Of a stretch of 64,000 nucleotides of DNA, positions 1 to 64,000 are shown piece after piece. The stretch lies in assembly GCA_963700285.1 (NCBI GenBank), contig CAVOXA010000015.1, positions 96,001 to 160,000 of the forward strand, in the 5' to 3' direction. The position numbers and the translations under genes were made by a program. A model generated the notes under the pieces. That model saw only the letters and a list, made by a program, of their open reading frames with translations, was not told where the DNA came from and ran no database searches. Positions within the stretch are counted from its first letter, which is position 1, and each line of letters begins with the position of its first letter. The stretch comes from an uncultured Chloroflexia bacterium. GTDB lineage: Bacteria; Chloroflexota; Anaerolineae; JAAYZQ01.

Positions 1-156
1 CCCAGGGGCCGTAGCGCTCAATCGTCCCTGTTGTTCGCCCTGTTGGGTGCTGAGGAACCCGTTGCAGAGATGTCAAGACGGACTCCAATCCGAGAGTACA
101 CCTTCCATACCACTAGCAGAGCGGCACGAACACGATCATCCCATGCGTCCATTCAA

Positions 157-192
157 CGAGAGCCCCCCACCATATTCGACGGGGGGCTCTCG
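157..192 (-). terminator. Strong hairpin downstream of the 210..1895 gene (terminator or stabiliser)
   Basis: CGAGAGCCCCCC (157-168) and GGGGGGCTCTCG (181-192) form a perfect 12-bp inverted repeat 17 nt after the stop; the U-tract is weak. Confidence 0.55.
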
Positions 193-209
193 GTGCTAGT
201 GTGTCACGG

Positions 210-1895
210 TCAATCCAGTGGCTCGACCTTCACATCATCGAAATTGACGACCGCATACACGGGCTCGCTTCCGTAGGCGTACAGCCCAATGGTACCCGTT
301 CGAAAGACCGAGCCCACGGTATCTGTAAAGTCGATGGCCAACTCGCCGTCAACATAGCCTTTGATATTATTGCCCCTGACCTCCACAGTGAGCTCGGCCC
401 ATGTCCCTTTTTCCACATTGGCGGTTTCCAAGTGAAACTCCTCGAGCAAAAAGGGATTCTGATAGTGGTACCAATAGTAGTCGTGGATTTCATCCCCATG
501 CTCTTCCACCGTACGCAACTGCCAGAGCCTGGCCGTATCTCGCTCATCGTCACGAACCTTGACGGTGAAATAGTATCCGGTCAGCCACTGTCCATCCTGC
601 TCGGAATCCCGGTACGTCCCTCGGAGCCAGATGCCGGCCTGCCGGCCACCAAGCATATTAAACCATACCGAGTAGCGGTAGTCGGTCCATTCCTCCGAGC
701 CCTCGCCCAGGTACATGCTCAGGGCGTCGTGAGCGAACCACTTTTCCAAGTCTGCCCTCATCGCGTTGAGGGTGTAAGCGTCGCTCCCATGGCGGCCGGC
801 TCCCCGGTCCCAAAACCACATGTCCTCGTTCGCTCGCTTTGCGTTCGTGTACGCCGTCCACTCGCCAATGCCATCTTCAAAGCCATCCTCGAAGGCGCTG
901 GGCTGTTTGACCTGGACCGTGGCCTCGGCAGGCTTTTCCGGCGGGAATCCAACCAAGGTTGTGGCTGTCACGCTGTTGGTAAAAGCCCCACCGTCGGCGC
1001 CAGCCTTTGCCTTGTAGATCAGTTTCACCTCAGCCTTGGGCGCTACGTCCCTGTCTGCGTTCCAGACGATAGTGCCGGTGGTCCCAGCCGGTGCCGTCAT
1101 GATGTCGCTGCCGGTAACCATGGAATCAAAGGTGAAACCCTCCGGCAGCGCGTCCGAGATTCTGTCCAACTTGCCGGGTAGATCGCCTTCATTGCGCAGC
1201 AGAACTGTATAGGTAACCATCTCGTCTACGTTCAATTGCGTGGGTGAGGCGCTCTTGGCAATGGAGAAATTTGCGTAACTAAAGCTCCGGCGTATCATCG
1301 GCAGAAAAAAATAGCGCTTGTCCACCTGCACGGTGGCTGAAGCCGGGCCTACAGTTTGGCCATCTACGACCGCTATCACCGTATTGGCAGCGTTTGGCGC
1401 ACTGCCACCCGCATTCACCCTGTAGATCAGCGTCAGGCTGTCCTTGGCCGGCACCTCAAAGGGTCCATCCCAGACGATGTTACCGGTAGTTCCAGTCGGA
1501 GCCTGCTGAATGTCGCTGCCGTCATCAATGGCAACGAACGAGAAGCCAGCGGGCAGCGTATCCTGTATCTCCTCCAGCATGCCATCATCCCGGCCCTTGT
1601 TTGCAAACGTCACAGTGTAAACCACAGAGTCGCCCGCTGAGATCCGTGCTGGTTGGACATCCTTGTCTACCTCAATGTCAGTTGCAGCAGCCGCCACATC
1701 GACCGAATTCAGGCCGCTAGCAACGCTATCATACTCCGGTCCCTGTCCAGCAGCGCCTTGGGCAACACCCCCACCCGTCGCCACAGTTAGCACCAACATC
1801 ATGATGGAGATCGCCAATCCTCTTCGCTTGAACGCTTTCAACAAAATCCTCCCCAGACCTATATTTGCCTCCACAGAGTAGAACGCACTATCCAC
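210..1895 (-). CDS. Secreted protein with two DUF11-like Ig repeats and a C-terminal DUF1080/concanavalin-like beta-sandwich domain
   Basis: Hydrophobic N-terminal segment; two repeats of the K...V.YTV...N.G...I.D.LP.GF.F pattern; C-terminal W..L.VEVRGNNIKGYVDG...GTIGL...FDDVKV; AGGAG RBS before GTG. Confidence 0.7.
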   Translation of the reverse strand: MDSAFYSVEANIGLGRILLKAFKRRGLAISIMMLVLTVATGGGVAQGAAGQGPEYDSVASGLNSVDVAAAATDIEVDKDVQPARISAGDSVVYTVTFANKGRDDGMLEEIQDTLPAGFSFVAIDDGSDIQQAPTGTTGNIVWDGPFEVPAKDSLTLIYRVNAGGSAPNAANTVIAVVDGQTVGPASATVQVDKRYFFLPMIRRSFSYANFSIAKSASPTQLNVDEMVTYTVLLRNEGDLPGKLDRISDALPEGFTFDSMVTGSDIMTAPAGTTGTIVWNADRDVAPKAEVKLIYKAKAGADGGAFTNSVTATTLVGFPPEKPAEATVQVKQPSAFEDGFEDGIGEWTAYTNAKRANEDMWFWDRGAGRHGSDAYTLNAMRADLEKWFAHDALSMYLGEGSEEWTDYRYSVWFNMLGGRQAGIWLRGTYRDSEQDGQWLTGYYFTVKVRDDERDTARLWQLRTVEEHGDEIHDYYWYHYQNPFLLEEFHLETANVEKGTWAELTVEVRGNNIKGYVDGELAIDFTDTVGSVFRTGTIGLYAYGSEPVYAVVNFDDVKVEPLD

Positions 1896-1914
1896 AATCT
1901 CCTGTAACGCCAGA

Positions 1915-2745
1915 CTACTGGCTGCTGGACGTTACCTGGGTGACTGTAATATTGTCGTAAACCGCCCTCGACCTGTAGGCCGACAAGCCAACAGTACCTT
2001 GCATATACATTGCCTGTGGGTCGGTCCAGTTGAGCACCAACCTATAAGCACTTGCCGGCTCGTCTCGTTCCTTGAGCCAGGCCTGGATATTGGCCCCCTG
2101 TACTCTCACCCTAAGGGAGTACCACCCCGTCCCAATACCAGGTGCGTATGTGACCGCTCGAACCAACTGTGCATTGTCGAGATTTGTAGCACCCGGATTG
2201 AGACGCCACAGGTTTATCTCATTAGTTCTGCGCTTGAGGTGTACATAGTAGCCACCGACGCGACCAGTTTCCTCGTAACTGCCGCGAAGCCATAGGCCAT
2301 TCAGTCCCCCCTTCTTACTTCCGGCTTGTGCTGACTTGACAATGGCCACGACCTCGTAGTCAGCCCATAGCTCAGATCCTGGACCCAGGTACATGGACAG
2401 TCCCCACCAATCATCGGCGTCCGTTTCTTCACTATCGTAATTGTACCAATAGATTCCCAAACCTTCATCCTGCCTCCAGTCTTCGCCATGATACGGGTAG
2501 ACCGTCCAATGGGGGGACATGTTCGAACCAAAGCCATCGGCGAACGGTAAGGTTGTGGCAGGCTTCATGCTTGCCACAAGAGGAAGGAAGGCGGTCTCGC
2601 CCTTATCCAAGGCGTGCAAGGGCTGGCCATCGCCTTGTGCAGCGCCAATGACCACAGAGAACCCGAGCGTAATGAACACAGACAACGTCACCAACCACAC
2701 TTTTACAGCCTGTTTGCCAAATCCCATTGCATCCTCCATACCCAT
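1915..2745 (-). CDS. Secreted DUF1080/lectin-like domain protein, paralogous to the C-terminal domain of the downstream gene
   Basis: Signal peptide; shared motifs LSMYLG.GSE.W.DY, G.WLRG.Y, GT.GL.AY, DN/DD..V. Confidence 0.7.
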   Translation of the reverse strand: MGMEDAMGFGKQAVKVWLVTLSVFITLGFSVVIGAAQGDGQPLHALDKGETAFLPLVASMKPATTLPFADGFGSNMSPHWTVYPYHGEDWRQDEGLGIYWYNYDSEETDADDWWGLSMYLGPGSELWADYEVVAIVKSAQAGSKKGGLNGLWLRGSYEETGRVGGYYVHLKRRTNEINLWRLNPGATNLDNAQLVRAVTYAPGIGTGWYSLRVRVQGANIQAWLKERDEPASAYRLVLNWTDPQAMYMQGTVGLSAYRSRAVYDNITVTQVTSSSQ

Positions 2746-3100
2746 TCTAACAGATTCTCCTGCACATCCCCACTTCCTGCTAGCATCTCGACCCGTTTGA
2801 GCACGACAGATCCGGCAATGCTGCGCAATTCAGGGCGTCACAGACCAATTTCAGCACGCGCCGCACTTTATCCCAGGAAAAGATGAGGCCAAGAGCGCTA
2901 GGAGAGGAAATTGCCACCTACTCGAAGATGCCGGACAAGTGCTAGCGGTAACAAGCGCTGCAACTCGCTGTCTGATCTGAAACGCGGGAAATTATACCAT
3001 ACAAGAAAGTGGTGGTCAATGTTCTCCTTCAGCATCACTTTGCCGTGGCCCTGTCCAAGCACATCCCAAGAGCAAAGCACACTGCTAGGAAGGGACATGG

Positions 3101-3409
3101 CTATGATAGTGCTTGCCGGATCATCTCCTCCGAGGGTAAGGGCGAAAAGCGGCCATCCTCCAGGCGATAGATGCGGCAGGTAAGGGCTGTGCCCATTTGT
3201 TCCGCACCAGACGGGTCCACGTCGTCACCACCGATGCGAATAGTGGGCGACCCAGGAAAGCTCAGGACTTTGGCATCCTCATTGGTTAGCACTTCGATCA
3301 GCTCGATGGGCGACTGGACTCCCATCTCCGCCATCACCTTTCGCAGGCGTTCCAATGCCTCAGGATGCGAAGGGCAGTCCTGCCAAAAAAGAAACTCTAT
3401 GAGAGGCAT
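3101..3409 (-). CDS. Small thioredoxin-fold protein (DUF2703/'DF family'-like)
   Basis: IEFLFWQDCPSH, FPGSPTIRIGGDDVDP and CRIY motifs. Confidence 0.75.
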   Translation of the reverse strand: MPLIEFLFWQDCPSHPEALERLRKVMAEMGVQSPIELIEVLTNEDAKVLSFPGSPTIRIGGDDVDPSGAEQMGTALTCRIYRLEDGRFSPLPSEEMIRQALS

Positions 3410-3637
3410 GTATATGCCCCTACTACACTTGAACTCTCTGGCATAAGATTCATAGAGATAAATCCTCCCATAAGTTCAAAGATCTGTTGGCCTGGACGAC
3501 ATGGAGAGAGCCTTTTTTGGTGACTTGGCCCATGCTTCAGTTGTCAGTATAGCACAAAGCCGCCTTTCCCTCAACCTATAATAGCTATCAGACCTGAGGC
3601 GCGCGCGTGGGTTTCCGGGTGCAATCTGAGAACGAAC

Positions 3638-3666
3638 TTGACATTTGGATGTAGTCCAGGTATAGT
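3638..3666 (+). promoter_or_regulatory. Sigma70-type promoter for rodZ, probably producing a leaderless mRNA
   Basis: TTGACA-17 nt-TATAGT, with the GTG start 7 nt after the -10. Confidence 0.6.
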
Positions 3667-3673
3667 TGAGAGC

Positions 3674-4756
3674 GTGACTGAGGACAATGTGCGCCCCCTG
3701 GGCGAATGGCTGCGGGATCGCAGAGAGGAACTAGACATCAGCCTGGAGCAGGCTGATGCGGAAACGCGTATCCGCGCCCGGTATCTGGAGGCCCTGGAAG
3801 CCGAGGACCTGGAGGCGCTGCCGAACAAGGTAGTCGCGCGCGGGTTTTTACGCAACTATGCCATCTACCTCGAACTGGATCCCCAGCAAGCGCTTGACCG
3901 CTACGCGACAGTCGCCGGACCCTCCGAGACTGAATCACTGGCCGTCTCCGAGTCATCTCCGTTCGACTCTGAGACATTCCAGCCCGTCCCTCTCCACGAG
4001 ATGCCCGGCCAAGGCTCAAGATGGTGGCTGCCTGTCGGTCTGCTGGTGATCTTGGTCGTAGTCCTTGCCCTGCTGGTCTGGCAGGGATATCCCTACATCA
4101 GCGACTGGCTACCCAGCATACAAGTCAACGAGGTGCCTCCTCCCACCGAGCGCGTGGTAAATGCGGTTCTGCCAAGCGTGACCCATACATCCACGGCGAC
4201 GATTGCCATGGCAACGGCTGCAACGACAGTCGTAGCAACCGCACCGGGGGCCACAACGCCCGAGCAGTCGACGCCCACCCAAGAACTGACTCCGGCGCCA
4301 ACCTTGACGCTCACGCCGACGCCACCACCGTCGCCTTCACCCACGCCCACCGACCCAGTCTACACTGGCGTTTTTCTTGAACTGCTCTTTAATGACATTT
4401 CTTGGATCCAGATCACTGTGGATGAGATACGCCAGTTCCAGGGCGAACTCGAAGCCGGCACATACCGATCATGGTATGGAGAAGAACGCATCGAGTTGCG
4501 CGTTGGTAACGCGGGGGTGGTCGATGTCACGGTGAATGGTCAAAAGATGGGTCCTCTGGGAGAACCTGGTGATGTCGTCGACCGTATCTTTGAGGTGGTG
4601 GATGATCAGGTGATCGAGGCTACCCCTACTCGCGCACCAACGCTGGCAGCCCCTGAGCTTGCCGCCACGGCCGCGGCTCCCGGCCCGGCGCCGACGGAAC
4701 CTCCCATCGTGACCATCGCGCCCACGGCAACAATTACAGCCACCGCTCGTCCCTAG
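3674..4756 (+). CDS. rodZ: RodZ-like protein (HTH, TM helix, Thr/Pro-rich linker, DUF4115)
   Basis: LGEWLRDRRE...TRIRARYLEALE...RGFLRNYA.YL.LD HTH; one TM helix; SWIQITVD...LRVGNAGVV.VTVNG domain. Confidence 0.85.
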   Translation: MTEDNVRPLGEWLRDRREELDISLEQADAETRIRARYLEALEAEDLEALPNKVVARGFLRNYAIYLELDPQQALDRYATVAGPSETESLAVSESSPFDSETFQPVPLHEMPGQGSRWWLPVGLLVILVVVLALLVWQGYPYISDWLPSIQVNEVPPPTERVVNAVLPSVTHTSTATIAMATAATTVVATAPGATTPEQSTPTQELTPAPTLTLTPTPPPSPSPTPTDPVYTGVFLELLFNDISWIQITVDEIRQFQGELEAGTYRSWYGEERIELRVGNAGVVDVTVNGQKMGPLGEPGDVVDRIFEVVDDQVIEATPTRAPTLAAPELAATAAAPGPAPTEPPIVTIAPTATITATARP

Positions 4757-4803
4757 ACCTCAAGGGGCTTGGTGGTTGACTCTGACCTACGGAGGCTCCT
4801 CAC

Positions 4804-5556
4804 ATGGCCAGCAAGCAACAGCCTATCGTCGGCATAACCTGCGATGGGATTCAACCGACACATAGCCACCATCCCCCCCGTGTGGGACAGAACCAAACCT
4901 ACGTCAATGCCCTGATCAGGGCTGGCGCGGCCCCTATGTTACTGCCTAACGTGGTAGACAAAGAGCTACTACGAGTTCTCTACGAGAGCCTGGATGGCCT
5001 GTTATTGTCAGGAGGAGGAGACATCGATCCCGCCCGCTACGACGAATCCATCCATGAGAAGTGTGGCCGCATCGATGCCGAGCGCGACGAAGCGGAACTG
5101 ACGCTGGCACGGTGGGCCATCGAGGATGGTAAGCCACTGCTGGCCATCTGCCGGGGCATCCAGATCATGAATGTTGCTTTGGGCGGCAGCCTCTACCAGG
5201 ATATCCACGCCCAGGTGCCGGACTCTTTGGAGCACACTTGGTACCCTGAACATCCGCGTCAGCATCGATCTCACACGGTCGCAGTTTCCTCAGGAACACG
5301 TCTGGCCCAGATACTTGGGGAGGCATCTGTACCAGTCAATAGCCTGCATCACCAGGCTCTCAAGGATCTGGCCCCTCTGCTGACTGTTTCGGCTCGCGCC
5401 TCAGACCAGGTAGTGGAAGCAGTCGAACTAGGCAACCTTTCTCATGACGGCTATCCTTTTGCCCTGGGCGTCCAGTGGCACCCGGAGGAGCTGGCTCCCG
5501 ATGACCTGCGGCAGCAAGGGCTCTTTGACTCCTTGGTCGAGTCGTGCAAGCACTGA
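4804..5556 (+). CDS. Gamma-glutamyl-gamma-aminobutyrate hydrolase family protein (peptidase C26, class I glutamine amidotransferase)
   Basis: LLLSGGGDIDP, LAICRGIQ, VNSLHHQ and GVQWHPE motifs. Confidence 0.9.
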   Translation: MASKQQPIVGITCDGIQPTHSHHPPRVGQNQTYVNALIRAGAAPMLLPNVVDKELLRVLYESLDGLLLSGGGDIDPARYDESIHEKCGRIDAERDEAELTLARWAIEDGKPLLAICRGIQIMNVALGGSLYQDIHAQVPDSLEHTWYPEHPRQHRSHTVAVSSGTRLAQILGEASVPVNSLHHQALKDLAPLLTVSARASDQVVEAVELGNLSHDGYPFALGVQWHPEELAPDDLRQQGLFDSLVESCKH

Positions 5557-5867
5557 TCGACACCATCCTCCGGGTTCTATGTCCACGTCAAAAACCGAGG
5601 ACAACGTTTCGCGCATCACACATGGGCCATACTATTTCCAGCTCGGGTGATCACCACCCCGTGCGTAGCCCTGTAGGCTGGCTTGTGGGTAGGGCTCGAT
5701 AGTGCGCATCCTTTCCGCCTGTTCTGCGATATATTGGTGAATGGTCCATGCTCAGCAGCATGGGCCGACCCAATACCTCCTGGCAGTCTGCCAGGCCAGC
5801 CCGCCGTAATTGGGAAACCAAGAATCTGACCTCATGCGATTGGGGGCAACATGGAGAGCAGCAGCCT

Positions 5868-8800
5868 ATGAACCCACCAGACCGGATTCAGGAGCGCATT
5901 GCTGAGCTTGAGGCCGTCAACATGCAGCTTCAAAAGGAAAACGCCCGATACGCGCAGGTGGAGGCCAAGGTTCAGCGCCGGTTGCAGGAAGCAACGCTCA
6001 TCAACCAGATCTCAACCCATATCGCCCTAGCTGAGGATATGGTCGCGGCTCTGCAAAGCGTGTGTACGGAGATGGCGCGCTTTCTGGGGGTTCCCCAGGC
6101 AGGGTTTGCCCTGCTCAGCCCAGATGGCTCGACGGCCAAGGTAGTCGCAGATTTTCATCCCTCCGGCAGCCCGAGCGCAATGGGAGCAGAGATTCCAGTG
6201 GCGGGCAACCCATCCATGGCCTATGTGCTGGACCACAAAGCCCCGGTCACGGCCAGCGATGCCCAAGCAGACCTCAGACTGGCGCCAGTACATGAGATCA
6301 TGCGTCGGCGCAAGGTCGCGTCGATCCTCATCGTTCCGATTATTGCAGACCGTGATGTCATTGGTACGCTTGGCTTCGACAGCTTCGAAAGACGGGTATT
6401 CAGCCAATCGGATATTGAGCTTGTCCAGCATGTTGCCAATCAGGTCAGTCAGGTACTTCTCCGCAAGCGGGCTGAGGAGGCGCTACAGGCCAGCGAGGAA
6501 GCTGCCAAAGCGCTCCTGAATGCGACCACCGACGTGCTCATGCTGACAGACCTGGACGGTATCATCCTTGAAGCCAATGAGACAGCCGCTCGCAGGTTTG
6601 ACCTGAGCCTGGATGAGTTTGTGGGGTCCTGCATCTGGGATCTGATGCCGCCAGATATCGCCATGCAGAGAATTGCACACGCGAACAAGATCCTTCAGTC
6701 GGGGAAGCTGGTTCGCTTTGAGGATGCGCGATCTGGTCTATGGTTTGACAATGTTGTTCACCCTGTGGTCGATGCCCAAGGTACCATCACCCGGTTTGCG
6801 GTTTTTGCCCGCGACATGACCGAACGCAAACTGATGGAGGAAGCGCTCAGAAATTCGGAGGGCAGACTGAGTAGCCTGCTCTCCACCATGGTAGACTTTG
6901 TTTTTGCGCTGGACAAGGAAGGCATCTTTACTTTCTACCACGCTCCCCGTACAGACGATCTATATCTTCCACCGCACGAGTTCTTGGGCAAGTCTTTCAC
7001 AGAGGTGCTTCCCCCTCACATGCACGAGTCGCTCGTGGAGGCGCGAAGCAAGAACCGAAGCGGTCAAGTGGCCGAGTACGAGTACCAGATCGAGTTGGGC
7101 AGCGGGCTCAGATGGTTCTCGGCAAAACTGTCCCCGGTATTGGTGGATGGTGAGTACCATGGCTCCGTTGCCGTGGCCAGAGAGATCACCGAGCACAAAA
7201 AGATGGAGGAATTGCTGCGCCACTCTTTGGAAGAGACGGCTCGCGGTCAGCAGATGTTGCTCGCGCTGAGCAATGCGGCCCAGGACGTACAACGCGCCAG
7301 GACGCCCGACGAGATCTATCGCGCCATCGGAGAGGGAATCGTCAGTCTTGGCTACGATGTTGCAGTCTTTACCTTCACCTCCGACCGGACGTACCTGATC
7401 CCTGTTCACATGACCTATGATCCAGGCGCCCTCCAAGCGGCTGCAGAGATCACGGGCTTTATGCCCCAAGAGCACCAATTGCCGGTGGTACCTGGGGGGC
7501 TTGTCGAGCAAGTGATTGCGGCAAAAAAGGCAGTTTTTAGTCCAGAGCCCGACCGGTACATTTCTCAGGTACTGGCAGCTTCGGTGGATCCGTCCCTCAA
7601 AAAGTTGACATCTTCCATGGGAGTCGAGCGGGTCATCCATGCCCCACTGGTGATCGGTGATGAGATCCACGGTCTGCTTGTCGTCACGGGTCCTGATCTG
7701 AGGGAGGCAGACACACAGGCCGTGAACGTATTTGCCGGCCAGGCAGCCATCGCCCTGGTGAATGCGCAGCAGTTCCAAGAGACCCGGAGCTGGACGGCTG
7801 AATTGGAGCGACGTGTCGCCGAGCGAACCGGAGAACTCGGAGCTGCCAATATGGAGCTTGAAACCGCACTGGCTGAGCGCAAACAGGTGGAGGAAGCAGT
7901 ACTTCGCTCCAGAGCGGAAGCGCTTCGAAGTCACCGGTTACTATTGGCCCTTAGCCAGGCCGCCGAGCGGGTGCAGCGCGCCCGCACACCCGAGGAGGTG
8001 TACCAGACAGTTGGCGACGAGGTAGCCAGGTTGGGATACCGGGTCATCTTTTTGGCATTGACTGACGACCAGACTCATCTGTTCCTATCCTATCTGACCA
8101 TCCAATTGCCAACCCTTGAGGAAGCCGAAGGATTGTCTGCCAGCCTGCCGGCGCAAGGTCTCCAGATCCCGTTCTCGCAGGATGATCCCTTCCAGAAGAT
8201 CATCACCAAGAATGAGAGCGTCTATTTTGAACGAACCGCTGAACGCCTCACCAGGGATTTTCCCAAGCTGCCGCGCAGGTCGCTGGACCAAATGGTGGCT
8301 GTTTTGGGTACCGATAGGTCCATCTTTGCTCCGCTGAGCATAGATGGCAAACCGCACGGTCTGCTGGCCGTCACCGGCCCAGATCTGACGGAGGTAGACC
8401 TGCCCACCATCACCCTCTTTGCCAACCGGGCAGCCATCGCTATCGAGAATGCCCGGTTGGTGGGGCAACTGACCACCGGCCGCCAGCAGCTGCAGCAACT
8501 CGCTCGCCAGGTAGTTTCCGCTCAGGAGGATGAGCGTCAGAGGCTGTCTCGCGCACTCCACGACGAGGCAGGTCAAGCGCTGACTGCTCTCAAAATCAGC
8601 CTCAACTTGATCGGAGAAGACTTGCCCGACAATGATGCTACGCTTCACCGACGGATCAAAGACGCCATAGCCGTGACCGATACCACCATGGAACGGATCC
8701 GGATGCTGGCTCAAGGCCTGCGCCCTCCAGCTCTTGACGCCGTGGGTTTGAACCATACCCTGGAAAGCCTGTGCCAAGATTTTGGCGAACGCATACAGCT

Positions 8801-9185
8801 TCCCATTTATTACCGCGGCATGGAATTGCCCTGGCCGTCCGGGTCGATAAATATCGTTCTATACCGGTTCGTTCAGGAAGCACTGACAAACGTAGCCAAA
8901 CATGCCAGAGCAGAACGGGTCTCAGTCGTATTGCATCACAATACCCAAACGATCTGGCTGTCAGTAGAGGATGATGGGCAAGGATTTGACCCTCGGTCCC
9001 AAGCAGCCCGCCCAGGCTGTTCGACGGGCATTGGCCTTTTGGGCATGCAGGAGCGGATCGAATCGTTGGGCGGTCGATTAGAAATCGAGTCCCAACCTGG
9101 CCAGGGCAGCCGTTTGGTCGCTCATGTTCCACTGCAGGAGGCAGAAATTGACACTGGAACCATGCATACGCCTAGTCCTCGCTGA
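5868..9185 (+). CDS. Cytoplasmic GAF-PAS-PAS-GAF-GAF sensor histidine kinase (HisKA_3/NarX type)
   Basis: ERQRLSRALHDEAGQ H-box, QEALTNVAKHA, DDGQGFD, GIGLLGMQER; start placed at the ATG after a GGAGAG RBS. Confidence 0.9.
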   Translation: MNPPDRIQERIAELEAVNMQLQKENARYAQVEAKVQRRLQEATLINQISTHIALAEDMVAALQSVCTEMARFLGVPQAGFALLSPDGSTAKVVADFHPSGSPSAMGAEIPVAGNPSMAYVLDHKAPVTASDAQADLRLAPVHEIMRRRKVASILIVPIIADRDVIGTLGFDSFERRVFSQSDIELVQHVANQVSQVLLRKRAEEALQASEEAAKALLNATTDVLMLTDLDGIILEANETAARRFDLSLDEFVGSCIWDLMPPDIAMQRIAHANKILQSGKLVRFEDARSGLWFDNVVHPVVDAQGTITRFAVFARDMTERKLMEEALRNSEGRLSSLLSTMVDFVFALDKEGIFTFYHAPRTDDLYLPPHEFLGKSFTEVLPPHMHESLVEARSKNRSGQVAEYEYQIELGSGLRWFSAKLSPVLVDGEYHGSVAVAREITEHKKMEELLRHSLEETARGQQMLLALSNAAQDVQRARTPDEIYRAIGEGIVSLGYDVAVFTFTSDRTYLIPVHMTYDPGALQAAAEITGFMPQEHQLPVVPGGLVEQVIAAKKAVFSPEPDRYISQVLAASVDPSLKKLTSSMGVERVIHAPLVIGDEIHGLLVVTGPDLREADTQAVNVFAGQAAIALVNAQQFQETRSWTAELERRVAERTGELGAANMELETALAERKQVEEAVLRSRAEALRSHRLLLALSQAAERVQRARTPEEVYQTVGDEVARLGYRVIFLALTDDQTHLFLSYLTIQLPTLEEAEGLSASLPAQGLQIPFSQDDPFQKIITKNESVYFERTAERLTRDFPKLPRRSLDQMVAVLGTDRSIFAPLSIDGKPHGLLAVTGPDLTEVDLPTITLFANRAAIAIENARLVGQLTTGRQQLQQLARQVVSAQEDERQRLSRALHDEAGQALTALKISLNLIGEDLPDNDATLHRRIKDAIAVTDTTMERIRMLAQGLRPPALDAVGLNHTLESLCQDFGERIQLPIYYRGMELPWPSGSINIVLYRFVQEALTNVAKHARAERVSVVLHHNTQTIWLSVEDDGQGFDPRSQAARPGCSTGIGLLGMQERIESLGGRLEIESQPGQGSRLVAHVPLQEAEIDTGTMHTPSPR

Positions 9186-9816
9186 CGATCACCATCTGGT
9201 GCGTCAAGGCATCCGCGCACTGCTTGAAAAGTCGGAGGACATCCAGGTCGTCGGCGAAGCATCCAATGGTCGCGAAGCCGTCGAGTTGGTAGAGCAATTG
9301 ACCCCGGACGTTTTGGTCATGGACATAGCCATGCCTCGCCTGGACGGCATCCAGGCGATCGAGCAAGTTCTGGCCGCGAACGCGGATACCCAGATCGTCG
9401 TTCTATCGATGTACTCTGACAAGGCGCTGGTACGGCAGGCGCTGAAGAATGGTGCGAGCGGCTATTTGCTCAAGGCCTCAGTTGTAGAGGAACTCTTGCT
9501 GGCTGTGCGCGCGGCCAGCAAAGGAGAGATTTACCTGAGCCCGGCTGTTTCGCGTTCCATCCTGGCCGATTTGATCGCAGCTCCCACCAGCACCGGAGTA
9601 CCCGATCCTTTTGAGCAGTTGACGCCGCGGGAACGTGAGGTATTGCAGCTCATCGCCGAAGGTCATACAAACTCAGCGATTGCCCAGCAACTAAAAGTCA
9701 GCGCAAAAACGGTCGAGAAGCACCGGACAGGCCTGATGGCCAAGCTCAATGTGCACAACCTGTCCGAACTGATACGCGCTGCAATCAAGCAGAGGCTCGT
9801 ATTCTTTGACGAATGA
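9148..9816 (+). CDS. NarL/LuxR-family response regulator
   Basis: LADDHHLVR, DVLVMDIAMP, LTPREREVLQLIAEG HTH; TTG start after AGGAGG, overlapping the kinase 3' end. Confidence 0.92.
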   Translation: MTLEPCIRLVLADDHHLVRQGIRALLEKSEDIQVVGEASNGREAVELVEQLTPDVLVMDIAMPRLDGIQAIEQVLAANADTQIVVLSMYSDKALVRQALKNGASGYLLKASVVEELLLAVRAASKGEIYLSPAVSRSILADLIAAPTSTGVPDPFEQLTPREREVLQLIAEGHTNSAIAQQLKVSAKTVEKHRTGLMAKLNVHNLSELIRAAIKQRLVFFDE

Positions 9817-9935
9817 TCGGCCTGGGGCGCAAGGCTGCCGCGACTCTGCTCCTGGGCTATTTCTCGTTCAGCTTCTACGCACGCCAATGGTCTCTGGGGA
9901 GGGAACTTGGCTTGAATTGTAGAATAGATGGCGTT

Positions 9936-11693
9936 CTAGAGCCAATCGAGCAGCTCACCAGTACAATCGAGAATCAGATCGGCGCCAGCGCGTTCCAGCT
10001 CTTCCCTGGATCCAAAACCACATAGCACACCTACTGAGCGCGCCCCCGCTGCCCGGGCGGCCTCAATGTCGACCGTCGAGTCACCCACTAGCAAGCAGCG
10101 CTCCACGGGTACAGCGAGCTGTTCAGCCGTGTGGCGGATAGGACTGGGGTGTGGCTTGATGCGCCACGTATCATCCCGACCAGTGACAACCTGGATCAGA
10201 CCGGTCAGCTCCTGCTGGGCCAGAAAGACCCGTACATCGTGATGCTTCCGAGTGGTGACGATAGCCAAATAGTAGCGCCGACTCAGTTCATGAAGCATCT
10301 CGCCAGCACCATCGATGGGACGGAAACGAAGCGGAGCATTAACGCCACGCATTCGGCGCAGATGCTCCCCCATGCCTAATACATTATCATCCAAGCCGAT
10401 GCGGTCCAGCAAGGCCAATGCTCGAGTGGTTGGCCCCTCCCAGACCATGAGGAGGTGCCGCGCCATCCGTTCAGGATCCTTTCCTGGCACCAGTCTGCTC
10501 ACCGGCTTCAAACGGCGAGCCAGAGTCTCAACGGCCTGGTCGTCCGTCTCGACGAGCGTACCATCCAGGTCGAAAAGGATAGCGTCAATCTCACCCGGGT
10601 AGACATCCCCTTTCTCATCGATCTCGGGTGGGAATGGATCCTGGTCGACGAGCTTGGCATACACGTATGCTAGCAGCACGCGAGCCGTGCCGATAACCGG
10701 CGCGGCCAAAAAGATGCCCAACACTCCGGCTAGCATTCCACCGATCAACACGCCGACAAAGACGACGACCGGGTGAAGCTGTAGCCTCCGCCCCATGATG
10801 CGCGGCACCAGGTAAGCGCTCTCCAACTGCTGGATGATGAGATAGATACCCAATACCAGGACGGCAAACCAGAAATTACTCAAGGGAAGGTAGGTCGATC
10901 CACGGATAAGGGCAATGAGCAGTGCTGGGATGGTAGCAATGATAGGACCGAAGGTGGGAATTACCTCCAACACACCCGCCAGTAGCCCCACGAGCCCAGC
11001 TTGGGGCAAGCCGACCAGGGTCATGGTGATCCATACTGCCAGGCCAACAACCAGGGCCAGCACCACCTGTCCCCGGAAGAACGCCTTCCACACCAGGTTG
11101 ATTTCCTCACGGAGGCGGCGCAGTTCTTCGGCATATCCGGGAGGGGCCATTCGGTCCAAGTATGCCCGGAGGCGCCCTGCGTCTCGGATCAGATAGAAAG
11201 AGATCACAAAGATAGCCACCACCCAGACAACGCTGGAGGCAACGCCAACAAGCAACGTGACCGTCTGTGTTGCAAAGGGCTGGAACAGATCTTGGAGCGT
11301 CCCACGTACGTCGCCTACAAGATCTTGAGGGTTGAAGGTGAAGGTTAGAACCGTGACAGGTTGGGATAGGAAACCTACCACGTCATCCGTCAGCTGCTGC
11401 ACATCCAGATTCAATCGAGTTATCCAGCCCACGATATTGGGTACGACGATGACAGGGATCGCAGCGATGGCCAGTATCAGAGCGATGAACACGAGGATCA
11501 CAGACAACGTTCGTGGCAGCTTGCCTCGACGCTCTACATAGTCGACCACGGGTTTGAGCAGGTAGGCCAGAACAACGGCAATGGCCACAGGGGGAATAAT
11601 GGCCCGAAACAGATAGAAAGTGAGCAGCAGGACAATGATCAGGCCAATGACAACCAGACGTTTAGTTGTACGGCTCCATTCAGTCGAAACCAT
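9936..11693 (-). CDS. AI-2E (PerM/TqsA) family transporter fused to a C-terminal HAD-like hydrolase
   Basis: Multi-TM N-terminal domain with LAYLLKP, IPTFGP and PRIMG..L.LHP motifs; C-terminal FDLDGTL, KPHP, GDSTVD. Confidence 0.85.
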   Translation of the reverse strand: MVSTEWSRTTKRLVVIGLIIVLLLTFYLFRAIIPPVAIAVVLAYLLKPVVDYVERRGKLPRTLSVILVFIALILAIAAIPVIVVPNIVGWITRLNLDVQQLTDDVVGFLSQPVTVLTFTFNPQDLVGDVRGTLQDLFQPFATQTVTLLVGVASSVVWVVAIFVISFYLIRDAGRLRAYLDRMAPPGYAEELRRLREEINLVWKAFFRGQVVLALVVGLAVWITMTLVGLPQAGLVGLLAGVLEVIPTFGPIIATIPALLIALIRGSTYLPLSNFWFAVLVLGIYLIIQQLESAYLVPRIMGRRLQLHPVVVFVGVLIGGMLAGVLGIFLAAPVIGTARVLLAYVYAKLVDQDPFPPEIDEKGDVYPGEIDAILFDLDGTLVETDDQAVETLARRLKPVSRLVPGKDPERMARHLLMVWEGPTTRALALLDRIGLDDNVLGMGEHLRRMRGVNAPLRFRPIDGAGEMLHELSRRYYLAIVTTRKHHDVRVFLAQQELTGLIQVVTGRDDTWRIKPHPSPIRHTAEQLAVPVERCLLVGDSTVDIEAARAAGARSVGVLCGFGSREELERAGADLILDCTGELLDWL

Positions 11694-11745
11694 GAACAGG
11701 TCCCCAGGATTAGGAAGCGAGTTCAGGTGATTCTGGTTCTAGCCT

Positions 11746-12327
11746 CTAGTAGACAACCCCAATGTTCTCTGGAGGCCAGTACGACACCCAGGCCCGTCCT
11801 ACAAGGTTCTCAATAGGCACCGGCCCAAAACTCCTCGAATCGTTGGAGTGATTGCGGTTGTCGCCCAGGACATAAACGTGGAGCGGCGGCACAGTGACCT
11901 GGCCGTTTCGACCTGGCTGTGTCTCCTCATCCACAAAGGGCTCATCTAATAGCTGGCCGTTGATGAATACCTGTCCGTCGCGGATTTCAACCGTCTCGCC
12001 TGGCAGGCCGATCACCCGTTTGATCAGCAGTTCGTCGCCCTGGCTGGGCAGTTTGAGGACCACAATGTCATACCGTTGTGGGCCATGAAAGCGATAGCTC
12101 ACTTTTTCGACGACTAGGCGTTGATCAGTGTGCAGGTTGGGCTCCATGCTCTGCCCTTCGACCCGCGTAGCTTGGCCGACAAAGACATTGATCAGCAGCG
12201 CAATGAGAATCGCTGGCAGGACAGTCTCCAATACCTCGCGAATCAGGCGCAAAAGCCGCCGCCCTACGCCGGGACTGCGCGGTTGTGGATCCTCAACCTC
12301 TTCAAAGCCGTTCAGTTCGTCGCCCAT
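11746..12327 (-). CDS. lepB: Signal peptidase I
   Basis: VEGQSMEPNL, LIKRVIGLPG and GDNRNHSNDSR motifs; start at the internal ATG (MGDELNG). Confidence 0.92.
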   Translation of the reverse strand: MGDELNGFEEVEDPQPRSPGVGRRLLRLIREVLETVLPAILIALLINVFVGQATRVEGQSMEPNLHTDQRLVVEKVSYRFHGPQRYDIVVLKLPSQGDELLIKRVIGLPGETVEIRDGQVFINGQLLDEPFVDEETQPGRNGQVTVPPLHVYVLGDNRNHSNDSRSFGPVPIENLVGRAWVSYWPPENIGVVY

Positions 12328-12403
12328 GGGATTCTTTTCTCTTCCCAACCCAATCAAACTAAACGGGGTGCAGGGCTTTGTCGGGCCCCACACCCCAACG
12401 ATG

Positions 12404-14617
12404 CTATCTGTGATCGCGGCGTGGAGGACGGCCGCCCTGTGGCCGGCTACCTCCGCGTCCCCTATCTCGGGAACCACCAGAAGAACCGCCCTTGCGATCC
12501 CGATCACGAGCCTCTTCGGCAGTCCAGCCTGCCAACACAGCCTGGCGTGAGAGCCGGATTTTGCCCGAGTCGGGCTCCACGTCAATGACCATGACCATGA
12601 TCTCGTCGCCCACACGGACCACATCTTCGACGGAGGGCGCACGGTAATCTGCCAGTTGAGAGATGTGACACATGCCATCAACGCCAGGCATGATCTCAAC
12701 AAAGGCGCCGTAGCTTTCGGTGCGGACCACCTTGCCCACATAAACCTTGCCGATCTCGGCCTCCTCGGTCAAGGCTTCAATCATGGCAATGGCCTTCTCA
12801 GCGGCAGGGCCCTCAACGGCAGCAATGTAGACGGTGCCATCGTCCTCAATGTTCACATCCACTCCACAGTCCTCCTGGATCTTGCGGATCATCTTGCCAC
12901 CGGGGCCGATGATCTTGCCGATTTTATCCGGATCCACGTGGATAGTGATGATACGTGGTGCGAACGGTGAGAGTTCCGGCCGGGGCTCGTCCAGGGCTTC
13001 CCTCATCCTGTCGAGAATGTGAAGCCTGCCGTCACGCGCCTGGGCTACGGCCTTGGCCAGGATCTCGTAGCTCAAGCCCTTGATCTTGATATCCATCTGC
13101 AGGGCTGTGATCCCCTCACGGGTACCCGCCACCTTAAAGTCCATGTCGCCCAGATTGTCTTCCATGCCCTGAATATCGCTCAGGACGGCGTACTGGTCAT
13201 CTTGCAGGATCAGGCCCATGGCAATACCCGCCACAGGGTTCTTGATCGGTACGCCGGCATCCATGAGAGCCAGGGTACTGCCGCACACGGAAGCCATCGA
13301 TGTGGAACCATTGGATGACAGCACTTCGGAAACCACACGCAGGGTATAAGGGAACTCTTCTTCCGGGGGCAGCATCGGGCGCAGCGCTGCTTCGGCCAGT
13401 GCCCCATGGCCGATCTCCCGCCGCTTGGGGCCACGCATTGGCCAGGTTTCCCCTGTGCTGAAGGGCGGAAAGTTGTAGTGATGCATGTAGCGCTTGACAT
13501 CTTCGGGCCGCAACGTGTCCAGCCTTTGCTCCTCGCGAGGCGTACCCAGGGTCGCAATGCTGAGGACCTGCGTCTCACCTCGTGTGAAAAGACCCGACCC
13601 ATGTGCCCGAGGCAAAAGGCTCACCTTGCTCCAGATGGACCGGATCTCATCGGTCACCCGTCCATCAGCCCGCTGGCCCTTGTCCAGGATCAGCTTCCGC
13701 GTTTCAGCCTTGAGCACGTCACGATAGACCTTCTTGACATCGCCCAGGTCAATGGTGTCATCCTCGGCAAAGGAGCCCAGAATCTCGTTTTCTAGGATGT
13801 CCTGCGCCTGACCCCGTTCCTGCTTGCTCATCGGCTGGGCAACCAAGTCGGCCACACGATTGCCGATGCGATGCAGGATTCGCTCACGATCCCCCTCCTC
13901 TATGGTGATGACTGGGTAGTCAAGGCTCTTGGGTTTTCCAACTTCTTCCCGCATCTGCTTCTGCAGAGCTATCACGGGCTGCATGGCCTCGTGCCCCACC
14001 TTGAGGGCCTGAAGGACGATCTCCTCGTGGATCTCGCTTGCGCCAGCCTCAACCATTAGGATGGCGTCCTCGGTACCGGCCATGCGCAGGTCTAGCGTGC
14101 TTTTTTCCATCTGCTCGGCCGTGGGGTTGATGACAAATTCGTCATCGACTAACCCAACGCGGGAAGCACCGATTGGGCCTTCAAAGGGGACGTCAGAGAT
14201 GGTCAGCGCCGCCGAAGCACCAATGATGGCTGGGATATCCAAATAGTTCTCGGAATCGGATGACAGAGCAGTAGCAATGATCTGCACGTCATTGCGGTAG
14301 TCCTTGGGGAAGAGGGGTCGCAATGGGCGATCAATCAGCCTCATTGTTAGGATCCCCGATTCGCTCGGACGGCCCTCCCGCCGAAAAAAGCTGCCTGGGA
14401 TTCGACCTGCAGCGTAGAGCCGCTCCTCAAAGTCCACTGTCAGTGGGAAAAAATCGGTACCTTCGCGGGGCTTTTTCGAAGCTGTCGCTGTAACGAGCAC
14501 GACCGAGTCGCCCAACCGGACAGTCACGGCCCCGCCTGCCTGCATCGCCAGCAGACCGGTCTCGATGGTGAGGGGTTTGTCGCCGACCTGGACGACATAC
14601 GTTTTGCCGTTATTCAC
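12404..14617 (-). CDS. pnp: Polyribonucleotide nucleotidyltransferase (PNPase)
   Basis: [19 protein letters not shown] and GDMDFKVAG motifs, KH and S1 domains; GTG start after GGAGG. Confidence 0.97.
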
Positions 14618-14641
14618 TTTTTTACCTCCAGATTTTACGGT

Positions 14642-14731
14642 GAGGAGGCAGGGTCCAGGGACTGGGGAGTAGGTCCCGGCCATCTCAATGAGCCAAGGCG
14701 CACTCCCCAATTCCTGACACCTGCCTTTCCC
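14642..14731 (-). promoter_or_regulatory. Long imperfect hairpin in the pnp 5' leader (candidate RNase III processing stem)
   Basis: Minus-strand pairings AGGCAGG/CCTGCCT and TGGGGAGT/ACTCCCCA; same position as known pnp autoregulatory stems. Confidence 0.6.
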
Positions 14732-14835
14732 GTATTGGATCTTCTTTCGTCAGATATGACAAGACCTACGGCGCCGGCAGCCACCTACGATGCTGGGCCA
14801 TAGGCCATCAGAGTCCATCTTTGAGCTCAGGATTG

Positions 14836-15105
14836 CTACCTGCGCAGCCCCAATCGTTCGACAATTTTGCGATAGCGCTCTGAGTCTGTCTGCTTCAAAT
14901 ATACCAAGTGTCTGCGCCGCTGTCCTACCAGCTTGTACAAGCCCCGTCGCGAATGCTCGTCGTGCTTGTGCACTTTCAAGTGCTCGGTCAACTGGCTAAT
15001 CCGCGTTGTCAACAAGGCAATCTGCACTTCCGGCGACCCAGTATCGCTTGGGTGCACATTATACTGCTGGATGATCTCTGTCTTTTCTGCTTTTGTCAAA
15101 GACAC
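14836..15105 (-). CDS. rpsO: 30S ribosomal protein S15
   Basis: [13 protein letters not shown] and [11 protein letters not shown] motifs; synteny with pnp. Confidence 0.98.
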
Positions 15106-15187
15106 CGCCTGTTCCTTTCTCGGTACCCGAACTCAGGCTAGCATAGATGAGCGCGGGGCTCTTCCCCGCGCTTTCCAACCAACGACC

Positions 15188-15216
15188 ATTATATCACAGT
15201 ATAGGCTGTGATGCAA
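15188..15216 (-). promoter_or_regulatory. Sigma70-type promoter of rpsO
   Basis: TTGCAT-17 nt-TATAAT with an extended -10 TG. Confidence 0.7.
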
Positions 15217-15363
15217 ATATGCTCAGGGTAATCGCAGAAAAGACATTTCGAGAATTATGTACAGTAAAGCTGGGCAGCACCCTCTGCGGAGAATCACCTG
15301 CACATCGGACATGGTCCGGCCAATTCATGCCAGCCACAAACTTGTAGAGCCACGCTGTCGAGA

Positions 15364-15813
15364 TCAGAGCCACTTACTCATCAAGTAAAAACGATCCCTA
15401 TCGTCAAAGCCATTGGACCTGTAGAATCGCTGAGCACCATGATTCCCGCGTTCCACTTCGAGATGGAGCGCTCCAATGCCCATCGATCTGGCTTCCAGTT
15501 CTACCAGCCCAAGGGTTCTTGCACCAATGCCGCGCCCCCTGTAACCAGCCTGAATGTAAAACTCGTCTATGAAAGCGTCTCGTCCTCCGAACTCGAGGCT
15601 GTAGCCGAATGTCAACACAATGTAGCCTATGGCCAGATTGTTCCGGCCGATCAGCCAAATGTACCCGAGAGCCTGGTCATTTAGGAGATCCCTCAGGGCA
15701 GCAGAAGCGCTAGACTGGTCAAACATGAGTCCATCGTGGGCATAGTATTCCTGCATCAGGGCTAGCAGATCAGGTAGGTCATCAACTCCCGCTGGCATGA
15801 TCCTAACCTGCAC
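15364..15813 (-). CDS. GNAT-family N-acetyltransferase
   Basis: IDEFYI...RGRGIG motif A and N..A.RFY...GF; GTG start after AAGGAGG. Confidence 0.85.
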   Translation of the reverse strand: MQVRIMPAGVDDLPDLLALMQEYYAHDGLMFDQSSASAALRDLLNDQALGYIWLIGRNNLAIGYIVLTFGYSLEFGGRDAFIDEFYIQAGYRGRGIGARTLGLVELEARSMGIGALHLEVERGNHGAQRFYRSNGFDDRDRFYLMSKWL

Positions 15814-15881
15814 CTCGACACCTCCTTGGGTAAGCTGAGCGGCGAGCAGGCAATACCTCGAATTGCAGCCAAAGCTCCCGG

Positions 15882-17051
15882 CTACTGAGCCCACAGATGC
15901 GCGTACTTGAGCCCGCTCCCGGTGTTGAACAGTGCCACTCGCTCATCATCGTTGATCCAGCCTTGCTGGCGCAAGTGCTGGAAGGCGACGAGTGTGGCAG
16001 CGCCTTCAGGGCAGACAAAGATGCCCTGCGTGCGGCCGATGAGTTTGGCGGCTTCCAGCATCTCCTGGTCGGACACGGCGATAGCCGCGCCGTCGCTCTC
16101 GCGCAGGGTACGGAGAATGAGAAAGTCGGCGACAGCTGCTGGCACACGCAGGCCGTCGGCAACGGTATGCGCGTTTTGCCAAGGGGCGGCGAATTCCTGG
16201 CCTTCCTGGAAAGCGCGGACGATGGGTGCGCAGCCCTCTGACTGGACGGTGACCATCCGCGGTCGATGGGAGCCGATCCAGCGCAGTTTCTCCATCTCAT
16301 CAAAGGCTTTCCACATACCGATCAGCCCCGTCCCACCACCCGTGGGATAGATGATGACGTCGGGCAGTGCCCAGCTCATCTGCTCGGCCAATTCGTAGCC
16401 CATGGTCTTTTTGCCTTCCAGGCGGTAGGGTTCCTTCAGGGTGGAGATATCAAAGCGGTCGAAGCAGCGCACGCCTTCAGCAGCGGCTCGGCCACAATCG
16501 GTGATCAGCCCGTCGACCAGGGTCACCTCGGCGCCCAGGACGCGGCACTCGGCCACGAACAGGGGGGGCACGTCCTGGGGCATGAACACGTGAGCCTCCA
16601 TGCCAGCCAGGGCAGCATAGGCGCTCAATGCTCCGGCGGCGTTACCCGCCGACGGGATCGAAATTGCCTTGACCCCCAATTCGTGGGCACGGGAGACGGC
16701 TACTCCCAGGCCCCGTGCTTTGAACGAAGCAGTGGGGTTCAGGCCCTCGTCCTTGATGTATAATTTCTCAAAGCCGATGGCTTTGCCCAGCTTCGTTGCG
16801 TGGATCAATGGTGTCCAGCCCTCACCAAGGCACAAGGTGTAGCGTGGATCGCGTACAGGGAGCAGTTCACGATAGCGCCACAGTGTTGTCTCGCGCTCGG
16901 CAATCTCCTCGCGACTGAGACGTTGGCGCGCGGTTTCAAGATCGTAGCGGGCCAGCAGTGGCTTGTCGCACTTTGGGCAGAGATTCCAAAGCCGGTCAGC
17001 CTCAAATTCCCTTCCACAAAGGGCACATTCCAGGTAGGACAGATAGCTCAT
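15882..17051 (-). CDS. thrC: Threonine synthase or ThrC-like PLP enzyme
   Basis: N-terminal CxxC..CxxC; LGEGWTPL, NPTASFKARG (PLP lysine), SAGNA, EGKKTMG. Confidence 0.8.
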   Translation of the reverse strand: MSYLSYLECALCGREFEADRLWNLCPKCDKPLLARYDLETARQRLSREEIAERETTLWRYRELLPVRDPRYTLCLGEGWTPLIHATKLGKAIGFEKLYIKDEGLNPTASFKARGLGVAVSRAHELGVKAISIPSAGNAAGALSAYAALAGMEAHVFMPQDVPPLFVAECRVLGAEVTLVDGLITDCGRAAAEGVRCFDRFDISTLKEPYRLEGKKTMGYELAEQMSWALPDVIIYPTGGGTGLIGMWKAFDEMEKLRWIGSHRPRMVTVQSEGCAPIVRAFQEGQEFAAPWQNAHTVADGLRVPAAVADFLILRTLRESDGAAIAVSDQEMLEAAKLIGRTQGIFVCPEGAATLVAFQHLRQQGWINDDERVALFNTGSGLKYAHLWAQ

Positions 17052-17167
17052 CTATTGTTTCCTTTTTGACATCTTTTGTCATGAGAAAGGCTTAATGCGG
17101 CAGATCTGGATCATCGAGAGAACAGCAGATTGTGACGGGCTGAGCGAAATCCAGTCTGCATCAGCGA

Positions 17168-18346
17168 TTAGAACGTCACCAAACTTCCCATCAGGGTGAT
17201 GGTGATGGCGCTCACGACACCAACGATCAGCGCTGCAGCCAGTCCGACAAAGAAAGGTTTGATACCCAGCCCCTTGAACGATCGAAAATTAGTGCTCAGC
17301 CCCACAGCGGCCAGGGCAACCACCAGCAGATAGCCAGCCCAGGTGTTGAGGGTTGTATAGATGGCCTGCCACGTCTCGGCATCCCACAATCCAAAAGCTT
17401 CACCGCCAGCCTTGATCGTGGCATCGCCAATGGACCGGAGCATAGCCATGGCCAGGAAGCCCAGGACAAAGAGCGGTAGCAACTTCAGGGGATTGGTCCG
17501 CTTTCCAGCGAAATCGTCCTGATCCTGTACCTTACGGGCATAGTAGTAGGCCATGAAAGGGATCACAGCCGCCATGAATACGTTGCGTACCAGCTTGGTG
17601 ACGGTAGCCACGTCGAGGCTCAATGGCGCGGAAAAGACGTCCGCATATACTTTGGCTGCTCCGACCACCTGGGATGTGTCGTGGATCGAAGTACCCAGGA
17701 AGAGGCCTACCTTGATCGCATTTCCGGCAAAGATTACATTGGCAAGGTAAGGGTAGACGATGGTTGCCAACAAGCCGAATATGGTAATGACCGCCACGGC
17801 ATAGGCTACTTCTTCCTCTTCGGCATCGATAGCTGGACCAGTGGCAACAATGGCCGACACTCCGCAGATAGAAGTGCCTACAGCGATCAGGGCGCCCAAC
17901 CGCTCGGGCAGGTTCAACCACTTGTTGATGCGCGTGGTGAAAAACAGCGCACCAATGATGCAGGTAACGACGATCGGGATACCATACACCCCCAGCCGGA
18001 ACACATCAAAGATGGTCAGCCGGATGCCCAGGAGGATGATGCCCAAACGCAGGATCTTTTTAACAGAGAAAGAGAGTCCGGGCTTGAGCACCTTGGGCAT
18101 GGGAATGAGCGCGCTAACAATGAGGCCCAGGAGAATGGCCAGCATCACCGACGAAACCGGGGTCTTGTCGAAACCCATCAAGGTGATGCCGATGAATTTG
18201 CTCAGCCAGACACTGAACCAGGCCAATACGATGGCCACGATAAGGCCGGGCAGCAAGGATGGCACCTTGTTAACCGTCACCCCCAACAGATTCTTTTCCA
18301 AGGCGCTAATCTTGCGCTTGAGGGTTGCCTCCTCTGTGCTAGTCAT
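17168..18346 (-). CDS. YeiH / putative sulfate exporter (PSE) family membrane protein
   Basis: LRLGIILLG, GTSICGVSAI, GTSIHDTSQV and TKLVRN motifs. Confidence 0.88.
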   Translation of the reverse strand: MTSTEEATLKRKISALEKNLLGVTVNKVPSLLPGLIVAIVLAWFSVWLSKFIGITLMGFDKTPVSSVMLAILLGLIVSALIPMPKVLKPGLSFSVKKILRLGIILLGIRLTIFDVFRLGVYGIPIVVTCIIGALFFTTRINKWLNLPERLGALIAVGTSICGVSAIVATGPAIDAEEEEVAYAVAVITIFGLLATIVYPYLANVIFAGNAIKVGLFLGTSIHDTSQVVGAAKVYADVFSAPLSLDVATVTKLVRNVFMAAVIPFMAYYYARKVQDQDDFAGKRTNPLKLLPLFVLGFLAMAMLRSIGDATIKAGGEAFGLWDAETWQAIYTTLNTWAGYLLVVALAAVGLSTNFRSFKGLGIKPFFVGLAAALIVGVVSAITITLMGSLVTF

Positions 18347-18923
18347 GTCCCGATTCCTCCAGTGTGACAGTCTCTTTGCTAAAAAATGCTACAGCAAGTT
18401 CATGATTACGACCATAACACCTTAAAAAAGCAAGGCAATCATCTGTGACTTGGCAGGTACCAGGCTCTTTCCAAGGCACAACCCGTGGCCTATCAGCGCC
18501 GCTCCGGATCCCGTCGGTTATCCTCAGAGGCAACATACGCGGGGCACCAGGACCAGCCCATAATCTCAGGTACCACCCCACAACACCTCTTGCTCTCATA
18601 GACATCCTTCATCTTTGGCCTTGGTGGCTTGGGCACATCCAACCCGTGCTCCATTATCTGGGGACAGGTTGGAAGATATTACCACAACAGCATTCTGGTG
18701 TCTACCTTACAGAGGCGTGAAGCACCTCCTACTGTTGAGTCTGGCGATAGCACCGATGTCCTGTTGCGGGCATCTCAGGGCTTCGTCCAGAGGAAACTGG
18801 TTGTCAATCTGATTTTGTGTTGCCCCAAAACATGGTATAATCCGAAAAGTCGTCATGTTCACAGGAATTTGCTGCAGGGATATGCTGGGCCCAATACCAG
18901 CGTCAGGGAGAGGGAAAATCCCG

Positions 18924-19892
18924 ATGTGCTACCAAGAATGTGCCCTTTACGGTGAATTGGTTCTCTGGCTGCGTGACAAGGCCGCAGAACTGCTGGCCAA
19001 TGGCGACGGAAAGATCGAGGTAGAGCAGGGGCAGTTGGATGCTCTCATCCGCGGCTGGTTCTTCACGCCTCGGGATGACCTCCACGGCTGCGCGCCGCGC
19101 GACCTGATCTGGGCCGAGCAATTGGGCCAACCCAATCCCGTCCATCCCGAACACACGGATGAATTCTTTCCAGACGACTGCCCGATCTGTGAGTACGAAC
19201 GGGCGCATCTAAAAGCGGCCCTGGAATCGGGAGAAGAACATGGCTTCCACTGGCATTATGACGATGGGGGCTACCCACTCATTGCCCACTACGATCCTGA
19301 AGGCTGGGACGAGCGCTGGGCTGCCGACGTCGCCTTGTCTGAAGCTATGCACCAGAACGAACTGGAGAACCAGAGTCCACTGGCTGCACCTTCCTATGAA
19401 CCCCCGCCCACCGATCCCAAAGAAATGGATCCCCAGGCATTTCTTGAGGCTCTGCGCCAGCCATGGGTCGATCCCGCCCTGCACCGTGCGGCCGAAAAAC
19501 TTACCGAGTACTGCGACGTCCCCGTTCCCGATCCTGTGACCGGCTTGCGCTACCGGCGCGTGACCCGGAGCGAAGCGCTTTCCCTGCTGGCCGGCCTCGA
19601 TGGGCAGGGCGTGGACATCAATGCCCTGCTGACGCAAATAGACGCCTGGCCCTATCAGAACATCGCCCTGGACTGGCTTAGCGATCCCCTACAGAATGTG
19701 GCTATGTTCTGCCTGGTCCTGGAGCAGGATGCGGCTTCTGGAGACCAAGATGGCCAAACACGCGTTCGCCAGCACCGAGATTTTGTCTTTGCTCTGGGCA
19801 GAGTAGTCCCTCCGAGTGCCCGCATCTGGCTGCGGGGCTGGCTTGAAGCCGTAGGCATTGGAGCTTTTGCCCCGACCGACCTACCGTTCTGA
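18924..19892 (+). CDS. Hypothetical protein with a CxxC (DDCPIC) and a W..TP...L.G..P motif
   Basis: Long ORF with an AGGGAGAGG RBS; no confident family assignment. Confidence 0.7.
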   Translation: MCYQECALYGELVLWLRDKAAELLANGDGKIEVEQGQLDALIRGWFFTPRDDLHGCAPRDLIWAEQLGQPNPVHPEHTDEFFPDDCPICEYERAHLKAALESGEEHGFHWHYDDGGYPLIAHYDPEGWDERWAADVALSEAMHQNELENQSPLAAPSYEPPPTDPKEMDPQAFLEALRQPWVDPALHRAAEKLTEYCDVPVPDPVTGLRYRRVTRSEALSLLAGLDGQGVDINALLTQIDAWPYQNIALDWLSDPLQNVAMFCLVLEQDAASGDQDGQTRVRQHRDFVFALGRVVPPSARIWLRGWLEAVGIGAFAPTDLPF

Positions 19893-19944
19893 ACAAGCCT
19901 GCAACGGCAGGATTCTCCGAGCAGGCAGCGCAGAGGAGTCTGGA

Positions 19945-20961
19945 ATGGAGCTACCTAGCCCAACCATAGAAGAGTACCGTCGCCTCTATGAGGCGGCCAA
20001 CGCCTTCAAACAGGAAGCCCCCTGGACGTGGATGACCGAAGATCAGCTCTTTGCCATCCGCAACCCCGAGACAGGGCAGATTGGCTACGCCAGTGTCATG
20101 GGCATGCTGGGAGAACATCTGGCCTTGGCCCTATACCTGGGTTCGGTGGCGCTGGACGGTTTCTGGCGCATGCAGTACGGCGCATTCAGAGAAAACCCCA
20201 TTCTGCCCCTGGAGATTCCTCAATTGCAGGCATCCTTTGAGGATCGAAATACCCTGAATCCCAAGGACCGGGAGGTGATCAAGAGCCTGGGACTCAGCTT
20301 CCGTGGAAAACTGGAATGGCCCATGTTCCGTAGCTATGTCCCAGGCTGCGCGCCCTGGTTCGTCACACCGGAGGAAACCCGCTTCCTAACCGTGGCGCTC
20401 GAGCAGGCGTTGAACGTATCTCTCCGGCTCAGGGAGGATCCTGAATTGCTGGAAGCGCCTGACGAGGAGGAGTACCTGGTACGTCTGCAGACAAAGCAGG
20501 GCTGGGCAGATGCATGGTTGCTCCCAGAACCGATCCCAGCACGTCCACCACAATCCGTAGATTCCCAGCGACTGGCAGCCATGCGCCGGGATTTCCCCCG
20601 CCGGAGGTTCACGTTGCAGGCGGACCTGTTCGCCCTACGCAGCCAGATCAAGGAGAAGGAGGATCCCCGACCCTACCTGCCCTACATTCTGCTCGTCGTA
20701 GAAGCTAACTCGGGCATGGTCCTGGGAACCGATCTCATGATTGCCAAGCCATCCCTTGATGCGGTGTGGGCCCAGACGCAGTCAGGCTTCCTGGAGACGG
20801 TCGCCCGCCTGGAGAACATACCCAGCCGGATTGCCGTACGTGACCAACGCCTCTACAATCTCTTGACGCCCATCGCGCGCGGCCTGGGAATCCGGCTACG
20901 TGTGTCCCGGCGCCTGCCTGCCTTGGACGAGGCCCGGGCCGCCATCGAAGTCAGAGTGTAG
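19945..20961 (+). CDS. Conserved-looking hypothetical protein (DUF7309/DUF6930-like)
   Basis: LYEAA.AFK..APW.WM.ED..F.I..P..G..GY.SVMG..GE..AL..Y.G pattern recalled from this uncharacterised family; GAGGAG RBS. Confidence 0.7.
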   Translation: MELPSPTIEEYRRLYEAANAFKQEAPWTWMTEDQLFAIRNPETGQIGYASVMGMLGEHLALALYLGSVALDGFWRMQYGAFRENPILPLEIPQLQASFEDRNTLNPKDREVIKSLGLSFRGKLEWPMFRSYVPGCAPWFVTPEETRFLTVALEQALNVSLRLREDPELLEAPDEEEYLVRLQTKQGWADAWLLPEPIPARPPQSVDSQRLAAMRRDFPRRRFTLQADLFALRSQIKEKEDPRPYLPYILLVVEANSGMVLGTDLMIAKPSLDAVWAQTQSGFLETVARLENIPSRIAVRDQRLYNLLTPIARGLGIRLRVSRRLPALDEARAAIEVRV

Positions 20962-20986
20962 CAGGGGTTTATTCAGAGGATCTACG

Positions 20987-21649
20987 ATGGCCAAGAAATC
21001 GATGAAAAAACGTCTGAAAGCGCGCCAACGCAAGCTTGAACAGCGCAGGCGCAAGCGAGCCCAGGCCCATTCGCGGGAGGCAAGCCCCACTGCTCGGCCG
21101 ACCAGACTCCGCGCCCAACTCCAGGAGGCCGGCCAATGGCCCCTTGAAGACTGTTTGCTGACCCAGGGCTGGCAACAGCCGGGGGAGATCATCCAGATCC
21201 TGATTGCCCGCCGCTCGCCTTGGGGCCAGATTGCTGCAGGAGTGTTTCTGGTGGATCTGGGTTGTTTGGGGGTTAAAAACGCCTTCGCAAGCATGTTCGA
21301 CTCACGCAGCGGATACAGAAAACTGCGCAACCACATACGTCGAGATCAAACCCTGGTCACAGCTGACCCGGATCTGGTGGCCAAGATCGTCCGCGAAGGG
21401 CTGGTCTATGCACGAAGGCTTGGCTTTGAACCAAATCCTGATTACCGGGAGGCAATGTTGGTGCTGGGCGACGCCAATGCCGACGCCTGCGATCTGCCCA
21501 TTCCGCTGGGCAAAGACGGCAAGCCTTTCTTCATCTCTGGGCCTTATGACAACATCCCACTGATCATGTCCAAACTCGAGAAGGCGGTGGGATCTGGAGG
21601 CTTCTACTACATGCTGGGGTTTGAAGAGCAGGATGGAGTATTCGGCTAA
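20987..21649 (+). CDS. Hypothetical protein with a very basic N-terminus
   Basis: MAKKSMKKRLKARQRK; FLVDLGCLGVKNAF and GKDGKPFFISGPYD motifs; co-oriented with short gaps. Confidence 0.7.
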   Translation: MAKKSMKKRLKARQRKLEQRRRKRAQAHSREASPTARPTRLRAQLQEAGQWPLEDCLLTQGWQQPGEIIQILIARRSPWGQIAAGVFLVDLGCLGVKNAFASMFDSRSGYRKLRNHIRRDQTLVTADPDLVAKIVREGLVYARRLGFEPNPDYREAMLVLGDANADACDLPIPLGKDGKPFFISGPYDNIPLIMSKLEKAVGSGGFYYMLGFEEQDGVFG

Positions 21650-21784
21650 ACAGTAGTCCCTCAAAGATCCCGAACACTAGGTCCGCTCAGGAGCAAAGCT
21701 AGGCGATTAGGGTCAGCAAGGCACATCCCCCTCCAAACCTCGAGTTTGAAGAAGGCTTGATCTGCGTTCCAGCCAGGTAGCCTA

Positions 21785-22987
21785 TCAGGGCAACTGCAGT
21801 ACTTCCTCCAGTTGCTCCAGTGCCCAGTCGATCTCCTCCTTGGTAATGACCAGCGGAGGAGCCAAGCGGATTACGTTCCAGTGGGTCTCTTTGCACAGCA
21901 GGCCCCGCTCCATCAGGGCAATGCAGAAGCGCCGCGCCCCGCCAGCCTCTGGATTGAGCACAATGCCGACCCACAGCCCTTTGCCCCGGATCTGCTTGAT
22001 GTGCGGACTCTCGATCTCGCACAGCCTGCCCAACATGTACGATCCCAGTTCGGCCGAGCGCCCGATGAGGTCTTCCTCCACCAGAACCTTGAGCGCCTCT
22101 CGGGCCACGGCGCAGGCCAGAGGATTACCGCCATAGGTTGAACCGTGGTCGCCCGGTTGGAAGACGCACATTACTTCTCTGCTGGCCAGTACAGCCGAAA
22201 CGGGGTACATGCCCCCCGACAGCGCCTTGCCAATGGTGACCATGTCGGCGCGAACGCCTTCGTGATCGGCAGCGAACAGCTTGCCGGTACGGCCCAAACC
22301 GCTCTGGATTTCGTCGGTGACAAGCAGGACCTCGTGCCGGTCGCAGATCTCCCGAACTTGCCGAAGATAGCCCTCCGGCGGAACGACGACACCACCCTCG
22401 CCCTGGATCGGCTCTACCAAGAAAGCCGCGGTGTTGGGGGTGATCGCGGCCTCCAGTGCAGCCGCGTCACCAAAGGGGATCAGTTCAAAGCCCGGGGTGA
22501 AGGGCCCAAAGCCGTCGCGGTACTGTTCTTCCGGCGAAAAGCTGATGATCGTGATGGTCCGCCCGTGAAAGTTGCCGTGACAGGTGAGGATGTGCGCTCG
22601 ATCGTCCTTGACACCCTTGACCTCGTAGCCCCACTTGCGGGCCGCCTTGATGGCCGTCTCGACCGCCTCCGCTCCCGAGTTCATGGGCAGCATCATCTCG
22701 TAGCCGGTCAGCTCGCAGAGTTCCCTGGCCAGGAGCGGCAACTGGTCGTTGCGAAAGGCACGGCTGGTGAGCGTCAGGCGAGCGGCTTGCTCCACCATCG
22801 CCTTGACCAGGCGCGGGTGGCAGTGGCCCTGATTTACAGCCGAGTAGGCGGCCAAGAAATCCAGGTAGCGCTTGCCTTCGACATCTTCGACCCACACCCC
22901 GCTGCCACGGGTCAGCACCACATCCAGGGGCTGGTAGTTTTGCGCGTTGTACTGTTCCTCGATGGCGATGTACTCTCGTGTATCCAT
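21785..22987 (-). CDS. rocD: Ornithine--oxo-acid transaminase
   Basis: [60 protein letters not shown]. Confidence 0.92.
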
Positions 22988-23092
22988 GGCCCGCCCCAAA
23001 CAGCGTTGCGTGAAAGGCAATGCGTGAGGGCAAATTCCACACCTCACGCATTGCCCTCCACATTCAGGATTCGTATCTCAACCGTTGCCGCT

Positions 23093-24425
23093 CTACGACT
23101 CGATGACCTCTACCTTCTCGGTCAGGCCGATGCCCAGCCTGGCCAGTTCAGCCAGCACCGGTTCATAGATCTCGGGGATCACGGGTACGTGTACACCGGT
23201 CAAGTCCCGGGAACTCGCCGTGCAGGATCATTCGGACGGCGATGGCCGCCGGCAGGCCCACGGTGCGCGCCATCGAAGTGTCGCCGTTGGGGATGCCATA
23301 GTCGATCATGGTGGCCGTGATGGCCTCTTTGCGATCCGGATACTCGGCCACGAACTCGTGCTGCATGACGATCAGTCACGCTCGCCCGGCTTGTAGGCCA
23401 GTCTTGGCCTCCATCCGCGCCGCCAGGACGTCGAGACGGGTATTCTTGCCCTCCGGCAGCGGCTCATCGGAGAAGAGGCCCAGCCAGTCCAGGTCGGTGA
23501 TCGGTTTGGAATCGTCGCACATGCCCCACTGCTCGGCCAGGTACTGGGGGAAATCGGTGTCAGGGCTGACATCCAGCAGGCGGGCCGTGAGTTCGCGGAA
23601 GGTCGCCGGTGGCTCAGCAAAAGGGCTATCGTCCAGGAAACCCATCTCGGCAATCTTTTTCAGTGTGGCGCACCAGCCCACGTTGCGCAGCGTGCCCCGG
23701 AACATCCAGTCGGTGGGCTGGATGCCGTAGATCTCCGGCATAGGGCATGCTGTCGCGGTTGGGATAACCCTCAAACTCGCCCAGGCCTTCAATGTACACT
23801 GGCCAGTAGTGGTCGAACAGTTCCTCGCCGGGTATCTCGACGACTTGGCCATTCCTTTGGAAGCGGGCCGGATTCTTGCCCGCCAGCAGCACACCCTCGC
23901 GGGCTCCAGGAGAACTTGTAGCCAAAGGGATTGTCGCTGGCTTCTGGGGCCGGGCAGACCTCCAGTCCAGGACACAAAGCTGACGATCTTGCCGCCCTTG
24001 CCCTCCACTTCGTGGATGACCTTCATGGCCGACATGTGGTCGATGCCGGGATCCACGCCGATCTCGTTCAGCAGGATGACGCCCGCCTCCTTGGCCGGGC
24101 CATCCAGGGCAAGCATCTCATCCTTGACGTAGGAGGTGGTCACCATGTGTTTCCCGTGCTTCACACACAGGGCGGCGACCTTGGGATGGTAGACGTAGGG
24201 CAGCATGCTGACCGCCAGGTCGCTTTGGCGGATCAGGTCTTCCATCGCTGCCTCGTCTGTCACGTCGAGGGCAATGGCCCTACCCCGGGGATGGCCATCG
24301 ATCAGCGCTTCCGCCTTGCTCACCGTGCGGCTGGCCACGGTCACTTCAAAGTCCGGCACGTCCAACAGGTAGCGGACGTGTGGCCTGGTCACCAGGCCGG
24401 CTCCGAGTACGAGAACTTTTTTCAT
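23093..24425 (-). CDS. Saccharopine dehydrogenase (L-glutamate-forming, Lys9/SDH type), split by about 5 frameshifts
   Basis: VLVLGAG, HMVTTSY, NEIGVDPGIDH, NPFGYKFSWSPRG, EGYPNRDS, RGTLR and SMARTVGLP motifs spread over adjacent frames. Confidence 0.85.
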
Positions 24426-24518
24426 TGGTCTAGTCCCTCCACAGTCTCAGATCTGCTCTTTGTCCATTGGCAACACGCAACATGAATCACAAGTACGCAG
24501 TCACTATTGCGCTGTCAG

Positions 24519-25835
24519 CTAGTCCAGAAACTCCTGGATGTACTGGTAGTCCGGCGTCAATTGGCCTCGGTAGGCAATGACCGCCCGCTTGATCTCCGGC
24601 GGCAGGTCGCAGTCCTCAAAGGATGCAGAAAAGTCACATCTGGGCCATGGCCGGGATAAAGGGCGCAAGAACGTGGCTAAAGTCGGCGGATGCTTCGCGG
24701 GGCAGTTCGCTGGGCAGGATCTCCACGGCCATGATGACGACGCCCGGTCCCTCGTGACCGTCAGTCACCGCGCCGGTCAGCGGGTTCGTAGACGTAGATC
24801 GGGTCGCCCGGCTCGGTCGCTTTGACCGTACATTCGATGGCCCCCTCCACGTCACAACTGATGTCGCCGATGACGCGCAGACCGGGGCTTGGCCTCGGCC
24901 GCCAAACAGCGTCTTGAGATAGGCTTTGGTCACCAGGCGCGGATAGGCATCGGTCCAAAAGATGGCGTTGACCAGCACGGTCAGGTGTGGCACGTACTGC
25001 TCAAAGACTCCTCTGTACTTCTCCGGGTGATCATAGTAGTCCTGCAGCTCAAAGACGCCATCCGGCGACGCTGGCTCTACCATGTGCCATTCTTTGAACA
25101 CCGCCTTGTAGAGGTGATGCCGGGAATAGTCGGTACTCGCTGCGACGGTGGCCACTTCCTCTGGCTCGATCTCGATGACGGGCAGCAGATCGAGCATTTC
25201 TTGGGCGCCTCGCGAGACGTTGCCATAGCCAGCCACGCCGACGATGAGTGGCGTGACCTGTTCGGGCAGGCCCTCGGTCTCGATCCTGGCTCGCACCTGC
25301 GCCAGGGCCTGCTTTGGCCTCGGCCAGGTCGTGGTAGGTGTGGGTCTGGCGCAGTTCGACGAAGGGGTTGGCGATGCCTTCCCAGGCCAGTCGCTGGCCC
25401 AATGCCCACAGGGTGTCGATCATGCCCGCCACGCCGGCGTGCCAGCCAAAGAAGATGAGCCGGCGGTTCTTCTCGTCAACCACCCGCTCATAGTCGATCA
25501 ACGTACAGCCCAGGTCGAGCATCCGCCGCAGCATGGGCATGTTGTAGGGCTGTCCCTTGATGACGTGGGCGAAAAAGACATAGGTCTTGTCTGGCTCAAA
25601 GGACCCCTTCGGGATCTCTTTGATGCCAAGGATGATGGGGCAGGAGACAGATCCTCTTGGACGGGGATGCCCGCTTCGGCGAACTCGGCTCGGTAAAGGC
25701 CCGCATGGGTGACGTCTGGGCTATCACCTGAATGCCGTGCTCCCGTTGAAGCTTGACGGCATCCTGGGGGGTAATGGGCACCCGCCGCTCCCATTCACTC
25801 TTGTCTTCGCGACGAAGTCCGATCATTGCGGTCAT
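24519..25835 (-). CDS. Lysine-ketoglutarate reductase (LKR/LOR; AlaDH/PNT-like fold), split by several frameshifts
   Basis: IGLRREDKSEWERRVPITP, LIDYE, FFGWHAGVAGMIDTL, GYGNVSRGAQE, IGDISCD and MAVEILPSELPREAS motifs across frames; GGAGG RBS. Confidence 0.85.
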
Positions 25836-25879
25836 GGTGCTACCCTCCTATACGCGTGTTCATGCTAGTACCGAAGGTC

Positions 25880-26001
25880 AGGGCAGGGGCTTTGGTGAAC
25901 TCTGGTAGAGACCAGAAAAGCCGGTGCCTCAGGCACCGGCCAAAGTCAGCCGCTCGGGGTTTGCGCCCAGAGTTGCACCCGGCCACCTTGCCGATGCCCC
26001 C
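25880..26001 (-). promoter_or_regulatory. Structured 5' leader with an intrinsic terminator and competing antiterminator (candidate attenuator or riboswitch)
   Basis: GCCGGTGCC-TGA-GGCACCGGC-TTTTCT hairpin (25914-25940); the leader 5' end is complementary to the hairpin's 5' arm. Confidence 0.55.
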
Positions 26002-26030
26002 AGTATACGCACAAGGCGATGCTTTGTCAA
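26002..26030 (-). promoter_or_regulatory. Sigma70 promoter of the LKR-SDH-rocD operon
   Basis: TTGACA-17 nt-TATACT. Confidence 0.75.
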
Positions 26031-26117
26031 GTACAGGCACAGATGGTGTGAGCCTGTAGGAGCGTTGTCATCGATTGGCGTGTCCCTGCTGTTCCGCCTT
26101 CAGCGTGCAGGCTCAAT

Positions 26118-26146
26118 TTGACAGGGTTGAGCCGTAGTGCTATAAT
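26118..26146 (+). promoter_or_regulatory. Consensus sigma70 promoter, divergent from the LKR promoter
   Basis: TTGACA-17 nt-TATAAT with an extended -10 TG. Confidence 0.8.
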
Positions 26147-26157
26147 CGCTCTCGATG

Positions 26158-26172
26158 TACCCCTGGGGGGTA
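26158..26172. promoter_or_regulatory. CsoR/RcnR-family operator
   Basis: TACCC-CTGGG-GGGTA, the C-tract/G-tract pseudo-palindrome typical of CsoR sites, just downstream of the -10. Confidence 0.65.
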
Positions 26173-26201
26173 TGAGCGTCTTCTGATCAGGAGGAGATCA
26201 C

Positions 26202-26609
26202 GTGGATAGAAGTGAACAGGAAAGGCTCATTTCCGATTTCGTCGACCGCCGTGTGTGGGCCATAGTGGGCGCCAGCCAAGACCAGCGCAAGTATGGAAAC
26301 CGTGTCTATCGCTCGATGCGCGATGCAGGGTACACGGTCTATCCGGTGAATCCCAGGGGCGGCGAACTGGAAGGAGCCAGAGTCTATCCTTCTCTGGCCG
26401 ACTTGCCCCAAGCGCCGGAAGTAATCGATCTGGTCGTACCCCCATCCGTCACCGAAAAGGTGGTCAAGGAAGCGCACGAACTGGGGCTCACCCGCATTTG
26501 GATGCAGCCAGGCGCCGAATCGGAGACGGCTATAGCGTATTGCCGGGAACATGCAATGGAAGTGATCTATGACGCCTGCGCCATGGTTCACAAACGACAG
26601 TGGAACTAG
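26202..26609 (+). CDS. CoA-binding domain protein (YccU-like)
   Basis: AIVGAS, YPVNP, YPSLADLP and IWMQPGAES motifs; AGGAGG RBS. Confidence 0.9.
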   Translation: MDRSEQERLISDFVDRRVWAIVGASQDQRKYGNRVYRSMRDAGYTVYPVNPRGGELEGARVYPSLADLPQAPEVIDLVVPPSVTEKVVKEAHELGLTRIWMQPGAESETAIAYCREHAMEVIYDACAMVHKRQWN

Positions 26610-26632
26610 ACACTCGGTACGAGGAGAATACC

Positions 26633-26965
26633 ATGGAAGAAAAGACGGTGGCACAAGTCCAGGTAACAGTATTTGGCAACCGGCTCCTGGAGAGCTGCGC
26701 GCCAGGTGGTTGAGGGCCGATCAGGTCTTCGGCGGAGACCACGTACATCACTGAGTACTATTTGCAGATGCGGCATGGACAGGCCGTTCAGGTGGAATAT
26801 GTGGACCTGGCGGATCCAGAAAGCCAGGCAGAATACTCTGATCTGCTTGACCTGGTCAAGGATCAAAGCCTGCCCTATCCCCTGGTTGCCATCAATGGGG
26901 AGCTAAGGCTGGCTGGATCGGCTCACTATTTTCGGGTGCTACCGCTCGTGGAAGAAGCTCCTTGA
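26633..26965 (+). CDS. Putative selenoprotein with a thioredoxin-like fold (YuzD/DUF1462-like); in-frame TGA at 26711-26713
   Basis: GAGGAG RBS, then MEEKTVAQVQVTVFGNRLLESCAPGG*GPIRSS... continuing in frame into VQVEYVDL...LPYPLVAING; SECIS-like hairpin at 26724-26740. Confidence 0.7.
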
Positions 26966-27075
26966 GGTACAGGCCGAGGGGGCCGTGGGGTGATCCCTGG
27001 ATTCCGTGCTTGTCGTTCGCACTGATATGCCGACACTCCTGAGCGACCGTTGTCGCCAAACAGTAGTCTCACTGA

Positions 27076-27113
27076 AGGGGGAGATTGACAAGTCTCCCCC
27101 TTTTTGTTACACT
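27076..27113 (+). terminator. Intrinsic terminator overlapping a sigma70 promoter for the ECF sigma gene
   Basis: AAGGGGGAGA...TCTCCCCC followed by a T-tract; TTGACA (27085) in the loop, 17 nt from TACACT (27108). Confidence 0.6.
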
Positions 27114-27183
27114 CCTACCGTGCCGGGTGCCTGCGACCTGACGAAACCTTTTGACCTACACCGCATCTAAAGGAGAAAGCACC

Positions 27184-27802
27184 GTGTTGGGTGTCGCATT
27201 TGCTAGCGAGGCCGAACTGCTGGAGGGCCTGCGGGCCGGTGAGCCCGCAGCCTACCGGCAGTTGGTGGAATCCAACTCAGCCAACGTCTACAACGTGGCC
27301 CTCAAGCTCCTGGGCGACGAGCAGGAAGCTGAGGATGTGCTGCAAGAGACCTTTTTGAACGCCTTTCGAGGCCATCGACCGTTTTGAGGGCCGGTCTCAG
27401 CTCTCCACCTGGCTGTATCGAATTGCCTACAACGCCAGTCTGATGCGCCTGCGAAAACGGGAGGGAATGACGGCCTTTTCCCTGGACGAGCCTCTGGGGG
27501 ATACTGGCGAGGAGCGAGTCTCGCGCCCTCTGGTAGACTGGTCCACGATGCCGGACGACCAACTGCTATCCACCGAAGCCCGCCAGATGATGGATCAGGC
27601 CATTGCTGAACTGCCGGAGACGCTGCGCTCTACCTTTGTCCTGCGTGACATCCAGGGCCTGTCGGGCGCAGAGACCGCCGAGGTTTTGGGTATCAGCGTC
27701 CAGGCGGTCAAGAACCGGCTGCATCGGGCGCGACTGCGACTTCGCGAGAGGTTGTCAGACTATTTTGCCGAGCGCGTCAAGGGTCTGCGGGCCACAACGT
27801 AG
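27184..27802 (+). CDS. ECF RNA polymerase sigma factor (one frameshift near 27370)
   Basis: AEDVLQETFL region 2; STWLYRIAYN in the shifted frame; LP...RSTFVLRDIQGLS...AEVLG...VKNRLHRAR region 4. Confidence 0.88.
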
Positions 27803-27815
27803 GGAGGAGACATCT

Positions 27816-28061
27816 GTGCCAATTGAACATGACCACACCAGCTGTCGTGAGTTGTTGGGCCAGTTCTCCGACTATATCGACGGCGATCTGGAAGTTGCGC
27901 TGTGCGCCGAGATAGAGGCCCATCTAACCGGATGTCCCGACTGCCAGGTGATGATAGACACCATGCGCAAAACCATTACGTTGTACCATAGCCAAGCCGA
28001 AGCCGAACTGCCGTCCGACGTAGAAGAACGCCTATACAAGGTCCTCAACCTCGAGAAATAG
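27816..28061 (+). CDS. Soluble zinc-finger (zf-HC2/ZAS) anti-sigma factor
   Basis: C.ELL..FSDYIDG.L.....EAHLTGCPDC (HxxxCxxC); GGAGGAG RBS; no TM segment. Confidence 0.88.
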   Translation: MPIEHDHTSCRELLGQFSDYIDGDLEVALCAEIEAHLTGCPDCQVMIDTMRKTITLYHSQAEAELPSDVEERLYKVLNLEK

Positions 28062-28271
28062 CGCCCATCGCCCTACCTGCCTCATCTCACAACAGGCATT
28101 CACTGCGCCACCGAAAGCTCAACAGTAACTGTCCTGGCCATCAGATCAGGGCAACGTTTTGATGGTAGGAATCTGTGTCAATTCCTGAAACTTTTGGCTA
28201 CTTTCTGCATCCAAACAGACAACAAGGGAAAAAAGTCTCCCACTAGTTTTCAAGACACAGGAGGTTAGAAA

Positions 28272-28934
28272 ATGGCATTGATTTCCCCGCAGGATGCTGA
28301 GCACTTGCGAAACGAGTTTGAGGCTCAATTGGTTAACCCGGTAAAGCTGGTCATGTTTACCCAGACCATCGAATGCCAGTTCTGCGCCGAGACGCGCCAG
28401 ATTGCCGAAGAGATTGCCGACTTGTCCGACAATATTACGCTCGAGGTCTACAATTTCGTCACGGACAAGGCCACGGCCGATCTGTACGAGATAGACAAGA
28501 TCCCGGCCATTGCCATTCTCCGTTCAGAGGATGGACAGGACAGAGACTATGGGGTCCGGTTCTATGGCATCCCCTCAGGTTACGAGTTCACTAGCATCAT
28601 TGAGGGTATTGTTGACGTCTCCAAGGGCGAGTCGGGTCTCCAGCCCAGGACCAAAGAGGTTTTGGCCGCGCTGACCCAGCCCGTGCATTTTCAGGTTTTC
28701 ATCACGCCTACCTGCCCCTACTGCACCCAGGCAGTCCGGCTGGCGCACAAGTTTGCCATCGAGAGCGACCTGATCCGGGGGGACATGGTCGAAGCCATCG
28801 AGTTCCCACACCTATCCAACAAGTACGGCGTCTATGGCGTACCACGCACGGTGATCAACGAGACGATCCACCAGGAGGGGGCAGTACCTGAACCGATGAT
28901 CTTGGCCAAGATGCTGGAGGCGGTTCAGAATTAG
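28272..28934 (+). CDS. Protein disulfide oxidoreductase with two thioredoxin units (AhpF N-terminal domain/PDO-like)
   Basis: CQFC and CPYC motifs; RFYGIPSGYEF; GVPRTVIN. Confidence 0.9.
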   Translation: MALISPQDAEHLRNEFEAQLVNPVKLVMFTQTIECQFCAETRQIAEEIADLSDNITLEVYNFVTDKATADLYEIDKIPAIAILRSEDGQDRDYGVRFYGIPSGYEFTSIIEGIVDVSKGESGLQPRTKEVLAALTQPVHFQVFITPTCPYCTQAVRLAHKFAIESDLIRGDMVEAIEFPHLSNKYGVYGVPRTVINETIHQEGAVPEPMILAKMLEAVQN

Positions 28935-28967
28935 CAGTCGCACCGAGGGCCTCGCTGGCAGGTAAGT

Positions 28968-29144
28968 GTGAGCGACACAAAGGTTACCTGGGCAGATGGA
29001 ATGCAGTTCATGGCTGAATCAGCCGGCCATTCTATTGTCGTGGATGGGCCGCCAGGCCTTGGCCGCGATACTGGTATGCCGCCCATGAGCCTTCTTCTTC
29101 AAGGAGCAGCAGGCAGTTCGGCAATGGACCCCGAAGGCACATAG
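28968..29144 (+). pseudogene. Truncated OsmC/YhfA-family gene
   Basis: VSDTKVTWADGMQFMAESAGHSIVVDG...GMPPMSLLLQGAAGSSAMD then stop; Ser occupies the catalytic Cys position. Confidence 0.65.
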
Positions 29145-29366
29145 ATCCAGGAAGGCCAGGCTCAGACCGTCGCAGCCGGGCAAGACGAGAGAGCAGACCT
29201 CAGCGGTCAGGTGACCCACCTGACCGCTGTCTATTGGACTGTCACGTCTCGCCGCATAGAGATGCACCTACCGAGCAAGCTGCTCCGACGAGCCTAGCCT
29301 TGCAAGTACCTTGGCTGCCAATTGACGCTTTCGGCTTTCTGTTGTATCCTTGATGGCGAGGGGAGC

Positions 29367-30641
29367 ATGAGACGTCGTTTTTCCTCAATCGCCTTTTTGA
29401 TCATACTGGTGCTGACCTCGACGAGAGCTCCTTCGTCGTCCAGTCTGGCGGTGGGTGGAAGACCAATCGTAGGCGTTCATACCATCCGTGCCGATGACGG
29501 CCTGCTGCAAGTAGCTGACAGTGGCGGATTCACCTGGCTGATCCAATTGCTTGAATGGCGAGAGGTCGAGCCGGTACGGGGCGAGTTTTTCTGGGAGTAT
29601 CCTGACTGGTTGGTACGGGCTGCTAAATACTACCACCTGGACTTGGTACTGCGCCTAGATCATCCGCCGGATTGGGCACTCAGCGGTGAAAGCGGACTGC
29701 CCGTTGACGTGGCAGCCTATGCGCACTTTGTGGAGCGCGTGGCTGCCCGCTATCGCGGGCGAGTCTTGGCCTATGTCATTTGGAACGAACCTAATCTGGC
29801 CGCTGAGTGGGGTGGCAAGCCGCCCGATCCGGAAGGCTATGTCCGATTGTTATGTGCTGCCCATGCAGCCATCCAGCAGACCGATCCCAGCGCGGCGGTA
29901 GTCAGTGCTGGCCTGGCCCCCACCAACCACACCGATGCCTCAGCTCAGGACGACCGGATCTATCTGCTAGCAATGTACACCGCTGGGGCTGCTACCTGCT
30001 TCGATGTATTGGGAGCTCATCCCTATGGCTTTGCTTACCCGCCAGACGATCCCTATCGAGACCACGACGGCCTAAACTACGCTCGACTGGCTGGCCAGCG
30101 CGCCATCATGGTCGAGGCAGGCGATGGCAGCAAGGTAGTCTGGGCGACCGAGGTGGGCTGGACAACCTCGCCTGTCGGGCGAAGAGAGCAGTGGCTTCGC
30201 GTCAGCGAAGAAGAGCAATGGAGCTATCTGGTCGGGGCTCTCCAAAAAGCCGGTAGGGATTGGCCCTGGCTGGAGCGCATCGCCATCTGGAATCTCAGCA
30301 CTGGACTCCCGGCCGATGATGAGAAGCGCGGCTACAGCCTCCTGGCCGATACCGGCAGGCCCAAACCTGCCTTTGAGGTACTCGCGGCGATGGCAAGGGA
30401 ACGCGGGAATGGAAGAGCAAAAGACCAGGAGGGCGAGGAAGCAGAAAGTCAGACTGCGGAGATCCTTGCTCCAGACGTGGTCGTGCGGCTGAGCGACGTA
30501 GACACCTTTTACCCCCATTGGGCTCGCCCGTACTGCAAGTCGGTACCCTGTCGCCACTGGAGAAGCGAGTTCTACATCCGAGATCCGGGGATTGTCCCAT
30601 TGAAGCGGCACGCGCCTGGGCGCACGGCGAGCTATCAGTGA
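29367..30641 (+). CDS. Secreted clan-A glycoside hydrolase (GH5/GH39-like), C-terminally truncated at a junction near 30590
   Basis: Signal peptide; IWNEPN acid/base motif, GAHPYG, VWATEVGW nucleophile; upstream TTGACG-17-TATCCT promoter. Confidence 0.8.
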   Translation: MRRRFSSIAFLIILVLTSTRAPSSSSLAVGGRPIVGVHTIRADDGLLQVADSGGFTWLIQLLEWREVEPVRGEFFWEYPDWLVRAAKYYHLDLVLRLDHPPDWALSGESGLPVDVAAYAHFVERVAARYRGRVLAYVIWNEPNLAAEWGGKPPDPEGYVRLLCAAHAAIQQTDPSAAVVSAGLAPTNHTDASAQDDRIYLLAMYTAGAATCFDVLGAHPYGFAYPPDDPYRDHDGLNYARLAGQRAIMVEAGDGSKVVWATEVGWTTSPVGRREQWLRVSEEEQWSYLVGALQKAGRDWPWLERIAIWNLSTGLPADDEKRGYSLLADTGRPKPAFEVLAAMARERGNGRAKDQEGEEAESQTAEILAPDVVVRLSDVDTFYPHWARPYCKSVPCRHWRSEFYIRDPGIVPLKRHAPGRTASYQ

Positions 30642-30943
30642 CCAAGGCACGGGCAGCGGCGTTTGCTGCCCACGCCGCTGCCCGCAACACCAGCATCAAA
30701 CCGGCTAAACTCGCCGCGCGCGCCGCCGGTCACGCTGCCGCAACCGCCCACGTTGCCGATCACGCACGCCATGCTGCCAACTACGCCCTCAAGGCTGTAT
30801 CCGCAGGTCCAATTCCGAACCATGAGGGCGATGCGGTTTCTGAAGAAGTCGATTGGCAGTGCACACGCCTCCCGGAACACCTTCTCGGTATGGCCGGGCG
30901 AAACGGAGTCTATCCGAAAGGAATCGAAAAGAATCGTGTGTGA
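30599..30943 (+). pseudogene. C-terminal fragment of an Imm5-like putative immunity protein
   Basis: IEAARAWAHGEL...ARAAAFAAHAAAR...AARAAGHAAATAHVADHA...E.DWQ..RLP; no N-terminus or start codon. Confidence 0.6.
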
Positions 30944-31352
30944 AGAGTATGACATCGCTTACGCGGATGAGCCAGCATGGGAGATCATTGGACCCGGCAT
31001 CAATAACTACAACAGAAAACATGCAGGTGACAACAGTTATCAAAGCCTGTGCTTCGTTCTTCGCGCGCCTGACCAGCAAGTTGTCGGTGGTGTGATCGGC
31101 GCAACCTATTGGGATTGGTTCTATCTGGATCTGTTGTGGGTAAAAGAGGAGCTTCGTGGGCGCGGACATGGTCATCGCCTGCTGACGATTGCTGAACAGG
31201 AAGCGCGGCAGCGTGGGGCAAAGAATGCCTATTTGGACACCTTTAGCTTTCAGGCGCCCGACTTCTATGAGCGGCATGGCTATCGAGTCTTTGGCGAGCT
31301 GCAAGATTTCCCTCCTGGGCATCAACGCTTCTTTCTCACCAAACAGCTTTAG
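30936..31352 (+). CDS. GNAT-family N-acetyltransferase
   Basis: LWVKEELRGRGHG and LDTFSFQAPDFYERHGY motifs. Confidence 0.88.
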   Translation: MCEEYDIAYADEPAWEIIGPGINNYNRKHAGDNSYQSLCFVLRAPDQQVVGGVIGATYWDWFYLDLLWVKEELRGRGHGHRLLTIAEQEARQRGAKNAYLDTFSFQAPDFYERHGYRVFGELQDFPPGHQRFFLTKQL

Positions 31353-31430
31353 AAACAGCGCGGCGTCAAGGGCACACGTGCAACGAGGCCCTTGCATGCG
31401 AACCGTTCGGTCTGATTGCAGGAGGTTGAC

Positions 31431-33089
31431 ATGATAGCTGAAGAAATCATGATCCGTATGCGCGATGGTGTGCGCCTGCAGAACTACCTCTACCTCCCTC
31501 CGGGCGAGGGACCCTTCCCCGCCCTTCTGGCGCGGTGCATGTATGGCGCCGACAGAGTGGAAGACAGAGCGAGATTCTGGGCCGACCAAGGATATGCGGT
31601 TCTGCTGCAGAATGTCCGCGGCCGTCATGGATCTGAAGGCGGACCGGTCGGCCGGAATGACTATGCCGAGGATGGCTACGATGCGATGGACTGGATGGTG
31701 GCTCAAGCTTGGTGCAACGAGCGTATCGGTACCTTCGGCCGTTCCGCTTTGGCCCGGGTTCAGGTGGCAACCGCATTCCTTGCTCATCCGGCGCATCTGG
31801 CCATGGCTCCGGTGGTACTTCCCTACAAGATGATGAGCCGCCTGGGAGGGGCCATCATGTTCAGCCAGATACCTCAGTGGATGTATATGGCCCAGAGCGG
31901 CCGCGAACTGAATCCGGTTGAGACGGTAGAGTGGATGCCCCACCTGTACAGGCTGCCTGTCACAAGTGTGCTGGATGACCTGGGCGGGCCCCTGGACCAG
32001 TACCGGGAGATCGTCACAAATGTCCACGATAACTATTTCAGTGACCCACTTGTTCCTGAGAAGTTCCAGGTGTTACAGACCCCCAACCTCATGGTCACAG
32101 GCTGGTATGACCACTGCGCCACCGGGCCGGTCGACTTTTTCATGGACACGATGACCTATGCGTCTGAGGAGCAAAAGCGGAACACACACCTCATTATTGG
32201 CCCGTGGGATCACAGCGCCGCCGGGGATGAAGCGCATGAATACGATTTTGGACCTGATGCAGATCTGGACCATTCGGCCATAGAGGCGGCGTTTTTCGAG
32301 CACCATCTCAAGGGGCATCCGCCCGCCGAACCTTTGGCGCCGGTCAAGATCTTTGTGATGGGCAGGAATGAGTGGCGGGATGAGCAGGAATGGCCGCTGG
32401 CACGCGCGCGGGAGACGAAGCTCTATCTCCACAGCGATGGCGACGTCGCCGGAGCCTGGGTCCGGGGCAGCCTCTCCTTGGATCCCCCTGGCGCAGAGCG
32501 TCCGGATTGTTTCACCTATGATCCGGCTGATCCGGTGCCAACCTGGGGCGGAGCCAACAGCGCTCCGGCCAGAGTATTGCCGATGAAACGGGGAGCCCGC
32601 GACCAGCGCATTACGCTCTACCGCAAGGATGTCCTGACCTTCTACAGCGATCGGCTGCAAGCGCCTCTTGAGGTGACTGGAATGCTCAAACTGGTGCTGT
32701 ATGCCGCCAGCTCTGCGGTAGATACCGACTTTACCGCAAAGCTCATGGATGTCGCCCCTGACGGGAATGCCCGCCTCATCTCCGATGGTGTCGTCCGTGC
32801 CCGGTTCCGCCATGGCCTGGAAACACCCGAGTTCATCGAGCCTGGGGCAGTTTACTGCTACGAGGTCGATCTGTGGTTTACCAGCAACGAATTTCAGTCG
32901 GGACACCGTATCGCCTTGGCCATATCAAGCAGCAATTTCCCGCGGATTAACAGGAATCTGAATACCGGAGGCGACAACGAACAGGATAGTTGCTTTGTCT
33001 CTGCGAACCAGACCATATTTCATGATTCGAGATATCCGTCGCACCTTGTCCTGCCAGTGATAGGTAGTCAGAAATTTAGAGCATCCTAG
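31431..33089 (+). CDS. CocE/NonD family hydrolase
   Basis: MRDGVRL, RGRHGSEG, EDGYDAMDW, GWYD, IIGPWDH, YDPADPVPT and SSSNFPR motifs. Confidence 0.9.
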   Translation: MIAEEIMIRMRDGVRLQNYLYLPPGEGPFPALLARCMYGADRVEDRARFWADQGYAVLLQNVRGRHGSEGGPVGRNDYAEDGYDAMDWMVAQAWCNERIGTFGRSALARVQVATAFLAHPAHLAMAPVVLPYKMMSRLGGAIMFSQIPQWMYMAQSGRELNPVETVEWMPHLYRLPVTSVLDDLGGPLDQYREIVTNVHDNYFSDPLVPEKFQVLQTPNLMVTGWYDHCATGPVDFFMDTMTYASEEQKRNTHLIIGPWDHSAAGDEAHEYDFGPDADLDHSAIEAAFFEHHLKGHPPAEPLAPVKIFVMGRNEWRDEQEWPLARARETKLYLHSDGDVAGAWVRGSLSLDPPGAERPDCFTYDPADPVPTWGGANSAPARVLPMKRGARDQRITLYRKDVLTFYSDRLQAPLEVTGMLKLVLYAASSAVDTDFTAKLMDVAPDGNARLISDGVVRARFRHGLETPEFIEPGAVYCYEVDLWFTSNEFQSGHRIALAISSSNFPRINRNLNTGGDNEQDSCFVSANQTIFHDSRYPSHLVLPVIGSQKFRAS

Positions 33090-33096
33090 CGAATAA

Positions 33097-33234
33097 CCAG
33101 ACGTGCCTGGCGGAACGCAGATCACGCTTCGACACGAGGGTATTCCGCCAGGGATAAGGGGCACGGATAATGAACGTGGTTCGGCATCGTCCCTGAGGAG
33201 TTTGGCTCACCTCATGGAACAGGGCGAGGCCTAG
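33097..33234 (+). pseudogene. C-terminal remnant of an SRPBCC/AHSA1 domain gene
   Basis: GGTQITLRHEGIPPGI...NERG..SSL..LA.LME; no start codon. Confidence 0.5.
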
Positions 33235-33288
33235 GTCATCGCGCCTTGCATTCCAATTGCAGACATTGGCCGTGACACTTGCGCGGTC

Positions 33289-33450
33289 ATGGCTGAAGAC
33301 CCAGATTGGAGCGCATACACCAATGGGGCTGCCTCCAGGGCTTTTGCCCTGGCTGCGGGGATAATCGCTCCCCTTGCCGGGGCCTTTGTGGTTCGTTTGG
33401 GCCCTCGCTTGGCGATTCTAGGTGGCTCTGTCCTGGGGGCCGCCGGACGT
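33289..33450 (+). pseudogene. Internal remnant of an MFS transporter gene
   Basis: AFALAAGIIAPLAGAFVVRLGPRLAILGG resembles a degenerate MFS motif A. Confidence 0.4.
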
Positions 33451-33503
33451 TGTACCCAGAGCGCTGTCCGAATCCGGCGCGGCACCGCTGCGATTGATAA
33501 ACA

Positions 33504-33552
33504 AAGATTTATATAATCTTAATTTGACAATTTACTGAGCTGGTTGTATAAT
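33504..33552 (+). promoter_or_regulatory. Consensus sigma70 promoter with an upstream AT-rich palindrome
   Basis: AAGATT-TATAT-AATCTT (33504-33520); TTGACA (33524)-17 nt-TATAAT (33547). Confidence 0.7.
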
Positions 33553-33614
33553 CGTTAGGACGGTGCCGCTTATCGATGCGACAAAGGATGAAGGACTAGC
33601 ATTGGGAGGTTATC

Positions 33615-34874
33615 ACGACAGAACTGGATGCAGTAATCATAGGTGCCGGGCATGCCGGCCTCGGGGTCAGCTACTTCCTGCAACGGGATGGCCGCAAGCA
33701 TATTGTCTTTGAGCGAGGGAGGATTGGCGAGTCGTGGTTATCGCAACGCTGGGACTCATTCAAACTCAATACGCCGAATTTCATGAATGTCCTGCCTGGT
33801 TTACCGTACGATGGTCCGGAGCCTGATGGCTTCTGGTCGCGCGATGAGTACATCGCCTATCTCCGAAGCTACGTCGATCACTGGCGCCTGCCTGTTAGAA
33901 CGCGCGTCACGGTGGTCTCGGTCGAGCAGGCCAAAGGCGAAGAGCATTTCATCGTCAGGACGACAGGCGACGGGCAGGCAGAAGAGTCCGTGTCAAGTCG
34001 CTCGATCGTGATCGCTTCTGGTATGCAACGAACCCCAAAGTTTCCCCCGATTCGTAGCGCCATGCCGCACGACATCCGACAACTCCACACGGCTGACTAC
34101 CGAAGCCCAAGCGCTCTGCCGCCGGGTGCGGTTCTCGTCGTCGGAAGCGCACAATCGGGTTGCCAGATTGCCGAGGAGCTGCTGTTGGCTGGCCGGACCG
34201 TGTATCTGAGTACCAGCAGAGTTGGCCGCGTTCCTCGCCGCTATCGCGGGCGGGATATTCTGGAATGGTGGGCTGATATGAAGTTTCTCGATGTGCCCTA
34301 CGCCAGCCTGGACGACAAGTCGATCGCCCGCGCCACTCAGCCACAAACGTCGGGGCTTGGGCGTTATGGGCACACAGTCAGCTTGCAGCATTTGGCGCGC
34401 CAGGGGGCTGTGATTCTGGGTCGCTTGCTGGACATCAATGCAGGCACACTTGTCCTGGGCGATGATGCGGCCGCCAACGTGCGCTTTGCCGATGAGTTTT
34501 CGCAACGGGGAAAGGACGGCATCGATGCCTACTTGGCACAGGCGGGTATCCCTCGGCCACCCCTCGAGGATGATCCGGCGGACGCGCCTGACCCTGAGGC
34601 TGCAAGCGTCTCGCCGTTGCGCCGGCTGAATCTTGGCGACGCAGAGGTCAGTACGGTCATCTGGGCGACAGGGTTTGGTGGGGATTTCAGCTGGATTCAC
34701 CTACCGGCCTTTGACGCAGAAGGCAACCCGGTCCATGAGCAAGGAGTTGCGCCGGTGCGTGGCTTGTACTATATCGGATTCCCTTGGCTCCGTAGCCGCA
34801 AGTCGGGCATCGCTTACGGAATTGAGGAAGACGCCCAATACATCGCTGCTGCCCTGGCGAAGCGCTTGGGCTAG
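33615..34874 (+). CDS. Flavin-containing monooxygenase family oxidoreductase; apparent ACG start
   Basis: The frame extends upstream of the called ATG to include VIIGAGHAGL and SQRWDSFKLNTP; also VGSAQSG and WATG motifs. Confidence 0.85.
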   Translation, partial: TTELDAVIIGAGHAGLGVSYFLQRDGRKHIVFERGRIGESWLSQRWDSFKLNTPNFMNVLPGLPYDGPEPDGFWSRDEYIAYLRSYVDHWRLPVRTRVTVVSVEQAKGEEHFIVRTTGDGQAEESVSSRSIVIASGMQRTPKFPPIRSAMPHDIRQLHTADYRSPSALPPGAVLVVGSAQSGCQIAEELLLAGRTVYLSTSRVGRVPRRYRGRDILEWWADMKFLDVPYASLDDKSIARATQPQTSGLGRYGHTVSLQHLARQGAVILGRLLDINAGTLVLGDDAAANVRFADEFSQRGKDGIDAYLAQAGIPRPPLEDDPADAPDPEAASVSPLRRLNLGDAEVSTVIWATGFGGDFSWIHLPAFDAEGNPVHEQGVAPVRGLYYIGFPWLRSRKSGIAYGIEEDAQYIAAALAKRLG

Positions 34875-35020
34875 ACCCGCACCTGACCTGGCCGAGAATA
34901 CTCATCGGCGAAGGTCTCAGCCGAACCGGACGAGCAATCCTTGTGCGCGAATATGTGTGCGCTCCGGGTCACCTAGTACGCGGCCAGGCGAGGACCTTCT
35001 GTGCCCTTGTCCTGCCCTAG

Positions 35021-36686
35021 CAGCCTGTCGGAGAGAGACAGTTTCTCCGCAGGCCGGATTGATGGTAAACTGATTCCCTGCTTGAGTCACTCAAGCGAGT
35101 TGATAGCAGGGAGAGAGAACGATGGCTCGCAAGTTCAAGATGGTTGACTACGAAAAAGCGCTCGATCAGACGGTAACGATCAGAGATGTTCTGCCACCCG
35201 ATCATCTGGCACGATTCATCGCCAGGGTGATTCTGTTGCTGGACTTGAGTGCCATCTACGCGCAATATGCGCCCGTGGGTGGCGAAGCCTATGCCCCCGA
35301 GCTTCTGCTGGGTCTGTTGTTCTACGGCTATGCCACCGGCGTGTTCAGTTCGCGCAAGATCGAGAAAGCGACGTACGAGTCGATTCCTTTCCGATTTCTT
35401 GCTGGCGGCTGGCATCCGGACCATGACACCATTGCCAACTTTCGGAAGACGTTTCTGCCCGAAATCACGGACCTGTTTGCCCAAGTGCTGGTTATCGCCC
35501 ACGAGTTGGGGGTGCTGAAGCTGGGCAGGATCAGCGTGGATGGCAGCAAGATTCACGCCGATGCGTCCAAAAGCCATGCGGTCAGCTATGGTCGGTTGCT
35601 GCAACTGGAGCGACAGACTGCGGATTGAGGTAGAGGAGTTGATGGCTTTGGGAGAGACAGGCAGATCAGGAAGAGCTGCCAGAAGGCCTGGATGTGGGAT
35701 TCGAGATTGCTTTGCGGCAAGAGCGGTTGCTCAACCTGGCTCAGGCCAAGGCCGTCCTGGAAGCACGAGCTGAGGAACGGCACGAGGCGGAAAAAGCCGA
35801 GTACGAGGCCAAGCTGCGGGAGCGGGAAGAGAAGGCCAAGCAGACAGGGCGCAAACCGCGTGGCAGACGCCCCAAACCGCCCACAGCCGGGCCTCGGGCG
35901 AAGGACCAGTACAACTTCACCGATCCCGACTCGCGGATCATGAAGAACAGCAACAACAAAGGCTTCGATCAGCATTACAATGTCCAGGTGGCGGTGGACC
36001 AAGACTGTCGGTTGATCGTCGGCAACACGCTGTCGAATCATGCCAGCGACAGAGAGGAAGCGATTCCCACAGTGGATGCCATTCCGGCCGAGGTCGGCAA
36101 GCCCAAGGCCGCAGCCTTGGACAATGGCTATTGGAGCCCGACCAACGTGGAGGAATTGGAGAGGCGAGGCATCGAGCCCTATATCGCCACGGGGCGTGAC
36201 AGCCACTATCAGAGCTGGCAAGAACGCTTTGCCCAGCAACCAGAGCCTCCTGCGGAGGAGGCGAGTCTGATCGTCCAGATGGCTTACAAGCTCAAGACGG
36301 TCATCGGCAAGCAGATCTACGGCTTGCGCAAATCGACCGTGGAACCGGTCATCGGCATCATCAAGGAGACGTTGGGATTCCGCCAGTTCTCGCTGCGAGG
36401 GCTGCTGGCAGCGGCTGGCGAGTGGTGTTTGGTATGTCTGGCCTACAACTTGAAGCGGCTGCACATCCTGATGGCTGGCTAAAGGCAAGTCGCTTCCTCT
36501 CCGTGCGTCTGATGAGCTGGAGAGAAAGCGACATGAGAGAGCCAAACAGCCCATTTGGAGTCAAAAATGGGCTCTGATTGGCTATGATCTGACACGGATA
36601 TGGCTGTTCGAAGCATGATTATCGTCAACTTGTGATTCGTACTTGGTCAACGGAGAGGTGATCCCGATTTCCTCTCCGACAGGCTG
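35021..36686 (+). mobile_element. IS1182-family insertion sequence
   Basis: 15-bp terminal IRs CAGCCTGTCGGAGAG / CTCTCCGACAGGCTG, each flanked by CTAG (target duplication). Confidence 0.9.
35122..36482 (+). CDS. IS1182-family transposase (frameshifts near 35615-35660)
   Basis: LPPDHLARFI, YGYATGVFSSRKIE, VDGSKIHADAS, TDPDSRIM, DNGY and RKSTVEPVIG motifs. Confidence 0.88.
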
Positions 36687-36750
36687 CTAGAGATTGCCCA
36701 TCACCAATACCGAATCACAAACTCAAGATCCAGCCTCCAGTCTCCAGTTC

Positions 36751-37840
36751 TTATTCTCGCACCCCTGGAAACGCAGCTAGCTTGGCTTCCGGTACCCTTT
36801 GCACCAGTTCTTGGGCAATGGGCCCAAATGCCTCGGTTTCATATTCCTCGACGCGCCCCGCATCGCACAGCTTGGCAATCTCGGGGTCGATGGGCAGTCG
36901 GCCCAGGAAAGGGACACCGATCTGTCGCGCCACCTGCTCAGCGTGGCTGGGGCCAAAGATCTCGTATCGCTTGCCAGTGTCAGGACATTCAAAGTAGCTC
37001 ATGTTCTCAAGTAGACCCAGGATAGGGGTTTGCATCTGCCGGGCCATGTTCGCTGCCTTGCGCACCACCATGCCCGCCAGATCCTGCGGTGAGCTGACTA
37101 GTACGATGCCGGATATGGGCAGCGATTGCATCACGGTCAATGAGGCATCCGATGTGCCAGGCGGCAGGTCCACGACGAGATAGTCCAACGTGCCCCAAAA
37201 GATGTCGCCCCAGAACTGCTTGATAGCACCGCTAACCAGCGGTCCACGCCAGATGACGGCCATGTCCTCCTGGTCCAAGAGCAAGTTGATGGACATGACT
37301 TTGATGCCGCTCTCGGTCTGGGGTGGCATGGGGCCCATGGGGCTTGTACCCAGCTTTGCCCCGTCAGGGAAGAACATCTTGGGGATGCTCGGGCCGGTAA
37401 TGTCGGCGTCCAGGATGCCAACGCGGTAGCCCGCTTTGCGCAGCGCTAGCGCCAGCAATCCACTTACCAGCGACTTGCCCACGCCACCTTTTCCGCTCAT
37501 CACGGCGATCACCCGGTGGATCTCGTTCAGGTCCTCGGCCGCGCCCTTGTCTTGCTGCCGCGGTACGCCGATGCCGATCCGGCGCTTTTCCTCGTCGGTC
37601 ATCGCGGTCAGCTCTACCTCCACCCCGTCAACGTCTTCTAGAGCCGCTGACCGCTTTCTCCACGTCGCCTACGATCTGCTCTTTGAGCGGGCAGCCCATC
37701 GTCGTCAGGGCCAGGGTAATGCCCACCTGGTTTCCCTGGATCCGTACCTCGCGGACCATGCCCAACTCGATCAGACTCTTGTGCAACTCTGGGTCCATGA
37801 CCCCCTCAAGTGCTTTGCGCACTGCGGATTCCTCAATCAA
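36751..37840 (-). CDS. Mrp/NBP35 (ApbC) Fe-S cluster carrier ATPase with an N-terminal DUF59/MIP18 domain (frameshift near 37640)
   Basis: VMDPEL..SLIELGMV and LTTMGCP; SGKGGVGKS, DADITGPS, WRGP, DLPPGTSD, ENMSYFECP. Confidence 0.88.
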
Positions 37841-37881
37841 CTTTCTTACCTCCCTCATTTTCTTTGTCTTTCATCCTTCGT

Positions 37882-38646
37882 TTATCGTCCGTTTCCATTG
37901 GCCATCGTGACCAGTCGCACGCCCCGCATCTGGCGGAAGATGGCCCCCTGGCCTGCCACCGCCAGAGCCGTGGCGGGATCGACGACGCGCGTCCCAGCGA
38001 TCAGGTCCACGCCATGCTTGAACAGAACCGGCGACAACGGCGACGTTGGACCCAACACCAGCACAAAGGCATCAGGGCGGCAATGCTGGATCAGTTTGTC
38101 AAAGGTCCTGTTGACCAGAGACGTTCCTGTGATGGCCACCACATCCGCTTCAGGGAGCACCTCGGCGGCTGCTTGGGGCGGTAGCTCGTCAGGTCCCGGA
38201 TCAAGCTCCAGGACATCCAGCCGTCCCACTGCCCGCCGTACCTTGGAAATAAAGGGAAAATGGCCGACAACGACGACCCGCTTTCCCTCGCCCCGCTGCA
38301 TGATCTCGGCGGATGCGTTGCAGTCGGTCAGAGAATCCTCTGGGACCTCCAGCAGGGCATTGAGGGTCGCCATGCCCACGGCAGCCTCCATCGGACTCTT
38401 GGACCTGAGGAGCCCCGCTAGCTCATGGGCACCATGCTCCATCAGACTGCCGGCCCAACGTATTAGGCTGTGGCCATGGGCCGTGTGGGCGTCGCGTTGC
38501 GTGGAGGCCAGTCCTGCGCCCCGCTCGGTCCAGACCACCGTCCAGAACGGGCCCACGCGCACGTCGCGCACCGGGATATCCCCCGCCGGCAGCGAAGCCA
38601 GCAGATCGTCGACGATGCTCGTGCGTTCCTGCCGGTCAGCGCTCAC
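37882..38646 (-). CDS. DUF364/DUF4213 (putative metal-chelation, Rossmann-like) protein
   Basis: AAVGMATLNAL, VVGHFP, AITGTSLVNRT, LGPTSPL motifs. Confidence 0.85.
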   Translation of the reverse strand: MSADRQERTSIVDDLLASLPAGDIPVRDVRVGPFWTVVWTERGAGLASTQRDAHTAHGHSLIRWAGSLMEHGAHELAGLLRSKSPMEAAVGMATLNALLEVPEDSLTDCNASAEIMQRGEGKRVVVVGHFPFISKVRRAVGRLDVLELDPGPDELPPQAAAEVLPEADVVAITGTSLVNRTFDKLIQHCRPDAFVLVLGPTSPLSPVLFKHGVDLIAGTRVVDPATALAVAGQGAIFRQMRGVRLVTMANGNGR

Positions 38647-39032
38647 TGATGCATCTCCATGTGGGTGTCGTACACTCCCAAAAAATGGTGCAGTACCCGG
38701 TCCGTCTCCCGCAGGTCATCCACCCACCAGGCCAGGTAGCGATCCCCTTCCTCCGTGATCTGGTATAGACGGCGGGCTGGGCCGGCGCTATCCGTGTTCC
38801 AACGCGAGGTGACAAAGGCTCGATTCTCCAGACCGCGCAGCCTGCGGTACACGGTACTCGAATCTACCGGATTCTGCTCAAAGCCGAACGGCTTCAAGCC
38901 CTCCAAGAGTTCGTACCCGTGGGCTTCGTTGCAGTGCAGCAGCAGGAGCAGGCACGGGTCAAGAAAGCGGTTGATGCGCCTGGGACAGGCTTCTCCCCCC
39001 TGCCCGCCCCGCCAGCGGTGACCTTGAGGCAT
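38643..39032 (-). CDS. PadR-family transcriptional regulator
   Basis: LLLLL...AHGYEL, VYRRLRGLE, W.....GPARRLYQITEEG. Confidence 0.9.
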   Translation of the reverse strand: MPQGHRWRGGQGGEACPRRINRFLDPCLLLLLHCNEAHGYELLEGLKPFGFEQNPVDSSTVYRRLRGLENRAFVTSRWNTDSAGPARRLYQITEEGDRYLAWWVDDLRETDRVLHHFLGVYDTHMEMHQ

Positions 39033-39054
39033 GACGTACCTACCTTTCGCAGCT

Positions 39055-39107
39055 CATCTATGTGCATAACGCATATAGATGATACAGCACCTTAGCCGGA
39101 TTGTCAA
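39055..39107 (-). promoter_or_regulatory. Promoter and palindromic operator upstream of padR
   Basis: CATCTATGTGC-ATAAC-GCATATAGATG inverted repeat overlapping TTGACA-17 nt-TATCAT. Confidence 0.7.
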
Positions 39108-39144
39108 GTCTCAGGACCAGAGTGGCTAGGGCTGTAGCAAAGTC

Positions 39145-39224
39145 GTCATCGCGGGCGTCAGCAAAGCGATCTACACCTTTGCCTTGGGGATTGCCACGGC
39201 GCAAACGGCGTGCCTCGCAATGAC
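39145..39224. repeat. GTCATTGCGAG-type palindromic (REP/RPE-like) element
   Basis: GTCATCGCGGG...AAGCGATCT...GGATTGCCAC...CCTCGCAATGAC, with inverted ends typical of this repeat class. Confidence 0.6.
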
Positions 39225-39391
39225 AGATCTGGCCGGCAGTGTATGGCAAGGGACAATGCAACAGCCCTGCCAGAGTGGCAGAGATTCTGGAAGCCAAACT
39301 CCTTCGCTCGTGGAGAACCGCAGTCCACCGTTTGGAAGTGACTTCATCCCACCCAGATCTGGAGCAGTTGCTGCCTTTGGGGGTCATCCGT

Positions 39392-40041
39392 TCAGGAGAG
39401 CAGTGTCGTGAGGATCTCCTCCCAGCAGGTAAACAGGAGGAAATGGCCCTCACCCGGGAGGAACGTGGTCTGGCAGTTTGGAAGCGCAGATGCCATGTAC
39501 CGGGCCATGGCCGGAGGGGTACTGGTATCCTCCTCGCCGTGCCGGAGATGGATCTCGATCTCGATATCTTCCAAACGGAAACCCCATGGCTGGGCCAGGA
39601 TCTGTACCTCCCAGGCGTAACCCTGGATACCGCTCCGGGTCGCCTCGGCATAGCTGGACATCAGCATCTCCCGAAATTCTGTCTGGGCGAGCAGAACCTG
39701 ATCGGCTGGGGGATTGTGGGCTGTGTTCTGTGCAAAGAACCGTTCGGGATTTCTGCGACCTCTACCTCGTCAGATGGCCAATCCAGCAGCCTGCGCCCGG
39801 GCTGAAAGTCAGACAGTCCAAAGCCCGGTCGATCCATCATGATCAGCCGGGCACCCAGGGATCTGGTTAGGTCCTTGTCAGGGTGGAGTAGCCGCGAACT
39901 GGGGGTACCCTGAAAGAGGAATACGGGCTTGCCCGTTGGGTCGCCATACTCGGCGTAGCCTAGAAGCCGCCCGTCATGCAGTCGTATCTGCCAGCCATCA
40001 CGACCATGGAAAATGCGCTCCTGTCGAACGTATTCGTCCAT
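39392..40041 (-). pseudogene. Alpha/beta hydrolase pseudogene with an internal deletion
   Basis: N-terminal DGRLLGYAEYGDP and DRPGFGLSD and C-terminal PWGF.LEDI...HGEED...PGEGH lie in different frames; the GxSxG region is missing. Confidence 0.75.
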
Positions 40042-40115
40042 CCCGGGAAAAGACTTCTTGCCGACCAATTCTCCAGCACCTTGTTCCTTGTCCTTGGCAG
40101 CACCCTGTACCGATT

Positions 40116-41681
40116 CTACTGTCGCGAACCCCGGATCAGGCCGTGGCACCAGGCCCAGCCTCGGTGCCAGAGGACGCGGATCTCCTCTACCTTAAAGAGG
40201 TAGGAAGTGAGGAAAAAAGCGGCGCCGCCCAGTACCCCGGCAGTAGCCAGATAAACGATCAGCGCGACCAGCCCTTTGCTACCGGCCAGGTCTTCACCGA
40301 ATCGGAGGAAGGCCCAAAGGGTCGCCGCGGTGGCCAGCGAAGCCAGCACCATCTGCCCGGTAAAGGGCCCAAACGGAGCCAGGCGGAACTCGGGCACCCG
40401 GCGCCCAAATATGAACAACAGGACCAGGACCTTCAGGCCCTTTGCTACAGCCACAGCCAGAGCGATGCCTCCCAACCCAAAGGTCGCCAGCAGTGGTGGA
40501 ATGAGGGCCACGTTGAGGAGAAAGGCGGCGATGTCAGTGATCACAGGTGTGAGCGTATCCTGGCGGGCAAAGAAGAATTGGACGACAATGACCTCCAGGG
40601 CGAAGGGCAGGAGGGCCATGGAGTAAAAGAGCAGTGGCCCAGCCGTCAACTGCGTCGAGGCGGCGGTAAATGCCCCCCGCTCAAAAAGAAGCCGTACAAA
40701 GGGCTCGCGGAGCACCATCAGCCCCATCGTCACTGGCAGGAAGAGCAGTGTGAGCGCCCGAACCGACCCGGACAGAGTCCTGGCCAGCGCCTGGTTGTCC
40801 TGCTTGGCCGCCATCTCGGCTGAGAAGGGCAGCAATACCAGCGCTAGAGCATAGGGCACGATAGTGGTCAACGTTTCCGCGATCTTGCGGGCGTAGGCCA
40901 GGGCCGATACGCCCCCCACGCCAACCCTGCTGGCAAAGGCATTCTCCACCAGCGGGCCGACGAACAGCGACAGGCTGAGGGCCACCAACAGCGGTGCAGC
41001 CAGACGGCCCACCCTTCGCACCGGAGGAAAACCCAGATCCAGGCCAGGACGGAGCCTGCGCAGGTGGCGACTGAGCCCCAGTGTTTCAAAGACCAACTTG
41101 CCCAGGGCGCCCAGTGTTACGCCCAAAGCCAGCCCCGGCACCCCGCCCAGTACCAGGAAAAAGACCAAGGGCCCTGCCCGAAAACTGGCCATAGAGAGGG
41201 CCGGCAGCGCGAAGCGCTTCTGGGCATGAAGCGCTGCTGTGGTCAGTGTCGAGAGCCCGAGGAACAACAGGGCCGGCATCACCAGCCGTGTCAAACGTAC
41301 TGTCAAATCGTACTGCTGACCCGAAAACCCGGGAGCTGCAACCGAGATCAGGGGGGCGGCCAGCAGTACGCCAGCGACAGTCGCGGCTCCCAGCAGTAGC
41401 AGCAGCAACGTACCAACCACACTAAACAGCCGCCAGCCATCCCGGATCGATGCGCCCAGTGTGCGTACAAAAGTGGGCAGGAACGAAGGCTCGATGACTT
41501 CGCGCAGGACAATGTAGGCGCTGAAAGGGATGGTGTAGGCCACCAGGTAGGCATCGACTTCGATGCCCGTCCCGAAAAAGTTGGCCAGCAGGATCTTTTC
41601 GACAAAGCCCAGCCCCTTGACGATCAGGGCGATGGCCGTCACCATCGTCGTAGCTTGTACGATCCTCTTGACATCAAGCAT
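40116..41681 (-). CDS. murJ: MurJ/MviN lipid II flippase family protein
   Basis: GFVEKILLANFFGTG..DAYLVA..IP, LLFERGAFT and FFA.QDT.TP motifs. Confidence 0.8.
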   Translation of the reverse strand: MLDVKRIVQATTMVTAIALIVKGLGFVEKILLANFFGTGIEVDAYLVAYTIPFSAYIVLREVIEPSFLPTFVRTLGASIRDGWRLFSVVGTLLLLLLGAATVAGVLLAAPLISVAAPGFSGQQYDLTVRLTRLVMPALLFLGLSTLTTAALHAQKRFALPALSMASFRAGPLVFFLVLGGVPGLALGVTLGALGKLVFETLGLSRHLRRLRPGLDLGFPPVRRVGRLAAPLLVALSLSLFVGPLVENAFASRVGVGGVSALAYARKIAETLTTIVPYALALVLLPFSAEMAAKQDNQALARTLSGSVRALTLLFLPVTMGLMVLREPFVRLLFERGAFTAASTQLTAGPLLFYSMALLPFALEVIVVQFFFARQDTLTPVITDIAAFLLNVALIPPLLATFGLGGIALAVAVAKGLKVLVLLFIFGRRVPEFRLAPFGPFTGQMVLASLATAATLWAFLRFGEDLAGSKGLVALIVYLATAGVLGGAAFFLTSYLFKVEEIRVLWHRGWAWCHGLIRGSRQ

Positions 41682-41750
41682 ACGCGAAAAGGGCCAAGTT
41701 TAAGGACCAGGGCTTCGTCCCTGGCTCAAGCTTGGCCTCAACCTCAGTAC

Positions 41751-43592
<1,842 letters not shown>

Positions 43593-43719
43593 GTGGTTTT
43601 CCCTCCTGTTGACAAATCACAGGCGGCTCGAGGCTTGCAGCACGTAGCCCCGTGGCTACCTGCTGTACAGTTCTTGGAACCTGCAACCTGTCGCTTGTAC
43701 TTGGTACAACCAACCACTG

Positions 43720-43957
43720 CGCGGGCCCTTTGTCCCGCCGGTTGCCCGGCGGTTTTGTACGGCGCGCTTGTTCCCAGGAGGGGAAGGTACGGGCCGTGGC
43801 CGTGGCCCGGGAGGCATCCGCTGATCACTCGATTTTCGGATCGATTTTGTTGTGCGCTGTCGCAACAAAGACGACGCGAACCCCGCCTTGCGGCTGAGGA
43901 CCTCCTCCTCGTCAACCTTACCATCCTACCAATGGGAGGGTAAGGCCCATGCGCTGG
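43720..43957 (-). ncRNA. glmS ribozyme (GlcN6P-activated) with an expanded internal segment
   Basis: Minus strand: AGCGC...GTTGACGAGGAGGAGG...ATCGAG..TCAGCGGATGCCTCCCGG...ACAAAACC..GGCAAC..GGACAAA, directly upstream of glmS. Confidence 0.9.
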
Positions 43958-44021
43958 CTTCCCCTGTTCACACTGCTACGTTCCGAGTCTCTGTCCCCGA
44001 GGGCACCTCCTTTCACTGGCT

Positions 44022-45935
44022 AGCTCTCTCGGAAAGTCCCACAACCCCCGTTTACGCGGGGAAGACAGCTTGAGACCTCCCACGTTTTAAGATTTCACCC
44101 CCAATCTGCCTGTGTGGCATGATAGGCACGACGGTATCCAATTCCACGTGCCTGGCTCACTCCAGGCAGAAAGGGGGCTACTCATGATACCACCACTCTT
44201 CTCGCACAAGCGCTATGTCCGCTCTGCGCTTGCCTATTCGCGCCGCCACGGCGGCCTGCGCACCGACCATCGGCACTACCACGTCTGGCAGAAGCTGAAA
44301 GAGACCAACCTGGACCACGCCTATCCCCTCCTGGCTACTCTCTATTCGGACACGTTGGGATGCCTGGGCCGCGATCCCGTCTCCATGCTCCGCTCTTGTC
44401 TGGCGATGATGCTCTGCGGTGTCACCAGCTTCACCGTCTGGGTCGGAATGATGCGCGATGACCGCTTCTATGCGCTCATCAGCGGCTTCCATCCCGACGA
44501 CACGCCAGGGGTTGGCACCTTCTACGACTTCCAAGACCGCCTCCTGCAACGTCCCCGTCAGGCCCCGCACCACGACTCGCCGTCCCTACCAAAGTCGAGA
44601 CCAGCGGGACAAGGCCAAACAGCACAAGGACAAGAACGATCTGCGCCCTCACAAGGACATTGTCAACCGCCTGGCCGACCGGATCCTGGCTCGCCCTTTC
44701 CCCAACATCCCTGTGGCCGCCACCCTGGAAGGCTACAGTGACTTCTCAGCCCTCCCGACCCACGAACAGACTCTTGCATTGCATCTTCTTCGCTAGCTTT
44801 GTTGCCCGTTCCGTGGACCTGAACCTTATCGACCTCGACAATCTCCACGTCGCTGGCGACGGAACCAAGCTCGCCACCTGGGCCAATGCCCGGGGCAAGA
44901 AGCTCTGCTCCTGTGACAACAAGGGCAAGAAAGCGAAAGAGCGTTGTCGCTGTCTACGGCTTACCACGACGCCCACGCCCTCTGGGGCTGGGACAGCTAC
45001 CGTGAATGCTGGGTCTACGGCCACAGCCTCTACGAACTCACGCCTACAGCCTCCAGCATCGCTGCCAACTGCCTCTCGTCGTTTCCCTGGCCGATTGCAA
45101 CCGCCACGACAGCGTCCACTGCCTCGCGACTCCATCTATCGCGCCTGGGAAACCTTCGGCCTCTTCCTCCAAACCGCTTCCCTGGATGCGGCCCACGATG
45201 CGCTGGGGCTCTTTCGCCTGGCTACTCAGCGCTGGCATATGGCCCTCGTCGTACCCCTCAACGAGCGCAACAAGGACAATCTCCGCTACGCCGGTCCCTT
45301 GCGACTCGAAAAGGGCGTCCCCATCTGCCAGGCTGGCTTGGCCATGAAGCATTGGGGCTTCTGCCCCGACCGCTTGCGTCTCAAATGGCGCTGCCCCTTG
45401 GCCGCCGCCAAGAAGACCCCAGACCTCACCACTTGTCCTCACTTCGCCAAGGACTGTTCGGACTCTGCCTACGGCCGCGTCATCTACACCTACCCCAAGG
45501 AAAACTATCGCCTCCACACGCTCATCCCCAGAGATAGCGACCTCTGGGATCTCCACAAAGACGCCCGCTCCTGTGCCGAACGTTCCGTCAAACGCAAGAA
45601 GAACGATTTCCATCTCCTTGAGACCCGCACCGCTGGCCGCGACCGCTGGTTCTTCCGCGTCATGCTCGCTGCCATGTGTCAGCACATTTGCGCTTGGGTT
45701 ACTCACGCTGCCGACCGCTTGAACTGAACAGTCGAGCGGCAGTCAACAACCTATGATCGGTGCCCTAGCCCGGTGACCTCGTCACGATGGCTAGTACCCC
45801 CTGGCTTGTTAACGTTCTCTCAACATTTGTCAGATTCGATTAGCCACTCACAACTGCTAACCATGCCTCTCCACAGCTATCAATCTCTTACTAGCTGTCT
45901 CTGACTGTCATCGCTCACGACTTTCCGAGAGATCT
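44022..45935 (+). mobile_element. Insertion sequence (DDE, IS4/IS5-like or unclassified)
   Basis: Terminal IRs AGCTCTCTCGGAAAGTC / GACTTTCCGAGAGATCT (16/17 match), with CTAG at both boundaries. Confidence 0.8.
44184..45727 (+). CDS. DDE transposase (several frameshifts)
   Basis: TPGVGTFYDF, AGDGTK, LDAAHD and R.CAERSVKR motifs across frames. Confidence 0.8.
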
Positions 45936-45947
45936 CTAGCAGACCCC

Positions 45948-45976
45948 ATTATAGGATGGAACGTTGAAAAGCGCAA
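45948..45976 (-). promoter_or_regulatory. Probable native glmS promoter, now separated from the leader by the IS
   Basis: TTGCGC-17 nt-TATAAT pointing into the IS right end, 8 nt from the CTAG. Confidence 0.55.
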
Positions 45977-46120
45977 ATCACCCGCCAGCGCCTATCGGGT
46001 ACGGCCACCACACAGTTTTCGCTGGGCTTGATCTTCAGCATCTTCTGTGCGATAATGTTATCCAAGTTCAGATGCGAATGGTAGTAACGTGCGGACCTTC
46101 AGGTGAGAAAGGCAAGAAGG

Positions 46121-46435
46121 ATGAGTACTGAACAGGCCGCATGGACACAATTGCATTCACTGGCACAGCGGGCCAGGCAAGCGGGTACAACTCACCAGCA
46201 GTTGGATGTTCAGCTCTCACCAGAGGAGAGCGCTGTGCTGGCTGAAGTGCTGGAAGCCGCATTGGACATGGTGGTTGCCATGGCGGGTCAGCCACACCTG
46301 GATCTGAGCGAGCCCGACAACAGAGAACTGGCCCTTCTGGCCATGCAAGGGGGATCCTTTGACTGGCTGGCCAATGAGCCTGACCTCTACACGGATGATG
46401 ACCTGGTGGAGCACTTTGAATGGGCAAAAGTCTGA
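46121..46435 (+). CDS. Putative antitoxin
   Basis: Small acidic protein with C-terminal GGSFDWLANEPDLYTDDD, overlapping a mazF-like gene. Confidence 0.6.
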   Translation: MSTEQAAWTQLHSLAQRARQAGTTHQQLDVQLSPEESAVLAEVLEAALDMVVAMAGQPHLDLSEPDNRELALLAMQGGSFDWLANEPDLYTDDDLVEHFEWAKV

Positions 46436-46773
46436 GCTGAGGGTCTGTTGTACTAGCCGTTTACCCCTTCACTGATCTGTCATCGGCCAAACGTCGCCCG
46501 GCTCTGGTAGTGTCTGCCACCGAGCGTCCGGGCCGGGACTGTATCCTGGCCTTCATCACATCCCGTGCGGGACTCGTTGAGGTAACCGATCTGGTACTTG
46601 ACCCTGCTGATCGGTACTTTTCGGGTACAGGGCTGCGGGTACCATCGAGGGTTCGCTGTGACAGGCTGATGACGTTGGACTGATCTCTTCTGGTAGGCCG
46701 TCTGGGGCATCTCAGCAAGCGCCACATGGACAAAGTAGACATCCGGCTAAAAGCCGCGTTGGACCTGCAATAG
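46420..46773 (+). pseudogene. PemK/MazF-family toxin interrupted by two in-frame TGA codons (46438, 46681)
   Basis: G.VVLAVYPFTDLSSAKRRPALVVS...AFITS...TGLRVPSRVRCDRLMTLD. Confidence 0.8.
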
Positions 46774-47439
46774 CCACCCCACCGTTGTAGCCTGCTCCAG
46801 GCTCGATCTGCATCGGTCAGGGCCAAGATTGCGCCGTACTAGCCTCGTATCGAAAAAGCAAGCTATCCTGCACCTACTTTGCGCCAACAGTTCACGCAAT
46901 TGAAACTGCTTTTTTTCTGTTGAGACGCAGCGCAGGACTGACGGTCCTGTTGTACTCTTCTCAGAATTGGCGATCTCCCGATCGACTGCTGCTCCTAGCG
47001 CCACTCTCCCCTGCTGGTAAGCATCCTGCATGTGCCAGCGGCACCGGGCGCAAGATCCCGTTTTGCGCTACATCCAGAGCCCACTCCGGGGGCTTTATCG
47101 GGAGAGATCTCGGAGGGCTGTCCTAGCTGCAGGCAATCATCCGCTCTTGGAACGGCTGTGTGGACCCTTTCTCACTCTTGGGGAGGCGTGACCCTGCAGA
47201 GAAGAACAGCGGATTGGCAGGATGAAGGGATCGAGACAGCGGATGCCAAGATCCGCCAATCCTGCCCATCCGATGTTTCCACCCCCAAAGGACAATGGAT
47301 CAGAGGACAATGGACGGTGGTTCGCGGCCCTGCGGCGGCAGCGCGGCGGCACAGCGGAAGCCCACGTTGAGGTTCTGGGCCGGCGATCTGAGGAGGGCAG
47401 AGCCCCCGTCAGAAGCCCAGGAACCAGGAGCTCAGAAGC

Positions 47440-47690
47440 TCACCCTCCTGGCAAACCGGTACAACGAAAGCCGATGCTGTCGTGGCTGCTGGCCGGGTTG
47501 TTGAGGTCGCGGTCCGCCGCGCGCACGTGGTTCGCATTGTCGGACCACGAACCGCCACGCAGCACCTTATACGCCCCGCTGTCCGGCCCTGGCGCGTTGC
47601 GATAAGGCGAGACGCTGTAGTAGCTGGCGTCGTACCAGTCGGCCACCCACTCCCACACATTGCCGGCCATGTCCAGCGCCCCATTCAGTG
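47440..47690 (-). pseudogene. C-terminal fragment of an FGE-sulfatase (SUMF1/CLec-fold) domain gene
   Basis: NGALDMAGNVWEWVADWY...VLRGGSW...R...R.....IGFRC; N-terminus absent. Confidence 0.8.
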
Positions 47691-47718
47691 ACATCCTGTA
47701 ATGAGTCAAATCGGATAC

Positions 47719-48034
47719 TTGACAAATTCCCGAAACCGGTTATAATAGGACCCAACCAAACAGTCCGAACGCATTGATCAGGACGAGTAGGCGGCGTAAA
47801 GCGCCAGAGAGTGTGGGCCACCGGCTGGAAGCCTGCACCGCTGGAAACCGTCGAAAACCACCTGGGAGTGAGTCCTTCAAATTGCTGGCTTTCTCTCGGC
47901 AAGAGTATGGGCCTCCGGTTGGCTCCGTTACCAGCCAATGAGATGGGTGTCAACGACTATTTTGTCGTAGGCTGGCCAACTTGGGTGGAACCGCGTGAGT
48001 GAGCCTCTCGCCCCATGGGTGAGGGCTTTTTTTG
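47719..48034 (+). promoter_or_regulatory. Promoter plus T-box leader (Thr specifier) with terminator
   Basis: TTGACA-16-TATAAT; AGTA/AGAGAG/GCTGGAA stem I motifs; ACC specifier near 47850; T-box AACTTGGGTGGAACCGCG (47979-47996); terminator hairpin with T-tract (48003-48033). Confidence 0.9.
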
Positions 48035-48180
48035 TTGGTACAAAGATGGCCTGAAAGACATGTAAGGGGGTAGCAGATTTGACCGACGACGATGGGACCA
48101 CAGCAACAGTTTTCAGTCGCATAGGCGACGGGCACTTTTGCTACCCTGTTGCCAACCTGTAACCCGAGGAGGAGCGTAAA

Positions 48181-49971
48181 ATGGCACCTGGAAATCGCGA
48201 CCACGACGAACAACTGTATAAACTGCGGCACTCTACGGCCCACGTGATGGCTGAGGCCGTCCTGGAGATGTTCCCAGAAGGAAAACTGGCCTTTGGCCCA
48301 CCCGTCGAAAATGGTTTCTACTACGATTTCGACCTGCCCCGGGCACTGTCGACTGAGGATCTGGCCGAGATCGAAGAGCGGATGAAAACCATCATCAAGG
48401 GCAAGTATCCCTTTGAGCATCGCGACGTCAGTGTGAACGAAGCCAAGGAGATGTTTGTCGACCAGCCGTACAAGATCGACCAGATCGACAAGCTCGCTTC
48501 CGGCCAGGAAGACGAGCACGGCGAGGCCGGCGCTGAACCGGTCAGTAGTCTGTCGATCTATACCCACCGCAATTTCACAGACCTGTGCCGTGGTCCCCAC
48601 CTGGAGAACACGGGACAGATCTCGTGGAACGCCTTCAAGCTGCTTAATGTCGCAGGCGCCTACTGGCGCGGCGACGAGAACCAGGCCATGCTGCAGCGCA
48701 TCTACGGTACGGTCTGGCCTACCAAAAAGGAGCTAAGGGAGCACCTGGCCTGGCTGGAGGAGGTTGAAAAGCGCGATCACCGGCGCCTCGGGAAAGAGTT
48801 GGACCTGTTCAGTTTCCACGAGGATGCTGGCGCTGGCCTGGTTTATTGGCACCCCATGGGTGCGCGGGTTCGGGCCGTCATCGAGGACTATTGGCGGCAA
48901 CAGCACTATAAAGGTGGCTATGAAGTAGTCTACACGCCTCACATCGGCCGGGATCGCCTTTGGCAGACGAGCGGGCACCTTGATTTTTTCTGGGACAGCA
49001 TGTACTCGCCGATGGACATCGATGGCATGGACTACTATATCAAGCCGATGAACTGCCCGTTCCACATCAAGATCTACCAGAGCAAGCGCCGCAGCTACCG
49101 CGAACTGCCTATGCGCTGGGCCGAATTGGGTACAGTCTATCGCTATGAGAGAAGTGGTGTGCTGCACGGACTGCTGCGGGTGCGTGGCTTTACCCAGGAT
49201 GACGCTCACATCTTTTGCACGCCGGGACAGGTTGAAGGCGAGGTTCTGGAGGTGCTTCGCTTCTCCCTGCGATTGCTCGAAGCCTTTGGCTTCTCAGATG
49301 TCAAGGCCTACCTGGCGACGAGGCCCGAAAAGGCTCCCGGCGAATTGGAGCGTTGGGAGCAGGCCACGGAGGCGCTGAAACGTGCCATCGCCGTCGAAGA
49401 GCTGCCGTACGAACTGGATGAGGGCGGGGGCGCCTTTTACGGTCCCAAGATCGACCTCAAATTGCGCGATGCCCTGGGCCGCGAATGGCAGATGACGACG
49501 ATCCAGTTCGATTTTAACCTGCCAGAGCGATTTGACCTGAAATACATCGGACCCGATGGCCAGGAGCACCGGCCCTACATGGTCCACCGTGCGCTGCTGG
49601 GGTCTATTGAGCGCTTTTTCGGGGTGCTCATTGAGCATTATGGTGGAGCCTTCCCCGTCTGGTTGGCGCCGGTGCAGGCCAAGATCATCCCTATCGCGGA
49701 CCGGCACAATGACTATGCCTACCAGGTGGCGGCGCAATTGAAGGCGGCCGGCCTGCGGGTGGAGGTCAATGATTCCAATGATCGGATGCAGGCCAAGATC
49801 CGCGATGCCCAGCTCCAAAAAGTGCCGTACATGCTCATCATGGGTGACCGGGAAGTGGAGAACGAGGCAGTGGCCGTGCGTCTGAGGAGCGGTGAGGATA
49901 TGGGAGCGCAGAGCGTCGCTGATTTTTCAGCCATGGCCCAATCAGCCGTTGCTGAGAGGCGTGACGTGTAG
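48181..49971 (+). CDS. thrS: Threonine--tRNA ligase
   Basis: RHSTAHVMA, DLCRGPH, RDHRRLG, KPMNCP, RVRGFTQDDAH and GAFYGPKID motifs. Confidence 0.98.
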   Translation: MAPGNRDHDEQLYKLRHSTAHVMAEAVLEMFPEGKLAFGPPVENGFYYDFDLPRALSTEDLAEIEERMKTIIKGKYPFEHRDVSVNEAKEMFVDQPYKIDQIDKLASGQEDEHGEAGAEPVSSLSIYTHRNFTDLCRGPHLENTGQISWNAFKLLNVAGAYWRGDENQAMLQRIYGTVWPTKKELREHLAWLEEVEKRDHRRLGKELDLFSFHEDAGAGLVYWHPMGARVRAVIEDYWRQQHYKGGYEVVYTPHIGRDRLWQTSGHLDFFWDSMYSPMDIDGMDYYIKPMNCPFHIKIYQSKRRSYRELPMRWAELGTVYRYERSGVLHGLLRVRGFTQDDAHIFCTPGQVEGEVLEVLRFSLRLLEAFGFSDVKAYLATRPEKAPGELERWEQATEALKRAIAVEELPYELDEGGGAFYGPKIDLKLRDALGREWQMTTIQFDFNLPERFDLKYIGPDGQEHRPYMVHRALLGSIERFFGVLIEHYGGAFPVWLAPVQAKIIPIADRHNDYAYQVAAQLKAAGLRVEVNDSNDRMQAKIRDAQLQKVPYMLIMGDREVENEAVAVRLRSGEDMGAQSVADFSAMAQSAVAERRDV

Positions 49972-50111
49972 TCACGCCTCTGCCGGCCGATGCCTTCGAT
50001 TGCCAGCAGGCTGAGATGGGTATCTGAATAGGAAACCTCTGCAGTTCACACGCGAAAGGGCTGACAGGTACACATCGAACCAGTATCTGCGAAACGAAAA
50101 GGAGGGGAAAC

Positions 50112-51791
50112 ATGTGCGCTAAATACGCCATCGGCGTGGACTTTGGCACCGAGTCGGGGCGCGCAGTACTAGTGGATGTGGCGAATGGTCGGGAGATTGT
50201 CACGGCCGTACATCCCTATGCCAACGGCGTGATTGATGAGGTACTTCCTGACAGCGACATCCGCCTCGAGCCAGACTGGGCATTACAGGATCCCAACGAT
50301 TACCTGGAGGTATTCAAAAAAGCGATTCCCGCCGTTCTCGATGAGGGCAGGGTCGATCCTGGCGACGTGGTGGGCCTGGGGATTGACTTTACCGCTTGCA
50401 CGATGCTGCCTACCAAGGCCGACGGTACTCCCCTGTGTTTCCTGCCCGAGTGGCGGGAGAATCCGCACGCCTGGGTGAAACTGTGGAAGCACCATGCGGC
50501 CCAACCTGAGGCAAACAAGCTGAATGAGACGGCGCGGGAACAGGGTTATACTTTCTTGGACCGCTATGGGGGCAAGATCAGTTCCGAGTGGTTCTTCCCC
50601 AAGGCCTGGCAAATCCTGGATGAGGCACCCTCAGTGTATGCTGCGGCTGACCGGTTGCTGGAAGGCGCAGATTGGGTGGTGTGGCAGCTCACTGGCGAGG
50701 AGAAGCGAAACTCGTGCACTGCTGGTTATAAGGCTATCTGGTCCAAGCGGGAGGGATTTCCCTCCAGTGAGTTCTTCAAGGCCTTGGATCCGCGCATGGA
50801 ACAGATCGTCGACGAAAAGATGGCACACGCGATCTACCCCCTGGGCGCCAACGCTGGAGGGCTGAGCGATGAGGCTGCGCACTGGACAGGGCTGAAGCCA
50901 GGAACGGCGGTAGCCATTGCCAATGTGGATGCCCACGTATCCGTACCTGCTGCGACCGTCGCCGAACCAGGGCGCATGGTTATTATCATGGGTACCTCCA
51001 ACTGTCATATGGTGCTGGCTACCGAGGAGCGGATCGTACCGGGTATGTGCGGCTATGTTGAGGATGGCATCATTCCCGGGTTCTTTGGCTACGAGGCAGG
51101 GCAATCATGCGTCGGGGATCATTTTGCCTGGTTCGTGGAAAACTGCGTGCCGGGCGCCTACGAGCGGGAGGCGCAGGCCAGAAACCTCAGTATCCACGAA
51201 TTGCTCGAAGATAAAGCTGCCCGCCTCAGGCCAGGCGAAAGTGGATTGCTGGCCCTAGATTGGTGGAACGGCAACCGCAGCGTCTTGGTGGATGTGGATC
51301 TGACCGGCATGCTCCTAGGCGCCACGCTGGCTACCAAGCCAGAGGAGATCTATCGGGCCCTCATTGAGGCCACCGCCTATGGAACCCGGATCATCATCGA
51401 TACTTTTGAGGCCAACGGTGTGCCAGTGAAAGAGATCGTAGCCACTGGAGGGCTGCCCGATCGCAACCGGCTATTGATGCAGGTCTATGCCGACGTCACA
51501 GGACGTTCCATCCACATTGCGGCAACGAGCCAGGGCGGTGCCCTGGGCTCGGCCATGCATGCTGCTGTGGCCGCAGGAAGCGACGCTGGCGGCTACGACT
51601 CTATCGTGAAAGCGGCCCAGCGGATGGCACACTTGCGCCAGGAAGCCTACCACCCGAGTGGGGAGAACAAAGAGATCTATGATGAACTCTTTGCCGAGTA
51701 CGTCGCCCTGCATGACTATTTTGGCCGGGGGGCGAACGATGTGATGAAGCGTTTGAAGGCACGAAGGGCAAAGATCCTTTCCGAGTCGTAG
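50112..51791 (+). CDS. araB: L-ribulokinase
   Basis: [34 protein letters not shown] and LDWWNGNRS motifs. Confidence 0.92.
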
Positions 51792-51867
51792 ACGATCCCT
51801 TGGCCTGTGTTACATCTGCAGGGAATGGGGCGTTGGCAACCGGGGCTGGAAAAAAGAGGAGGGAGAA

Positions 51868-52509
51868 TTGCTGGAAGCATTGCGTGACGAGCTGTGGCGA
51901 CTGCACCTGGAATTGCCCAAGAACAACCTGGTCACCTGGACAGGAGGGAACATCAGCGCGCGAGATCCCGAAACGGGCTACGTGGCAATCAAGCCCTCCG
52001 GGGTACGCTATGAGGATCTACGACCAGAGGATATCGTCATCGTGGATCTGGAGGGCAACTGCATCGAGGGCAATCTCAAGGCATCTTCTGATACGGCCAG
52101 CCATCTCTACATCTATCGGTACCGGCCAGATGTCAACGGCGTCGTTCATACCCATTCCCGCTATGCAACAGCCTTTGCTGCTTTGGGCCGGCCTATCCCA
52201 GTCTATCTGACGGCCCACGGCGACGAATTCGGGGGGCCCATTCCTTGTGGCGGTTTTGCCCTCATCGGTGGGGAGGAGATTGGCAAGATAGTTGTGGATA
52301 CCATCGGAGATTCTCGGGCTGTACTACTCAAGAATCACGGCGTCTTTACAGTTGGGGCAACGCCGCAAGAGGCCGTCAAAGCCGCAGTGATGGTGGAGGA
52401 TGTAGCGTGGACGGTATGGATCGCACTGCAGATAGGGCAGCCCGACGAGATCCCTTCGGAGCAGGTGGCCAAGCTTTACCATCGCTACTCACATGAGTAT
52501 GGCCAGTAG
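51868..52509 (+). CDS. araD: L-ribulose-5-phosphate 4-epimerase (class II aldolase family)
   Basis: LVTWTGGNIS, IKPSGV, SSDTASH, VVHTHS and NHG motifs. Confidence 0.88.
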   Translation: MLEALRDELWRLHLELPKNNLVTWTGGNISARDPETGYVAIKPSGVRYEDLRPEDIVIVDLEGNCIEGNLKASSDTASHLYIYRYRPDVNGVVHTHSRYATAFAALGRPIPVYLTAHGDEFGGPIPCGGFALIGGEEIGKIVVDTIGDSRAVLLKNHGVFTVGATPQEAVKAAVMVEDVAWTVWIALQIGQPDEIPSEQVAKLYHRYSHEYGQ

Positions 52510-52628
52510 CGGGACCGGTTTTTGAGGGCCTTATAGTAGAATCTTCTGGTGGCCCACTACGTGCTGGAATCCTGCGGGCGGATCTCGAGCGCGACTTTGC
52601 TGCAACCCTGCACATCTGACTGTCTTAC

Positions 52629-52795
52629 TTGACCGGGTATCGCTTTTCGGGTATAATTCTCCGGTACAATACAAGTTGTCAGAACACTGTTGTTTTGGCT
52701 GTTGTGTCGAACAGAACTTGTGTTGCAGCTAACTGCAGAGCCCAACGCGACTGTGAGTGGTAAGGCCCAGCGGAGAACGGTCATGTTGGTTCTGC
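52629..52795 (+). promoter_or_regulatory. infC operon promoter and leader hairpin (candidate L20-responsive leader)
   Basis: TTGACC-17-TATAAT; GCAGAGCCCAACGCGACTGT can pair with ACGGTCATGTTGGTTCTGC (52735-52795). Confidence 0.55.
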
Positions 52796-52816
52796 TAGAG
52801 ATGAGGAGGAGCAGAG

Positions 52817-53338
52817 ATTAGCAACCAGAGAACACGTGTGAACGAGGCTATCCGGTCCCCGCAGTTGCGGGTCATTGATGCTGATGGTAAGCAGCTTGGG
52901 GTCCTGCCGCGTAGGGAAGCGCTACGCTTGGCCGGCGAGCGCGAGTTGGACTTGGTGGAGGTTTCCCCGAACGCCGATCCCCCAGTCGTCAAGCTAATGG
53001 ACTTTGGCAAGTACCAGTACGAGCGGGCAAAACGCGACCGGGAAGCACGCAAGGCCAGCAAGAATATTGAAGTCAAAGAGATCCGGTTGCGGCCCAAGAC
53101 TGGTGAACATGATCTGGCCTTCAAGATCCGTCAAGCGCGCTCTTTTTTGGAAAGCGGCGCCAAAGTTAAGGTTCGGATTCGCTTCCGCGGCCGGGAGATT
53201 ACTCATCCCGAGGTCGCCCGTGCGCAGATGGAACGTATCTCTGGGGAACTGTCGGATATAAGTAGCGTCGAACAACGACCTGGCTTTGAGGGGCGTACCA
53301 TCTTGATGATCCTGGCGCCCACTGTACAGCGCAAGTGA
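52817..53338 (+). CDS. infC: Translation initiation factor IF-3 (ATT start)
   Basis: RVNEAIR, LDLVEVSP and KEIRLRP motifs; in-frame ATT after GAGGAGG. Confidence 0.95.
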   Translation: MSNQRTRVNEAIRSPQLRVIDADGKQLGVLPRREALRLAGERELDLVEVSPNADPPVVKLMDFGKYQYERAKRDREARKASKNIEVKEIRLRPKTGEHDLAFKIRQARSFLESGAKVKVRIRFRGREITHPEVARAQMERISGELSDISSVEQRPGFEGRTILMILAPTVQRK

Positions 53339-53468
53339 GGCTCCCAAGCACGCGGAAGGGGTCGATAGCCAGATTCTATCCATCTGCTCAACTGTCACAG
53401 ACTAGATCTTTTTTTGCTGTTGCCCCTGAGCAGGATGGGGGCAATCGCTTTGTAGGGAGAGTGCTATA

Positions 53469-53678
53469 ATGCCAAAGATCAAGACGCACAAGGCTACTGC
53501 TAAACGGTTCAAGTATTCCGGCTCGGGCAAGCTGATGAGGACCAAGATCGGCAAGAGCCACCTGCGCCGGAAAAAGTCCAAGCGCATCAAGCGTATGTTT
53601 GATGAGATGCACGTGGTAACGGATTCTGCTTCCAAAACGCGGGTCCGGAAACTGGCTCCATATCTGAAAAAGAAGTGA
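53469..53678 (+). CDS. rpmI: 50S ribosomal protein L35
   Basis: [15 protein letters not shown]; synteny with infC. Confidence 0.96.
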
Positions 53679-53754
53679 TGACGGACAGGTTGCTGGCATG
53701 CTGGCCGTTTGTGCTTGCCTGCCAGTTGCCACATATGCTGTAGAGGAGTTAACA

Positions 53755-54105
53755 GTGCCAAGAGTAAAAGGGGGTCCTCGGATCCGACGACGACATAATA
53801 AGGTCCTGAAGCTGACCAAGGGTCAGTTTGGGGGCAAGCACCGGTTGTGGCGGCGGGGCAACGAGGCGATGCTCAAGTCGCTGTGGTATAGCTACCGCGA
53901 CCGGCGTAACCGAAAGCGAGATTTCCGCCGCCTGTGGATCACGCGCATCAACGCGGCTGCACGTCAAAGCGGGCTGTCCTACAGCCGTTTTGTTTATGGT
54001 TTGAGGGAGGCCAACATTGAACTGGATCGCAAGGTCCTGGCTGACATAGCCGTACGCGACCAGGCGACCTTTGCTCAGTTGGTCGAGGCTGTCAAGGAGC
54101 AGTAG
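53755..54105 (+). CDS. rplT: 50S ribosomal protein L20
   Basis: [30 protein letters not shown]; GAGGAG RBS before GTG. Confidence 0.96.
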
Positions 54106-54143
54106 GCCCAGGACTATAGGCCTCAGCAGGATAGGGCCGCACT

Positions 54144-54944
54144 ATGGTCAAGATCACGAGCGTTCACAACGAACGCGTCAAGTATGTCCGGTCCCTCGCC
54201 CGGCGCCGAAACCGCCAGCGAGAGGGCCGTTTTGTTGTCGAGGGTAGCCGGCTGGTGGATGAAATGGTGAGAGCGGGCGAGAGGCCCGCTCTTGTCTTGT
54301 ACACCGAGGCCTGGGCAGCAAGCCTCGAGGCCAAACCCTTGCTGACGGTGCTGGCTCTGGCAGAAGGTGGAGCCTGGCCTGTCAGCGAGCCGGTCTTTGC
54401 AGTTTGCGCTGATTCCCAAACGCCCCAGGGCGTACTGGCGGTCGTGTCCTTTGTACGCACCCTACCGCGCCCAGGGCCCATCCTGATCCTCGATAGATTG
54501 CGAGATCCTGGCAATCTGGGTACTCTCCTTCGCTCTGCAGAGGCTGCGGGTGTGGGGCAGGTGTTCCTTGCGCCAGGGACCGTGGACCTGTACAACCCCA
54601 AAGTTGTGCGAGGGGCTATGGGTGCCCACTTTCGCCTGCCTGTAATTCACCTGGACTGGCCGGCCATTGTCGAACAAGTGGCGGGGCGAGCGGTGTGGCT
54701 GGCCGATGCCGAAGGTGAGACGGCCTACGATGCCGTGGATTGGAGGGTACCTTCCTCGCTAATTGTCGGGGGAGAGGCGACAGGTTCCAGTCAGGAAGCA
54801 TCTGACCTGGCGACAGGACGGGTACGCATCCCCATGACCAGGGGCACAGAATCTCTCAATGCAGCGATGGCTGCGACCGTGATCCTATTTGAGGCTGCTC
54901 GCCAGCGGCGGGTCCACGCAACTTTTTCTGGAGACTATCTATGA
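54144..54944 (+). CDS. TrmH/SpoU family RNA methyltransferase
   Basis: DPGNLGTLLRSA, GGEATG and IPM....ESLNAAMA motifs. Confidence 0.9.
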   Translation: MVKITSVHNERVKYVRSLARRRNRQREGRFVVEGSRLVDEMVRAGERPALVLYTEAWAASLEAKPLLTVLALAEGGAWPVSEPVFAVCADSQTPQGVLAVVSFVRTLPRPGPILILDRLRDPGNLGTLLRSAEAAGVGQVFLAPGTVDLYNPKVVRGAMGAHFRLPVIHLDWPAIVEQVAGRAVWLADAEGETAYDAVDWRVPSSLIVGGEATGSSQEASDLATGRVRIPMTRGTESLNAAMAATVILFEAARQRRVHATFSGDYL

Positions 54945-56147
54945 ACATCCGCTCAGTCACCTGTTTCGTCAACGCCGGCTCTGTCGATACCCAGGCCGAG
55001 ACCATTCGATCCGCCGGGCAGCTGGCACAAGAAGCCAGCGCAGCGCTGCGGTCGGCGGGTTTTCCCGTCCAGACAACGCGTCTCGCGACACAGCCGTTTT
55101 CTCTCTTGCCAGATAACCCGATGCACCTGGCCCCCACCCTTTGGAGTCAGTGCGCCGAGGCTGGTTTTGATTTCTTGTCTTTAGGACCGATCTTGGCCGA
55201 CACGCCGGCTGCAGACCTGTCGCGGATGGACCTGATCCCAGATCTGATCCGCAGTACTGAAACGGTGTTTGCCAGCGTGCTCGTCAGCAAGCGAGGACAG
55301 GGACTGCACCTGGATGCGATCCAGCGGACAGCTAGCCTCGTGCGAGAGATTGCCCATTCTACCGATCTGGGATTTGGCAACCTTCGATTGGCCATGCTGG
55401 CCAACGTGGGTCCGCATTCGCCCTTCTTCCCGGCCGCTTACCACGACGGTGGGTCGCCGGCGCTAGCCATCGCCACCGAGTCCGCTGATCTGGCCGTTAC
55501 TGCCTTTTCCGATGCGACTTCACTGGACGAGGCACGGCTGCGGCTTGTGGCGGCGGTCGAAGCAGCGGCGGGACAGATCGTTGACCTGATCGGCCCGCTG
55601 CTCGAAAAGCAGGGCTATCGCTTTCCTGGGATCGACTTTTCCCTGGCGCCCTTCCCCGAAGAGGCGCGGAGTATCGGCGCCGCGGTGGAAGCCCTGGGTG
55701 TGGATTGTTTTGGAGCGCCGGGTACTCTTTTTGTATCCTCGCTCCTCACCGATTGTCTGCGCCAGGCAAACTATCCTCGTTGTGGCTTTAACGGCCTGAT
55801 GCTGCCGGTGTTGGAGGATGCCATTCTTGCCGACCGCAGTCGCCACGGACTGTTTACTGTCAACGACCTGCTCCTCTATTCTGCAGTGTGCGGTACCGGA
55901 CTTGACACCGTGCCTTTGCCAGGCGATGTGAGCGAGGCGGAACTGTCCGGCATCCTGCTAGACGTGGCTGCGCTGGCCTTTCGCCTGGACAAGCCACTTA
56001 CCGCGCGGCTGATGCCCATACCCGGCGCCCAAGCCGGCTGACCTCACTACTTTCGACTTTGCCTACTTTGCCAACGGGCGCGTTCTGGACACAAAGGCAC
56101 TGGGCAGCCGTGGGTTGTTCGAGCGAGGATCATGGTTGGCAACGTAG
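54941..56147 (+). CDS. DUF711 family protein (likely frameshift near 56038)
   Basis: MNIRSVT, GIDFSLAP, GFNGLMLPVLED and SAVCGTGLDTVPLPG motifs; the C-terminus DLTTFDFAYFAN continues in another frame. Confidence 0.82.
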
Positions 56148-56369
56148 CCCTCCTTACTTGGCGAATTTGCACTAGTGTGGTAGAATTCGTGCCGTACTAG
56201 GCTTTGGGCTTGGTGCGCGTTATGCATGATGTGAACGAGCAGGTCAGGCGGCTCATCAGGCAGGACAGTGATGAGCCGTCTTTTTTGTGCGCTGCAGAGA
56301 GCATGCATGCAATGTTGATGAGGAACAAGAACAGAAAGCCGTGCGCTTGCCGCGCAGAGGGTTGTGACA

Positions 56370-58462
56370 ATGAAGGCAAAAAAAACGGATACGCTCGATA
56401 CCATTCGCAACATCGGCATCATTGCCCACATTGACGCGGGCAAGACTACTGTCACCGAGCGGGTGTTGTTCTATACTGGCTTCACCCACCGCCTGGGCAG
56501 CGTGGATGACGGAACCACGGTGACCGACTTTATGCCCCAGGAACGAGAACGGGGCATCACCATCCAGTCGGCGGCTATCACCAGCACCTGGCGCGATCAC
56601 CAGATCAACATCATCGATACGCCGGGCCACATCGACTTTACTGCCGAGGTGCAGCGCAGCCTGCGCGTTCTGGATGGTGGTGTGGTGGTATTCGACGGCG
56701 TGGCTGGCGTGGAGCCCCAATCGGAGACCGTCTGGCGCCAGGCCGACCGCTACGGTGTGCCCCGCATCTGCTTTGTGAACAAGATGGACCGCATGGGCGC
56801 CGACTATTGGCGTACCATCGACAGCATCACCAAGCGGCTGGGGGCAAAGCCTGTAGCGGTGCAGTTACCCATTGGGTCGGAGAGACGACTTTTGCGGTAT
56901 CGTGGATCTGATCGATGAAAAGGCCATCGCCTATTGCGACGAGGACCACACCGAGCCGGCGATATGCAATGTACCAGAGGAGATGCGAGCTGAGGTGGCC
57001 CGGCGGCGGGACGAGATGATCGAAAACTGGCCGAGCTGGACAGCGAGGCCTCTATCGAGCTGGCGGAGCTGTACCTGGAAGGAGAGGAGCTGTCCCCGGC
57101 GCTGCTCCGGGCGGTCCTGCGCCAGGCGACACTCGCCGGGGAGGTGGTACCGGTGCTGTGTGGCACGGCTTTACGCAACAAAGGGGTCCAGATTGCTGTT
57201 GGATGCTGTGGTGGACTATTTGCCCTCGCCCCTGGACGTACCGCCCATGACTGGCAAGGATCCTGATACGGACGAGGAGGTCGCCTGTCTGCCCGGACCC
57301 TGGCGCGCCGACTGCGGCCTTGGTTTTCAAGATTAATACCGACCCTTACATGGGCAGGCTGACCTATTTCCGCGTCTATTCGGGAGCCGTGCGGCGGGGC
57401 GAATTCCTGCTCAATGCCAATAGCGGCAACCGGGAGCGGATCGGCCGCTTGGTGCGCATGCACGCTGATCGCCGCGAAGAGGTGGATGAGATCCGAGCCG
57501 GAGACATTGGCGCTGTGCTGGGCCTCAAGGCTACAACCACAGGCGAAACCCTGTCTGCTGAGGAACGGCCCGTGGTATTGGAACAGATCACATTCCCTGC
57601 TCCGGTCATTGAGCTGGCAGTCGAGCCGTACACCAAGGCTGACCAGGACAAGTTGGGCTTGGCCCTTAAGCGATTGACGGATGAAGATCCTACCTTCCAG
57701 GTACGCCATGACGAGCGCCTGGGACAGACGATTCTCGCCGGCATGGGCGAACTTCACCTTGAGGTGCTACTGGATCGCCTGCGCCGCGAGTTTGGTGTTG
57801 GTACCAAGGTGGGGCGTCCCCAGGTGGCTTACTATGAGACGATTACCCGCCCAGCACGTGCCGAGGGCCGGCTGGTCAAGCAGACAGGGGGGCATGGCCA
57901 GTTCGCCGTGGTGGAGTTGGAGGTCGAACCCCTGCCCTCTGGCAGTGGCTTCCTCTTTGAGAATAAGGTAGTGGGTGGGAACGTACCGCGGCAGTACATC
58001 TCTGCCGTTGAGGCTGGCGTACACGATGGCATGACTCGTGGTGTGTTGGCCGAGCAACCCATGGTGGACATCAAGGTCACTCTGGTGGACGGCAAGGCGC
58101 ACGACGTGGATTCGTCGGAGCGAGCTTTTTCCACGGCGGCGTCCATGGCTCTGCGTCAGGCCGTTGGCCAGGCTGGTCCCATCCTGCTGGAGCCGATCAT
58201 GCACGTAGACGTATTGACGCCCGAAGACTATACAGGGGATGTCATTGGTGATCTGAGTACCCGATCTGCCAGCATCACGGGTATTGACTCGCGAAATGGC
58301 AGTGGCCAGTCTATCCAGGCCGATGTTCCGCTTGCGGCGATGTTCGGCTATGCCACATCGCTGCGGTCCCGAACCCAGGGCCGGGGAGCTTTTGTCATGC
58401 AGTTCGATCACTATGCTCCGATATCGCCTGAAGTGATAAAAGAACGGGAGAGAGCCCACTAA
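56370..58462 (+). CDS. fusA: Elongation factor G paralog (frameshifts at 56880-57310)
   Basis: [49 protein letters not shown] and LRSRTQGR motifs; not within an str operon. Confidence 0.88.
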
Positions 58463-58486
58463 TCACCGGTGAGATCTCGTACTTTG

Positions 58487-58531
58487 AGCACTCGGAAAGG
58501 GTGGATTCTGTCCCCCTTCCGAGTGTTTTTC
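58487..58531 (+). terminator. Intrinsic terminator after fusA
   Basis: AGCACTCGGAAAGGG...CCCTTCCGAGTGTT followed by a T-tract. Confidence 0.7.
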
Positions 58532-58620
58532 GTTGTGGGCTTGCACGTCTCTGTGAGCAATGGTATACTGTAACCTGATGGACATCAGCTTTGATGCAGT
58601 TTTTCTGGAGGTGGGAGGCT

Positions 58621-59607
58621 ATGGGTTTCTGGGCTGACTTGAAGTATAGGCTTCAAAATCTCTTTGGGCTGGAGACATCTTTTCCCTTGGGCGACGAAGT
58701 ACTGCCTCAAACCTTGCAGCCCCGCGTGTTGCTGATCACCTTCAATCCTGTCATCCGCTCGGAAGGCGGCAGAAAGCTGACAGACGTCCTGGGCTGGTGC
58801 AACATTGATGAGTTGTGCCGCGAGTACATTGCCGATCTGCGCGAGTGCAGTGGTGGCTTTTTAGAGTACCGGATCGTCCAGCGAATTGGGATCGACGCCT
58901 GGCCGAGGAAAATAGACGGCTTTCGCTATGATGGGGATAGTTACCTACAATGCTGGCGCAACCGGACAGGCTTCCACGATCCAGACGCCGTCGACTATGA
59001 GGCTATCCTCGAAGAGTTTGATCTTCTGGCTCGCGTCGAGTCGGACCAGATTGATGAGGTATGGTTATTCGGCTTTCCCTATGCCGGTTTCTACGAATCG
59101 CAGATGATTGGGCCCAAGGCTTTTTGGTGCAATTCACCGCCCATGTCGCGCAATGATGGGATCTCGCGCCGGTTTGTGATCATGGGCTTTAACTATGAGC
59201 GAGGCGTGGGCCCCATGTTGGAGTCCTTTGGGCACCGTGTTGAATCGCATCTCCAGTACGTCTGGCGTCGTCGGAGGGGCGAGGACAACCTATGGGAGCG
59301 ATTCATCCGCTACGACAAGGTCTCCCCCGGGCGGGCGAACTGTGGTTGGATGCACTATGCCCCCAACAGTCTCACGGACTATGACTGGGGCAACCCGACC
59401 AGAGTACAGAGCAACTGCGACGACTGGCTCAACTTTCCCAACTTTCAGGGTGCCTGGGGAGTGGTAGATTGTCGTGACTGGGGAAACGGCGATATGCGCG
59501 CTCATCACAAGTGGTGGTTCAAGCGCCTGCCCAACGCCCCAGGTGACACGCAGGGAATCTCTAACAACTGGTGGCTCTATGGCGTGGACCCCAACAGGGC
59601 CGGCTAG
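58621..59607 (+). CDS. Hypothetical Trp/Cys-rich cytoplasmic protein
   Basis: Long clean ORF with a GGAGG RBS; motifs DEVWLFG, GFNYERG, ESFGHRVES. Confidence 0.75.
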   Translation: MGFWADLKYRLQNLFGLETSFPLGDEVLPQTLQPRVLLITFNPVIRSEGGRKLTDVLGWCNIDELCREYIADLRECSGGFLEYRIVQRIGIDAWPRKIDGFRYDGDSYLQCWRNRTGFHDPDAVDYEAILEEFDLLARVESDQIDEVWLFGFPYAGFYESQMIGPKAFWCNSPPMSRNDGISRRFVIMGFNYERGVGPMLESFGHRVESHLQYVWRRRRGEDNLWERFIRYDKVSPGRANCGWMHYAPNSLTDYDWGNPTRVQSNCDDWLNFPNFQGAWGVVDCRDWGNGDMRAHHKWWFKRLPNAPGDTQGISNNWWLYGVDPNRAG

Positions 59608-59729
59608 GAGAGCTGTCCCGCCGATGCCCTGACCGCCAGGGCCGGGAGCCGGGGTGTGACTCATCGCAAGACTTGTCATGGATCCGGCTCTGGGGGGGCC
59701 TGGGGTTCGGAGCTAGGATAGCAGCCCTT

Positions 59730-60584
59730 ATGATTCTCGTCACAGGAGCAGCGGGGAAAACGGGTCAGGCTGTCATTCGGGCATTGGCCATCAAGGGTGA
59801 ACCCGTGCGGGCGTTGGTCCGCCGCCCAGGGCAAATCCAGGGTATCATGGACCTCGGGGCTCGGGAAGCAGCAGCCGGTGACATGCGCTCAAGGGCCCCG
59901 ATGGAGCATGTCACCCAAGGCGTTCGGGCCATTTACCATATCTGTCCCAATATGAGCCCTGACGAGGTGGCCATTGGCCAAACTGTGATCGCGGCGGCCC
60001 AATCAGCCGGCGTCGAGCACTTTGTCTACCATTCGGTCCTGCATCCCCAGACCGAAGCCATGCCCCACCATTGGCTCAAGCTGCGCGTGGAGGAGCAGTT
60101 GTTCGAGTCAGGGTTAGATTACACAATCCTACAACCTGCAGCCTACTTGCAGAATATCCTGGCTCATTGGGATCAGATCGTCGAACAAGGCGTCTACCCG
60201 ATTCCCTATGCAGCGGAGACCCGTCTGGGTATGGTTGATCTGGAGGATGTCGCCGCGGCAGCTGCCATCGTTCTGACTGAGCCTGGACATGAGGGCGCCA
60301 CGTACGAACTGTCCGGGCCCAACCTTCTGTCTCAGACCGAGATTGCTACGATCTTGGCTGAACTACTGCGTCGTCCGGTATGCGCCCAGGTCGTGCCTCT
60401 GGCAACTTGGGCGGCTAGAGCCAGGGCCTCGGGTCTGGGCGACTACCAGGTTGAGACACTGGTCAAGATGTTCTGCTACTACGAGAAACATGGGTTCAGG
60501 GGCAATGCACAAGTGCTAGGCTGGTTGCTTGGCCGTCCTCCCACCAGTTTCTCAGTCTTTGTACGGCGCATCTCTTGGGGATGA
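59730..60584 (+). CDS. NmrA-family NAD(P)-binding protein
   Basis: ILVTGAAGKTG, GVEHFVYHS, YTILQP, VDLEDVA and YELSGP motifs. Confidence 0.88.
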   Translation: MILVTGAAGKTGQAVIRALAIKGEPVRALVRRPGQIQGIMDLGAREAAAGDMRSRAPMEHVTQGVRAIYHICPNMSPDEVAIGQTVIAAAQSAGVEHFVYHSVLHPQTEAMPHHWLKLRVEEQLFESGLDYTILQPAAYLQNILAHWDQIVEQGVYPIPYAAETRLGMVDLEDVAAAAAIVLTEPGHEGATYELSGPNLLSQTEIATILAELLRRPVCAQVVPLATWAARARASGLGDYQVETLVKMFCYYEKHGFRGNAQVLGWLLGRPPTSFSVFVRRISWG

Positions 60585-60684
60585 ATTCGTACATGACATA
60601 GAGGGCTGGAAAGCCTCGACCTGATTCACCGAGATAACCGTCAGAGTGAGGAGTGGGGATATGATCAATCATGGAGGTACAGTG

Positions 60685-61491
60685 ATGACAGATTCTTTCC
60701 TAGTTCCGCCCGGTACCCAAGTCAAGCTTGCCGATTACGATCCAGGCTTTGCCGGTACAATCGAGAAGAAGAGCCAGGCCAAAAACGAGCTTAGGGACAA
60801 CCTGGCGCAGCTCCAGGCCCTCCAACAGATGTTGTGGGCTGAAGACAAACATGCCTTGCTCCTGGTCTTCCAGGCGATGGATGCTGGCGGCAAGGATGGC
60901 ACCATCAGGCAAGTGATGCGTGGTGTGAACCCCCAGGGCTGCCAGGTGACCAGTTTCAAAGTGCCAAGCAAGGAGGAGCTAGCCCACGATTATCTATGGC
61001 GGATCCACAAGGCAGCACCACGGCGAGGCTACATCGGTATCTTTAACCGCTCCCACTACGAGGACGTGTTGGTGGTACGTGTTCACAACCTGGTTCCTGA
61101 AGATGTATGGCGGCAGCGTTACGAGCAGATCAATCACTTTGAGAAACTGCTGGCTGATTCTGGGACGACGATCCTGAAATTCTTCCTGCACATCTCAAGA
61201 GAGGAGCAGAAGAAACGATTTGAGGAGAGGCTGGCCGACCCCAGCAAGAACTGGAAGTTCTCCCTGGGTGACGTGGAGGAGCGAGGGTATTGGGACGACT
61301 ATATGCGGGCCTTTGAAGAAGTGCTGAGCCGGTGCAGCATGCCATGGGCGCCCTGGTACGTCATTCCTGCCAATCGCAACTGGTACCGCAACCTGGCCAT
61401 TTCCCAAATCATTGTCGAAACACTAAAAAAACTGGATATGCGCTACCCTCCGCCTCTGTCCAATGCCGGCGAGATCGTCATTCCTGACTAG
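60685..61491 (+). CDS. ppk2: Polyphosphate kinase 2 family protein
   Basis: QAMDAGGKDGTI, SFKVP, HDYLWR, FNRSHYEDVL and KFFLHIS motifs. Confidence 0.92.
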   Translation: MTDSFLVPPGTQVKLADYDPGFAGTIEKKSQAKNELRDNLAQLQALQQMLWAEDKHALLLVFQAMDAGGKDGTIRQVMRGVNPQGCQVTSFKVPSKEELAHDYLWRIHKAAPRRGYIGIFNRSHYEDVLVVRVHNLVPEDVWRQRYEQINHFEKLLADSGTTILKFFLHISREEQKKRFEERLADPSKNWKFSLGDVEERGYWDDYMRAFEEVLSRCSMPWAPWYVIPANRNWYRNLAISQIIVETLKKLDMRYPPPLSNAGEIVIPD

Positions 61492-61844
61492 GTGATCAAC
61501 CGATCCCTTGTGCCAGTATCCGTGTAAACTGGCATGAATTCGTGTCAGGACGACAAGATTGCTTCTGGGCCTGTTGCGTGTTATAATAGGGCCGTACCGA
61601 GTTCTGACGCCCACTGTCATGACGGTGGTGTGTTGTCGTCAGGCAAGGGGTGCGATAGCGGTGTACAATGGCCGTGCAGATTAGGGGTGTGCGACAACAG
61701 GGAGAGTTGTCTTGGGAACCAATGCGTTGCCCTGATCCATGGAGCGATTCACGAAGGCAAGCGCACGAACCTTGGGCCGAAACTTTGTGGGGCCTCCCTG
61801 CGTAGTAGAAGTGGAACTCACATACCCAATTGAAAGATGCATAA

Positions 61845-63278
61845 ATGACACAACCATTGGCCATTGGAACAGTACTGAAAAACCATTACCGCATTGTCCG
61901 CCTGGTTGGAGGAGGCGGAATGGCCTGGGTCTACCAGGTGGAGGAGCTGCCGCCCGCCAGTGGCAATCTCTGGGCCCTCAAAGAACTGCGCCCCCAGACC
62001 CAGGATAGGGAGGAGCGGGCCACTGCCCGCAAGCTCTTTGAACAGGAATCTTTGTTGCTCCGCGATCTGGACCACGTGAACATCCCCCAGATCGCCGGCT
62101 TTTTCGAGGAGAACGGCCGGGCATGCCTGGTGATGGAGTTCATATGGGGCGAATCGCTGGAGAAACGGTTGGAAGCTGCCAACGCGCCCTTGTTGGAGAC
62201 CGACGTGCTCAAGTGGGCTGTCCAGCTCTGCGAAGCATTGGACTATCTTCATGCCCGCCAACCGCCTGTCATCTTCCGTGACATGAAGCCCAGCAATGTA
62301 ATGGTGACCAATACCGGACTGGTCAAACTGATTGACTTTGGTATCGCGCGTACCTACAAGGTGGGGAAAAAGCGGGATACGGTAGCTATGGGCTCTGAGA
62401 ACTATGCAGCGCCAGAGCAATGGGGCAAAGGCCAGACCGACGCCCGGTCCGATATCTATGCTCTGGGTGCTACGATGTATCACCTGCTGGCCAATATGGC
62501 CCCAACGCCGGCCTTTCTGCCATCTGAACCGCTGCCCCTGCGCAACTATAACGGTGCGCTCTCGGCAAAGACTGTGACACTCGTTGAGAAGGCCATGGAC
62601 CGCGAGCGGAGCAAACGTTTTCAGTCGGCTGTAGAAATGCGCAAGGCGCTCATCGACGCCCTTCCGGGACCGTATGTTGCACCAGTGGTCCCCGCCGTCC
62701 ACCATCCTGTGTCCAAGGCGGCAACAGGTACCGGTCAGGGCCCGGCCAGGGCCACTGGCGCTTCCACTACCTCGGGTTCTACAGGGGCCGGGGCATCCGT
62801 TCAGCCCCCGGTGCAACGCGAGCCCCAACCGGCGCTCAGGCCAGCGCACCGGCCAGCGCCTCCGCCAGCCAAGGCTTGTCCAGCCTGCGCGCGGGCCAAC
62901 AGGCAGAACGCTCGGTTTTGCGTTGGCTGCGGTCATTCCTTTGTGCCCCTTGGGCCAGCCGTGTTGCGCGTCGTCGAGCCAGTGCGGGCTGCCTGGGAGA
63001 TGCCTGTGGCTCACAGCCCGACGCTGCTGGGCCGTGCCAGTGAGGCCGAGGGCTACCGGCCAGACTTTGACATGACGTTCTATGATGAAGGCGACTATGT
63101 CTCTCGCCGCCACGCGCGGATCACCAAAGGCCGTGTGGGCTATTTTGTCACCGATCTCGGCAGCAGCAACGGTACTATGGTCAATGGGCAGCCATTGGCG
63201 CCCAACCGCGCCCGCTTGTTGCGCAATGGTGACCGGCTCAAAGTCGGTTTGGTCGTTATCCAGTTTCGGTTGGGATAG
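61845..63278 (+). CDS. Ser/Thr protein kinase with a Pro-rich linker, zinc ribbon and FHA domain
   Basis: GGGGM, ALKE, FRDMKPSN, DFG, APE; CPAC..FCVGCG; GR...SRRHA..DLGSSNGT FHA. Confidence 0.92.
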   Translation: MTQPLAIGTVLKNHYRIVRLVGGGGMAWVYQVEELPPASGNLWALKELRPQTQDREERATARKLFEQESLLLRDLDHVNIPQIAGFFEENGRACLVMEFIWGESLEKRLEAANAPLLETDVLKWAVQLCEALDYLHARQPPVIFRDMKPSNVMVTNTGLVKLIDFGIARTYKVGKKRDTVAMGSENYAAPEQWGKGQTDARSDIYALGATMYHLLANMAPTPAFLPSEPLPLRNYNGALSAKTVTLVEKAMDRERSKRFQSAVEMRKALIDALPGPYVAPVVPAVHHPVSKAATGTGQGPARATGASTTSGSTGAGASVQPPVQREPQPALRPAHRPAPPPAKACPACARANRQNARFCVGCGHSFVPLGPAVLRVVEPVRAAWEMPVAHSPTLLGRASEAEGYRPDFDMTFYDEGDYVSRRHARITKGRVGYFVTDLGSSNGTMVNGQPLAPNRARLLRNGDRLKVGLVVIQFRLG

Positions 63279-63352
63279 AGTTCCCAGCCAGGTCTGCGGA
63301 AGCTTCATGATCTGTCCAAAAGACCCCGACGAGAGTCGATAGGAGGTAGGTA

Positions 63353-64000
63353 ATGAACTGTTCCGCATGTGGAACGGACAATCGAGATGGGGCCAATTTC
63401 TGCCGGATGTGCGGTAAGCAGATTTCCGAACATCTCCAGGATCAGGTCACAATTACAGGCGGAGACGAGGCTGGGGCCAAGGACGGTCCTGCCCCCGGCC
63501 AAGATCTGAAACTTGAGGCAGATCTAGCAACGTCAGTATCCGTAGATGAACTGCCTGTAATCGAATTGCCAGAAATGCTTCCAAAGGACTTGTACGCGGA
63601 ACTGCAGGAAGGAGTGGATGGAGAACCAGAAATACCGTCCGGGGTGCAGGCGGAGGATGTGTCCCTGGGTGGAGAACCCGTGCTCGAGGCGGAGGCTGCG
63701 AAGGAACCATCTGAGGGATCGGGAGTGGAAACCGAGATAGTAGAGGGCGAGTTCGATCAAACTGTGCCTGAAACCCACCTGGCAGTAGAACCACCTGAGG
63801 CTGGAGGGTTTGGGTCTGCCATACCGGCCGACTCTTCTGGTCCTGCAGTCCCTACTGAAGTCGGGGGAAGCGACGTTGAGGCGAGTATGGCGCAAGAAAC
63901 AGAGGCCCCGCCTGGAGAACCAGTAGCTCAGACAACTAGACCAGAAGCTCAGCCGGTAGAGGGCGCTGGTGAGGCCGAAGACGGGACAGTCATCCCTGAG
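63353..64000 (+). CDS. Zinc-ribbon protein with a long acidic linker; runs off the window
   Basis: AGGAGG RBS, then MNCSACGTDNRDGANFCRMCG followed by an open Glu/Pro-rich frame. Confidence 0.7.
   Translation, partial: MNCSACGTDNRDGANFCRMCGKQISEHLQDQVTITGGDEAGAKDGPAPGQDLKLEADLATSVSVDELPVIELPEMLPKDLYAELQEGVDGEPEIPSGVQAEDVSLGGEPVLEAEAAKEPSEGSGVETEIVEGEFDQTVPETHLAVEPPEAGGFGSAIPADSSGPAVPTEVGGSDVEASMAQETEAPPGEPVAQTTRPEAQPVEGAGEAEDGTVIPE

Follow-up and report, generated by a model that had tools for sequence, protein, structure and literature searches.

The bacterial SECIS model, as set out in PMC13188914, allows a stem of 4-16 bp with an MFE of <=-7.5 and a loop of 3-9 nt that lies 16-37 nt from the UGA and has a G at position one or two. 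Among small thioredoxin-like proteins, ArsD uses Cys12, Cys13, and Cys18 (PMC12415280), and no function is established for YuzD/DUF1462 in the portions of the literature covered by the search. The cst operator of S. mitis follows the pattern TACCC-N5-GGGTA, and cst operons hold sulfurtransferases together with CoA persulfide reductase; within the CsoR family, x-C-x-C members are connected with persulfide sensing and x-C-H-C members with copper (bioRxiv 2021.07.25.453692). Where the Asn wedge is missing, sensors of the x-C-x-C type may have a different chemistry, and CstR reacts with H2O2 as well (PMC11672702).

The window analyzed here (the whole stretch of 64,000 nucleotides, from an uncultured Chloroflexia bacterium) contains a gene for a small thioredoxin-like protein with an internal TGA codon (table 1). 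Based on the comparative sequence evidence described below, the internal UGA is very likely read as selenocysteine (U, Sec27). The ribosome-binding site, the start codon ATG 26633, the internal TGA 26711, the open frame, and the truncated ORF call that an earlier note had described for this DNA were all found in the sequence. The frame remains open past the TGA (26711-26713) to the next stop codon (26963-26965), but just the final part of it appears in the ORF list (26762-26965, 67 aa).

Table 1. Features of the selenoprotein locus and its surroundings, in coordinates of the window.
Feature	Position	Strand	Remark
Sigma-70 promoter-like site	26118..26146	+	12/12 consensus, extended -10
CsoR/CstR-type operator TACCC-N5-GGGTA (predicted)	26158..26172	.	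just downstream of promoter
CoA-binding domain protein (PF13380)	26202..26609	+	first gene of predicted bicistron
RBS GAGGAG	26621..26626	+	5' of ATG 26633
Selenoprotein CDS as assembled	26633..26965	+	110 codons; predicted Sec at internal TGA
Cys22 codon TGC	26696..26698	+	predicted resolving Cys; >=90% conserved in alignment A1
In-frame TGA, predicted selenocysteine 27	26711..26713	+
SECIS hairpin, 7 bp, 3-nt G-initiated loop	26724..26740	+	stem arms 26724-26730 / 26734-26740
Pro83 codon	26879..26881	+	invariant among orthologues
Probable one-base insertion (assembly error)	26957	+	shortens C-terminal tail
Terminator-like hairpin	27074..27103	+	overlaps -35 box of second promoter 27085-27113
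ECF sigma factor	27151..27802	+	frameshifted in assembly
ORF with zf-HC2 zinc-finger anti-sigma domain	27603..28061	+	domain at residues 81-115
Protein disulfide oxidoreductase (PDO, TIGR02187)	28272..28934	+	Cys form here

The C-terminus of the assembled gene is probably incorrect. An alignment with a genome of the same genus indicates one surplus base at ~26957 of the window and places the stop codon of the relative at TGA 26991-26993, in agreement with the suspicion of the earlier note that an indel near 26960 hides an extension to 26993. The true coding sequence would therefore probably end at 26993 and encode ~119 aa. The surplus base also brings TGA 26963 into frame; this codon was considered as a second selenocysteine and ruled out, being absent from the relatives and accounted for by the insertion. 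Four public read runs compared with positions 26100-29000 yielded scattered contigs of relatives, none of them over 26876-27160. Frameshifts were also observed in the saccharopine dehydrogenase and AlaDh/PNT-like genes (23160-25835) and in the ECF sigma gene (27151-27802) of the window which, together with those in selB and selD elsewhere in the genome, mark the assembly as one with many indel errors. None of the 78 close database matches extends over more than 72% of the query, indicating that the family is stored in truncated form. At a distance from the locus (35122-36482), the window contains transposase-like ORFs in two frames that resemble an IS-like element, judged from translation alone.

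The stem of the putative SECIS element begins 10 nt behind the UGA and its loop starts 17 nt after it. The isolated hairpin folds with -8.9 kcal/mol (z -3.33; 0/200 shuffles were as good) and, with its 3-nt loop, 7 bp, and GG, lies within all four ranges of the SECIS model. In the 60-nt segment that starts at the UGA, the MFE structure is a competing fold in which the 5' arm is base-paired to the UGA instead (z -0.94); with the UGA omitted, as on the ribosome, the full 7-bp hairpin is part of the MFE structure in 17 out of 24 orthologues. Hairpins of the same geometry follow 322 of the 196,041 TGA triplets of the genome (0.16%), which is the chance rate. A survey of the host TGA codons with this strict geometry returned 89 read-through candidates that are mostly chance matches and missed selD, and therefore serves as a control for chance rather than as a census. 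Two in-frame TGAs on the minus strand of G000:C1 (plus-strand positions 551582 and 566141) share an EGEG-U-GG context and the same hairpin geometry, and are likely to mark further selenoprotein genes.

The hairpin is conserved at the level of both codons and base pairs. Among 24 orthologues, which were chosen by protein and are kin and thus not independent, the codons that form the stem are frozen: one Ser is encoded by TCT in 24/24 (background 0.12), another by TCG in 22/22 (background 0.27), and Thr by ACC in 23/24 (background 0.44). Overall, the mean share of the top codon is 0.93 at five stem sites versus 0.58 at 41 other sites. The stem is nearly invariant in the 24 close orthologues, which are therefore uninformative on covariation by themselves. 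With 15 more distant sequences included (39 in total), six out of seven pairs display double-sided changes, 95% of the cells pair, and the covariation score is reached by 0/500 shuffles; control stems slid along the alignment pair at 39-55%. The SECIS-like geometry that the earlier note had recognized is thus confirmed within the constraints of the model, and is joined by the synonymous freeze and the covarying pairs.

The machinery for selenocysteine insertion, whose presence the earlier note had asked to be confirmed, was identified in the host genome (7.05 Mb, 89% complete), which contains selA, selB, and selD above the cut-offs and tRNA-Sec as the sole tRNA with a UCA anticodon. Both selB and selD are frameshifted in the assembly, and selD has an in-frame TGA of its own. 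The selA gene is present in all 24 genomes whose best match carries the TGA, yet it was found in 55 out of 61 genomes overall, which makes co-occurrence a weak test. Outside this set, selA was found in 13 out of 14 further TGA genomes with no match in G135 (88% complete), and a genome that encodes a homologue with C-x3-C (G340) showed no selA match.

The protein was matched in 25 out of 61 genomes. Twenty-four of the best matches contain one TGA at the same codon and in the 25th (G054) the TGA and the hairpin lie behind a frameshift, so that the homologue search proposed in the earlier note returned TGA in 25/25 best matches. Two loci that duplicate L025 and L034 were left out of the orthologue set. 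A sample at the level of the phylum contained matches in 22 out of 401 genomes, with TGA in 16 of the 23 matches; 12 of these TGA matches were read over the codon, alongside paralogues. Furthermore, a metagenome scan for the combined TGA and hairpin pattern identified at least 119 stretches, and 78 of the 80 among the matches listed encode this family. Each of the 78 loci has a Cys one to four residues upstream of U (x4 in 35, x3 in 34, x1 in four, x2 in three, and both x1 and x4 in two), and x5 was seen in two genome loci. The C-x4-U motif pointed out in the earlier note is thus present in this protein, but a spacing that varies from x1 to x5, with x3 about as common as x4, makes it a loose arrangement and no constant of the family. 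Out of 440 representatives, the 150 best were compared at the Sec column, which is occupied by Cys in 87, Trp in six, and other residues in five, the remaining 52 not covering it; this amounts to Cys in 87/98 covering distant homologues. Close Cys forms also exist (P0166, P0144, and P0127). In a tree of 134 rows built with a quick method (75 out of 131 inner branches open), Sec and Cys rows are interspersed and the direction of exchange is not given.

A structure model of the protein (AlphaFold, Cys in place of Sec, 26-row alignment) has a thioredoxin fold with a mean pLDDT of 86.6. The loop that holds Cys22 and Sec27 (residues 21-30) reaches a pLDDT of 54, and the long helix starts at residue 33. 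ArsD chains come first in a Foldseek search (ranks 1, 2, 6, and 9) and the best TM-score belongs to the YuzD structure 1xg8 (0.67), which also leads a VIA search (Z 9.0, rmsd 3.2, 99 residues) before thioredoxins and ArsD (7.2-7.4). By sequence, 1xg8 is the sole strong match in the PDB (E 1e-7), and its CxxC aligns with C22/U27. With 28.4 bits, the protein also exceeds the cut-off of Pfam DUF1462 (PF07315; 25 bits), which bears out the YuzD/DUF1462 thioredoxin layout that the earlier note had named. DUF1462 matches 24 out of 26 family members at E up to 0.1 and ArsD matches three; with a Cys homologue as query, DUF1462 clusters likewise come first in the ESM Atlas, with ArsD at 0.86. The ArsD model NF033727 does not match this protein and gives 23.8 of 90 bits for the best relative. 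No model of NCBIfam 20.0 matches this protein, and the scores of 26 + 19 relatives all stay well short of the cut-offs; the best score of the HUIPC model NF047660 is 17.5 of 105 bits and lies outside the motif. The main clade has no Cys three residues after U, that is, no UxxC. Pro83 occupies the position of the thioredoxin cis-proline.

The genes around the family gene are partly conserved. Within flanks of 1.5 kb at 24 loci, the CoA-binding gene lies directly upstream in 17, an ECF sigma factor lies downstream in 10, and PDO is present in 15; 20 longer loci contain PDO (nine), TrxB (five), Grx-PDZ (four), Trx (three), and OsmC (three). The CoA-binding protein, which has a conserved C-terminal Cys motif, is also encoded next to the family gene in two loci at the phylum level. 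In the window, the promoter at 27085-27113 serves the sigma, anti-sigma, and PDO genes. The second active site of PDO contains a TGA in seven out of 16 genomes and Grx-PDZ has a TGA form in seven out of 11, the latter genes carrying hairpins of their own. Some operons thus stack two or three selenoprotein genes; TGA in the CxxC of PDO or Grx-PDZ neighbors was noted in L194-L196, L203, L204, L206, L207, L211, L223, and L225. In L209 (G340), L199, and L206-L208 a Cys or TGA homologue adjoins thioredoxin reductase, often together with thioredoxin. No ars or cop genes adjoin the main clade in the annotated loci, except for a heavy-metal ATPase upstream in G346.

A paralogous clade carries CGU followed by two more Cys (three to four Cys/Sec in all) and a hairpin of its own with a 5-nt loop placed 2 nt further out (L210:3535-4692 and neighbors, L212, L213, L049, L050, L178, and L189-L191). 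In G021 its gene immediately follows acr3, and in G020 and G014 it has arsC-like and SBF-family genes nearby; the paralogues of G009, G015, and G267 are not beside acr3, arsC-like, or SBF-family genes. It is possible that this clade represents a selenocysteine form of an ArsD-like chaperone.

The earlier note had recognized the gene but missed its regulatory context, that is, the promoter, the operator, and the thioredoxin regulon. The promoter and operator signature upstream of the family gene, newly noticed here, is well conserved: the strict motif occurs within 800 nt upstream in 21 out of 24 orthologous loci, preceded by similar promoter-like sites, and is retained also in loci without the CoA-binding gene. 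By comparison, the 7.05-Mb genome contains eight strict sites and the expectation is 0.0009 per 800 nt. One of the three loci without the operator has just 472 nt of upstream sequence, and in another (G024) the motif is more distant and precedes a trxB-trx operon. Among the phylum-level TGA genomes read over 6-10 kb, one out of seven (G267) has the operator. A relaxed search identified 15 sites in the genome, of which four lie just behind a promoter. One of these belongs to this operon, and the other three precede a CsoR-family gene with trxA next to it, another thioredoxin operon, and a ferredoxin; unlike in cst operons, no rhodanese or persulfide reductase was found among the first ORFs behind these four sites.

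The CsoR-family gene before trxA (G000:C10:761973-762694, L228) has an operator upstream of itself and encodes a candidate repressor with Cys30 and Cys59, Phe where copper sensors have His, and Asn one residue earlier. It was matched in 18 out of 23 family genomes and trxA follows 17 of the 19 matches. Among 17 orthologues, the operator is located 30-51 nt upstream in 14, and the His is absent in 15 and kept in two. Two other CsoR-family genes bring the host total to three; the operator of the copper-type CsoR, encoded ahead of copZ, is longer and of another kind. The repressor before trxA may be the one that binds TACCC-N5-GGGTA, an assignment made from autoregulation only, and is a candidate for a new, self-regulated sensor of a thioredoxin regulon. 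The conserved operator predicts that the selenoprotein gene would be induced together with the thioredoxins of the cell under thiol or sulfur stress.

Taken at a probability of roughly 0.6, the protein would be a selenol/thiol redox protein with a Sec27/Cys22 couple that is recycled by Trx/TrxB or PDO and a gene that is derepressed under thiol-oxidation or persulfide stress. A CsoR-family dithiol repressor, likely CstR-like, would keep the operon off at TACCC-N5-GGGTA until its two Cys are oxidized or persulfidated. On the transcript, the hairpin 10 nt behind the UGA would be recognized by SelB, which supplies Sec-tRNA. In the model, Sec27 and Cys22 belong to a Gly-rich, flexible loop that precedes the first long helix and lie next to the invariant Pro83. 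The selenolate would attack an oxidized thiol (disulfide, persulfide, or sulfenic acid, on protein or CoA), Cys22 would resolve the adduct to a selenenyl-sulfide, and Trx/TrxB or the neighboring PDO would re-reduce the protein. Among the observations that speak against this reading, the spacing between Cys and Sec ranges from 1 to 5, and the pair is located on a loop and not at a helix N-terminus as in CxxC redoxins. With this loose spacing and position, a ligand-binding loop suits the data equally well.

Such a loop could work as in ArsD and chaperone a metal or metalloid, with Sec and Cys as the ligands that hold As(III), Cu(I), or Hg(II) before it is handed on. The Foldseek ranks of the ArsD chains, the weak ArsD profile matches of relatives, and the frequency of metal sensors among CsoR-family repressors are consistent with this proposal, as is the x4 spacing of Cys13-Cys18 in ArsD, which equals that of the protein described here. 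It is further favored by the paralogous clade, whose three to four Cys/Sec and positions behind acr3 (G021) and near arsC-like/SBF-family genes (G020 and G014) make an ArsD-like chaperone a stronger reading for the paralogues than for the main clade. For the main clade it is rather unlikely, as these proteins offer two ligands and not three, have no adjoining ars or cop genes in the annotated loci bar the heavy-metal ATPase of G346, reach at best 23.8 of 90 bits with ArsD while DUF1462 matches 24/26 (ArsD 3/26), and are preceded by an operator that differs from that of the copper CsoR. Alternatively, Sec might serve as a sulfur or selenium carrier that takes sulfane sulfur from a CoA persulfide on the CoA-binding protein, for transfer to the thioredoxin system. 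The CoA-binding gene with its conserved C-terminal Cys motif, directly upstream in 17/24 and in two phylum-level loci, would supply the donor, and the operator is of the type found in cst operons with their sulfurtransferases and CoA persulfide reductase. This carrier function is nevertheless quite improbable given that the CoA-binding gene is absent from seven out of 24 loci, whereas the selenoprotein gene retains the operator, and that no rhodanese neighbors were seen in the loci examined.

The possibility that the TGA does not encode selenocysteine (being a stop codon, a sequencing error, or a Trp codon, with a short tail or a Trp protein as product) draws on the many frameshifts of the assembly (selB, selD, and the sigma factor) and on Trp in the Sec column, which occurs in six of the best 150 of 440 representatives and in P0080. 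It is highly unlikely in view of the same TGA in 25 genomes, the coding conservation on either side of it, and the covarying hairpin; moreover, the tail alone would be left without the first strand of the fold, and the sole UCA-anticodon tRNA in the genome is tRNA-Sec. Trp at this position had been named in the earlier note as an argument against selenocysteine, but the Trp records are all located on contigs of 546-1638 nt, Cys prevails in the column, and the P0181 cluster contains four versions of the same gene that start behind the codon and lie on contigs of up to 32 kb. The Trp records are thus probably TGA codons that were translated as Trp by gene callers.

No PF07315, YuzD, or ArsD entry was found in Table 1 of PMC9312934 (87 families) or in the accessible Table 1 of PMC13188914 (119 families, 2026), terms for YuzD/DUF1462 and ArsD are absent from the available portions of PMC13326102 and PMC12013277, and the literature search returned no paper that joins YuzD with selenocysteine or ArsD with thioredoxin-like selenoproteins. 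As far as these lists are accessible, the suggestion of an unrecognized selenoprotein family in the earlier note holds and the family is very likely uncatalogued in PMC13188914 and PMC9312934. The bacterial selenoproteome gains a family with a flexible C-x(1-5)-U motif. In databases this family is present only in fragments that are truncated or have Trp misread at the TGA, so that an immediate correction of its annotation is possible. As further families of thioredoxin-like selenoproteins are described on a regular basis, the family alone is a solid but unsurprising addition. With the conserved operator and the repressor, a protein whose function was unknown can now be tested as part of a defined stress regulon, which also provides a handle on YuzD/DUF1462. 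A more speculative proposal, which we consider unlikely to hold in full, is that the redox protein forms the selenium arm of an undescribed Chloroflexota thiol/persulfide regulon under a CsoR-family repressor, stripping CoA or sulfane sulfur from modified thiols together with its CoA-binding partner in operons that stack up to three selenoproteins, and that the Cys-rich sister clade is the selenocysteine version of the ArsD chaperone. If true, this would assign a function to the YuzD/DUF1462 fold for the first time and tie the use of selenocysteine to persulfide sensing.

Compared with the known systems, the closest relative is DUF1462/YuzD (Staphylococcus aureus SA0798, PDB 1xg8), which shares the strand-loop-helix layout, the YP motif, and the thioredoxin-like fold but has CxxC in place of the C-x(1-5)-U-G found here (C-x4-U in this protein); the present family further differs by its UGA and SECIS, its Chloroflexota host, and its thioredoxin operon under a cst-type operator. 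ArsD (PF06953, NF033727; 3kgk, 3mwh, and 3ktb) is likewise a small thioredoxin-like fold with thiol ligands on an N-terminal loop and C-x4-C spacing, whereas the main clade has two ligands (Cys and Sec) where ArsD has three As(III)-binding Cys, scores far below the ArsD cut-off, and has no ars operon in the loci examined. The catalogued small thioredoxin-like selenoproteins (HUIPC NF047660, SaoT, VPGUxxT, Sec.1/Sec.2, and SELENOW-like) also carry a single Sec with a partner Cys in a thioredoxin fold and were found by UGA/Cys pairing, but the motifs listed for them are UxxC, CxU, UxC, CxxU, or VPGU. Finally, the predicted regulation resembles that of CstR and the cst operons of Streptococcus, Staphylococcus, and Enterococcus in the operator pattern and possibly in the repressor, as the candidate has two Cys and lacks the His ligand in 15 out of 17 orthologues, but the genes behind the operator (judged by the first ORFs) are thioredoxins, a ferredoxin, and this operon instead of rhodaneses and CoA persulfide reductase, and the candidate repressor has Phe and not the Asn wedge at the Y position.
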